DNA of 63,789 bases, filler included, from Octopus bimaculoides (taxonomy: Eukaryota): the NCBI RefSeq assembly GCF_001194135.2. It is 7 parts of 5 records of this genome, joined end to end, with 100 filler letters (N's around TTAATTAATTAA, not from the genome) between each part and the next. Parts side by side here need not be neighbours in the genome. Positions count along the whole stretch, not along the records: positions 38,279 to 54,769 come from NC_068983.1; 6 more parts are not named here. One strand, written 5' to 3'. Shown here in pieces: positions 1 through 63,789 of this stretch (position 1 is the first letter of the stretch; each line of letters opens with the position of its first letter). The notes under the pieces are model-generated. The model worked only from the letters and a program-made list of their open reading frames with translations, was not told the DNA's origin and searched no databases. The translations under genes and the position numbers were made by a program.

Positions 1-115
1 CTGTTAATACTTCATTTAGAGAATTAACATTATTTGTATATATATATGTGTATATACAAAAATACCCTATATGAATCTAATATACAATTTACACACAGAC
101 ACACACACGCACACG

Positions 116-150
<35 letters not shown>

Positions 151-549
151 TATAATTTGTATATACTTCGGGCCAGCGATTTCAACTCATTTGGAGGGCT
201 AATTCACTATCCAGATTTGATGAGCTAAAATTAGAACCAACTACCGATATCTATCGTTCTCCCTCAAAACGGGTCGGTTCGTTTCGCCTACCTTTGAACT
301 ATACTGTATGCATCCTCACACATATATCTTTATAAGGACTCTCGTCAAAGACTTAGTTAGTGCCGCAACCAAACAAAATTTTTAACAACAAATAAACATT
401 CAGCATATCACTTCGTTAATGTTTACATTATTAACTTAAATTTGGTGCAGTGAATATAATTTGTATTATTAAAGTAAAATGAATTGTTTATTATCTTCAT
501 GCGTTTGGTTTTAAAGAGCAGGTCTGTTTTCAGTTTTCAAATTAAAGAC

Positions 550-3500
550 AAAATACGTAATTTTTATTAAGAAGTGATTTCATCATATTCTATTGTACGA
601 GTTCAAAATTGAATGCAGAGTAACCTCGCAATTTAATCAGAAGATTTTCAAAGCATACACAGTTCAATATCGCTTCCAAATGATTCGTATTGGTGATAAT
701 CTCCTTTAGTATATTTAGACAAAATTCAGCGATGTGACTTTATTAAAGTTAAGCCACACATAACAAATCGAGGTTGCTCAGGAAAGTCATATTTGCCGTT
801 GACACTTTAATTTTGTGGAAAGAGAACTATCCACATCTGAACCACATTAATGCATATACCAAATCATGTATTCTATATTACAACCAACAGCATTTCACGT
901 AATTCTGTCGCCCAGGTGACGTACTTAAAGGATTTTCCAATAGAAATTTTAACCAGTACAATGTTACTGTCTGCTTGCCTGATGAATTGCTACTACCATT
1001 TCTTTTATCCTGATAGAATAACAAGGTTGTTAACGAATAGTATTGCCAAGAAATCGGCAAACAGCACCGAGAATAGCAATGCTGAACTCTTATGTAGAGT
1101 AATAGAGAGGGGCTAGTTCTTTTCCATAACAATGCCTGATTAAATGACTGGCAATGTCTCCGCAGAAATTAACGAATTTGTCTAAAGAAACTCCGTCATC
1201 CACCTTAATCCATATTACATTATCACATATCTCGATATGTTTCTGGAAACGAGACTTCATTTCAGGAGCTGCTTAGAGACAGATGTCTGCTGGGAACTCT
1301 AGAATTTTATGATATCATATATATAGACTTGTTTCTTGTATGTTGGCGTTCATATGCAGGTTCTGTTTGCTAGTATTTGGATGGATAAAAAATATTATAT
1401 GCTGAGATATACAACTTGCTTTATATTTGGTAGATATAAACAGTAATTGTTTTTGCTCCAACATCATATGAAGCAATATTCGACATTTAATGCAATGTTC
1501 CGTAAGATAATAATCCTAGTTCTAAATTTAACAAATGTTCAAGACGTATAACAAATAATTTAGCGTTTAAAAAACTCTAAATCTCAGTTAGTGATTAAAT
1601 GTTCCACAATTTTTTCTCTTGCTTTTCTGGAAGACATGACACATGTGTTATTGTAATCTGATTTTTATATAAAACTGGTTTGATATCTGTTGTGCTGTTG
1701 ATGCAAGAATATGCACAATCATGAATTTAAATAATTTGTCCATTTAAAAGGTTATCTTTGAAATAAAATATATTGAGTTTAATTTCGAGGAGGCTTTGTA
1801 AGAATCAGAAACCTAATAATTTCAAATCTGATTTCATTTTCAGGGAAATTAATGTTATATTAAATGTGTCAGGTAAATTATTGCAATTTAGGTTGTCTTT
1901 TTCAACGAAAGTGTCATATTATGCAAATACAATATATACATTCCACAATATTTATATTTACTTAGATGACTTGTCCATAAACACAATCCTGTTCAAAGCT
2001 GCGTATCCATCAGTTTGATGTAACTTTCTGGCAGTGAAGTTGAATAAGTTTTATTTGCAAATATTCCCAGATTGCCGTATTCCCTACTCTGTCGATAGCA
2101 ACATATAATTTGTCCAGGTGTGAACATTCTGCTTGAGTGAGACAATCAGCACTTCTTTGAACTTTGTCTTTGACTCCTATTTTCCGACATAGCATTATAA
2201 ATATGCCTTATAAAATGCAACCATACTAGAGGGAATGGTCAGACTGTAGCAGATCGTTAAAGAGATATCTGAACAGTCATTAGCACTCAAATAGCGTGAA
2301 CGCCACTAAGGTTCCCGGCGATCAATGGTCAGTAGTGTTGAGAAATCGAATACCTTTGTAGTGGTAATTCTTGTGGAATATTTTCGGAGCAGGATTGCTA
2401 GATATCCTATTTTCATTTCCATCATACGCAGAAGTAAATCACTTATATATAGTAAATTCAAAACTTCTGGGTGTTAAAAGACAACTTGATTTCTTCTGCC
2501 ACCGAATGTAAGCTTCTCAGTGTAATCATGTTCATTCATAATTTCAAAATTTAATTGATCAACCCTATCGTTTTACTAGCTCTGAAGGCGTGCTCTGTGC
2601 ATTTTAAGAATATGTTGCTAGAGAGGCTACACAAACTGAGCCAAATCTTCCATGGAACTTATTATTAGATAGCGTGTGATCACCTTGACGTCTGGGAAAA
2701 ATGCACCGGTATTAACAGAATTGAGAATTAATGAACCAGTTATAAATCATATTCATCTGTATGGGAATGAACAGAAAACGCGGTTCTTATTAGAATATAT
2801 AGTTTATAGCTTTAACAGATGCACACTAATTCATATTGGTCTCACTGATGTAGATTGCATATGTTTGAAGTAAAAAAGTATCATAAGGAACTATGTGTCA
2901 ATTATCCATCTCTACCTGTTTACAACTCCTCACATGTTAGCAGTATGGTCTCCTTCAATAAGACCTCGCCGTCGATGAACTGCATCAGTCGTCACCACTT
3001 AATGTTTGCTACAACATTCTGGTGACGTTTTCTCCTATCATGCGCTTGTATACCGAGACATGAAGATCAATTCTAAAAGTTCAGAAGTGAGAAACTTATT
3101 GATTTCTTGCCATTTGTTGTGGTTGCTTTCACTTGTAAGCATGGCAATAAGGTAAATCTCCTTCCTAGCAATCGCTTGTGCTCATATGGTGCATTAATTT
3201 TTCAAGATGCCAGATTTGAAATGTGAAAAATGTTTGCTATCGCTTCAGTTGGAAATATCATGTAGTGATATAAGGATTGTCTATTACGATGCGTTCTGTA
3301 TTCTCCTCAAACTTTAGGTTTAAGGACAGTGTCGCAAACAAACCAAGTCGCTAAATATATTTGCGATAGCCATCACATTTTTGCCATATATTTCGGCATG
3401 TAATTGATTTTTGAAGAACTATCATTCTCCAGACCGATCAACAACTCATTGCAAAGATTACATCTGACAGACTATTATACAGGTCTAATCCTAAATACTG

Positions 3501-4400
3501 CTGATCGTTTCCAATACACTACAGACGAGGAGACTGGACAAGACGTTGGCTTACACAAACCTATTGAAATAGGCGGTGTCCGTTATGCTGTATATTATCC
3601 AATTCCTTCTTCTTCGTTATAGGAAAGTTCATCTTTCCTATTCATCTTTGACTTTGAATATTTAGATGCGAACCAGCTAAGCCACCACATAAAACCTGTA
3701 TGCATAATGGGGTCATAGGCTTGATGAGAATCGCTAAATACTTTCTGACACACACATTTTCTCATCATTAATATCAATGCAACAATCTCATTGCATCGAG
3801 ACATGTTATATATACTGGGGTGTTCATCATCTGGCATTTGTCTTCATGCAAAATGATGAAATCATATACCGGTATTGAAATAGCAACACATTATTCTTCG
3901 ACAGGAATGATTGAAAATAAGTATTCTTAGCTGAAACTATAGCAGAATGAAATATTCTGATATTAGCAGCATCGGGATCTTCTCTTCGATTATCTACAGT
4001 AATTTTCTGCGTGTCCTACTAAAGTTTTTTCTTCGGTAGTGTACAGGTAATATACACATAATACGAGTTTCTTTATTTGGCGTAGCAGGTACGGCAAAAA
4101 TTATTTTCCTATTATTTTATTACAACACTCATATAAATAGAATCATATTTAATGCAAAACATACTTTAGATAGCACATTCTATAGTCAAAATTCTGTTTC
4201 ATCGTTACGATTTCTTCTTCTGGCTAACAGAGATTGTCTATTACTTTTAGCACCTAGAATAACTACATAAACGCTCTCGTAATTGTGAATATGTGGTGAT
4301 TTAGTTAAGTTTGTGACTTTAAAAAAAATCTAACGTGACATTTCAGTGAAGTTTTAGTCAATAATTTTCATTCATGTTGTATAAATACTAAATGATAAAT
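550..4400 (-). mobile_element. Decayed autonomous Helitron Rep/PIF1-helicase coding region (many stops and frameshifts); boundaries approximate
   Basis: Minus-strand frames give Helitron Rep motifs in the expected order: DEHPSIYN..NEIVALI..HQAYDPIMH (~3830-3700; cf. H.SYDPLQYP), GHRLFQ*VCV..RL..GNDQQYL..DLYNSLSDVI (~3581-3450; cf. GRLFQQY.VD), GDLPYCH (~3161-3141; HUH motif, cf. RGLPHxH), EMDN*HIVPYDTFLLQTY..CASVKAINYIF (~2910-2793; cf. DNRWIVPYNP.LL..CASVKAIKY.FKY), RYLIISSME. Weaker PIF1-like remnants at ~1150-700. Confidence 0.8.
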
Positions 4401-7400
4401 ATTTATCTCACAAAGAGTAGAATCGTCTGATTTATTGTCTAATTTTTTTTCTCTTTTCTTTTTTTTTTTGTATTTGTTTTTNNNNNNNNNNTTCTCTTTT
4501 CTTTTTTTTTTTTGTATTTGTTTTTGTAACATAGTAAATAGTTTAGCCATCACAAAAATAAGAAATGTAAAGTGGTTGAATGAACTGAGCTGCATACGTT
4601 TATATCGAAACACTTTTGCATCAAAAATGATTCTGCTGGCTGAAAGCCTTTATAAATCTGTCGCCTTTTATTACCTTTCTGTTTCTTATTCCAGTCTCCT
4701 CTGATGAAAAATGAACTTGACCAAAAATGAAGGACAAGTTATAGATATTTTTCGTGTCATATGGAAACTCAATGAATATATCACTTTGCTTTTGTTTTGC
4801 TTCATTTTCACAGGTGGTAAATTTTTAGACTCGTTAGAGCGTCAGATAAAGTACTATGCTCTATTCATCCCAAAGAGATGCAAATACACCACGCCAGATT
4901 GATCGAACTGGAAATATGAAGGGCCACACAATTTTCTGTATATTTTAAAAATTTGCCTACTGAGTTCAGGTCCCGCCATGCCCTACTTGGGTCGAAGCGT
5001 CAATTTGTTTTATGCTATAACACTAACAGCATTGATAATGGTGATTTGGGGCCACCGTCCTCAATTATGATTGAAAATAAAATAACTGAAACATTTGTCT
5101 GTTGGTGTGATGGCAGACAGGCGGGTGGTCAGACGAATATTGTTTTATTTTCATACGGATTATTAGGTGTCTTGCATTTTGCGTGCGGCATTAGCTTTAA
5201 ATTGTACTATCACAAAAAAATGCTCACTTTAATTTAAGGATGCATGTGAATGTTGGCGAATAATTTGGTGTAGTTGTTTATGTGCATGAATGAAAATTAT
5301 GATGTCTGTTTGTATTTTGGCGTTCTCATAGTAACTAAAGAAATTTATCATTTTCTGTTGATGTTAAATACACATACTGAGATGCAATTGTATAGTTTTA
5401 TGATAGATACTGAAAAAAGTATTTCTAGCAATGCAATTATTTCAATTTTAATTTCCGAAAGAAAATGTGAATTTATCAACTGATTAGAAAGATAATTTTA
5501 GAATTATATTCTCTTTGCCAACGTTATTAACTTCATACTCGCAAACTATCATAGTATTTCGTAAACGGTGGAAATCAGTTCCTAAGCACAAAATACTAAA
5601 ATAAATATTAAAGGGCACATAAACACTCATATTGTAGAAAATATATTTAGAGATTATGATATTTGAACGAAAAAGCGTATGATAAAATACATGTTGTATA
5701 ACAGCAAGAACAGTAATAACAACAACAGCGAAGAAAACTTGTATACACCTTCCTTGTCACATGAAAGTGTGGCGAATACTGGCTGAGATCTATTGCTTGA
5801 AACGGCATTCTAACGAGAAATTCATATATATCAAGTTTTTTTTTTTCTGAAAAGTTTTTATCGACGTGGCATCTTTTACACAGCACGTGTTCACCGGCCA
5901 AATTCTATCACACAAGCAGTAAAGGAATTGTAACATATGATGTCTCTGTCAATGACACAGGGGTTGTTGTCGTTGTAACATAGAACTAATGTTTGGAGAC
6001 ACCTCTCATTGTCACAATTTCTGTTATTTCCTTTACTGTGGGTGGACGTATGAACCAAATATGTGTTATCGTCAAATCGCAGGAAAGGGAGAAAACACAG
6101 GGCCAAATATTTCGACACACACAAACCCGAGAGTATAAGACACTACTGCTCGTAAATTTCCCTACTATGATAAAGGCTGCAGGATATGTAGATATCAATG
6201 ACAACTTGGAAAAGTGGTCGCGGATCACTTTCGTGGCAGAATATGAATACAAGTTTACATAAACTTACAAGAACAATACACATGATGTGATGTCAGATAG
6301 AATTAAAAAGAAGAACTGACACAAAGGATTTCGGATTGAGTTTCCATCTTACTAAGCTCAGTTGCAACATATGTGGTAGTAAAATCGTTGTTATGGCTTT
6401 CTACTCTGGTGGTTTGCAAAGGGAAAAAGTTTAACAAAGAACAACAAAGTAAGTCTGATACTCCTAGGACAGCATTACAATCTCAAAAGCAGTATCAATT
6501 TTTTTGGAAAAATCCACCTCATCCTCATTCAAAGGAGTTAGCCAGGAAAGCCCTAAACTTCAGCTTAAGTGATACAATTGTTGATGACGTCTCAAAATGA
6601 AAACCAAACGCTTAACGCTTGAAAACAAATGGGCCACAAAATATTCGGTTTGCGGTGAATATCGCGTGATGAGGCGACATAATCATGTGAAGAAAAATCA
6701 ATGTCCCATGAACAGAATCCCATCTCGGACCGTGCCAAGTGAAGTTGTTTTCATTGATCTTCACAATACCTAAGAATACCTAAACGCAATATCCGAGTAA
6801 TTCGTCTAAACACCAAATTCTTTTGGGATAACGTTCATCGCGTTAGCTGGGTGGGAAAGAGATTTGTTTAAACATTGTATTTAATTAAATTTGCTTACAT
6901 TTTCCCATGATAGGCATCTGCGTTTTTAAATCATTCCAAAATGAATTGCACCTATCTATTGTTCTGATGTGGTAGATATAGGTGATGCTAACAACAATTA
7001 TGGTAGTAGGCAATACTCATCAAATTCGTGAAAACACGAAGAGAAACTTTAAAATAACCCAGAAAATATGACAATAGAAGAAACAGTTTCGAGCCCGAAT
7101 ATAAGATTAGCACAAGCTTCACCTAATTAAGAGAACATAGTAGTTGCGATGAATGAACTGAAGTATGATGCACGGATAGTGTCCAGAAAATGAGAAAGGA
7201 TTTGGAGAAAAACAACGCTAGTAAGCCAACAGCTAAATTTTAGCTACCAAAAGAACTTGCTGTTTGGCCCGCAAGGGAAGATACAAGCAAATTCGAATTA
7301 TTCAATATGCAAAGAGTCATCAAAGGTGATAACTATTAAATTCGTGGGGTATTCTGGCGCAGCTCCAGTGGTGGTTTCTTAAACGTGTAATGACAGCAGT

Positions 7401-7821
7401 ATGTGTTTGCCTTGTGCTCTTGGGCAAAATACTTCATTTTACTCTGTGATTCCATCGACACTTGATTTTTACTATACTGTGCACCGGTCCAGTAAACGTT
7501 TATTTGACGGAGAGAGTGAGGTAATATCCAACATATATATTTGATCACTAGAAACAAATCATTTGTGGCTGTTGTTCAGCAAGATATAGCAGAACGGACT
7601 TTGTCGGACTACGAGAGGCTCCTAACATTTAAATCATAACATGTAATGCCCTTTTCATATTCGATGCAAAGAATATAATCACTGCGGATATTAAGTGAAC
7701 AAATCCAGCCAGGCTCAATTTTACGTTTCACCAGCGGGACGACGATATCAAAACGTACCAGTGAAAAACTTGTGTTAATGGTATCTAAATCGGAAACTAT
7801 TATTACAATATATATATTATT

Positions 7822-8030
7822 AGTAAGGTGGAGAGCTGGCAGACTGTGCAAAATTCTTAGCGTTCATTTTTACGTTCGTTTTTACTTTCTGGCTCAAATG
7901 CCACAGAGTCGATTTTAACGTTCATCATTTTGAGGCCGATAAAATAAATAGCAGTGGAGCACTGGAGTAAATGAAATCGACTTAACCCCCTCCCACAAAA
8001 TTGTTGGCCATGTGCCAAAATTCGAAACTA
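7822..8030 (+). mobile_element. Degraded copy of abundant SINE family A (GGCGGCGAGCTGGCAGAA...GTCGAC... type)
   Basis: Collinear but diverged similarity to intact copies at 53615-53840 and 51231-51440. Confidence 0.65.
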
Positions 8031-8813
8031 ATATATAGTTGCAGCTAGAATGGCAGTTGTGTCAATGTTAATAGTAGAAAGAAGAAGAATATTTTGATAA
8101 AAAATATCGAGCTATATTTTTTAAGTATTTTTACGTCTTTATCCTTGCAAACGTTACGGAAAACATATATAAAAAATAGAATCTAGACTGCAAAAAGAGA
8201 TATGAAATTACAGAGTTATGGTGGGAATATATCCTGCATGTGGACATCTGCATATGTCAGAGTAATTTTTTCAGAAAGTTATTGGCAAAGTAAATAATCG
8301 GGAAGACAAACATTAAAGAACAGAAAATATATTGGAATAAGATAAAAGAAGACGTATGAAGCTTAAATATGTGACCAGAAATATATATAGATATATATAG
8401 CTAAATACAATGATATTTAATAAAACTGACTTTTTAGGTGTGCATATGTTTGTGCTTGTGCGCGCGCGCGTATTTGTGTGTATGAGAGTGCGTACCTGAT
8501 TGTGTGAATGAGTTTAAACGCATGCACAGACACAGACACAGACACACAAACATATATATATATACACACACATATATATATATACACACACAACATGAAT
8601 GTTATCTGCATGAAACTATTAATAGCCTATGGTCTGTTGTAATTCGTATTGTTTTATATCTAAGTTCATTACATTATATTTTGATGTAGTAGTGTGCTAT
8701 ACATATACACGTATATATTTGGTATGAACTATGATATTGTGTTTAACAATCTTAGTATTCACGTCCTAAGTTTAATATCCTTCTAAGTTTGGATTTTGAC
8801 ATTCCCTAATATC

Positions 8814-8848
<35 letters not shown>

Positions 8849-9254
8849 NNNNNNNNNNNNNNNNNNNNNNNNNNNNNNNNNNNNNNNNNNNNNNNNNNNN
8901 NNNNNNNNNNNNNNNNNNNNNNNNNNNNNNNNNNNNNNNNNNNNNNNNNNNNNNNNNNNNNNNNNNNNNNATATATAACGCAAGATGTGTGTGTGTGTGT
9001 GTGTACGTGAATGTAGTTTATGCACGTCCACAAATTAGCACACATATCGCTCCAATTTTAGGAGGAGATTCGTCATGACCCTATCTGCATTTCCGTCAAC
9101 TTTTTCTCTCAGAGGCACCCGCGTATAACTGTGAAAATAGATTTTTAACAATACCTTTTACCAATTTTGAAGTGTGTGGACATGGCGAAGTCAAACTGTT
9201 GCGTACGCGCGTGAAGTAGAGAGAGAAATAGTGTGTTTGTGACAGGGGGAGCTA

Positions 9255-9445
9255 CAGAGTGTTTGCTAGCGTCTAACAAAAAATAAATAATGAAGAAGTG
9301 GGAGAGGGAGATAAAAAGCGTCTAAGGAAAGAAAAATTTTGTAAGCAAGACAGAGTTTGTTTGCCAGCGTCTAACAAAAAAGTAACGAAAATTGGCAGAG
9401 GGAGACAGAAAGCGTCTAACGACAGAAAAAGTGAGAGATGACAGT
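9255..9445 (+). repeat. Two diverged ~96-bp tandem units, each containing two GCGTCTAA sub-repeats
   Basis: CAGAGT(G/T)TTTGC..GCGTCTAACAAAAAA..AGAGGGAGA..AAAGCGTCTAA at 9255 and 9351. Confidence 0.8.
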
Positions 9446-9777
9446 TTTTGGAGGACACTATATGTTATAATGGGATTATATATAGTTTCTCACACAACAA
9501 TGAAAATATATATATTTTAAATCATATATTTTTTTTAAATCGTTCATATTTCTCCCCCTTTCACTCTCACACACACGCACATATACTACTTTGGGAGCGA
9601 AAGAGTTTTGTTCATATTTCACAACAACTATGAAACAAAGAGGTATGTAACAATTTGTCAGTGAATTACACAATATAAATGGGCAAAATTTCCGAGGCTT
9701 CCGCCTCCCGCAACCCGTTTTTCGGACCACAAAAAGGGGTTTGGTCATTTTTCAGATTAACACCCGCACGATTTCAA

Positions 9778-9978
9778 CTAGGGTGTTACGGTTAGGGTTT
9801 TAGTGTTAGGGTTTTAATGTTAGGGCTAGGGTTTTAGTGTAAGGTTTAGGGTTTTACGGCTAGGGTTAAGGTTAGTGTTAAGGTTAGTGTTAGGGTGAGG
9901 ATTAGGATTAGGGTTGGTGTTAGGGTTAAGGTTTTAGGGTCAGGGTTAGGGTTAAGGTTTAGGGTTAGGGTTAGAGTT
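9778..9978 (+). repeat. Interstitial degenerate (TTAGGG)n telomere-like tract
   Basis: About 200 bp of TTAGGG/TTAGTG/TTAAGG/TTTAGGG variants. Confidence 0.9.
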
Positions 9979-10389
9979 AACCTAGAAGGGACAGGCCCCT
10001 TATTTTTTTGTTAAGGCTGTTGGTAAGTTTTCCTAAGTTACTCCAATTCAGATCCCCAATGCAAACCTTCAGCTCAACCTTCTCCTATGCAGATCTCTAA
10101 TGCAACTTTAAAAAGAAACAGTCAATGAGTGGAAATAACCAATAAACTGATTTCTTATGGGATTTCCCAATCAAATTGCCAGCAAACCATTTTCAGCCAA
10201 ACCAATTTCAATGGATTTCGCTCAAATCTGATGTCGATGTTACTCTATTGATCACTTAAAAATCCTAGCTTAATCCCGGGCAGCGCCGCGCTATACTGCT
10301 AGTGTATATACATGTATATATATTNNNNNNNNNNNNNNNNNNNNNNNNNNNNNNNNNNNNNNNNNNNNNNNNNNNNNNNNNNNNNNNNN

Positions 10390-10421
<32 letters not shown>

Positions 10422-13265
10422 CCCTTTCGTAAAATAAATGCATGCAAGATGTGGAAGATCCAGACTTCCAAAGTTGTTTGTGTTAAACCGTCGTATTATG
10501 TAAGTTTACATGAGATGTGTGAATTCACAGACGTGTATAAGCCTCATATACATGCACCATTGTATGGGATTGATTTTAATTGCATGCATCCTGTTTAAAC
10601 AATGTAATATGTGCATATATATCTAATTTCACACGTGCATACTCTTCTTTACAGACGTCGTGTATATGTGAAACCTGTTTTTTTCTTTGTACGTATATGT
10701 CTAAAAGTACGCATGCATGCACGTAAGTGTTTATATTTAGTGTATTTTTCATATGCATGTTACATCTCTACATCCATGAAATTGCCTGGAGACACACATT
10801 CTGTGGATGTTTGTCTGTGAGTCTGTCCATGATTCTTCTGCACCGAACAAGTATATACATATGTACTCTTAGTCCAAACAATGTGTTGTACACATTATTC
10901 CTACCTACTTCATTCATTCATACACTCCGTTCTGCATAACACAAAATCCCAGCGTCGTCTCACAGTGATGCCAATAACATTAAAATGAAAACTTACTTGA
11001 TCTAAACAATTCTATTTATTCAAACTTTTCTCGTTTTGCCTCGTTATCACTTTTCCTCATCTCTACAAATAACAGGAAAACTAACCATTGTTAGATACAA
11101 GCCATATTGGTGTATAACTATTTACGACTAGATCTTACACCAGACCATATTTATACATACGCACACAAACGCCCTTTCTTCCTTTCTCTCTCCTCCTTTC
11201 CCCCTCTCTCTCACTCACTCTCACACACAGACACACACACACATACACTCTCTCTCCCCCTCTCTTTCACACACACACGAAAACAGAAACAGAAAAATAC
11301 ACATGCTCAAGCAACCCTTTCATTGCCATACAAAAGACGAAATCTAAAGCAATTGATCAACTCCAGAAGCCAGCGAACCCGGCAAATTTGAAAGCGAGGT
11401 TCAGAACTTGTGACATATGTGTGTGTTTGTGTGCGCGTGGTGCATGCATGCGTGCGTGTGTATGTTCCTGTGTGTGTATGTTCCTGTATGTTTGTATGTG
11501 TTCATGTGTAAGTGGACGTGTACCATCATCGTAATTTAAGATAACCTTTACTGTATTTACTCTATTGTGTAGTTATTAATCTCTTTAATGTATTTTTAAA
11601 TCTTTGACTTTAGTTTTGAAATGTATACACGTAATTGTTGCTGTATGTTTGCTTCCCAACCACATGATTCCCATCATATGTGCATGTGTGTGTCTATGTG
11701 TGCATGTGTGTGTCCACGTGTGCGTGTGTGTGTCTACGTGTGCATGTGTGTATCTACGTGTGCATGTGTGTGTGTGCATGTGCATGCATGTGCATGCGCA
11801 TGTGGTTGTGTGTCAATGTGGTTGTGTTTGTTTCTCACCACAGCTTGATACACGATGTTGAATGTGTACCGTCAGAATATGTACAAGGCTTAAAAGTAGA
11901 ATAAAAATTATGGGGTGCATTCGTTCGTGTAGAAGTTCTTCATGGCAGTGTCACAGCGTGGCCATAGTTTAATAATTGAAACAAGTAAAATATAAAGGAT
12001 AAGCGATGCATTCTCTTCCCACCTTCCTCTCTCTATCTCTCTCTCTCTCTCACTTTTTCTCACTCTCTGTCTCTCTTCCTCATCTGTTTACCCCTCCCTT
12101 CTCTCTTTTCTCTTCCTAATCTCCTCCACTTTCTTTCAGCTTAATTTTGTCTTCTTTCCCTCCATTTCTCTCTCTGTTCATGTCTGTGTACATTTCTCTG
12201 CGTTCACGTTGCATAAATTAACACAAATACGCTCATTTGAAAATACACTACACCCTGCCCATAAAACGAGGAAATTAATTTCAAATTTTGATTCTTAAGA
12301 TTACGAAAATAGAATTGTAAAATTTTAACTGATGGAATTTATAACCTTCATCTGGTAGTATACCCAAAGCAACTAGTAGCTATTCAATGTAGCTGATGTT
12401 TGGTCTACATACAATTACAAGCTCCACTGAAGAATATAAAGAATTACATGCAAAGTTTTAGCCGAATTAATTAACAGCCACTGGCCTTAAATCTTTTCAC
12501 AATTTTTTATTTACGTTCTCATGACAGGCACACCAAAATTCAGATTAATGCCCGAGTTCTAAATATACTAACATAATATGAACAATTATCGATTAATTGT
12601 TCGCATTATAACTCAAATTAATTGTGTTCTTTATCATGCAGATAATTTCTAGAGTTACCACAAGAAAAACTGTAACAAAAGCAAAATTTATTTTCATACA
12701 TTTTTCTCGAATACTCCTTTAGAGTAAATTGAATTGCATGGTTTTGCCGGGGTTAGTGCAATGACAAGGATGACTTTAAGAACTTTCAAGTTTAAACGTC
12801 TATGGTAGTCAACAGCGGGAAGCTCCTCCTAGAGATACGCACTCAACTCACTTTGCCTCCTACACAAAAAATGCATTACACTATAAATACATACATCATG
12901 TACACACACACACACACGGACACACACACACACACTCACTCACATACACACACACGCACACACACACACAAACACATACACACACACACACACACGCACA
13001 CACACNNNNNNNNNNNNNNNNNNNNNNNNNNNNNNNNNNNNNNNNNNNNNNNNNNNNNNNNNNNNNNNNNNNNNNNNNNNNNNNNNNNNNNNNNNNNNNN
13101 NNNNNNNNNNNNNNNNNNNNNNNNNNNNNNNNNNNNNNNNNNNNNNNNNNNNNNNNNNNNNNNNNNNNNNNNNNNNNNNNNNNNNNNNNNNNNNNNNNNN
13201 NNNNNNNNNNNNNNNNNNNNNNNNNNNNNNNNNNNNNNNNNNNNNNNNNNNNNNNNNNNNNNNNN

Positions 13266-13312
<47 letters not shown>

Positions 13313-13540
13313 TGTATGTGTTTGTGTCTATCAAGGGTTTTTCATTTAATAACACTGTGTATAAACTCTGTATTTGGAATGACCAATATCAACGACTGTT
13401 GGATTTTACACAAAAGGTATTGGAAGCTTATATGCATAAAATTCTACCTAAACAATGGATTTACAAATAAAATATCCCTACATTCACTCTCTTTTTCCCA
13501 TCTTATATAAACTAACTATTGCTTAACCATCCTCTCACAC

Positions 13541-13589
13541 CGTCTCAGATGAAGGGATATAATAAATACCCTAGAAACAGCTGAAGGCG
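13541..13589 (+). ncRNA. Degenerate minimal type I hammerhead-ribozyme-like motif (Penelope-like element relic), probably inactive
   Basis: CGTCT-CAGATGA-AGGGATAT/AATAA/ATACCCT-A-GAAACAGCTG-A-AGGCG. Helix I CGUCU/AGGCG, helix II hairpin, palindromic helix III ACAG-CUG. Core U4 is A and U16.1 is missing. Confidence 0.5.
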
Positions 13590-14310
13590 TTTCTTCTACG
13601 CAGTTTACCGTAATATCTATCGTTGAAAGCAGTATACCAAATTTTAGTTTCCTTTTACTCCTTCTTCCACATCGCGCACACCCTTCCTTTCCCACTTTTC
13701 GTTTTCTTTTTCTCAGTCATTTGCTTCCATTGTATGTTGCTGCTGTCTTGCTTGTTATTGGTTGAACTGTGGGATGTGATATATTCTTTCGTTCTTATGT
13801 TGCACTATTATCTCTTCAACGGTCTTTTCAAACGTCTTTTCAACATTTACTTTCACTTTAACCCCTTCAACAACGTCTGTCTTTTATAGTCTTCTTTACC
13901 AACTGATATAATGTCTGAGGTGCCGTTTGCAGTGGAAAACAAGTGTAACTTTGACACTATTTCTCAGTGATTTTCGGCACGCTTGCGCTATTTTTTTTGG
14001 CATGATTCACTCGTTTTTCCTACTATACGTCTTTTTCTTCTTATTTTGTCAACTTCGTGTCAGTTTCTTTATGGGTTGTAATCATTTTAATGGCTGGAGA
14101 GTTTGTTTACTGTTTGGACGAATTTGCCTAATATACTATATAAATGTTATCATAACGCCATTTAATTTACTTATAAGTCTATAAACATATGTATGTGTGG
14201 GTGTACTTATATATATTCACAAGGCCATATGTAATTCTATTTGAAATAAACTTAATGGAGTGACTGCTGTAGTTTAAAAGAGTGGACTTGAGGTTAGAAA
14301 GTTATTTTAA

Positions 14311-14352
<42 letters not shown>

Positions 14353-14452
14353 NNNNNNNNNNNNNNNNNNNNNNNNNNNNNNNNNNNNNNNNNNNNTTAA
14401 TTAATTAANNNNNNNNNNNNNNNNNNNNNNNNNNNNNNNNNNNNNNNNNNNN
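14353..14452. other. Artificial scaffold-joining linker N44-TTAATTAATTAA-N44
   Basis: Exactly 100 bp, stops in all six frames, identical at six sites. Confidence 0.97.
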
Positions 14453-14974
14453 TATATATAAAACAGGACGGGACAAGAACGCAAAACATCCAGACAGACA
14501 AGTGATACAAAAATGGGGCAACAAAACATCCAGATAAACGATACAAAGAAAACAAGGATGGGTCATTCGGAGTTTCCTTTCCTCAGTCAAGTTCCAGATT
14601 ATCTTTGCAATTTCGGGTGGTTATACTCGAGATTGCTCCAATCTGGCCAGCCCCAAGAAAAAACTAAGCTAAGAGCATTAGATTCCTTGGAAGAAGGCAG
14701 CGAATGTATACGAAAACAAAGACGGAAAAAGAAAAAGGAGAATGTTACACAAATACAAATAACAGGACATAACAACAGGTGTCTTTCGACTAAGTACGAA
14801 ATAAATTAAGCTGGCGTGTGTGGATGTAAAGCCTTACGGCAGGGATACAACATTTCACAGGTACAGGGAGGAATATCGATGTTGCACGAACGCAGTCAAA
14901 CCAAGAAAGAAAGGTCATTATATATGTGTGTGTGTATGTGTGTATTTTTGTGCCTCTGTTGGTCCTCCCCACCA

Positions 14975-15156
14975 CCGCTTGACAACTGGTGCTGGTGTGT
15001 TTACGTCCCCGTAACTGGGCGATTCTGTAAAAAGACCGATAGAATAATTACCAGGCTTTTAAAAATTAAGTACTAGAGTCGATATATCCGACTAAAAATT
15101 CTTCACGACAGTGCCTCTGCATGACCGCAGTCTAATGACTGGAGCAAGTAAAAAAC
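14975..15156 (+). mobile_element. Short interspersed repeat family F (other copies 30070-30190, 43140-43330 minus, 62800-62990, 32625-32700 minus)
   Basis: Shared GGTGCTGGTGTGTTTACGTCCCCGTAACT...GTCGAT...CGACTAAAAA...GCATGGCCGCAGTCTAATGACTGAAACAAGTAAAA scaffold. Confidence 0.75.
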
Positions 15157-17185
15157 GTACATACATACATGCATACATACATACATACATACATACATAC
15201 ACGCATGCATTCATACATATCTGTTAATAAATGCATTCACAGTATACTACCTCAACTCGAGCGAAACGAGGAGTGGATTGTGTGATGACATTTAACTTGT
15301 CAGAAATAACAACGAGGTATCGCTCAAGGGAAAGGAAGGACACATTAGATAATGTAATTCCAAGAGGAATGCCTTTGATGACAGACCTAATCGATTATGG
15401 TAAACTTGTATAAATAATAAACACAACAATTGGAATTCTCACTTGATGCCAACTAGGGAACCTTAATGTTGTACTTATCTTTGTTAGAAATAGCAGTCAA
15501 ATATCCTTCGGTCTAGAATATAAAGAGGGATAATATTGCATAATGTAGTGCTGGATGCTCAATGTTGAATAAAGAGCAGGATGGTTGCAGCTAGGATATC
15601 TATGATTACAACTTTGTCTGATCGCTCTTGAACCAACTAACAATTCTTCCTAAATTTTCGCAGAAGGCAAGCAACTTTGATGGGTGGCGGAAATCGATTG
15701 CATTGACCCCTGTATTCAACTTATACTTATACTATCGACATAAAGAATATGACAAGCAAATTCGACATCGGTGGCTTTTGAACTCAGGAACCAGAAGAAA
15801 TGCCGCTTGAACCGACTGCTAAAAGCAACAACTTTAACTCTGTTGAAAGTGTTCCTTTCTCACTATAAAAATCGCTACACACAACCAACAATATATTTCA
15901 ATGAATTGGATGTTTACGCATTTTTTCATCTGTTTACTGTTTAAGCTAAATCATCCACTATATGTTTTCTCTTTATATTTAGGCTTTTTCATTTTCCATT
16001 CAGATATGCACTTTTAACAGTCAATAATTTATTTCCCTCACAACTAACACCATCCTTTCTATATTTTATTATCCAAAAAATAAAGTTCTTTTTTTTTTAT
16101 CTAGCTTGTTTGAATGTTTCCGTGTTTGTTAGCTCAGGGGTTATTGAAGCTAGAAAGGGTCTCTGATCACGAAACTTCTGTATGTGTATGAATGTTTTCT
16201 CTTAAGCATCATTGTTTTTGACATTTGCAGTTTTAACTAGTTATTTGGATGTATTCTGTTATACAAAAGACAACGACGATGTTATACATCAAAGAACGAA
16301 ATGCAAAAGTAATATTTTCGCATAGGAAGAACTATTTCTTTAAAATATTGGTGGCCATCAAATAAGCGGAATGCAAAAAGACACACAGATATTCTAGTAA
16401 GCATACATCGTGAAAAACGTTACTTTGTACTCCATCATTAACACTATGGCACACCACGAACTTTTTACACCAATGCTAAGTTCTGTTCTTCCTTATCGTC
16501 ATCAGAAGATATCTTGAGAGGGTAATTCTTCAATACTTCGCAGTGTGTTCCTTTTTCACCCCGCCAAACCTTTATGTATTTGATTAACTACGCTAAATAA
16601 ACTGACAATGATTTGATCGTTTTCGTGAACTTTTGTGCTTTATTTTCCATTTTAATTTTCTCTTCCTCAACAGTATATTCTGAGTTACTACCGTCACTCA
16701 CACGTACGCACACATGTACACACGCGCACACACGCACACGCACGCACGCACGCACACACACGCACACACACACACGCACACACACACACACACACACACG
16801 CACGCGTATGTATCTAGTTGTGGGTAAAACAGCTGAAGCTAGCATATCTAAGAGGTGTTACTTTAGAAGTACATATCGTAAGAGATTCACAATATCAAAC
16901 TCGAGCTGTCCACCACTAAGATTAATGTTTCCCTCATGCAGGTTCTCACAAACCTAAGTAAATAAGTTTACTCCTCATTCACCCAGTTGAATAGGATTAT
17001 GTAGGATAGCTGTGTTATTTCTCAAAGTGAAACTAATAGAAATAAAACTAATATATATACACAGTGAAATTATTAATAATGAAAATATAAAAGCGTAAGC
17101 ATTATCTCACATTACAATAGAGATGTCATTGTTTCACTTTTGACACGTAATACTGTCATAATTTTTTGTATGTATATATATATAT

Positions 17186-17401
17186 ACAAGCCGAGATACT
17201 CGGCCTTGCTCGGGATTAAACTGGAACAATATTTTTACTTGCAAGAAGTTTTTGCCCATGTCATTGCGTGGACCCTAAGCAAGGCATGTGTAGAATTTGA
17301 ATGAAATCGGTCGGGTAGTTGTCGAGTTTTAGTGATGCACACATACAAACAGACACACATTCTCAGTTCCATATATACATACATACATACATACTTATAT
17401 A
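17186..17401 (-). mobile_element. Short non-autonomous Helitron-like element
   Basis: On minus, perfect hairpin GCCGAG-TAT-CTCGGC (17190-17204) followed by CTTGT end. Its 5' part (GAGAATGTGTGTCTGT..CTAAAACT..TTTCATTCAAATT.TACACATGCCTT.CTTAGGGTCCA) matches 60700-60795. Adjacent 17095-17165 matches 60870-60920. Confidence 0.7.
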
Positions 17402-17506
17402 NNNNNNNNNNNNNNNNNNNNNNNNNNNNNNNNNNNNNNNNNNNNNNNNNNNNNNNNNNNNNNNNNNNNNNNNNNNNNNNNNNNNNNNNNNNNNNNNNNN
17501 NNNNNN

Positions 17507-17542
<36 letters not shown>

Positions 17543-17566
17543 GTGTGTGTATGTATATGTACATAG

Positions 17567-17623
<57 letters not shown>

Positions 17624-18219
17624 GACAGAGAGAGACAGAGACAGAGAGAGCTTTGATGGGATGTGTGTAAGTTTAGATCAATTAAAAGTATTCGGCTGTG
17701 TTGGTTATCGCTAAGTGAAACAATCTATCGGCACCTAGTTCATCTCCTGCGCATGGTTCGTGCAGTACAATCTTTTTATCCTGTACTGCTTGGATCTTGC
17801 GCTGTTACTGCAGAAGTTAGACGGACTGAAGAGACCCACTATCATACCAGGACACAGAAACAGTATTTCATCATTCATGATAAAATGATATTACCATCAG
17901 CGTATCGTAACAAAACAAATTAAATTTAAGTGATAATGACGTCATACTACTAAGGACATGTCAGTTGTCTTGCAACATGGTACATAGAAATGAGGAGTGT
18001 ACGCTATCGAAGGTTCTGGTGACGTGCAAGGGGGCTAGTTTTGTTCAAATCCCCATGTGAAGAACTTGGAATTATGGAACTCCTCCCAGCCCTGAAGGGC
18101 CAGGTTGTATTCTGTTGGTTCATTTGCCTCCTAGCTCCTAGGAATGTCTAGTCTTGGATGTTTTGTATAAAGAACAGTTTTTCTTTTTCGTTCCGGCACC
18201 AAAATATCCACTCTGATAA

Positions 18220-18541
18220 TGATGACGATAGAAGTAATACTGCTGCCACTGATGAAAATGAAGAAGATGATGATGTAGAAGAGGATGATTGTGGTGATGG
18301 GGTGATTGTCTTCTTGGTGACGATGCTTATTCTGAAAAATAGGATTGCGATGATAATGAAGATTATGATTATTATAACGATGACGATGATGATGATGATA
18401 ACAACGAGATCGTTTTTCAACAAATGAGTGTCCAGTCATTGTTATCTTCTTCCTTTTTGTTGCAGTTGTTGTTGTCATCGTCATTGTAGCTGTTACTGCT
18501 ACTACTGCTGCAGCTGCTGCAGCTGCTGCTGTTGTTGTTAC

Positions 18542-18575
<34 letters not shown>

Positions 18576-18870
18576 ATTGTTGTCCTTGCGAGAGCTTCCC
18601 TTCTTGGCTATTTAAACTTTTTCTCCTCAACACCACCACTACAATTACCCCGACCACTGGCATCACTGCCACAACTACCATGACCGCTACTTCTAGCGCT
18701 ACCACCTCCTCCTCCACCACCTCCACCACCACCACCACCATCACCACCACCACAATCACCATCAAAACCACCACCACTACCACTACCATTGTCCATCTCC
18801 ATTGCTCTCTCAATCTTCTACAATATTGCCCCTATCTTTCCACCTCTCTCTCTCTCTCTCTTTCACTCAC
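18220..18870. repeat. Compound trinucleotide microsatellite field (GAT)n, (GTT/GCT)n, (CAC)n, then (CT)n
   Basis: Direct reading; accounts for the homopolymeric ORFs in the track. Confidence 0.9.
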
Positions 18871-19580
18871 TCTCACTTAATCATTCCTTTGAGCCACTCA
18901 ACCTCCCTCAACAAATTTCACCTTCTTTTGGGACCCCCTCCTTTTTACTTTCGTTTCTTACTCTGTCCTCTCTCGTTTTTCCTCTGCTACAACTCCTCTG
19001 CCTCCTCCTTTTTTTCCGTCTCCCCTTCGCCAATTTCGTCTCTTTTGTAATTTTATTTTTGTTCTTATTTTATTAATTTTCTTCTTTCTATCATTTATTT
19101 TATGCTTTGTTTTCCATTTATTTTGTTCATGTTTTTATTTGCGTTCACGCTTCTTTGATGATTGGTTCGCCGTCGTAATGCAATGGGTTTTGGTTAGCAG
19201 TCAGAAGCAATACTGAAAGAGATGTATCACGGATCGGCTTTTGCCAAAAAGGGGAAGTAATTCCGCTCAATTTGAAACAGCTAAAGTGTGGTAAAGCAAA
19301 TAATCCAGTTAGTTGTGTTTCGGGCTGTAGGGACGTATCACCATTCGTTCTACGATACATTTAACTGGCATTTAAGCGCATATTTATCAAAACTGTCCGG
19401 CCGACTGGCCATGCACATCCCGTACTACTCCCGCATCTTCTTTGCCGGTGGTGAGGATGGTGGTGCGCTGAGGAGTCTCTTTATTTCTATATTCCTTTTC
19501 TTTCTTCTTTTCTCACTGACTGTCTGACTGTCGAACTCTCCTCTCTCTCTCTCTCTCTNNNNNNNNNNCTGACTGTCGAA

Positions 19581-19626
<46 letters not shown>

Positions 19627-19801
19627 TCTCTCTCTCTCTCTCATCGCTCTCTCTCGCTCTACTGTTGATATATTCCCCAGTTTATAGTCTCATCTGTTTA
19701 TCTCTCTGTCTCTCTCTCACTGTGTCTTTTTCCCATCTTCTCTCACCCGTGCGTGTGAGTATACACACACATACATACGTGTGTGTGTGTGTGTGTGTCG
19801 G

Positions 19802-19915
<114 letters not shown>

Positions 19916-21011
19916 CATACATATATACATATATATATGCATGCATATATATAAATATATATAAATATACACATGCATATATACATATATGTATATACAT
20001 GTGTGTACATATACATACATACGTGAATATAAATTAAGAGTTAAACAAGTTGTGACTTTAATGATAAATGATGCAAATATTCACAAGAATATATATGGCC
20101 GTTTATATTGTTTATATGTGTATGATTTGTTTGCGCATGCGTGTTTATACATGTATGCATACGCCTATTCGCCTAAACTATTTGCTGTATATTGTATGCT
20201 TATGAATCGTTTAATTCGCTCAAATTAATATTTATATTCACAAATTTATCTGCTATTTTGATAATAGTTATCTTTTGAACCACTAAGAAACACTGTTATT
20301 AAGATCTGTCTGCAACCAAACACGCACAGACAGACGATATATATGTGTGTGTGAGTAGCATACATACAGAGAGGCGCTCAGAACCATAACACATCCGTAC
20401 GAAAACAGAAGTATGTACATACATAGACACATACATAAAAATGAAGGAAAATAGATAAACAGAAAATCACATATACATACAAACGTACGTAAAAGAACAT
20501 GTATATATAGATATGTGTGTATACATATAATGGTGTGATATATATATACCTTCATACACATATACATGATTGCATATATNNNNNNNNNNNNNNNNNNNNN
20601 NNNNNNNNNNNNNNNNNNNNNNNNNNNNNNNNNNNNNNNNNNNNNNNNNNNNNNNNNNNNNNNNNNNNNNNNNNNNNNNNNNNNNNNNNNNNNNNNNNNN
20701 NNNNNNNNNNNNNNNNNNNNNNNNNNNNNNNNNNNNNNNNNNNNNNNNNNNNNNNNNNNNNNNNNNNNNNNNNNNNNNNNNNNNNNNNNNNNNNNNNNNN
20801 NNNNNNNNNNNNNNNNNNNNNNNNNNNNNNNNNNNNNNNNNNNNNNNNNNNNNNNNNNNNNNNNNNNNNNNNNNNNNNNNNNNNNNNNNNNNNNNNNNNN
20901 NNNNNNNNNNNNNNNNNNNNNNNNNNNNNNNNNNNNNNNNNNNNNNNNNNNNNNNNNNNNNNNNNNNNNNNNNNNNNNNNNNNNATATATATATATATAT
21001 ATATATACATA

Positions 21012-21245
21012 CAGCGGGCTTCTTTCAGTTTCTGTTCACCGATTCTACTCAGAAGGCTTTATTCGCCTCAGGTTTATTCAACAAAACACCTGCCCAAGAT
21101 GCCATGCAGCGAGATTGAACCCGGAAGCATATGCTTGGGAAGCAAGTTTCTTACCTCAAGAACACAACGCGCCACCCAGTCCAGGAATCGAAACCTCAAT
21201 CTTACAATCATGACACCAACATTGTAACCACTAAGGCACGCGCTA
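21012..21245 (-). mobile_element. Fused tRNA-derived SINE fragments (family D body, family C head)
   Basis: Reverse complement matches 22485-22655 and the head of 48231-48370; B-box-like GGTTTCGATTCC. Confidence 0.65.
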
Positions 21246-21442
21246 CCATGGTGGTCAACCGAAAGCTAACCTGAAATGGGATTTTTTCTGTCACTAGATA
21301 TAATATACTTATAGAATTCTTAAAATATTCGTAGAGTTTATAGGAAATTATTAATAAAGAAACATACTCATGGAGAAATTATTGCACATACGGATAGGCG
21401 AGCCTGTACAGAATATATCGCGAGAAACGGTGCATTGGCAGT

Positions 21443-21601
21443 ACTAGCAGAAATACCGCCCTCAGGGCGGGTTTCTATGAAAGTATATGTGTTAAATATA
21501 TAAAGAGGGCGTCTTTTACAATTGAAAAAAATTCAAAAAAATTCATACTGTATTAGAAATCAGTTCGATTTAACAAAGCATGTCGAATCCATCTTCTTTT
21601 A

Positions 21602-21635
<34 letters not shown>
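21443..21635 (-). mobile_element. Short Helitron-like element, copy 1
   Basis: Minus strand reads CCGCCC-TGA-GGGCGG hairpin (21456-21470), TATTTCTG, CTAGT (21447-21443); 5' end runs into (TA)n/gap. Confidence 0.75.
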
Positions 21636-22017
21636 NNNNNNNNNNNNNNNNNNNNNNNNNNNNNNNNNNNNNNNNNNNNNNNNNNNNNNNNNNNNNNNNN
21701 NNNNNNNNNNNNNNNNNNNNNNNNNNNNNNNNNNNNNNNNNNNNNNNNNNNNNNNNNNNNNNNNNNNNNNNNNNNNNNNNNNNNNNNNNNNNNNNNNNNN
21801 NNNNNNNNNNNNNNNNNNNNNNNNNNNNNNNNNNNNNNNNNNNNNNNNNNNNNNNNNNNNNNNNNNNNNNNNNNNNNNNNNNNNNNNNNNNNNNNNNNNN
21901 NNNNNNNNNNNNNNNNNNNNNNNNNNNNNNNNNNNNNNNNNNNNNNNNNNNNNNNNNNNNNNNNNNNNNNNNNNNNNNNNNNNNNNNNNNNNNNNNNNNN
22001 NNNNNNNNNNNNNNNNN

Positions 22018-22048
<31 letters not shown>

Positions 22049-22201
22049 TAATATATATTAATATTTATATATATATATATATACACATGCACGTGTGCGT
22101 GTGTATGTGTTTGTGTAAAAACATGGTCATGGAGACACTATTGCACATATGGATAGGCGAGCCTGTTCAGAATATATCGCAAGAAACGGTGCATTGACAG
22201 T

Positions 22202-22300
22202 ACTAGCAGAAACACCGCCCTCGGGGCGTGTTTCTATAAAAGTATAAGTGTTAAATATATAAAGAGGGTGTCCTTTACAATTGAAAAAAATTCAAAAGAA
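22202..22300 (-). mobile_element. Short Helitron-like element 3' end, copy 2
   Basis: GAAACAC-GCCCCGAGGGCG-GTGTTTC hairpin then TGCTAGT; roughly 85-90% identical to copy 1 by eye. Confidence 0.7.
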
Positions 22301-22484
22301 ATATTAAAAAATTAAAAATGATAAGTCAGCAGAGTTTATTGGGAAAGATAGGCAAAGAATGTATTATTAGAAACATCAGATGATATTAAGAATATTTATT
22401 TAACAATCAAAGAATTTGATTGATGGATTTCAACTTTAATAGATACAATAATTTGTGAAAGTCGTAAAGATAATAACGATAGCC

Positions 22485-22655
22485 GTAGGAGTGGCTGTGT
22501 AGTAAGTAGTTTGATTACCAACCACATGGTTCCGGGTTCAGTCCCACTGAGTGGCACCTTGGGCCAGTGTCTTCTACTTTAACTTCGGGCCGACCAAGGC
22601 CTTGTGAGTGGATTTGGTAGACGGAAACTGAAAAAAGCCCGTCATTTATATATAT
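22485..22655 (+). mobile_element. tRNA-derived SINE family D (other copies 31830-31985 minus, 45652-45802 minus, 63555-63700 plus)
   Basis: GTAGGAGTGGCTGTGT.GTAAG..GCTT..CCAACCACATGGTTCCGGGTTCAGTCCCACTG..TGGCACCTTGGGC.AGTGTCTTCTAC..GACGGAAACTGAAA.AAGCCCGTC followed by a (TA)n tail. Confidence 0.8.
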
Positions 22656-24222
22656 GGCCACAGGCAAATGGCCACTGAAACAAATAAAAGAATAAAAGAA
22701 TACTCTATGCATACCTTACGTTCTAACGATTCTGCCAAACCACCATCTTGACGGAAACAAAGTCGGCCCTGACAGAATTTAAACTTCAGACGTAACTTAA
22801 TGGAATAAGACATTTTACGCGAATTAAAAAAAAAAAAAAATATATATATATATTCATTTTCATTGTAAGCAAAAAGGGAAGCATTTTCTCCGAGGTTTTG
22901 TCGTTTATATCAATCTCAGATTTGATTTGTATTGTATTGAGCATTCAAGGATGAAAGAACGAAATTGACTTCAATAAATAAACGGACATAATTCAATACA
23001 GCCATGGTGTCAGATGTTCAACAGTTTCGAAAATATAGGTTTAAAGCATTAAATTTAGAGGAAAAATATAACCGATTACATCGAATTCAGTATTTGACTC
23101 TTGCTTTATTGCATTCCTCTGTAGCATTACTGCTTCCTCGCACGAGCTGAGAACAGCATATGTCTTGTGATGAAGTGCTTAGTTGTTACTTATATCGCTC
23201 CTAGATATTATAAAAGTGGAAAAGTTAACCCTTGTGAGATTTGAACTCAGAACGTAAAAGAACGTAACTAAATCTGGCAACGTATTTTGTATCTATCTAT
23301 TAGCGTTTATAATCAGTTGTATTGTCCCAAACAGTTAACGGGTGCCCATTTTATCAACGCTGGACGAACAAAAGACAAATTTAACCCTAGCAGAATTTGA
23401 ACCGAGAACATGAAACGACTAAAAACAAAATATAACTTGACCTTTTATCCGATGCGCTACAGTTAAAAAAAACAACAACACTGATTGATCTTCATTACTA
23501 TCCGCGGAGAGGAGCAGCGTATCATAAAATTCCATCTAATAATGTATTCACTCTTGAAGTCAAATCGTAATTCGTTTTCAATTCTCAGTCGCTGCAATTA
23601 CATTTGACTAGTGTCACTAATTCCTTCGGGGAAAATAAAGTTATATAAAGACAACTATTTAATGTTCCTCTTACAGAAATCTCATTCTCCCATTCCTACA
23701 ACTCCTCTACCTTTTCCTCCTCCCTCTTCTTCCCACTCCTGTTCTTCAAATTAGAGTAGTATTCAAACCCATTGACGTATACCTCTGATTACATAAACTG
23801 AGCCAATTGGCTTCATTCCTCACACATCTGCGTGTGTTGACTAAAATATTGATTGCTTCAATTTCTACACTAAATTAGAAATTATTACAAAGCCACGTGT
23901 CTAACCGCCACCCGCATCATTTGTATTGTTTTGGTAATTTAATCTTAATACATTAATTACCATAATTGCCTTACCACTTCAATTATTTATTAGCAATTTT
24001 GCGTGTAATTTAGGTTAATTAATAAACACGTCAGTATATCATTTAATTAATCTTTCAAGTATGAATTAGAAAGCGCTGAACATATCCTTCCACACTATGT
24101 TCTGGGCATCTTATTACTGAATATCTCATGCTTCCTATAGAATCCTCTTTCTCTTCAGTTACACACACATGCACATACACAAACACACACACACACACAT
24201 GCTCATCTATGCATACACACGC

Positions 24223-24253
<31 letters not shown>

Positions 24254-24294
24254 CATACATACAGAGGTGAGGAGACGAATGTATACACATATAC

Positions 24295-24330
<36 letters not shown>

Positions 24331-24339
24331 TTACATATG

Positions 24340-24620
24340 TGCGTCGAACCGGGCTGTGTGTTGTGTTCTTGAGCAAGACACTTTATTTCGCGTTGCTCCA
24401 GTTTACTCAGCTGTAGAAATTAGTTGTGATGTCACTGGTGCCAAGCTGTATCGGCCTTTGCCTTTCCCTTGGATAACATCGGTGGCGTGGAAAGGGCAGG
24501 CTGGTATGCATGGACAACTGCTGGTCTTCCATAAATAACCTTCCCGGATTTGTTCCTGGGAGGGGGGACTTTCTAATTGCAATCACATGGTCATTCTTGA
24601 CCGAAGGGGGTCTTTACTTT
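24340..24620 (+). mobile_element. SINE family C with CORE-like domain (second copy 30310-30610 minus)
   Basis: GTTGTGTTCTTGAGCAAGACACTTTATTTC.CGTTGCTCCAGTT.ACTCAGCTG resembles the CORE-SINE central domain (octopus OR2 is a described CORE-SINE; assignment of this copy is inferred). Shared tail GATGTCACTGGTGCCAAGCTGTATCGGCC. Confidence 0.75.
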
Positions 24621-25039
24621 TACATGTGTGCCTAAAAATGTGATAATGTAATTACGCATACACACGCACAAATTGCTAGGAATAAATCATTTCGCAAGCT
24701 TGCCGAAAATATTTGTTGTAATAAAGTGTTTTAACTGAGACCTCAAAAAATACGAAAATAAATTCCTGAATACACCAACAATTTAAGTGTACGCAGACAC
24801 AAGACACATGACGAAAGGTCAATCGAAAATAATGATTGGTTATAGCATAATAAATAAAATAAGAAAATAGACTCAGATGTGTTCTCCAGACATGAATTCG
24901 TGTTTCTTATTAAAACGTATATTTCAGCCTTGTTAAAGTAAAAGAAATATTCCTGTGAGAGAAAGTCTAGGCCGTAAAACCAATAAAGAAGTCCGAATAA
25001 ATCGAATAGAGTGAGAGCGTTGATTCATTATAAATTTTG

Positions 25040-25390
25040 GCGGAAAGGCAACGATTTCGAGGGAGAAGGAAAGTCAATTACATCGAACCAGTATCCAACT
25101 GGTACTTATTTTGTCGACTCTTAAATGATGAAAGGCAAAGTTGATCTGAACACAGAATGTACAGACGGTCGAAATGTAGGTAAGCATTTTGCTCAGTTTG
25201 CCTGATTCTGCCAGCTCGCTAGACATATTGGTTTCAAATTTTTGCAGAACGTCAGAAATTTCACAGTTGCAGATAAGTCGGTAATATCGACCTCAGTACT
25301 CAACTGGCACTTATTTTATCGACTCCGAAAGGATGAAAGGCACAGTCGACTTGCGCAGAATTTGAACTCAGAACGCAAAGTCAGGCGAAA
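25040..25390 (-). mobile_element. Two adjacent degraded SINE family A copies
   Basis: Reverse-complement similarity to 53615-53840 (ACTGGTACTTATTTT.TCGAC..GATGAAAGGCA.AGTCGAC..GAATTTGAACTCAGAACG). Confidence 0.7.
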
Positions 25391-26848
25391 GATATCAATA
25401 TTTTCGTAGAGGCAGCTTCAGCCATTTCCGGAGCTAGAACCGAATATTGTTGAAATTTGCGATATATTTTCCGTCAGTATGATGGTTGCAGTATGATGTT
25501 GTTTGAATACCAATGGTAGGACTACATCTCATCATAGCAAATGTCTATATTGTTGTTTAATCTCAATTAAGTAACGGCCAAGCAGAGCCCCAATTCAGAT
25601 CTGACCAAACGAAGTCTATGATAAAAAGGCATTTCAGCATTCAACACCCTACATTTTGTGTTTTTGATAGCTAATGTATATATCAAGGGTCACATTGCAC
25701 AAGGTGTGTTTATTTATTTATTTATTTTTAGACAGGAAGGAGTGATTTAAGGATGGTTTTGGTCGCCAGCTCAAGCGAACACGTGAAGGCATCGTCGTTG
25801 TTTTGTCCTAAGCAACTATTGCAAGAAATATTCCCGCATGATGAGTAATTTGATGTACGTTATGGCACAGTGTTATAGCTCATTCTGTAATCAACGGTGG
25901 TAGTGTTTAATTGTGGTCGACTTGTAAGATATAAACTACAAGGAATTGTCTTATATACTATCCTGGACGAAAAGTTCGAACCACTATGTGGTCATTTGAT
26001 CTAGAAGTATCATCAGTCAAATCTCCCTCAAATTATAAACTAGTCTTGTTAAGAAAGGGGTACATTCGATTTATAGTCTTACATGTCACAGTATACTAGA
26101 AAGAGTAGCAAATGTCATGTTTGAAACACATTTACTTATAGATCGGCCCGGTTAGAATTCACGTAGAGTTAATCGTCACGAAAAACAAGCAATCGCAAGC
26201 GGATCATAGAAATATAGAGACTATAGATTCTGTATCATGTTAGCAGTGAATGTATATGAATCTCATGTTGCTTTTCTTTCAATAATACTCGACCAATCTT
26301 CTTCCTGATTAAATACTAATACGTTGAAGCTTTGCACTAGTTTAGTGTAAGTGTGTGCATGCATGTGTGTGTGTGTCTATGTGTGTGAGTATGTGTGTGA
26401 GTGTTCATTGCTTCAACAAGCTACTAGATTTGAAAGAAAGAAACTAAAGTACCTTTAAATGATCATTTCCTATGGCTTAGATAAATCTCGCCGTATAGAC
26501 GGTCGAAGTGTTTTAACAGTGTTACTAGACTTTTCCTATCTTGATCAGAGATGTCCCGGGGTTATGCAACAGTAAATAATGAGTCGTTCTCAGCTTTACT
26601 CAAGACTCGTAATTCTGAAGGGAGAAGGCATGTTGCTTACACCGACCTCAGTATTTGAGTGGTATTTTATTGACTCAGAAATTATGGAAGACAAAAGTGA
26701 CTTTGGCTATATGTGAACTCAGAACGTAATGAGCCGGAAGGAATGTTGCAATATTGTCCTGCACGCTAACGATTCAGCCAGCTCACCTGCTCCTTTAAAA
26801 AAAAGCAAGGAAAATTAGAATAGTAACCTGACATTAAGTGTTATTTGT

Positions 26849-27281
26849 AAGGTGGCGAACTGGCAGAAACGTTAGCACGCCGGGCGCAATGCTTAGCGGC
26901 ATTTCGATTGCCGTTACATTCTGAATTAAAACTCCGCCGAGGTCGACTTTGCCTTTCACCTTTTCGGGGTCGATAAATTAAGTACCAGTTACGCACTGGG
27001 GTCGATGTAATCGTCTTAATCCCTTTGTCTGTCATTGTTTGTGCCCTCTATGTTTAGCCCCTTGTGGGCAATAAAGAAATAAGAATCGTTAGCACGCTGG
27101 ACGAAATGCTAAACGATAATTTCGCCCGTCGCTCCGATCTAAGTTCAATTCTGCCGAAGTCTTCTTTACCTTTCATCCTTTCGGCGTCAATAAAATAAGT
27201 ACCAGTTGAATACTGGAGTCGATGTAATCGACTCATCCCAGCCACCAAAATTGCTGTTTTTGTGGAAAAATCTGAAGCTAT
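26849..27281 (+). mobile_element. Dimeric SINE family A element with 16-bp target-site duplication
   Basis: Two related monomers (26851-27082, 27083-~27270) flanked by identical ATTAAGTGTTATTTGT at 26833-26848 and 27282-27297. Confidence 0.85.
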
Positions 27282-27918
27282 ATTAAGTGTTATTTGTGAC
27301 TCGTAGTTCACAAATAGACGTAATATTATGTTATTTGTGTGGTGTCTATATTTCACATGGTTGAAGTTACACATCACGCGGAAGAATTTCACGCCATTCT
27401 TTCCATATCTTAACATAACTTCAGTTAGGATGTGTAATGGTGTAAAAATAAAATAACTGACCAAAAAAAAAAAAAAAAACATTATCGAGAGAAACAATAG
27501 GAAATGTTTTATCGATTAATACCGATCACTAGAAACTTGAAACTAAAAAGAAAATCAATAAAAGGATAATTAATTGAGAGATCTCTGCTTCTGTTAATTA
27601 ACAGAGCGAACACTGCCGAAATCTAGTTATGTATAGGTGCGTGTGTGTATCTATCTTCGTAAGTTGAGCGTGTGTTTGCCTGAGCACGCGCGCGTGTGTG
27701 TATGTGAGTGTCTATGTGTGTGTGAACGTGTGAACGTGTGATTGTGTATATGTATATGCGTGCCTTTCTGCGTTTATATCTGTCCATACCCAAAGCATTT
27801 ACGATTCAACGTCAGTTCACTATGGAATGCGTGAAATTTATCTTCCTCTTTTTGTGTCCGTTTATATGTGTGCGCGGTGCGCGCGTGGACGTTCGCGTGC
27901 ATGTATTTGCGTATGAGT

Positions 27919-28232
27919 GGAGGCGCAATGACCCAGTAGTTAGGGCAGCGGACTCGTGGTCATAGGATCGTGGTTTCGATTCCCAGACCGGGCGTTGTGA
28001 GTGTTTATTGAGTGAAAATACCTAAAGCTCCACGTGTGGCTCCGGCAGGGGATGGTGGCGAACCCTGCTGTACTCTTTCACCACAACTTTCTCTCAGTCT
28101 TACTTCCTGTTTCTGTTGTGCCTGTAATTCAAAGGGCCAGCGTTGTCACACTGTGTCACGCTGAATATTCCCGAGAACTACGTTAAGGGTACACGTGTCT
28201 GTGGAGTGCTCAGCCACTTGCACGTTAATTTC
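27919..28232 (+). mobile_element. tRNA-derived SINE family B, truncated by scaffold end
   Basis: A-box/B-box-like head GGAGGCGCAATGACCCAGTAGTTAGG..GGTTTCGATTCCC; collinear with 44439-44821. Confidence 0.85.
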
Positions 28233-28332
28233 NNNNNNNNNNNNNNNNNNNNNNNNNNNNNNNNNNNNNNNNNNNNTTAATTAATTAANNNNNNNNNNNN
28301 NNNNNNNNNNNNNNNNNNNNNNNNNNNNNNNN
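28233..28332. other. Artificial scaffold-joining linker
   Basis: N44-TTAATTAATTAA-N44. Confidence 0.97.
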
Positions 28333-29111
28333 ATATATGAGAGAGAGAGAGATAATATATATATTTATCAAACATATAGATATAATATTATATAATAACA
28401 TATATAATATATAATTATATGCATATATCCATGCATATATGTACATGCCGACATCTATATGTATACATACAAGCATATATGGGTACAGGACATCACAAAA
28501 AACGTTAAACACAATGAGAAACGAAAACATAAAGACGAAGACAGAAAACGACCTTTTATTTGGAACAACGAAAAAAACAAACAGAGAAACGAGACATGCA
28601 ACATAAAGAATATTACCCTTCTTCAGTTGTCCCTGCTCCATCTACTCCACGTTTTGAAGGCAAGGACAATACACTACTTCGTTGGAGCAGTCCTTCCCGC
28701 AAGCAAATTAATTAAAATTTGGATATTTTTGCGGAGGGTGAAAGTGTAAACAAGAACAGGTCAGTGAGAACAAACGGTATGGGCTGTTAGGCCAAGACGA
28801 TAGAAAAATTATTTTGAACGCGAAGTTAGATTTGAATGAGAGAGAAAAAAATTCACGTCTTTTCTGTAGGAACGCAAGAAGTAGAAAGAAAGAAACCCTT
28901 TCGTCACGTACATTTATCAAACATATAGATATAATATTATATATAGATATAATATATATATATTTATCAAACATATAATATTATATATATAGATATAATA
29001 TATATATATTTATCAGATATATAGATATAATATATATATATTTATCAGATATATGAATATAATATATATATTTACAAAACACATATATATATATATATAT
29101 ATATATACAAA

Positions 29112-29160
<49 letters not shown>

Positions 29161-32100
29161 AAACATAGATATAATATATATATATATANNNNNNNNNNNN
29201 NNNNNNNNNNNNNNNNNNNNNNNNNNNNNNNNNNNNNNNNNNNNNNNNNNNNNNNNNNNNNNNNNNNNNNNNNNNNNNNNNNNNNNNNNNNNNNNNNNNN
29301 NNNNNNNNNNNNNNNNNNNNNNNNNNNNNNNNNNNNNNNNNNNNNNNNNNNNNNNNNNNNNNNNNNNNNNNNNNNNNNNNNNNNNNNNNNNNNNNNNNNN
29401 NNNNNNNNNNNNNNNNNNNNNNNNNNNNNNNNNNNNNNNNNNNNNNNNNNNNNNNNNNNNNNNNNNNNNNNNNNNNNNNNNNNNNNNNNNNNNNNNNNNN
29501 NNNNNNNNNNNNNNNNNNNNNNNNNNNNNNNNNNNNNNNNNNNNNNNNNNNNNNNNNNNNNNNNNNNNNNNNNNNNNNNNNNNNNNNNNNNNNNNNNNNN
29601 NNNNNNNNNNNNNNNNNNNNNNNNNNNNNNNNNNNNNNNNNNNNNNNNNNNNNNNNNNNNNNNNNNNNNNNNNNNNNNNNNNNNNNNNNNNNNNNNNNNN
29701 NNNNNNNNNNNNNNNNNNNNNNNNNNNNNNNNNNNNNNNNNNNNNNNNNNNNNNNNNNNNNNNNNNNNNNNNNNNNNNNNNNNNNNNNNNNNNNNNNNNN
29801 NNNNNNNNNNNNNNNNNNNNNNNNNNNNNNNNNNNNNNNNNNNNNNNNNNNNNNNNNNNNNNNNNNNNNNNNNNNNNNNNNNNNNNNNNNNNNNNNNNNN
29901 NNNNNNNNNNNNNNNNNNNNNNNNNNNNNNNNNNNNNNNATATATATATATATATATATATACACACATGCATACATGTATGTATATGTGGGTCTTTGTG
30001 TCTGTATTTGTCTCCCTGCACGCACTATCCTTTGACAACCGCTATTGGTTTGTTTATTTCCCTAGCTTACCGATTCGGCAAAGAGACCAATAAAATAAGT
30101 ACCCGATTTGAAAAAAAATAAGTAGTGAGGTCGATTTGTTCGACTAAACCCTCAACATGGCTGTAATTCAATGACTGAAACGAGTAGAAGAAAGAGCAAA
30201 AGGAAAAGGAAGCTGATCTAAGCAGAAATTAAAAGAAACAAGCGCACTAACTATTCAGTAGTGAGCTTGTGTTATATGGCGCTTGCTTTTAAATTCAAAT
30301 GTAACGGGTAAAGGGTAAAAACCCTCTTCGGTCATGAATGACCATGCGGTGCTCCTAGAAAGTACCCCTCCGAGGCACAACTCTTGGAAAGTTTGTTTGT
30401 GGAAGACTAGCAGTCGCCCGTGTATACCAGCCTCCCCAATCCACGCCACCGATGTTATCCAAGGGAAATGCAAAGGCCGATACAGCTTGGCACCAGTGAC
30501 ATCACGACTCATTTCTACAGCTGAGTGAACTAGAGCAACGTGAAATAAAGTATCTTGCTCAAGAACACAACACAGAGCCCAGACCGAAAATCGAACTCAT
30601 TAGCTCATGATTGTGTACCCGACCCTACATTACTTCAAGGCCCTCATTTTATAATGGAAGGGACATAGCCGACGGAAATGATTTGCATATATGCCTGGTG
30701 CTTATTGTACCCATCTCGGGTTTCAGATTAGAACTTAGGATGTTAAAAAAAACAAAAACGGATAAAGTTAACCGCTAGTCATTACTATCTGGAGTCCTAG
30801 AACCCATAGGGCGGATTACCCGGTCCTCGTAGTGTATAAATGACTGAGATCACCACTGTCCTTCTGAACGGGACGCCAGTTCATCACAGGGTTACTTATT
30901 TGCAACTGAGTGGCCTTTAGCAACGTGAAATGAACTGTTTTGCTCAGGAACGCAACACACCACCCGGTCTGAGAACCGAAATCACTATCTTGCAATCGTG
31001 AGTGCAACACCTTCACCAATCAACTAGGTTCTTTCAGTTACGAAGACAAACTTAAATATAATTCAATTATTATGGAAGTCTTCTGTTCCGGTCTCTCCAC
31101 TGATTTTCATTTTTATAATCAGCTAACTACTCTACAGATCGCCAGTTATGTTTACTATTTTTATTCAGTAATATCAATTTTAAATAATCATCACAATTAT
31201 ACAGATGCCAGGTTCGCATGAAATATATTTTCTTTCTAGTCTTCAAAAGGTTTGCAAATCTTGTGATGTTAGATAAAAAGATCTGCATTCCGTATGCGAA
31301 AGAATTATAAAGAAATTGAAAAACAGATAATCTAATACTCAGCTAACGAACATCAATCAACTAAAATTAAAAGATGATGGATTTGTATGAGTAAAGTATG
31401 ATTAACAACGGAAAGGGAATACCCAGTATTTATCAATTTCTTTAGTTTATCGGCCTTCTTAAACATTAACTGCAAAAAAAAAAACAAAAAAAAGTTAATT
31501 GACTTCTCTTGTAGTTCTTTCAATCCTCTTTTCGTTATATTTTCGTACCAGTTTATTTATCTACGGTTTCAAAAGTTAGTTCACCGCCGAGTGTTTTCTC
31601 TTTCCCGTAACTGTAAAGATACCATCTATTTTATTTTCTCTCCGAGCACAGAAGCATAATAAAAATTGATATAAATATCGATTTCACGCCTACCCTACAA
31701 TGTCCTTCTAAAAATAAACAATAACACCATTGAACTCTTGAAGCTATGAGATAATGCATGGTTAATTCAAAACATCACACACATATATATTTCCATTCAT
31801 ATACATGTATGCGCACTCACACACATACACGAACGGGTTTCTGTATATGTTTCCTCTATTAAATTTCACTAACAAAGTATAGTCACGAGCTATAGTAAAA
31901 GACACTTGCCCAAGCTGCTTCGCATTAGGATCGAACCCAGAATCACGTGGAAATGAAGCGAACTTCATGACCACGCAACCATGCCTTACTTACAACAAAC
32001 CATCTTTATTCGTATTACAGTATTATCCAACAGGCCAACTAGCAGCTACCTTATGTATCACTCCCACATAAACAGTCGCAATCTAACAGGAAGCAATGAA

Positions 32101-32177
32101 ACATCTTTGTCTAGTCTTCACAAAGTCTGTCTTTGTTTTCAATTTTCTGAAAGAAATCCTGTACTTCATATTTTCAG

Positions 32178-32251
32178 AGACCGTCTCCAGTCACAGCACA
32201 GTTGTGGACGACAAAACTGTTTTGGTTCATATCAGAGACACAGCTTGGAAG
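32178..32251 (+). CDS. RERG: RERG-like small GTPase, penultimate exon (switch I to G3)
   Basis: ttttcag acceptor, gtcag donor, 74 nt, phase 1 to 0. Translates (E)TVSSHSTVVDDKTVLVHIRDTAWK, aligning with RERG [25 protein letters not shown]; intron positions agree with my recollection of RERG structure. Orthology versus paralogy not resolved. Confidence 0.85.
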
Positions 32252-33559
32252 GTCAGATATAATTAATTACATATTACACTTCAGCTTTCAAAATTTTAAT
32301 AAGTAATCAACCACAACTTCTGCAGGCAATTGAAACATTATTTTCCCCCGCTCATCATCGCCACATTAGAATCTCAACGGTTTTTAGTTAGTTTATTTTA
32401 GCAAAAAAAAAAAAAACACAAATAGGGAAGGAAAGAAAAGAAATACTTGTATGTTTTCGTTATTGTCGCTGGATAAACCCACTGGGTAGTTCAACGTTAA
32501 AAAGATCAATCAACCAATAATCCGAGGTTGTCCCATCATTATTAAAAGCATTCTATTCTAAAATTTTGAACCGAAACATTTTGGACGTCATTTTTTTTTT
32601 TTTTTTTTGTCGAATCGTTAGGTTATGCAGATGTAAACACACCAACAGCGGTTGTTAAGCAGTGACTGTGAGACAAACACAGACACAAAGACACACACAC
32701 ACACACACACACATATAGGCCGACGTCGGAGTTGGAAAGCACCAACAAGTCGGAACCTCTCCCCTCTAAATCAGTCATATTATCTGGTTGAACAACTAAA
32801 TAGACTTTTCTTCAGATAATCGATTGAATTTTATTTAGTCTGGCATTGTATTTTGTCATATAGTCATAGAAAAAAATGTTTCTACGAAAAGAATGTCATA
32901 TAGTCTAGAAAAAAATGTTTCTACAAAAAGAAAATTAGAATGGCTGTGTAGGTCAGGAATTTAATTGCTTGTTTGTTTATCTGTAAGTGTAGATAAATGG
33001 ATGATTATAAGAACAGTGAGAGGAAGTTGACTGTTAAAAGTCTGTTTCATCATGCAAGCATCAGTTAAAAATTATGTAGGGCGCTGAATATGTCGAAATT
33101 TTGGCGTTTCGACAGAGCATTGTCTGTTTTACCGTGGCGACAGACATTTTGTGAATAACAAGAGTTCTAAATATTACTGAAAGTGAAATACTTATTTGTC
33201 TGTCGTAAGAGCAAAGTAATTTTATACTTTATCAATCTCATAGTCGTGATTTCCATTTCTTTACAGAAGAAGGCCATTTTTTCAGTTAGTAAATGCCGTC
33301 ATGAGATATCATATGGCTTGCAAGTCCAACTTTGGACAAACAGACCCTACTGCAGACGTTACAAACATGTTCAGATAGAATAGTATCTAGGATCAAAGTC
33401 AAGTCCTGTTTCCGAATTGATCGTTTTAAGATGGAATATTCCCGTTTCAAATGCTTTTCAACCATCGTAGGTCACTTTTCAAACCAATCGATTTTCCATC
33501 ATTTGCTCTAAGTTTTCAACATCTACACTAAGGACCTCTAAGTTTTTAACGACAGCCCT

Positions 33560-34400
33560 AAAACAATTCTTATGTATATGTCGCAAACATTTACCACATT
33601 GTAACTCCCCGTAAACAACTGCTTATGTAGCCTGTGATCCCTGATTCTAGTATGCTCCTCATACGCTTTTGATTCTGCATGCGGCACATCTCAATACTGG
33701 ATGTGTTGGCTAGCTGAAGAACAACGGTGTCTGTTGCTAGAGACTGCCATTTGATGTTTAAAATCCTCCTGAGCAACTATGATCGACATTTTTAGAAGGT
33801 CTTGATGTGACGACCACATGTTGTCCAAGTCTCCGTATGAAGCGGCAGTCTAATCCTTTGTATAGCTTTAGGCTGAGGCTGGACATCGAAATAAAGGTTG
33901 TCGTTTCAGTCTTTAGACGTGGTATACTGGATTTAGATTTATGTGAAACAGCAGTATACGAAAAGGTATCTATTAAATTCTAGCATTCAGTAAACGTCTG
34001 CAAACCAACATTTCACTGATGTTTGGAAATCAAGATTTTATTGACGGAGGACATTAATGGAATTTTCGTTTTTATGGTTCGGTTCGAAGAATCCGTCTTG
34101 CGATCCTTTACAGCGACATTCTAATCGTAGCACTGGAGCTGTTGTCACTCGCAATGCGGAGAAATAACGGCTCGAACTAGGGAGACTCCCTGATCCTCAA
34201 GCTACGCACCCAGTCGAATAACGTTACTCAAGAGACCCTGTATTACTTGTACCAGATGTACTCGTGAATCGTACGTCTCTTTGTCGACTCCACCATTTTA
34301 ATCTTCTCGTTGATGGTCCTCATCGGCCTGTTGCGCTGAGGTTGTCGTCTATGATATCCTGGATCTGCTGCGCAAACTTGACTTTCTTGATAATTTCTGA
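33560..34400 (-). mobile_element. Decayed, internally deleted RTE-clade LINE ORF2 fragment in the RERG-like intron
   Basis: HTETWTTCGRHIKTF..LLRRILNIKWQS...VLQLANTSSIE (33830-33690; cf. RTE CETWT.Y.RH...CLRRIL.I.WQD). Extent above ~33900 is weaker. Confidence 0.75.
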
Positions 34401-34556
34401 TCACTGTGAATGTTTCCTCTCTCTCTCGCTCTCTCTCTCTCTTAGTCACGGTCGAAACGTTTTTGCTGGATACCTTCAGTTACTTCCTGACTCTGAACAC
34501 GAAGGCCTCATGTGTTTGGAGGGTAAAGCTAAGAGCACAACTTGCCTTTTTATTTC

Positions 34557-34595
<39 letters not shown>

Positions 34596-34744
34596 TGTGT
34601 GTGCCAGACTGGTGAGCCATTTTGATGCTCTATATTTATCTGAAAGAAGTGGGTGAGTTAAAATTTGGTATATATTGCGTTACATTTTGTTGGGGCATCT
34701 ATTTATGGTTCACTGATGTTGACCGCAAATACTCGGCCCGTACT

Positions 34745-34828
<84 letters not shown>

Positions 34829-36238
34829 AATATAGTCAAATTTCCCACGATGCATAATGTATTTATTGATACATTTTTGTCTAGGAATAAAACAATTGTC
34901 ACTACAAAAATGCCTTTGCTTATAGTTTACTGGATTGGAGCTTATCTGGCGCTAAAATACGACAGTAATTTGCTACATGTTATTCGAGCATCGCATGCAA
35001 GATATCACACGCTTAACCATTCAGCCATCCATTAGACTTCTAAGAGAAATTTAATTTCAGATGCACAACGAATTACTTTTTAATGGTAATTTACAATATG
35101 AAATAAAAACATGCTGAAAATAAAATTCTGCAAGCGAGATCTCGAGTGTAATAAATAAGTTATACCTTGACAGAACACGTCAGAAAATATCAAGATGATT
35201 GCGAATTCTTCTGGCTTACGTATAGTGTTGTTTATCCCCACCAGGGAGGCGGTTTTAGCTTGCAAATTCTTTACGGAGGCCAATTGACGGTAATTTACCA
35301 TCATTACGATCGGAAAGATCTAATCTTTATACGTTATAGCGATAAAGTAAGGTGTAAGTAAAGCTTATCAACGCCAAGAACAATTTGATATCAGAAAACT
35401 AAATTTCTCTACTTATCTTTAGTGTGAAAATGCTGATATTAGTGGTTGTGGTTGTTCTCGTTATGGTTTGTAATTGTTGTTGGGTTTTTTTCTGTTTTTG
35501 CTCTTGTTGTTGCTCTTCTTTGCCTGTGTACGGTTGATGTTGTGCTAATGTAATAACAAGGCCGTTTCAAAAATAATTGATATAAAGCATTTTGAAAGAT
35601 AACACCAGAACAGGAAGCATGTACATGAACTTTTTTCAGAATTTATCGCTTGAAAAGTAAACTATATATTTATTCCCTCGTTGCATAATCACTAGGTATA
35701 TTTTACTTACATAAAAAAAAATAGAGAGTAACACTTAGAGTTAGATTTGATTTATGGATAGCTTGAATCAATCTTAGAAATTGAAACGCTTAATTGATAT
35801 TTAAAACACCTGTTTCTGTAAAGTCTCTGAAGTTAAGCAGTTTCATATGTACTTCATTCTAACACCAGTGATTTATTGGAAAAATCAACTGAGCACAAAT
35901 TAAAAGATCTGGGGAAGAACTAGGTCAGCCTAATTGTAAAATAAAAGGGGACCCAGTAAAATGTTTAATTTTACAATACATATTGATATCCCGACAAGTA
36001 GTTTTGTGTGTGTATGAGTACATATGTAGTTTTCCATGTACATATGTGATTATATGTTTTGTTTTTTTATTTGTACGCTAATGTAGGTTTGTAAATACAC
36101 ATATGTTGGTGATATGACACCTTTATGTGAATATAATTATTCTCAGAGGGCTTAACTCCCTCATAGATATGCACATAATCAGCAATTTCAATGATTTATT
36201 TTCGCTTATGCCTAATTCGTGTTCGTATCTATTTCCAG

Positions 36239-36676
36239 GCTATTGACAGTCAACAGCGAGAGAACCACTTATCGTGGGCTGATGGGATTATGATTGTTTA
36301 CTCAATCATGGATCGAGAAAGCTTCGAATCATGTAAGAAACTCGTGGACAAGGTATTACAACTGTGTGACGAAGCAACACCAATTTCCGTCATAGGCAAC
36401 AAAGCCGATATGTTACATATGAGACAAGTACAATTCGAAGAAGGTTTAGCTTTTTGCCGTAATAGGAATCTTCTGTTTTCTGAAGTATCTGCTGGGGATA
36501 GTTACGACAGTGTAGAAAAGGCTGTGAGGACTTTGATTCAAGAGGTTCGACATTGTCGAAAGAAAAAGGAAAAATCAAAGAATTCAGAAGGTGGTTTAAA
36601 ATTAGATATACGACAATCTCTGAAAAATTTCACCGAGAAACGTCTTCAAATTCGCCATCGAACATCGACCTTGTAA
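36239..36676 (+). CDS. RERG: RERG-like small GTPase, last exon
   Basis: atttccag acceptor, phase 0. AIDSQQRENHLSWADGIMIVYSIMDRESF..VIGNKADMLHMRQVQFEEG..FSEVSAG..QIRHRTSTL*. G4 NKAD, G5 EVSA, WADG box typical of RERG/RERGL/RASL11-12; no CAAX. Confidence 0.92.
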   Translation, partial: AIDSQQRENHLSWADGIMIVYSIMDRESFESCKKLVDKVLQLCDEATPISVIGNKADMLHMRQVQFEEGLAFCRNRNLLFSEVSAGDSYDSVEKAVRTLIQEVRHCRKKKEKSKNSEGGLKLDIRQSLKNFTEKRLQIRHRTSTL

Positions 36677-37374
36677 TGCAGACAGTTACGATGCGGAATG
36701 TAAAAGCTGCCGTTTGCTTTGCAGAAACTTACGTCATGATAAATCCTAACTGGCTTCATTTTTGCACGTTTGTTACTTGAGACGGCGCATTTTTTAAAAT
36801 ATTTTATCTTAATGTTTTTTANNNNNNNNNNNNNNNNNNNNNNNNNNNNNNNNNNNNNNNNNNNNNNNNNNNNNNNNNNNNNNNNNNNNNNNNNNNNNNN
36901 NNNNNNNNNNNNNNNNNNNNNNNNNNNNNNNNNNNNNNNNNNNNNNNNNNNNNNNNNNNNNNNNNNNNNNNNNNNNNNNNNNNNNNNNNNNNNNNNNNNN
37001 NNNNNNNNNNNNNNNNNNNNNNNNNNNNNNNNNNNNNNNNNNNNNNNNNNNNNNNNNNNNNNNNNNNNNNNNNNNNNNNNNNNNNNNNNNNNNNNNNNNN
37101 NNNNNNNNNNNNNNNNNNNNNNNNNNNNNNNNNNNNNNNNNNNNNNNNNNNNNNNNNNNNNNNNNNNNNNNNNNNNNNNNNNNNNNNNNNNNNNNNNNNN
37201 NNNNNNNNNNNNNNNNNNNNNNNNNNNNNNNNNNNNNNNNNNNNNNNNNNNNNNNNNNNNNNNNNNNNNNNNNNNNNNNNNNNNNNNNNNNNNNNNNNNN
37301 NNNNNNNNNNTTGAAACATTAATAAAAAAAATTGAAGTTTTTAAATATTTCGTATAATTATTATTAGTAAAATG

Positions 37375-37810
37375 CTGGAGGAGGCGAGCTAGCGGAACTG
37401 TTTGCAAGCCAAACAAAATGTTTATCGCTATTTCGTCTGTCATTACTTTGAGTTCAAATTTCGCCGAGGTCGACTTCGTCTTTCATCCTTTCGGGGTCGA
37501 TAAAATAAGTACCAGTCAAGTATTGGGGTCGATGTAATCGACTTCACCCTCCTCTCAAACTGCTGGCTTTGTGCCAAAATTTGAATACTGTTAGTATTAA
37601 GATGCTGTAAAGCGGTGATTTTAGCAGATACATTAGAACGTCGGAAAATGCTACCTCTTTACATTCTGAGTTCAAACCCTGCCGAGATCAACTTTGTCTC
37701 TCATCTTTTTAGGGGTTCGATAAAATAAAGTGCCAGCCAAATATTACAATCACTGGTATCGACTAATGACCGTACCTCAAAAGCTTCTGGTCTTATGCCT
37801 GAATTAGAAA
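37375..37810 (+). mobile_element. Two tandem SINE family A copies (plus a partial head at 38015-38090)
   Basis: GGCGAGCTAGCGGAA..GAGTTCAAATTTCGCCGAGGTCGAC..GGGGTCGATAAAATAAGTACCAG. Confidence 0.8.
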
Positions 37811-38100
37811 CCATTAATAGGAGGACGTTGTATATTTCACTAAACTTCATTGTCAAACAAAAGTCTTATCAGGTATTACTGATACGATATTGCCAAAAAT
37901 ACGTAATAAATCAACATAATTCTAGATTTAAAGCAAACTTATTACGACTTACCTTGATTTCAATTCAGTAACTGCTCTATTTTTCTGACAGTTTTAATAT
38001 TTCGAGTCGATTGTAAGACAGCAAGTGGGCAGAGCCGTTAGCATGCCGAGCGAATTGCTTAGTGTCGTTTCGTCTATCTTCACTTTCTGAGTTATGTATG

Positions 38101-38178
<78 letters not shown>

Positions 38179-38278
38179 NNNNNNNNNNNNNNNNNNNNNN
38201 NNNNNNNNNNNNNNNNNNNNNNTTAATTAATTAANNNNNNNNNNNNNNNNNNNNNNNNNNNNNNNNNNNNNNNNNNNN
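38179..38278. other. Artificial scaffold-joining linker
   Basis: N44-TTAATTAATTAA-N44. Confidence 0.97.
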
Positions 38279-39485
38279 TGGTAGTAGGGTTTTTTTCCTG
38301 GGTTTTGGTGGTTGTCCTTGTTGCTTTTTTTGGTTGGCGGCGGTTGGGCAACTGTCCTTGAGGTGTGCCTCGCTGCCGCATACATAACAACGTGGCCGCC
38401 TTCCTTCCACCACTACATATAACTTGTGGTCCTTTGCCAGTTGGATGTGTGTGGGGATCTTTTGGCACTCTTCTTCAGTGATGTGGAGGAGGACTTCGAT
38501 TTTTTTTCCTCTTTCCCAGTTTTTCTCCTCTGCAGTAGCAATTTCTAATATATTTGCCTCTTCCATTTCGAGACATATAGAACCTACTATCCACTGTGTT
38601 TCCACTTGTGAAGGGACATTCTTTACTGTCACCTTCGTCACTCTCTGTCCAAGATAACTCGGTATCATCACCAAGTCATCTGTGTGGAGAGAGAGTGTCG
38701 AAAATTCCTTCGCTAACTCTTCGCTCTTAAAGCGTACTAGGACCGTGGCAAATTTGCGTCCCCAAGTAACATGACTATGAAAGGGCCATATGAGTTTGAG
38801 ACAAATCTCAATTTTTTTGGGTGGAGAAATTCTCCGGTCGCTTGGTTTTCTTGGTGATAAGTCTGTATGATATGTGCTTCTTGTTTGTGTTTTCGATGAT
38901 TTCTTTTGGTATGTGTATTTGTACAGTGTCACCTTTCGTGAGAAGGGATTTTGTATCATTGATTTGTTTTTGGGTGAATGTTAATATTGTACTTTTTTCT
39001 TTCGTTGCATCGGCAAAATTTGTTTTTGTGATGCTGGCAGATATGTTGTTTGTGGCGTTGTTTATCTTGTTCGTCTTGTAGTTGTTGATGGTGGTGTTGG
39101 CAGTGGTGTTGGTACTACCAGGTTCAAAGGTGGTGGTAGTGGCAGCAGAGTTTGTCGAAGTAGTGGTGGTGTTGAAGGCCGGTGTCCTGTTGTTGCTGTT
39201 GCTGTTGTCACTGGTAGTAGCAGTGGTGAAGACAGTGGTCGTGTTAGCAAGGACATTTGTGTCGTTGTCGTTGCTGTCTTTGTCGTTGTTGTCACTGGTG
39301 ACGGTGGCAGGCAAGACTGCTGTAGCAGCAGAGTTTTTACACGTGATGGTGGTTGAGGCAGCAGCAGTTGACTCAGAATCATTGCTCTTCTTCATCACTT
39401 GTCTGCGTTCATGCGGAACGGCATTAAGTGTTTTCGCCTCTGGCATTAAGAGCGGGAAATCAGCCTCGTTGAAAACCTTAGCCAT
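38279..39485 (-). mobile_element. L1/Tx1-type ORF1 (gag-like) unit 2: T/N-rich N-terminus, RRM-like region, CCHC zinc knuckle; one frameshift; cut by scaffold end
   Basis: MAKVFNEADFPLL... (39485-38808) continues +1 at an A7 run (~38812-38818) into KKIEICLK..FATVLVRF..PSYLGQRVTKVTVKNVP..YVVVEGRRPRCYVCGSEAHLKDSCP; C-x2-C-x4-H-x4-C at 38389-38348. Confidence 0.8.
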
Positions 39486-40391
39486 ATTTGCTTTACAAAA
39501 TATGGCGAGGATCGAGGAAGACGTTTTTGAATTTTGGGAAATAAGGCTCTAAATAGAGCTATTTCCGATTTGAAATATATATTTTCCCGGAGTATTTTNN
39601 NNNNNNNNNNNNNNNNNNNNNNNNNNNNNNNNNNNNNNNNNNNNNNNNNNNNNNNNNNNNNNNNNNNNNNNNNNNNNNNNNNNNNNNNNNNNNNNNNNNN
39701 NNNNNNNNNNNNNNNNNNNNNNNNNNNNNNNNNNNNNNNNNNNNNNNNNNNNNNNNNNNNNNNNNNNNNNNNNNNNNNNNNNNNNNNNNNNNNNNNNNNN
39801 NNNNNNNNNNNNNNNNNNNNNNNNNNNNNNNNNNNNNNNNNNNNNNNNNNNNNNNNNNNNNNNNNNNNNNNNNNNNNNNNNNNNNNNNNNNNNNNNNNNN
39901 NNNNNNNNNNNNNNNNNNNNNNNNNNNNNNNNNNNNNNNNNNNNNNNNNNNNNNNNNNNNNNNNNNNNNNNNNNNNNNNNNNNNNNNNNNNNNNNNNNNN
40001 NNNNNNNNNNNNNNNNNNNNNNNNNNNNNNNNNNNNNNNNNNNNNNNNNNNNNNNNNNNNNNNNNNNNNNNNNNNNNNNNNNNNNNNNNNNNNNNNNNNN
40101 NNNNNNNNNNNNNNNNNNNNNNNNNNNNNNNNNNNNNNNNNNNNNNNNNNNNNNNNNNNNNNNNNNNNNNNNNNNNNNNNNNNNNNNNNNNNNNNNNNNN
40201 NNNNNNNNNNNNNNNNNNNNNNNNNNNNNNNNNNNNNNNNNNNNNNNNNNNNNNNNNNNNNNNNNNNNNNNNNNNNNNNNNNNNNNNNNNNNNNNNNNNN
40301 NNNNNNNNNNNNNNNNNNNNNNNNNNNNNNNNNNNNNNNNNNNNNNNNNNNNNNNNNNNNNNNNNNNNNNNNNNNNNNNNNNNNNNNNNNN

Positions 40392-41861
40392 CCGCATTAG
40401 GGTAGAGGGATTTTAAAGTGTGGTGTAATATTGGCATGATATGGTAAATTTTTATATGATTAGGTGGCGTCGTGTATGGGTGGTTGTTTGTTTTGATGTT
40501 TTTTGTTGTGTTTGTTTTTGTATTTATGTAGTTCATTAATTCTGTGTTTGTAGTGTCTGTTGCTGTGAGCATGTTTTCTGTATGTGTTCTTGTGGTGTTG
40601 ATGTCTGTGGTATGTTTGGAGACGATGGTTTCGGGAGATGTATATCTCCCTGCTTTGTTGGTGTTTGCATTTGGTTTGGTTCTTTTTTTACTCCTTTTCT
40701 TCCGCACTTTTCGGGCTAGTTGCCACTCACTACTGCTACTTTCGTCCTCGGACGAGTCTTCTGGGGAATCGGAAGTGGGTAAGGGCATGTCGTGTGCTTG
40801 TTTGTTGAAGTGGGTGTGTTGTTGATGGTTGTTGATTATCTGCTTGTGGTGTATGTGATGTGGGAGAAAGAGAATTAGTTTTTGTATTGTCTTTTGCTTT
40901 TACAGTTTCCTTAGTTCTTGTAGTTGTTTGTGTTTTTTCGGGTACATTTGTTGGTGTAGGCGGGTTTGGTTTGTGGGATTCTTCTGTCTTGCTCCTTTTG
41001 CTCGTTCTTTGTGTTGGTGGTGGTGTGGGTAGTCGGGGTCCATTTTTGGCTGTTTTTCCTTCTTCTTGTTTTTTGTTATCTGTTGNNNNNNNNNNNNNNN
41101 NNNNNNNNNNNNNNNNNNNNNNNNNNNNNNNNNNNNNNNNNNNNNNNNNNNNNNNNNNNNNNNNNNNNNNNNNNNNNNNNNNNNNNNNNNNNNNNNNNNN
41201 NNNNNNNNNNNNNNNNNNNNNNNNNNNNNNNNNNNNNNNNNNNNNNNNNNNNNNNNNNNNNNNNNNNNNNNNNNNNNNNNNNNNNNNNNNNNNNNNNNNN
41301 NNNNNNNNNNNNNNNNNNNNNNNNNNNNNNNNNNNNNNNNNNNNNNNNNNNNNNNNNNNNNNNNNNNNNNNNNNNNNNNNNNNNNNNNNNNNNNNNNNNN
41401 NNNNNNNNNNNNNNNNNNNNNNNNNNNNNNNNNNNNNNNNNNNNNNNNNNNNNNNNNNNNNNNNNNNNNNNNNNNNNNNNNNNNNNNNNNNNNNNNNNNN
41501 NNNNNNNNNNNNNNNNNNNNNNNNNNNNNNNNNNNNNNNNNNNNNNNNNNNNNNNNNNNNNNNNNNNNNNNNNNNNNNNNNNNNNNNNNNNNNNNNNNNN
41601 NNNNNNNCTGTTGTTGCTGTTGTTGTTGCTGCTGCTGCTGTTGCCGGTGGTGATCGTAGCAGACATAGCTTTCATATTGGTGGTGGTGGTGGTGAGAGGG
41701 CTGTCAATATGTGTGGTTGCTGTTTTGATGACGTTCTTAGAAATTTCTTTTTGTGTGCGCGTGCAGTTTTCATTCTTTTTCTTCTCTAGCGTTCCAAGGC
41801 TAGGGAAATGATGTTCGAAGAAAGGACTGGAACAGCGTTCCAAAACAATGTTTCTCGACAT
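40392..41861 (-). mobile_element. L1/Tx1-type ORF1-like unit 1 (N- and C-terminal parts; core presumably in gap 41086-41607)
   Basis: N-terminal FFEHHFPSL plus T/N/S-rich linker (41861-41608). After the gap, one stop-free frame 41085-40392: TDNKKQEEGK..PTPPPT..DSSEDESSSSEWQLARKVRKKRSKK.., the acidic-then-basic tail typical of Tx1-like ORF1. RRM and knuckle not visible. Confidence 0.55.
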
Positions 41862-42065
41862 TTTTCCAAATGCCGAGAAAAAATTTATATTTTGACGGGG
41901 CTGGAACTGCCCCTAGGGGCCAATTCCTCCCTTCGAAAAAAATACACAAATGAAGCTTGGGTGCTTCGCACAGATTATATGAAAAACTTTTAAACAAATG
42001 TGGGCAATATAAGGTCAAAAAAAGGTTTACCTCTGCAGCCGATGTGACAGCACGTCCGTCAGAAG

Positions 42066-42099
<34 letters not shown>

Positions 42100-42152
42100 G
42101 CAGATAGATAGATAGGCAGATAGATAGATAGGCAGATAGATAGATAGATAGA
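42066..42152. repeat. (GATA)n/(GGCA) tetranucleotide microsatellite
   Basis: Direct reading. Confidence 0.9.
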
Positions 42153-42200
42153 TGCAATGTACAGAAGACAAAAACCGAGACAGATGAGGGAACAACAAGC

Positions 42201-42241
<41 letters not shown>

Positions 42242-42843
42242 TGTGTATGTGCGCGCGTGCGTATGTGTTTATGCGTTTTATGCACACATGTATGCATGCA
42301 CGTATAACTGGAGAGAGAGAGAGAGAGGGAGAGAGAGAAAATGAGAGAAAGTAAGAGAGGCAGATAGGTAGGTAGGTGGCTATAGACAGCCAAACATGTG
42401 TGATATGCGATGTTGAAGAAGAGAAACTAGCCAGTTCTGTATGTTTGGTCCGAATCACGTTCTCCCAGAACTGCTGTTTTTACTGTTCCCGTCTGTTTAC
42501 ATCAACGACTTAGTTCAATATACAACGACAAACGTCAATATTTATACTGAAAACAATCAGCGGTTCTTAGAACATCGCCTACTGGCGTCATTTTCGGCTG
42601 GTTTCTCTCGCAGAGATACAATCCGCTGGTTATTCGTTACACGCTCCTCGGTCTCTCTTCTATTAGTGCCATCCGGTTCTTTACATTGGCATCAAATCAA
42701 TGTCGTTATTGACCAAAGGTATCAAAACAAAGTTTGTTGAGTTCAGTGAGCGATTCCACTGTAAAATATCAACGAAGTGGTGTGTCCGGGGGGCCGGGTA
42801 ATATTGGAGAGCCGGGGTGCTGGGAAATAATAATAATAATAAT

Positions 42844-42875
<32 letters not shown>

Positions 42876-43360
42876 AATAATGGCTAGGTATACAGGGGGT
42901 TACGTTGAAAGGCGTGTTCGAACAATGAAACTAAATGGATGTTTGCTCTACGTGAAAGGAAACAGAACCACTGACAGCAAAGTAACTGACAGCCATTTTT
43001 AAACACTTCCACGCATGCGCAAACTGTTTCTCTCATACCCAAGCACAAACATTCAAGCTATTCCGTGGAATTTCTCGCTCACATTCTGCAATTAAACAAA
43101 ACAAGTGAATGTTGCGCTCATGCTATTTATTTGACATCTTTTACTTGTTTCAGTCATTAGACTGCGGCCATGCTAGAGCACCGCCTTGAAAAGTTTTAGT
43201 CGAACGAACTGACCCCAGTAATTATTTTCTATTAAGCCTGGTACTTATTCTGTCGCTCTCTTATTACTGAACAGCTAACTTACGGGGACGTAAACACACC
43301 ACCACCGGTTGTCAAGTAATGGTGGGACATACACTCACACACACATTATATATACATATA

Positions 43361-43687
43361 TCGTATTTGATGGCCAAAAAGACGTACCTTTTTTTTACCC
43401 CAAAATGGCTTCAAAAATCCCCCTGCGTCCAATGCAGGCTCAAAACTAGCCGGCGACCTATATATTTACAAAATGTGTGCTGCCATCTACTGGTGAACAA
43501 TCGCCTACGGTATGTTTATATCAAATGTGGATACAATAAATTGCTTATAATTACCGGTAACAACAAAGTTATACAGGTAAGTGGAAGAATTAAAACAATG
43601 TTTTAGTAGTAATTTATTTTACAAAAGTATAGCCAAGGCTAGGGTGCGTCCTATGCACTCGTGCGTCTTACAGGCCGTTAAATACGG
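43361..43687. mobile_element. 327-bp Tc1/mariner-pogo-type MITE
   Basis: Imperfect TIRs TCGTATTTGATGGCCAAAAAGACGTAC and GTGCGTCTTACAGGCCGTTAAATACGG, flanked by TA on both sides. Confidence 0.7.
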
Positions 43688-43704
43688 TATATACATCCAT
43701 ACCT

Positions 43705-44004
43705 GGTTGCCAGTGTAGTATGTAATCTACATGTTTCTGGTGTAGCTTGTATTCTACATTAGTTCAAATCGTATAGCTTGATATCTACACCGACTTTTTA
43801 ATGATATCCGTGTGTATACAAAGAGTCACAGTATCCATGTTTCTAGTATGAAATAAAAATCAATGAAAATTTTTTTCTTTTATTTTTTAAATGTTTAACT
43901 CATTCCTCTAATTATAATTGCAAATTTATAAAAAAAAGTTTGAAGGTAGATCGCAAGCGAGTCTAGATTTAAGTTGCTGTAGATCACAAACTACACCGGC
44001 ACCC
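43705..44004. mobile_element. 300-bp MITE, superfamily unassigned
   Basis: 27-bp TIRs GGTTGCCAGTGTAGTATGTAATCTACA and TGTAGATCACAAACTACACCGGCACCC (23/27 match); no clear TSD. Confidence 0.65.
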
Positions 44005-44005
44005 A

Positions 44006-44046
<41 letters not shown>

Positions 44047-44438
44047 CATGTAAAATAATGTACATTTAATACACATTAGAGATGCCCATAAGGAGCATCT
44101 AACCCGCTAGAAGGAGCAGCCAAGGCTCTACACCACAAAAAAGGGATAATTTCGAAAAGGAATGAAAAATAAAAACATTTACCATCTATATTTCGAACCA
44201 GGTTTCAAGTTATTTTAGAAAAACAAACTATTTATTCTGCCAGACCAACTATCATCAGCGAAATAGCCTAGAGCGACACTATATGCACGAGGCACTCCAT
44301 CTGACTTGTGCATATATGTCTAATTTTTCAAAATTACCGCGCATGTGCGGAATACCTAATCGGCAGCAAATACAAAAAAAAATACCCTTAGACTTATATA
44401 TATATAAGCATATAAATACACACACACACACAAACAGT

Positions 44439-44821
44439 GGAGGCACAACGGCCCAGTGGTTAAGGCAGCGAACTTGCGGTCGTAGGATCGCGGCTTCGAT
44501 TCCCAGACCGGGCGTTGTGAATGTTTATTGAGTGAATGTTTATTGAGCGAAAACACCTAAGGCTCCACGAGGCTCCGGCAGGGGCAGTGGCGAACCCTGC
44601 TGTACTCTTTCACCACAACTTTCTCTCCCTATTTCTATTGTACCTGTATTTCAATAGGGCCAGCCTCGTCACACTCCGTGTCACTCTGAATCTCCCCGAG
44701 AACTGCGTTAAGGGTTCACGTGTCTGTGGAGTACTCAGCCACTTGCATGTTAATTTCACGAGCAGGCTGTTCCGTTGATCGGATCAACTGGAACCCTCGT
44801 CGCCGTAACCGACGGAGTGCC
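44439..44821 (+). mobile_element. Full-length tRNA-derived SINE family B
   Basis: tRNA-like head, body matching 27919-28232, 3' tail ending AACCGACGGAGTGCC then (TA)n; internal 15-bp duplication GAATGTTTATTGAG(T/C). Confidence 0.88.
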
Positions 44822-44825
44822 GTAG

Positions 44826-44862
<37 letters not shown>

Positions 44863-45605
44863 AATATATGAGTATATGCATATATATGTACATGTATGTA
44901 TATACGTTCCTCAACATGTACATATAGATACATAACTGGGTACATGACGTGGCAAAAGAACAAGGACAAAATGGTAAATAATGTGCAACAAACAAGCAGG
45001 CCACATAGAAACATCCCCTTCCTCAGCTGCCAGCATTAAAACTCCGACGTTTCGAAGAATTAAGGCAGTACGCATCGTTAAAATGGTTCTTCCTACGAAC
45101 ACAAATTAAATTGTTTTCGTGGAGGGTAGTGGCGGACGGAAAACAAGACAGGAAAACGAAACGGTGAAATAAACAAACAAAAAGGCTGTACAGCCAGACG
45201 TGAAGTGTGTATGTCTTGAACGCTGTGAAGCACGTACAGGAGGGGCAAAGAAGTACGTGCGAGCTTGGTGATTCCAAGAACGAAAAGAAATAGCAGCCGC
45301 ACACACGTGACCAAGGCTGTGTGAAGAGAAAGAGTAGCAGAGGGAAAAGGAGGGGAGGAAGTAGAATAAAAGTGAGCAACGAGAGGTAGANNNNNNNNNN
45401 NNNNNNNNNNNNNNNNNNNNNNNNNNNNNNNNNNNNNNNNNNNNNNNNNNNNNNNNNNNNNNNNNNNNNNNNNNNNNNNNNNNNNNNNNNNNNNNNNNNN
45501 NNNNNNNNNNNNNNNNNNNNNNNNNNNNNNNNNNNNNNNNNNNNNNNNNNNNNNNNNNNNNNNNNNNNNNNNNNNNNNNNNNNCTGTAAGCCTGTTGTAT
45601 GTATG

Positions 45606-45652
<47 letters not shown>

Positions 45653-45888
45653 CAGGCTTCTTTTAGTTCCCATCTAGCAAATCCACTGACAAGTTTGGGT
45701 TGGCCCGAGGCTTTGGCAGAAGTCATTTGCCCAACGTGACATGCAGTGAGAACTCGAAACCATGCGGTCGGGAAGCAGGATTCTTACCACGCAGCCACTC
45801 CTGAGTCTCATCTTATTCTTAATAACCTTCTGGAAAATTCAGAAGTGAATATTTGGCCTCCATCGGCGAATACCTCGTCTCTTTAGAC

Positions 45889-46150
45889 CAGCGGTTCTCA
45901 ACCGGGATCAATAAGATCTTTGGGGATCCATACGACCCTTAAGGGTCCATATAACCCTGGCGGTCCCTATAAGATTTTGTTGTTAGAATTTATCAGTAAT
46001 AAATTGGTCATACTTTGCCAATACACGAAATATTTTATTGATCTTTTTTTTGTACAATTCATAAGAATTTCGAAGATATGATAACATTTTTAGAATAGCG
46101 AATGGCTACGAGGGTTCTTCTGAGTAAAATAGGAATTAATAATCCAGACT
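45889..46150 (+). mobile_element. hAT (Charlie-like) element left end or MITE fragment
   Basis: Begins CAGCGGTTCTCAACC, the Charlie-type TIR, with GGGTCC subterminal repeats; partner TIR not found. Confidence 0.55.
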
Positions 46151-46775
46151 TAAACAGCTCACGATTTAATTTCGATTAGTGTTTGATGCTAACCACCACT
46201 TGTTGTAATAGTTCGTATGCAGCTGTGTCGATGGCCTCCTTATACCCCGTGCTTCATAACGATTATATAATATCAAATAAGCTATTAGTATAATATATAA
46301 AATTATCCTGGTACATTTTATAATTTAAATAAGCTGTAGTTATCTTATTAAACTTAGTAATTTTAAATTAGAGCAATCGTCTGCCAGCTGTCATTTTCCT
46401 ACACAAATACGATTAACATGAAATCCAGATATGTTATTGTTTAGCTTATAAACATTTTCAAGCAGATAACATTTTTCAAGGAAATTTAATATAGATTTTG
46501 AACGTAATATAATTTTTTTTTTTTTTTTAATTTTTATTTCCACAATAATTTGATTTTAGTGCTTCACTATTCTGGTTTGTTATAGTGACGTTAATCTTTA
46601 TCGGAAAGGTTAAATATATTTCGTGAGTATTTCAATGGCGATTATATCATAGCTATGTCTAAATCTCTTGATTTCTTTTCTTTTTTTCTAAATAAATGAA
46701 GGTAGAATATAATTGCAACATTTGATTTAGCGCCAAATCGCAAGAACACAAGACAATGATATTTCAAGCAGGGAG

Positions 46776-47965
46776 GGCGGCGAGCCGGCAGAATCATTAG
46801 CACGCCGGGCAAAATACTTTGCGGTATTTCGTTTACCGCTACATTCTGAGTTCAAATTCTGCTGAGGTCGACGAGCTTTCCAAATTGTTTGTTCGTTGGG
46901 CGAAATGTTTAGCGAGATTCGATCCGTCTTTACGTTCTTAGTTCAAATTGCGCCGCGGTCGACTTTGCTTTTCATCCTTTCGGGATCGATAAAGTATCAG
47001 TTAAGAACTGGTGTCGATGTAATCGACTTAGCCCCCTCCCCTCAAAATTGCTGACCTTGTGCAAAAATTTGAAACAATTATTATTAGTATTTGGCGGTGG
47101 GAAATGTTTACACAACATAAAAAATAACGATTTTCTTAAAAAGATTTTGGATTTAAGCTTTTTTATATTCTTTTCTACTCTAGGCACAGGGCCCGAGATT
47201 TTGTGGGAGAGGACCAGTCGATTAGATCGACCCTAATATGCAACTGGTACTTAATTCATCGACCCCGAAAGGATGAAAGGCAAAGTCGAACTCAGCAGAA
47301 TTTGAACTCAGGACGTAAAGACAGACGACATACCACGAACCATTTCGCCCGGCATGCTAATGTTTCTTATTTCTTTGCTGCCCACAAGGGACTAAACATA
47401 GAGGGGACAAACAAGGACAGACAAAGGGGGTTAAGTCGATTACATAGACCCCAGTACACAGCTGGTACTTAATTTATCAACCCTGAAAGGATGAAATGTA
47501 AAGTCGACCTCGGCGGAATTTGAACTCAGGACGTAAAGACAAGACGACATACGACGAACCATTTCGCCCGGCGTGTTACCGTTTCTCCCAGCTCAACGCC
47601 TTAATTTGAAACCAACATTATTAGCATTTGGCGGTGAGAAATATTTACACAACAAAAATAAAATCAGATTTTGCATTTAATCTTTCCTATACGTTACCTT
47701 AAATAAAACTTTTAAATTGTATTTAATGTACAGCTTATAACTCCTATACATTTAATGGACTCTCCCAACATCTTAAAAACTGGAAGTTGTTCTTTATTTG
47801 ATATTGTATTTTTTTCGGTCTGTGTTCAAATTCCGCCGAGGTCGACTTTACCTTTCATCCTTTCGGGGTCGATAAATTAAGTACTAGTTGCGCACTGGGG
47901 TCGATCTAATCGACTGGCCCCTCCCCAAAAAAATTCGGGCCTTGTGGCTAGTTAGAAAAGGATAT
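46776..47965. mobile_element. Cluster of five SINE family A monomers (+ 46776-46872, + 46890-47075, - dimer 47163-47600, + 47820-47965)
   Basis: Mutual similarity; the minus dimer has the same monomer-1 tail (CCCTTTGTCTGTC..GGGCA..AAAGAAATAA) as 26849-27281. Confidence 0.85.
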
Positions 47966-48230
47966 TGTATTTTTTGCTTTCTTATTTATTTATTAGTTTA
48001 TAAGTTAATCTTTACACACACACACACACACACACACACAGGCGCGCGCATGTTATGTACGGGGCTGCCTTTGTTTTTGCTGGTCAACTGGATGACATCA
48101 AGGTCCGTCTTGTATTCGTCTATATTTTCAAATGTTTGCGCGCGTCAGTGTGTGCATGTATATGTATGTGTGTGTGAGAGAGAGAGAAAGAGAGAGAGAG
48201 TGTGATAGAAAGAGTCTTTCTATGTGTCGT

Positions 48231-48515
48231 GAAGGCACGTAGCTTAACAGTGACGGTGTTCGGTTCACGATTGTAAGGTCGTCGGTTCGAATCCTGGCAG
48301 CGCGTTGGGTCCTTGAGCAAGACACTTTATTTCACGTTGCTCGTGTCTGTTCAGCTGGCAAAAATGACTTTGTACCTCGCTGAATCTCCCCGAGAACTAC
48401 ATTAAGGGTACACGTGTCTGTGGAGTGCTCAGCCACTTGCACGTTAGTTTCACGTTCAGGCTGTTCCACTGATCGGATCAACTGGAACCCTCGTCGTCGC
48501 AACCGACGGATTACC
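48231..48515 (+). mobile_element. Chimeric SINE: family C head and CORE-like domain joined to the family B 3' tail
   Basis: 48231-48365 matches family C (GTCCTTGAGCAAGACACTTTATTTCACGTTGCTC); 48377-48512 matches 44680-44818. Confidence 0.8.
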
Positions 48516-49933
48516 ACATTTTTTCATGTGTGTGTGTGTGTGTGTGTGTGTGTGAGTTGTCAGGGGCAATGGATGGGACAATTGAGAAGCCGGGTGGGAG
48601 GACAGAAGGGTGGTTGATGGCAGAAAGGTTGACCGGGACGGACACAAACTACAGGAGAGAAGGTGCGATTGATACGGAGGCAAGGGTGCAGGTACGGGCT
48701 GCAGGAATAAAGTTGGATGGATGACCGCGTCGAGTAGATTCGCATGAGTCTGTAGTTGGTCTCACTGTTATAAATAACCATATTCTCTACTCTCCACAGA
48801 CTCTTGCATGGCAACTGACCTTACCAAACATTTAGAAATAACGATTTCAACTTTTAGCGCAAGGCTAGTAATTTTGAGGGAAAGGATAAGTCGATTACAC
48901 CGACCCCAGTATTTAACTGGTACTTATTTTATCGACCCCGAAAGGACTAAAGGTAAAGTCGACTCCTGCGGAATTTGGCCCGGCGGCACACAAGTGATTC
49001 TGCCGGTTTGCCGCCTTCGGGGACTTTGAAATAACGATCAACAATAACCTCAACCTGTTGGAGCGCCTACGTCACTAATAAAGTTGAAATGGCTAGACCA
49101 AAATATTCATAGCTGTGGAGAAGAAGAATATGTAGTGATAACGAATTCTTGCATCGCCACAAAACCTCAAATTTATGGGAACAGAAACGGGATTAGGAGG
49201 CTGTTATGCCTTTTCTCAAAACTTTTGTGGTGTAAACAAAGTGAACGAGTTTTTAAGCGAGACTCGAAATCGAGGCAACCATTCTTTCCATCGAGTTTAG
49301 CTCTTAAACCATACAATTCTCTTGAGTATTGTAATTCTTAGCACAAAAGTGGAACTATCAACTGGAATAATGGCCAAAGAAATGAAATCAATTAATAGAG
49401 TCTTAAAATAGATCGGTATCTAACTGCATTAGATATTCCAGGCGATTACAGAATGAATAATTGATAAACGTTTAGATGGGTTCACAGGGTTCCCCAATGA
49501 GAAAAACTATGCCATTGAACTAAGATTTACTTCAATCGTATATCATGCTTTTTACAATCTTCGTGGCAATGTGATTGGTTTAGAGGGAACCATATAAGCG
49601 GCCATTGCAATGTAAATTTTACTACTTAACTCAGGATAATTGCCAAGAGTTGGTTTTTAGCTGAAGAATGAAACAAATATTTAAAAATAAAACCTTTTTA
49701 ATGGAAGTGTTTTGCAATAAAACAGTAAACTGTGGTTAGCAATGAAATTATTTACCACAAAAGAATAGAATCATAGAAATGGTAAAGCGCTGCGCAAAAA
49801 TTTTTACAATAGATAATGCTGCCATCTCAATGATTTAAATTCAAATCATACCTGGTTGCACTTTGTTCTTAATCCCTTAAGGTCCGTAATATAGATATCA
49901 CGCGGGAAACTGTCGTAATTTTATTGATTTTAT

Positions 49934-50359
49934 TGGTTTTCTATAAACGTGTGGATTCGCAAAACATGATTGCATGAAAGCTAGCAGATATATAATGATG
50001 TGTCTATTCATTCTTGTACAAATCGTTTAAAAGGGAGGTGTTCTGCGAAATACACCAGAGATCAGTATTTTCAGGTTCAAATCTGTGAGAAGGAAATGGG
50101 AATAAATACATATGTTATTGTTTAAATTCTTGCCGTTCTTTGTACACCTCAGTTTGGCAGATATCAACATGCATCAGCAAATAATTTACTGATTTCTATA
50201 AACGAAAGCCAATACTTTAGTTTAGAATCATTGATCTTGAATAGCTTTGACTGAAGAGACACAAAATATGGTCAAAACATTTTACTGGTTTTCTATAAAC
50301 GTGTGGATTCGCAAAACATGATTGCATGAAAGCTAGCAGATATATAATGATGTGTCTAT
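49934..50359 (+). repeat. Perfect 74-bp direct repeat (49934-50007 and 50286-50359)
   Basis: TGGTTTTCTATAAACGTGTGGATTCGCAAAACATGATTGCATGAAAGCTAGCAGATATATAATGATGTGTCTAT twice. Confidence 0.9.
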
Positions 50360-50779
50360 CCTGTCTGGTACAAATCTCAAAGACCCCTTACGTCAATGAA
50401 CTGCATGTTCTATGAACACACATCATCCAAAGGGACATATAATAGTGGTTAGCATACTCGCGTTACGAATTAGATATTAGAATGCGTTTGCTAGAAATAT
50501 CGCTTGGAAAGACTCTTTTCCGGAATCAATAAGGAAATTATTTTCAAAAACTGCTATCAGTTTGAAGAGATTTGTTAACTGGTTTCGATTTTGGCTTAAA
50601 GCGGTTTCTTTACGGTAATAATTGTTTCAAATATGAAAGAACATATAACTGTTATAAGGATTGCTTAATTAACAAATAACCATCCACGACTTCTCCCATA
50701 TTATCATGTTATTGTCATAGATATGATATTGCTCTGCATTTACAATTACGTTGGCCTGCATTATTGCCTCTAATTCTAA

Positions 50780-51440
50780 GGCGGCGACCTGGCAGAATCG
50801 TTACCACGCCGGGGAAAAATGCCTAGCAGCTTTTCGCCCGTTTTTTGCATTCTGTGTTCAAATCCCGTTGAGAGTGACTTTGCTTTTCATCCTTTTCGGG
50901 TTCAATAAAAAAAGTACTTGTCGAGCACAGGAGTCCCTATAATCGACAAGCCCCTTTCTCCAAATTTCAGGCCTCGTGTCTATAGTAGTAAGAACTATTA
51001 GATCGAATTGTTGCCGATTGATGTGTATTTATCGGTTTGTTTAAGCATGGTTTCATTAGAGTTTTTTTGGTGTTTTTACTTGTATTTTTATAACTTAACA
51101 CTGCTATTACCTTGATACGTTTCCAAACGAGGATAACAAACGTTGATAACACAAGCAAAAACCAAAAGCCAACAGTTAAAAAGGTCCACATATTCAGATA
51201 ACGAACGGAATATAATAATAATAATAATAATCTTTACTACTCTAGGCACAAGGCCCGAAATTTTGGGGGGAGGGGCCAGTCGATTAGATCGACCCCAGTA
51301 CGCAACTGGTACTTAATTTATCGACCCCCGAAAGGATGAAAGGCAAAGTTGACCTTAGCGGAATTTGAACTCAGAATGTAAAGACAGACGAAATATCGTT
51401 AAGCATTTCACCCGGCGTGCTAACGTTTCTGCCAGCTCGC
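50780..51440. mobile_element. Inverted pair of SINE family A copies (+ 50780-50995, - 51231-51440)
   Basis: Direct similarity, tail-to-tail orientation. Confidence 0.85.
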
Positions 51441-51989
51441 NNNNNNNNNNNNNNNNNNNNNNNNNNNNNNNNNNNNNNNNNNNNNNNNNNNNNNNNNNNN
51501 NNNNNNNNNNNNNNNNNNNNNNNNNNNNNNNNNNNNNNNNNNNNNNNNNNNNNNNNNNNNNNNNNNNNNNNNNNNNNNNNNNNNNNNNNNNNNNNNNNNN
51601 NNNNNNNNNNNNNNNNNNNNNNNNNNNNNNNNNNNNNNNNNNNNNNNNNNNNNNNNNNNNNNNNNNNNNNNNNNNNNNNNNNNNNNNNNNNNNNNNNNNN
51701 NNNNNNNNNNNNNNNNNNNNNNNNNNNNNNNNNNNNNNNNNNNNNNNNNNNNNNNNNNNNNNNNNNNNNNNNNNNNNNNNNNNNNNNNNNNNNNNNNNNN
51801 NNNNNNNNNNNNNNNNNNNNNNNNNNNNNNNNNNNNNNNNNNNNNNNNNNNNNNNNNNNNNTTTTTGAAAGTTACAAAAAACATGAATGCAGAAATAACA
51901 GCAAACTCTTTTGAAAAAAGAAAAGTAAAAATACCAAAGAAATATTTTGACAAAGTGAAATTTACGTGTGTTTTTTTTCCAACTGAAAC

Positions 51990-52450
51990 CTCCGCCACGT
52001 ACGCCGGTGGAATAAACTTCGGCAATGTGTTTGAGAATTGTATAAAAGTTCTGGAAATTTTTCTCCGCCATAAATCCATACATTTCTCGATACGTAGATT
52101 CGTCGACGCGAAACCGTTTCATATGGCCAGATTATTCAGTGACATACTTCAACCGTCTTTTGATTCGAGACCAATATGCCTCAATTCGTTTTGTGCAAGC
52201 GCAGGTTTCAGAGTCAACGAAATTCGTTGAATGGTTCACTATTCGGTAAATATAGCCAGGTTGATGTAAATTTCTATACCTGGCCCATTTATCGCTATTA
52301 ATTACAGAACCGGGCAACACATTTTCTATTATCAGAGCTTCCAGTGTTGCTGTGCTTCGGTCGGGTACGCGCTGTAAAAATCCTTTCTTCACAATGGTGT
52401 CATGACACCTGGCAACCCACGTTTCATGGCCTACCCTCCCTACGTTGTCA
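51990..52450 (-). mobile_element. Merlin (IS1016/IS1595-related) DDE transposase C-terminal fragment
   Basis: NVGRVGHETWV..KKGFLQRVPDRSTATLEALIIENVLPGSVINSDKWARYRNL..VNHSTNFVDSET..TKRIEAYWSRIK, then frameshift to RVDESTYREMY..KHIAEVY. SDxWxxY, VNHS..FVD and IExxW are ISXO2/Merlin hallmarks. Confidence 0.88.
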
Positions 52451-52538
52451 TATCCTCCCTCCCTTTGTCATGTGACTCCGGGAAATTACTGTGAAAGAAA
52501 TCTTTGCAGAAAGGTGAGTAGATTGATTACATATTTCC

Positions 52539-53002
52539 GGCGATCCTTCGATACTAGGCCATTACAACTTCCGGTCGTTGCGCGCACGCATACTGATTAC
52601 ATGATCGTATAGTGCGTTTATATGTTTAAAGTTTCAGTTCGGATGGCACCTTACTCACTCGCACCTTGGCCACACGTTTGCCGCAGTACGAAGGCAAGAG
52701 CACCCATTCCTCTGTCCTTATTGCCTCTGTGGAGTGCTTTATTGCTTCTTCCTCCGTTGTGAAGCGCACCTCCACAGTGGCGTATCTCCTCCCTATACTG
52801 ATTACATGATCGTATAGTGTGTTTATGTGTTTAAAGTTTGAGAACCGTATGCATCTGAGGGGGAGAAGGTTTGAGTTTCTATTTAATGTTGTCTTTTCAT
52901 ATTTTCAAGTCATTGAAAAACAAACGCACTATACGATCATGTAATCAGTATGCGTGCGCGCAACGACCGGAAGTTGTAATGGACTAGTATCGAAGGATCG
53001 CC
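52539..53002. mobile_element. 464-bp non-autonomous DNA element with 81-bp TIRs and a captured LINE ORF1 fragment
   Basis: TIRs 52539-52619 and 52922-53002 are 80/81 identical and start GG; flanks CATATTTCC and CATATTTCT (9-bp TSD, 1 mismatch), compatible with Merlin or MULE. Confidence 0.88.
52635..52793 (-). pseudogene. 53-codon fragment of an L1/Tx1-type ORF1 RRM region inside the TIR element
   Basis: GRRYATVEVRFTTEEEAIKHSTEAIRTEEWVLLPSYCGKRVAKVRVSKVPSEL aligns without gaps to GRKFATVLVRFKSEELAKEFSTLSLHTDDLVMIPSYLGQRVTKVTVKNVPSQV (ORF 38231-38959); 27/52 identical by hand count. Confidence 0.85.
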
Positions 53003-53031
53003 CATATTTCTTTCATTATTTGTGCGATTTA

Positions 53032-53840
53032 AGGCAGCAGAAACGTTAGCAGGCCGGGCGAAATACTTAGCAGTATTTTGTCTGTCTTTACTTTCTGAGT
53101 TCAAATTCCGCCGAGGTCGACTTTGCCTTTCATGGTCGATAAATTGAGTACCAGCTGCGTACTGGAGTCGATCTATCGACTGGTCCCCTCCCCAAAAGTT
53201 TCGGGCCTTGTGCCAAGAGTTGAAAAAAAATTATTTGTGAGATTTGACTGNNNNNNNNNNNNNNNNNNNNNNNNNNNNNNNNNNNNNNNNNNNNNNNNNN
53301 NNNNNNNNNNNNNNNNNNNNNNNNNNNNNNNNNNNNNNNNNNNNNNNNNNNNNNNNNNNNNNNNNNNNNNNNNNNNNNNNNNNNNNNNNNNNNNNNNNNN
53401 NNNNNNNNNNNNNNNNNNNNNNNNNNNNNNNNNNNNNNNNNNNNNNNNNNNNNNNNNNNNNNNNNNNNNNNNNNNNNNNNNNNNNNNNNNNNNNNNNTTT
53501 TCAGAATCTGAATCTCCATAGCCGAAAATGTAGGATTCCGTAAACAAAAAAGAAATATCTAAAGGGTGAGAGGAGGGGCCTTTACGTCTCCGCCATGTGT
53601 GCCCTGATACCAACATATTCTTTTCTACTCTAGGCACAAGACCCGAAATTTTGGGGGAAGGGGGCAGTAGATTAGATCGACACCAGTACGCAACTGGTAC
53701 CTAATTTATTAATTTATCGACCCCGAAAGGATGAAAGGCAAAGTCGACATCGGTGGAATTTGAACTCAGAACGTAAAGACGGACGAAATACCACTAAGCA
53801 TTTCGTCCGGCGTGCTGACGATCCTGCCAGCTCGCCGCCT
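53032..53840. mobile_element. Inverted pair of SINE family A copies (+ 53032-53225, - 53615-53840)
   Basis: Direct similarity, tail-to-tail across an N gap. Confidence 0.85.
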
Positions 53841-54705
53841 CATAACTACAATAATAATAATAATAATAAGCAATCAATGTTAAAAACAAAGTGAATTGAC
53901 TACAGTGAGAATCGAAACCAAATCGCAGAATCAGTTACCTGAAAAATTATTTCCTATTCAACTAAACTTATTTCTGATTATAGGAATTTAAGGGTTACTT
54001 CTTGGCACGTGTGTTTGTACATCTGTGAGGAGCATTGAGGTTTCTGATACATTAAATAAATATGTGAGGCAACCAGTTGGGGGGGGCAGGTGGGGGAGAC
54101 CAAGAACTGTATTCTAAGGCGATCTAATGAAAAACGGAGATAACCGAAATAATTTCTTTTAACTGATGTTTTTAAACGGAAGAACATTGTGCACAGAACT
54201 GAGAAACGAATTATCAAAGCGTAAATAATGTTATCGTAGGTTCAAATGGAATCAAAGACTGAAAAAGCAGTGGAAAATTTGACATTTTTTTGAGTGTTTG
54301 TTGATAAACCTGGCTGAAAGTTATCCCTTAATAAAATATAAAAGAAATGCGGAACGCATTTAAAAAAAAAGAGTTTTTTGAATGTTTAACACGAGACCGA
54401 CTGCGGAGCTTTGCTGTGGTCATTCATTTTCTTACTAATGGCAGCAAAATCTCCCATAAATTAATTACGTTGATCATGGCTGAAACATCTTGGATTATAG
54501 GTCTGCTTCATCAGAGTTGATTTGTAATTAAGCAAAAAGTTCACATAAAAGATTAGCTGAAAATATTTCAAACAGAAGATCAATCGTTTATTGTAACCCT
54601 AGATAGACTATAGCTGATAAGAAACATGGGATGGACATAGGCAGAAATAGGTTCGATCATAGCTTTGAGGTATCATGGCTGACTTTACAGCATGATCTCT
54701 CATTA

Positions 54706-54769
<64 letters not shown>

Positions 54770-54869
54770 NNNNNNNNNNNNNNNNNNNNNNNNNNNNNNN
54801 NNNNNNNNNNNNNTTAATTAATTAANNNNNNNNNNNNNNNNNNNNNNNNNNNNNNNNNNNNNNNNNNNN
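54770..54869. other. Artificial scaffold-joining linker
   Basis: N44-TTAATTAATTAA-N44. Confidence 0.97.
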
Positions 54870-54906
<37 letters not shown>

Positions 54907-55311
54907 GTCTATGTTTCAAGTTGTGTCCTTTCATGCCAAGAAGTTAACTTTGTTATTCACTAAAATAAGGAGTCAATCTGATTGACTTGAAGTCTTGAAA
55001 ATGGTACCCCAACATGGCCAGAGTTAAATTATTGAAACCACTTAAAATGTGTGAAAATTATCAATATTTAGAAACTAACTTAGTGTCTAGGAAATATTTC
55101 AGTTATCAGCAAAATATGCCTGCAGGGTTGGCTGATGTTACTAAACCCTTGATCCAGAACCAGAATTCTTGACATTAAGGGATGTAATGGTACTTAAATT
55201 CGATTGGCTCTTGTATTGTTAATGGTAAAGTCTAACTTGGCTATAAGAAACAAAAAAAAATTGAAAAATTTCAGAACCGAGATAATTTTATTAAAAATTA
55301 GCATCACTTAC

Positions 55312-55576
55312 GTTTAGATGGACAACCTAGAGGTGAAGAAAATGGTCGAGGTTGGAGAGACCCTCCACTCGATCCAATGACGCCACCATTACTACTAGTA
55401 ATGCCACTGCTGGTTCCTGGAACTGCTATTGTACTTGGGGTTCCTGGGGCCACAGCTCCTTTTGGTGGCATACTTGTAACATTAGCTGGTGAGAAACTGC
55501 TGTCTGAAGCTGCTGATGTACTTGCCACAGCTGGTAATACTGTTGTTGCTGTTGCTGTTGCTGTTGCTGTTGTTAG

Positions 55577-55612
<36 letters not shown>

Positions 55613-55629
55613 AGATGACACTGTTGATG
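55312..55629 (-). CDS. PHF8: PHF8/KDM7-family demethylase, S/T/P/G-rich exon with poly-Thr
   Basis: ttctctttaaaag acceptor, phase 1 matching the previous exon; (A)STVSSTTTTTTTTTTTTL..LGCPSK; perfect C/GTAAGT donor at 55311 (read-through gives RK-stop at 55304). Confidence 0.75.
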
Positions 55630-56598
55630 CTTTTAAAGAGAAATAAATTAGGCTACTGTAGCTTTTAAAAAGATTTACAAATGAATACGTACATAAGTAG
55701 GAATCAGACATCAGTAAACAATTAGATGATAAAACAATCCAAACAAGCATTGAAGAAAAGATACAACTTAGAATTGCTTTAGCAATAATAAAAAAAAACA
55801 ATTGTCTAGAAGAGCAAATAAAAGAAAGTAGAGTAGAATTCTGATTTCAAGCATTGTGACCCTGTCAGCAGTTACAATGTTAATGAGTTATACACAGAAT
55901 CAGTTAGTAGTAGGAGCTGCTAGATGCTAGAGGTAACAGGTAGTTTCTGGTGTGGATGTAATCTAAATAGAGCTGATGTTGTAATAAAAGTATAGAAGTT
56001 GAATTGTGAAAGGGATAGAAAAGGTTCAATAAGTTAATACCTATACAAGAATCAAAAGGTTCCTTCATCAAGTCAAAAAGAAGATTGATGAAGTATGTGT
56101 AAGAAGCATAACATTGCAAGACAATGCAACATGGGTACTGAATGTTGAAAATCTGTAAAGGATGTTGAGAAATAAGTATGATTTGATACATTTGCAAAAA
56201 AATTTGAGTGCAAATGGCTGGCCATTAAATGCATAACTGATATATACAGAAGACAAAACTACATGAGTATGAACATGTAATGTGAACAGATGACAAGTGT
56301 TGCATGCCAACAAGACTGAAGATGATGTGGAAAGAAGTGATATGGTCTTGTAAATAAATTGATAAAGAGTCAGGATGAGTAACAATGCTATTTTTCAGAC
56401 CTATTCAACCTACACTTGCATAGAGAAACAGACCCCAAAATAAGGCTGGTAGTGACAATAAGGATAACATACTGAATTTAATCAGTTTTGAGACTAAATT
56501 AAGGCACCGACAAAGTGTGTAATTAAATACAGCTACACATATTGAGAAGTTACAATAAAATTTTAAATCCTCATTGTCACAAATTCAAACAAGATTAC

Positions 56599-56707
56599 CT
56601 GGTGATAAATTGTGAGAAGCTGAATGCCCAGGAGACATTGAAGGCTGGATGTCTTCAGGAGATTCTTCAGTTTTTAATCTTTTACGGTTACCTTTTTTAG
56701 ATTTTGC
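56599..56707 (-). CDS. PHF8: PHF8/KDM7-family exon
   Basis: ttttttttcag acceptor, gtaatc donor, 109 nt, phase 0 to 1; AKSKKGNRKRLKTEESPEDIQPSMSPGHSASHNLSP. Confidence 0.85.
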
Positions 56708-56842
56708 CTGAAAAAAAAATGGAACCAGGGAAATTAATCAAAATTGTTATAATTACATGAACTACTTTGTTTCTATAAATTCATGTAATATCCACTTTGC
56801 CTCTATATACATGTAAGCACACACAATTTATCAACAACTTAC

Positions 56843-56952
56843 AATAGTTTCATATTTTGCTGCTGTTGCTGCCAATGTGCTTTCCATTGATTCCCTTCGA
56901 GCATTATCACGTGCTACTCGTTCCCGCTTTTCACCAGATACTTGAACACGTG
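56843..56952 (-). CDS. PHF8: PHF8/KDM7-family exon
   Basis: 110 nt, phase 1 to 0, gtaag donor; ARVQVSGEKRERVARDNARRESMESTLAATAAK (cf. PHF8 ARVTP..[21 protein letters not shown]). Confidence 0.9.
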
Positions 56953-57692
56953 CTGAAATAGAAATGAAATATTTTCCATTAAATTGAGAGGAAAATTATG
57001 ATGACAACATTCCTAATGTTGCAATATTTTAATCATCACCCTATACTTTGATTAACACTTCACAACAAACGTTAGATGTATAAACTGAGTGATTTAGACT
57101 TTTGACATATTTTGAAATATAGTCAATCTTTATGCTTTCATTTGAATACAAGATACTTTCGTTTACCAATTTTTGACTCTTCAAGTTTTGATTACCATAA
57201 TCAAAAGCAGAAAGTTTGAGAAAGATTTTTTATATCAGCGTCTTCTTTTTATAAACAATTAATGTACTAAAAGCATATCCTCAGAGATCACTTGGATTAA
57301 TTTTGGATTTATGTTTTCATTGTAAGGTCCATAATAATCATGACTATAGATTGAGTGAGTGTCAATGATTCATGCACCAACATGTTCACAAGCTCTTAGA
57401 TACTCAGTTTCTCTATATTCTCCTTCCTCTTCTCAAGGAGCTAAATGCATATACTCTTCCCACATGTCAGTTAAAACACTTCTCCCAGCCTCTCCTAATG
57501 AGAACTTACAACGTTCAGAAAATCTCTAACCACCAATGCATTTTCACAAACATTTGGCCAGTTGGGAAAAGAAGAATCTGCAAATACCCAATTCCTTATA
57601 GGCATTTAAAAGAAAATATTTTAGCCAGAATTTTTAAAGTGTAAAGACGAAAGAGTTTTAAAAGAAAAAAACTTGAGAAAAAAATGTAACAC

Positions 57693-57785
57693 CTTTTGGA
57701 TTCCACGTTTCATCTTTTTTCTGCTTGCCTCTAGGTTTAAATATATGTGGATCTTCATCATCAGATATGTCTAAAGATGGATAAA
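57693..57785 (-). CDS. PHF8: PHF8/KDM7-family exon
   Basis: 93 nt, phase 1 to 1; IYPSLDISDDEDPHIFKPRGKQKKDETWNPK (cf. PHF8 IYPSLESDDDDP..DAPWSPK); weak donor GTGTTA. Confidence 0.92.
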
Positions 57786-59270
57786 CTAGAAAGGAAATAA
57801 AATAGCAGAAAATATAATGAGTAAAGATATACATAGAACTCATTACAGCTTTAAATTAAAGTGAAGTTCTGTAATTGCTGCATGTACAAGGTTACTTCAA
57901 AAACTGTAAATTCCAAATCCTTTGCGAATCTCAAGATTTTTCACAATTTTTTGGCTGATCTCATGATTCACATAAGGCTGACCAAAACCTTATGAAGGAA
58001 ATTTAGTAAACTGAAACAGTGTGGAAAGAAACCTAAGGGACCATTCCTGTTACTAGGGAATAGACTTAATCTGTCACCCAGTTTGACACCATCATTTGAC
58101 TCTAAGATGCTTTTAGCAAAGTCCAGTGTTGCAGGCATTTGGGCCTAGTCTTTGATCTGAGGATAACGTTCCCCTTTGGAGGCCCTGAGAAAGATTGTGG
58201 ATAGTAAAAATAAGTTTTTACTATATTTTTGTAACACTATCACACTAGTATCAAGTTTAGATATTTCTGTGAGATAACAATTCTGCTGTTTCTTAATAAT
58301 CAATACATTACTAACCAATAGCACCTAAGCTATCAAATTTGTATTAGACAGACACAACTCTGTAAAAAGAAGCAAATCATTAGATTACTAAACCTTACTT
58401 TGATAACAAATCAAGAAGTTCTTAAAATTAGTGATGGCATTGCTGGGCCATTGTTTACAAAATTAATTTGTAAAATGATCCCGGCTATACATATTAAATA
58501 TGATTTTACACATGCATAGATGCATGATTTTTTCATATTTTGCATCATGTAAATATATATCATGAAAAATAATATTTATTTTCCCAGAAAGATAGATAAT
58601 TATGGCAGTGTTCTTTCTATCACTTTCAACATTATCCTGTGGAGCTAGACTATCCCCACTAAATACTTTTCCTCTCTATCCATATCAACTTTAATAGATG
58701 GAAACATGCAAAGTGTATCCTATCTACAAAAAGAGGAGCCCATATTTACCCAACCTATTGCCTCACTTTCAATATCTCAGCTTTGATGAATATTCATGAA
58801 TAATTACATCTTTTGTTACCATAAGTTTTTTGTCTTTCACAATAACTAGCAATACAGTTTTGGTAGATCAACCTTTATCCTACATCAAACAAGTGATTTT
58901 TTCAACAAAAGTAATGTTGTTATCTTTGATATCTGGAAAACTCAAGAACATCTAATGAAACGGCTCATCTGTGAGCTACAATGAACTCTCATTACTTGGA
59001 TTACCAGTTACTTGACAGATTACTCTATCATAGTTGATATACAGAAAAGTCATGCTTCAATCCAAATTCTATTAACAGAAACAACTTTAATGAATGAAAA
59101 TCCTGAAAACAACATCAATTATGACAACCAAGTTTCTTTCAAGAACACCACATCTAAAAAATACTCAAAACTATATCATCTTTATTCATAAAAAAATTTA
59201 CAACTAAAATCTTCACAATTTCTATAAATGCTTGGTTTCAAAACTCTGATGATCATCTCAAGGTGGCTAC

Positions 59271-59334
59271 ATCATCATCATCGTTTAACATCCGCTTTCC
59301 ATGCTAGCATGGGTTGGATGATTTGACTGAAGAC
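59271..59334 (-). mobile_element. 3' fragment of an RTE-related SINE/LINE tail with (GAT)n end
   Basis: ATCATCATCATCGTTTAACATCCGCTTTCCATGCTAGCATGGGTTGGA; family assignment inferred. Confidence 0.45.
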
Positions 59335-59948
59335 TATATTTATAAATCAAATTGCAATTGAAACACTAAGCTTTCACTTTAGAGTCAAAACTACCTTAAC
59401 TCAAACTAGAATACTGCTTTCGTATCTGAGACAGAATAACTGTTATATGCACAAATATTCTAGACTACACACCTACAAATGCCTACCAACATTGTTAAAC
59501 TTTTACTTACTATAACACCAGAGCCACTAACATACTGACAAATCATGCTCTCGTTATGTGTATCATACCCTTACTATAACAGTTCCTGCTCTTCTGAACT
59601 AGTAATTAGTATACCACTATCAACCAAATTCATCTTCCTTACATCATACCCATCGTCTTGCTACTAAAACCCTCCACTAAACACTTTGCCCCAACTATCA
59701 CTGCTTGAAATGCAACATTCTGCAACTCTCTGTATGTCTACATTTTCCCTATTCACTATGGGAAACCACAATGACCTCACCAGCCATAAAGGCCTTACAA
59801 AAACAATGAGTACAAGCCTTCCTCTGCAGGTTAAAATGCTAAAACGAAAATAAGTATACATTTTGGCAATATGTTTCATGGTTTTGGTGTTTGTTTTATA
59901 ATTTTTGACCAATTTCTCATTTTTAACTTTTACAAAGTGTATACTTAC

Positions 59949-60133
59949 TGTATTCATCATCTTTATAGCAAACTCCCAATTGCTCTTCTTCATCAGGTTG
60001 TGGACCTGACCATTGTTTACGACCTTTACCAGTACCTAAAGCAGCACCTCCTGAAAACAACTGTGGGCTCCCCATACGACTCATAGATAGCATGCCTTGA
60101 ATGGCATCCCGCATTGTCGGTGATGGAGCACTG
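59949..60133 (-). CDS. PHF8: PHF8/KDM7-family exon (most upstream one on this scaffold)
   Basis: gtatttctttatttag(cag) acceptor, gtaag donor; SAPSPTMRDAIQGMLSM..DEEEQLGVCYKDDEY (cf. PHF8 SPSTQEAIQGMLCM..LGACFKDAEY). PHD and JmjC exons lie off-scaffold. Confidence 0.92.
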
Positions 60134-60685
60134 CTAAATAAAGAAATACAAAAAATGTCATATTTAATTAAACATATTTTGATGATTTAAGCAAGTGAAT
60201 ATTTGTAATGCCCACTGAAAATATATTAACTAAATTTAACTATTTACACTCAAAAACGATTTTAATATTGCTAATCAGTGAAAAGTAGTATTTTTCAAAA
60301 TTTAGACTCAAGCTAAACTTTAGTATTTACTTACTTGAAAAGTCTTTCCATTACAATTGTTTACAAATAAAAAAAAGTACAGTAGAGTAGTAAATCATTT
60401 TAATAACTGAAGTAGCAAAGAAAAATTATCTAGTACTTAGGTATATAAAATCATGAGATTTAGCAGGCAGATCACAAATGATTAAGAAAACTAATACAAC
60501 TAGGGTCATTTTATGCTGTCATCTTTCAATTAAAAAACTTCTTATATTTTTTAAAATGGAAAATTTGTTTGTAAGTTTTAAAATTTTCTCAATGCAGGCC
60601 TACCATATGTATTCACAAAGCTAGAAATGGCAACGAACAGAATGCAGATCAAATATTGAACTGCCATCCACAAAAAATCAACACA

Positions 60686-60970
60686 TCTATATATATAAAG
60701 ATGAGAATGTGTGTCTGTCTGTGTGAATCCCTAAAACTTGAGAACTACACAAACAATTTCATTCAAATTTTACACATGCCTTACTTAGGGTCCAGGTAGT
60801 GTTTTAGGCCCAAAAAGTTTTAACTTCTTCCTTAGTGCGAGGCCAGTGCAATATCACATCTCCTCCACTATTGCAGTATTACATGTCAAAAGTGAAACAA
60901 TAACATCTCTCTATTGTAAATTCAGTTTCACTTGAATACTGAAACTATTAAAGTGAAACTATTATCTCAC
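60686..60970 (+). mobile_element. Non-autonomous Helitron-like element 5' part in the PHF8 intron
   Basis: A/TCTATATATATAAAG 5' end; same family as 17095-17401. Confidence 0.7.
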
Positions 60971-61052
60971 ATATATACAGGCATACATACATATATACAT
61001 ACTTACATATATATAATATATATAAGGCTATATATATATATATATATGTATA

Positions 61053-61152
61053 NNNNNNNNNNNNNNNNNNNNNNNNNNNNNNNNNNNNNNNNNNNNTTAA
61101 TTAATTAANNNNNNNNNNNNNNNNNNNNNNNNNNNNNNNNNNNNNNNNNNNN
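61053..61152. other. Artificial scaffold-joining linker
   Basis: N44-TTAATTAATTAA-N44. Confidence 0.97.
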
Positions 61153-61944
61153 AAAGCTTAGTTCAAACCATACAACTGTTCATCGTCATCTTCAATAACT
61201 TGAAAGGGTTCCTAAACCTGGAAAATGGGTGCCTCATGAATTGTCGGAAAGCAACCGCAAATCCCTAGCTGGCATCTGCTCTTCTCTCCATTCTCGCGAA
61301 CTCAGTTCATTCTTTTTGGATAGACTTCTGACTGGTGATGAAATATGGATCATCTATCGAGATGTTAAACGTCGTAAACAGTGACTTTGTAAAAGGGAAA
61401 AGGCTCAACCACAACCGAGAAGGGAACTACATGGAAAAAAGGTTCTTTTCTCTATCTGGTGGGATTGCAAAGGAGTAATTTACTTTGAATTGTTACCACC
61501 TAATACAACAATCAATGCTCATATCTACTGTCAACAATTAGAGCATTTGAACCAAGCTTTGAAGAAAAAAAGACCTGCTTTTGCGAATCGAAAAGGTGTG
61601 ATGTTTCATCAGGACAATGCGCAACCCCACACTGCAAAGACCAAATTCCCCACCAACCTTATTCTCCTGACCTTGCTCCTTCAGACTACCATTTGTTTCA
61701 TAGTTTACAGAATTATTTGGGGGACATAACTTTCGCAAGCCAGGAAGAGGTTGAATCTAACATTTTAGAATTCTTCGCTTTGCAAACCAAGGAGTTTTAC
61801 ATTGGTGGGATTTAAAAGGTTGTAAATAGATAGAAGAAAATCATAGATAATCAGGGAAAGTACATTGATGATGAAATTTCAATTAAATATAACATTTGAT
61901 CACTTTATTCAAAATTCGGACAGAACTTATGGGATGACCTGATA
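61153..61944 (+). mobile_element. Decayed mariner (DD34D) transposase with 3' TIR
   Basis: GKWVPHEL..LLTGDEIW..KKVLFSIWWDCKGV..HQDNAQPHTA, then ~30-nt deletion and frameshift, PYSPDLAPSDYHLF..QGKYIDD. Several stops. Ends GAACTTATGGGATGACCTGA-TA. Confidence 0.95.
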
Positions 61945-62657
61945 TTTAGTTCATACTTTATACCAAGAAAGCTTTTTGTTGGACATTCTGACGTTCGTAT
62001 CAGTCGATTACATCGATTTCTACTCATCTTTAACCCAGATTTATGATAACGTATCTGAATTCAGTCGGATTTGATCGCTGAACGTAAAGCAATATAACTA
62101 AATCCTGCAGCTATTTTTCTAATTTTCTCTTAGTTCTATCATGGGATTTATGGGATTTCCTTGCCTTCTTTTTAAAAGCTGTAATATCTACTAAGCACTA
62201 ATAATGAACGAAATATTCTCAGAGAACCCACTAAGCAAAATGAAATTTATTTTGTGAAAATGAAAGATTTTCTGCAATCATTAAAAAACTATGGTTTAAA
62301 ATGCTTTGAAACATGAAACAAATATCGCGAGTAATCTTGAAACTTCGCTAGGACATTTTGCAAAACACTATCATTCAGTACTCTTGATAAGAGATGCATT
62401 AGTGTTTTTAAAAACGTCTAGAACCACTTCATACAGGGTCTCTGAAATCATTCGGTCAGATATTGAAGAGCTGTCGCTTCTTGAATCCCCAGCCATTGTG
62501 ATATATTGTCCTGTATTTTGATGGCGAGGGCAAGATCGTTGACACAATGCAATGAGCCAAGATTTGCGACAAGCACTTCCAGGATCTTTCAGTCTGTTCC
62601 AGGATTTTCCAGGGGTATCCAGAAATATATGAAAGCATAATCTCTCTCTCTTTGTAT

Positions 62658-62757
62658 NNNNNNNNNNNNNNNNNNNNNNNNNNNNNNNNNNNNNNNNNNN
62701 NTTAATTAATTAANNNNNNNNNNNNNNNNNNNNNNNNNNNNNNNNNNNNNNNNNNNN
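62658..62757. other. Artificial scaffold-joining linker
   Basis: N44-TTAATTAATTAA-N44. Confidence 0.97.
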
Positions 62758-63747
62758 GTGTGTGTATGTGTATCTTTGTATCAGTGTTTTCCCTTACCTA
62801 CCACATGACAATCGGTGCTGGTGTGTTTGCGTCCGTGCAACTTAACGGTACGGTTAAAAGGCTGACAGAATAAACATCAGTCTTCAAAATAAATAAATAA
62901 ATAAATAAATAAATGTAGGGGTCAATTCATTCGACTAAAAATTTTTCAAGGTGATGCTCCAGCATGACTGTAGTCTAATGACTGAAAAAAATAAAAAACA
63001 AAGAAAAAGATTTAAAAAAAAACCTGATGAAATGTACTTTAGAATTGTACGTAAGAGTGGATGAAGCTAACCAACTTTTGTGCCAAATAACTTTTTGCCA
63101 ATACCTTCTTCTCCAGAGCACAAAATTTATTCAGATGTGCCAAGCCTTGTATGTAAAGTGATCCAGTTATTTCTGAACTTTTAATCATATAACTACGAAA
63201 CAGAATCAGTGAGATAATGTACGTCAAAATGGAAACGAAATACGTAAGACCAAACGACTCACCGTTTCTTTTATATTCTCAAGACACTACATCATTTCAG
63301 TTTGAAATTTAAGCCTTATAAATTCATTAACACGTTCTAAAACCATTCCCATAAGACTTCGTCAATTATGTCTGAAATACAAACCTTTTAAAATACAATG
63401 TCACGTGCAGAAATCATTCTTTGCCGTCGGCATCAGTTCGTTTGTTTTGCCTTGTTTTTATTTGTTTCTCTGGTTTTTGCTGTTCTTTTAAATATTTGTT
63501 TGTGACTCGAATCTGAAAATCCTAAGGACACTGACTATTATTTTCATGTATAAACACGGCTGTATAGTTGAGAAGTTCGCTTCGTAACTTTCTGGCTGAA
63601 GGATCAGTCCCACTGCATGGCTCCTCTCGCAAGTGTCTTCTACCGACCAGTGCGAATGAGTGAATTTGGTAAACGGAAACTGCGCAGAGACCCGTCATAT
63701 ATACATAAGCGCGCGCGCGCACACACACACATACATAGGGAGGTACA

Positions 63748-63789
<42 letters not shown>

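Follow-up and report, generated by a model that had tools for sequence, protein, structure and literature searches.

Organization of the element

The stretch of DNA analysed here (the window; 63,789 nucleotides, filler included) is composed of seven parts of the Octopus bimaculoides genome (GCF_001194135.2), among them a 16.5-kb piece of NC_068983.1 at window positions 38279-54769. In this piece lies an element of 464 bases (52539-53002) that encodes no transposase. The element and its flanking TSDs are organized as follows.

52530-52538, no strand: left TSD, CATATTTCC, matching 53003-53011 at 8/9 positions
52539-52619, plus strand: left TIR, 81 bp, 5'-GG start, 80/81 complementary to 52922-53002
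52590-52634, plus strand: duplication copy A, 45 bp, made up of the inner 30 nt of the left TIR and 15 nt of subterminal sequence
52635-52794, minus strand: cargo, 53 stop-free codons derived from within an ORF1-like (gag-like) retroelement gene, recognized by protein homology
52795-52839, plus strand: duplication copy B, 45 bp, 43/45 identical to copy A, first 30 nt pairing with 52922-52951
52840-52921, plus strand: native non-cargo core, its minus strand corresponding to the N-terminal 22 residues of the gene model P0001
52922-53002, minus strand: right TIR, 81 bp, ending CC-3', inverted match to the left TIR
53003-53011, no strand: right TSD, CATATTTCT, matching the left copy at 8/9 positions

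In a repeat scan, the two TIR arms (52539-52619 and 52922-53002) were complementary at 80 of 81 nt (99%), with one mismatch. The TIR begins with GGCGATCC and finishes with GGATCGCC. Its 19-nt terminus, GGCGATCCTTCGATACTAG, is found at only two sites in the window, which are the two ends of the element (0 sites expected by chance). The flanking TSDs, CATATTTCC on the left and CATATTTCT on the right, are identical at eight of nine positions, and by our own estimate a match this good in fixed register would arise by chance with a probability of ~1e-4. An empty insertion site is expected to read ...GATTACATATTTC[C/T]TTCATTATTTG.... When the element was folded as single-stranded DNA, the 81-bp stem dominated the structure (z = -19). 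The initial annotation, made from the sequence alone, had proposed the 81-bp TIRs (80/81) and the 9-bp TSD (8/9); the repeat scan reproduced the former and the comparison of 52530-52538 with 53003-53011 the latter, and this anatomy supports the description of the locus as a short non-autonomous TIR element with a TSD.

No similarity of the native core (52840-52921) to other sequence in the 16.5-kb piece was found, and an Rfam scan of the same piece gave no family at gathering score. A pattern scan with the TIR terminus returned 0 matches in public viral contigs and 0 in genome contigs, collections in which almost no octopus DNA is covered. An exact 19-nt match to the terminus was present in the metagenome contig Ga0154020_10007462 (5685-5703); since the similarity ends at the 19-mer and the collection is large, we judge this to be a chance match in an unrelated, probably bacterial contig.

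The cargo lies within a direct duplication of element sequence

The cargo is enclosed by a direct repeat. The 45-bp duplication (52590-52634 and 52795-52839, 43/45) that had been described as bracketing 52635-52794 was recovered and can be extended to 52590-52637 and 52795-52842, with 45/48 matching positions. Within the 45-bp core, copy B differs from copy A by one CpG>TpG change and one A/G transition. The duplicated unit consists of TIR positions 52-81 together with 15-18 nt of subterminal sequence, and the first 30 nt of copy B can also pair, as an inverted repeat, with the inner portion of the right TIR. Since copy B holds these inner 30 nt of the TIR, collapsing the duplication gives back a simple MITE: with the cargo removed, 52539-52634 joined to 52840-53002 forms a MITE-like element of 259 bp. 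The duplication thus argues that the fragment went into a pre-existing element, and from it alone we infer a cargo-less progenitor MITE of about 259 bp.

The cargo is related to an octopod ORF1-like protein family

The cargo (52635-52794, ~160 bp) has a 53-residue stop-free reading on the minus strand, GRRYATVEVRFTTEEEAIKHSTEAIRTEEWVLLPSYCGKRVAKVRVSKVPSEL. Aligned without gaps to the ORF1-like protein of the window (38279-38959, minus strand), this peptide is identical at 27 of 53 positions (51%; BLASTP 57 bits, E 1e-16), which confirms the stop-free 53-codon minus-strand peptide for which 27/52 identities had been given before. Nucleotide comparison of the cargo with the ORF1-like gene of the window gave no similarity at the DNA level. 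With 51% protein identity and no DNA similarity, the window's own ORF1-like copy is ruled out as the donor of the cargo.

The cargo peptide, the ORF1-like protein of the window and the two O. bimaculoides relatives of the latter were combined into a family profile. Searched against 1.84 billion representatives, it matched 386 clusters (50% identity) at E <= 1e-3, and the sources of ten matches that were looked up were O. bimaculoides, O. sinensis, Argonauta hians and Logan/ENA contigs. Among the best 150 of the 386 cluster matches, the cargo peptide was most similar to the gene model P0001 (98%), followed by P0016 (83%) and a few proteins at 57-67%; to the ORF1-like subfamily of the window it is about 50% identical. 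P0016, the closest family relative apart from P0001 among these 150, is the O. bimaculoides RefSeq protein XP_052829386.1, whose gene sits on a 58-Mb chromosome.

In the family alignment, the cargo region is flanked by conserved blocks, RKIExAT..IExCLK on its upstream and WLVA...NW.G on its downstream side, and the element carries unrelated sequence at the places of both blocks. The cargo itself extends in the family gene from the invariant glycine of GRxY to PSEL. As the flanking family blocks are missing from the element, the cargo corresponds to an internal gene fragment, and at the level of protein comparison it is a foreign internal fragment of an octopod ORF1-like multicopy family. Its position within a multicopy, ORF1-like, CCHC-knuckle family indicates that it is most likely TE-derived.

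A near-identical chimera in a gene model

Among 5.8 billion proteins, the only close match of the cargo peptide was P0001 (UniProt A0A0L8FN65, A0A0L8FN65_OCTBM), an O. bimaculoides protein of 91 aa. By tblastn, residues 2-91 of P0001 align with window positions 52898-52629 in one frame, with 86 of 90 residues identical. The aligned stretch begins in the native core, takes in copy B and the complete cargo, and ends in the first codons of copy A. P0001 therefore reproduces both cargo junctions, and its ORF begins within MITE sequence and extends across the ORF1 fragment. At the level of the predicted protein, a second and near-identical chimera exists.

The window copy differs from P0001 at four residues, and the ATG with which P0001 starts is out of frame in the window, most simply explained by a 1-nt difference in the A run near 52893. 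Owing to these four differences and the out-of-frame ATG, the window copy cannot encode P0001, so that this protein, judged from the comparison of the two sequences, very probably comes from a locus other than that in the window. All close relatives of proteins from the window belong to O. bimaculoides, although the databases also contain RefSeq proteins of O. sinensis; in principle, P0001 might instead represent the ortholog from a very close relative and not a paralog. The recurrence of both junctions in P0001 argues that the chimera is no one-off misassembly, and it is probably present in at least two copies in the O. bimaculoides genome. With P0001 at a different locus, the chimera would have moved or would otherwise have been duplicated after the capture.

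The donor family resembles a LINE ORF1

The ORF1-like gene of the window had been placed at 38231-38959. We found it to be longer and frameshifted, occupying 38279-39485 on the minus strand: a 225-aa ORF at 38808-39485 (minus strand) includes the sequence TILTFTQKQINDTKSLLTKGDTVQIHIPKEIIENTNKKHISYRL, a match to the N-terminus of P0002, a relative from O. bimaculoides. By eye, 40400-40788 (minus strand) is similar to the C-terminal tail of P0004, a relative from O. sinensis; this tail is basic and of low complexity.

The CCHC knuckle of the window protein, CYVCGSEAHLKDSC, gave a weak Pfam match. In the family, Pfam zf-CCHC was detected in 11 of 81 members (best E 4e-7), with a single knuckle per protein, and a PDB profile search with the family matched only the knuckles of retroviral nucleocapsid and ZCCHC8. 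Ten long members were inspected with Pfam: four contained the CCHC knuckle (one weakly), three were chimeric models and three had no match, and a reverse transcriptase or endonuclease was detected in 0/10. The description of the donor family as an ORF1-like, gag-like retroelement protein is borne out by these results.

Type I LINE ORF1p, according to the summary of Khazina & Weichenrieder (2009) in PMC4120745, carries one or more RRMs immediately upstream of a CCHC knuckle. The donor family is similar in that its single CCHC knuckle is directly preceded by about 140 residues in which beta and alpha elements seem to alternate; it is also multicopy and fragmentary across octopods. The pattern upstream of the knuckle was seen in an AlphaFold model calculated from an alignment of only four rows (pLDDT 45), and as a feature of this model the alternation of strands and helices is only suggestive of RRMs. 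In contrast to type I LINE ORF1p, an RRM fold in the donor family was not recognized: Pfam and PDB sequence searches gave no match to the region upstream of the knuckle, and the knuckle alone was recognized. The architecture of the donor family fits type I LINE ORF1p and may point to a LINE origin, the "RRM region" to which the cargo had been assigned being putative. The proposal that the element had captured part of a LINE gag-like gene stands as far as a fragment of an ORF1-like, gag-like CCHC family is concerned, and the LINE identity of this family is putative. A linked ORF2 for endonuclease and reverse transcriptase was not seen in the ten long members or in the 16.5-kb piece, beyond whose edge the sequence downstream of the window's ORF1-like gene lies.

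Fragments of the family also occur in the gene models P0091, P0112 and P0066, beside WD40, LDL-receptor class A or astacin domains. Either TE fragments were exonised in these models, or the models are chimeras of the annotation.

The carrier has Merlin-like ends

Following Feschotte 2004, Lopes et al. (2021, PMC8101967) describe Merlin elements by a conserved terminal 5'-GG-3', TIR lengths of 24-462 bp and TSDs of 8 or 9 bp. The 81-bp TIR of the element, with its 5'-GG-3' end, lies within this range of lengths, and its 9-bp TSD (CATATTTCC / CATATTTCT, 8/9) agrees with the stated TSD sizes. O. bimaculoides is among the most Merlin-rich animals, with 191 sequences (PMC8101967). In its 5'-GG-3' terminus, TIR length, 8/9-bp TSD and Merlin-rich host, the element resembles non-autonomous Merlin elements as described there, and we consider the carrier, on its termini and target site, to be putatively Merlin-type.

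The 9-bp TSD, long TIRs and GG terminus also fit a Mutator-like (MULE) element. Of the earlier suggestion of a Merlin- or MULE-type carrier, the hallmarks of TIR, 5'-GG and TSD thus stand for both superfamilies and do not choose between them. The superfamilies hAT, Tc1/mariner, PIF and piggyBac were set aside for the carrier, as TSD length and termini do not fit. The TSD sizes and termini typical of these four disfavour them for an element of this kind.

A Merlin transposase remnant is located next to the element, at about 52084-52386 on the minus strand (DDE_Tnp_IS1595, PF12762, E 5.5e-14, profile positions 52-152 of 153). It contains an in-frame stop at 52132-52134, is truncated upstream, and shows weaker homology by eye to about 52467; its end lies ~70-150 bp away from where the element is inserted. 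No similarity between this remnant, whose ends lie in gaps or under insertions, and the TIR of the element was detected, so that descent of the element from this copy is not demonstrable. Possibly, a Merlin-like MITE inserted into or next to a defunct Merlin copy.

Origin of the chimera

The origin that we favour, and regard as probable, is that a Merlin-type MITE underwent aberrant repair with ORF1-like filler and was subsequently transposed as a unit. The starting point would be a MITE of about 259 bp, corresponding to 52539-52634 plus 52840-53002. In one copy of this MITE, a double-strand break or an excision gap would have been repaired aberrantly in a single event. Gap synthesis on a template copy would have proceeded from both ends, from the left to position 96 and from the right to position 52, which leaves an overlap of 45 nt. 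The ends would then not have annealed but would have been bridged by ~160 bp of filler, for which an ORF1-like (gag-like, CCHC-knuckle) retroelement gene would have served as the template. The product, MITE positions 1-96 followed by the filler and by positions 52-259, would carry the cargo within a 45-bp direct duplication. Having kept both TIRs, the chimera could then have been transposed whole, giving rise to the TSD seen here and probably to the second O. bimaculoides copy. Mobilisation would have occurred in trans, by a transposase that recognises the TIRs of the element. Among the sequences searched, which include almost no octopus DNA, neither an autonomous element (Merlin or other) with matching TIRs nor a donor of the cargo at the DNA level was found.

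The capture itself may have taken place by template switching during gap repair or by another filler-DNA route. A gap-filling/template-switch route was described earlier for Ac/Ds and P elements. For animal Pack-TIRs, an origin by gap-filling/template switching is documented (Tan et al. 2021, Nat Commun 12:4280, PMC8277862). The divergences within the chimera are small and comprise 2/45 positions between the duplication copies (one of these changes being CpG>TpG), 1/81 between the TIRs and ~1.5% to P0001. Taken together, they agree with a single capture in recent time and subsequent transposition. For the cargo, the role of a passive passenger is most likely.

It could also be argued that the ORF1-like segment belongs to the consensus of the whole family, either as an old capture or as part of a deletion derivative of a larger composite element, in which case there would be neither a separate cargo-less MITE family nor ongoing sampling of foreign sequence. 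P0001, the only other detectable copy, indeed carries the cargo with identical junctions, and a cargo-less copy was absent from the sequences searched, among which there is almost no octopus DNA. However, the duplication copies match at 43/45 positions and extend into the TIR, which argues for a recent insertion into a complete element, on a time-scale similar to that of the TIR (1/81) and P0001 (~1.5%) divergence. We therefore regard a family-wide consensus cargo as unlikely.

Less likely again is a retroelement route, in which the filler was deposited by reverse transcription primed at a nick or break in the MITE, or by end-joining capture of ORF1 cDNA or RNA, the 45-bp duplication then being a long TSD. 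The family to which the cargo belongs is retroelement-like and abundant in octopods, and an insertion at staggered nicks formally yields a direct duplication around the insert. Against this route stands the nature of the cargo, which comes from inside a coding region and shows neither a 3' end nor a tail or simple repeat at its two junctions; it is this lack of a 3' end or tail in an internal coding sequence that makes the route less likely. In addition, 45 bp is long for a LINE TSD, and the SINE at 53031-53229 has a TSD of 16 bp.

Finally, a short-read misjoin, or a coincidence in situ of two partial MITEs around a resident ORF1 relic, is hardly credible even in a repeat-packed region of a gap-rich draft piece with five N runs, as both junctions are found again in an O. 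bimaculoides protein that was predicted independently and differs from the window at four residues, and as the outer TIRs are flanked by an 8/9 TSD, which is expected for movement as a whole unit.

Comparison with known capture systems

The element can be compared with several known kinds of transposons. Like the Pack-TIRs of animals and the Pack-MULE and Pack-CACTA elements of plants, it carries a few hundred bp of foreign sequence between the TIRs of one non-autonomous element, with the TSD outside. The proposed gap-filling/template-switch origin at a break in the element is shared with Pack-TIRs, and the chimeric ORF that is annotated as a gene in one octopus copy (P0001) is a further likeness. 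The initial annotation knew of no description of such a capture, which was overstated: Pack-TIRs in 100 animal genomes, together with a template-switch model, were published in 2021 (PMC8277862). In that survey, 370 animal Pack-TIRs were found in 55 of the 100 genomes, of which 87% were hAT or TcMariner, none was a Pack-MULE and four of 370 were multicopy (PMC8277862). It selected for non-TE cargo and makes no mention of octopus or molluscs (PMC8277862).

Structurally, a Pack-TIR is defined by foreign sequence enclosed by the two TIRs of a single element and by a TSD that flanks the entire unit, and this is found here. The definition also includes a cargo from a non-TE host gene with an identifiable parent, whereas the closest relative of the octopus cargo is 83% identical at the protein level. 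As the cargo is most likely TE-derived, the element falls outside the operational definition of a Pack-TIR, although it works like one. Several differences set it apart from the known cases: its cargo is a mobile-element fragment and not a host gene as in Pack-TIRs and Pack-MULEs, its carrier is Merlin-like, in contrast to the 87% hAT/TcMariner and the lack of Pack-MULEs among animal Pack-TIRs, and it is probably multicopy, compared with 4/370. Moreover, the cargo is bracketed by a 45-bp duplication of the element, and internal sequence was not replaced.

For Ac/Ds, P and Mu elements, filler DNA has reportedly been observed where gap repair was abortive (Rubin & Levy 1997; Nassif et al. 1994). 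The octopus element resembles these cases in its internal rearrangement, in the ectopic filler at the junction and in the retention of both termini; SDSA starting at the two ends, with subsequent end joining, would be in keeping with its structure. The Ac/Ds, P and Mu cases usually lose internal sequence and have short fillers, whereas in the octopus element nothing was lost, 45 nt were duplicated and the filler is 160 bp long.

The element is a real and fairly ordinary case of a mobile element that gained a piece of another during DNA repair, and a transposon with a scrap of another acquired via filler DNA will not surprise a specialist. It adds modestly to what is known through its clean duplication footprint, its Merlin-like carrier, its cephalopod host and its probable multicopy state. 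The cargo together with the 45-bp duplication, including part of the TIR, provides a clean and datable footprint of aberrant break repair inside a cephalopod DNA transposon. It suggests that Merlin-type elements, which are unusually abundant in O. bimaculoides, are able to take foreign sequence along and disperse it. Should the genome contain several copies that differ in their TSDs, the element would be a rare multicopy addition to the animal Pack-TIRs, from a superfamily and a phylum of which the survey makes no mention.

The direct biological consequence is probably small, since the cargo comes from another mobile element and there is no sign of selection. It is tempting to speculate that octopus harbours a multicopy Pack-TIR family of Merlin type that is active now or was so recently and whose antisense ORF1 cargo is non-neutral, and we think this very improbable. 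If it were true, such elements might seed chimeric proteins, comparable to the 91-aa P0001, and antisense transcripts might feed small-RNA silencing of the donor retroelement family.

The surrounding 16.5-kb piece

The 16.5-kb piece is interrupted by five assembly gaps (39599-40391, 41086-41607, 45391-45583, 51441-51861 and 53251-53497). The SINE at 53031-53229 (plus strand) lies 20 bp from the right TSD of the element and has no Rfam family above threshold; its 16-bp TSD, ATTATTTGTG(C/A)GATTT, is located at 53015-53030 and 53230-53245. Related SINE copies in both orientations were observed at about 46783-46996, 47172-47367, 47812-47951 and 48845-48977, and further ones at about 50844-50967, 51234-51440 and 53622-53839. 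Two direct repeats are also present. The first (49927-50024 and 50279-50376) is 98 nt long and 95% identical, with copies 352 bp apart; the second (44673-44821 and 48367-48515), with 149 nt, 87% identity and a distance of 3.7 kb, is probably another dispersed repeat family. Adjacent microsatellites occupy 42050-42260, consisting of (AGAT)n with AGGC variants followed by (GT)n.
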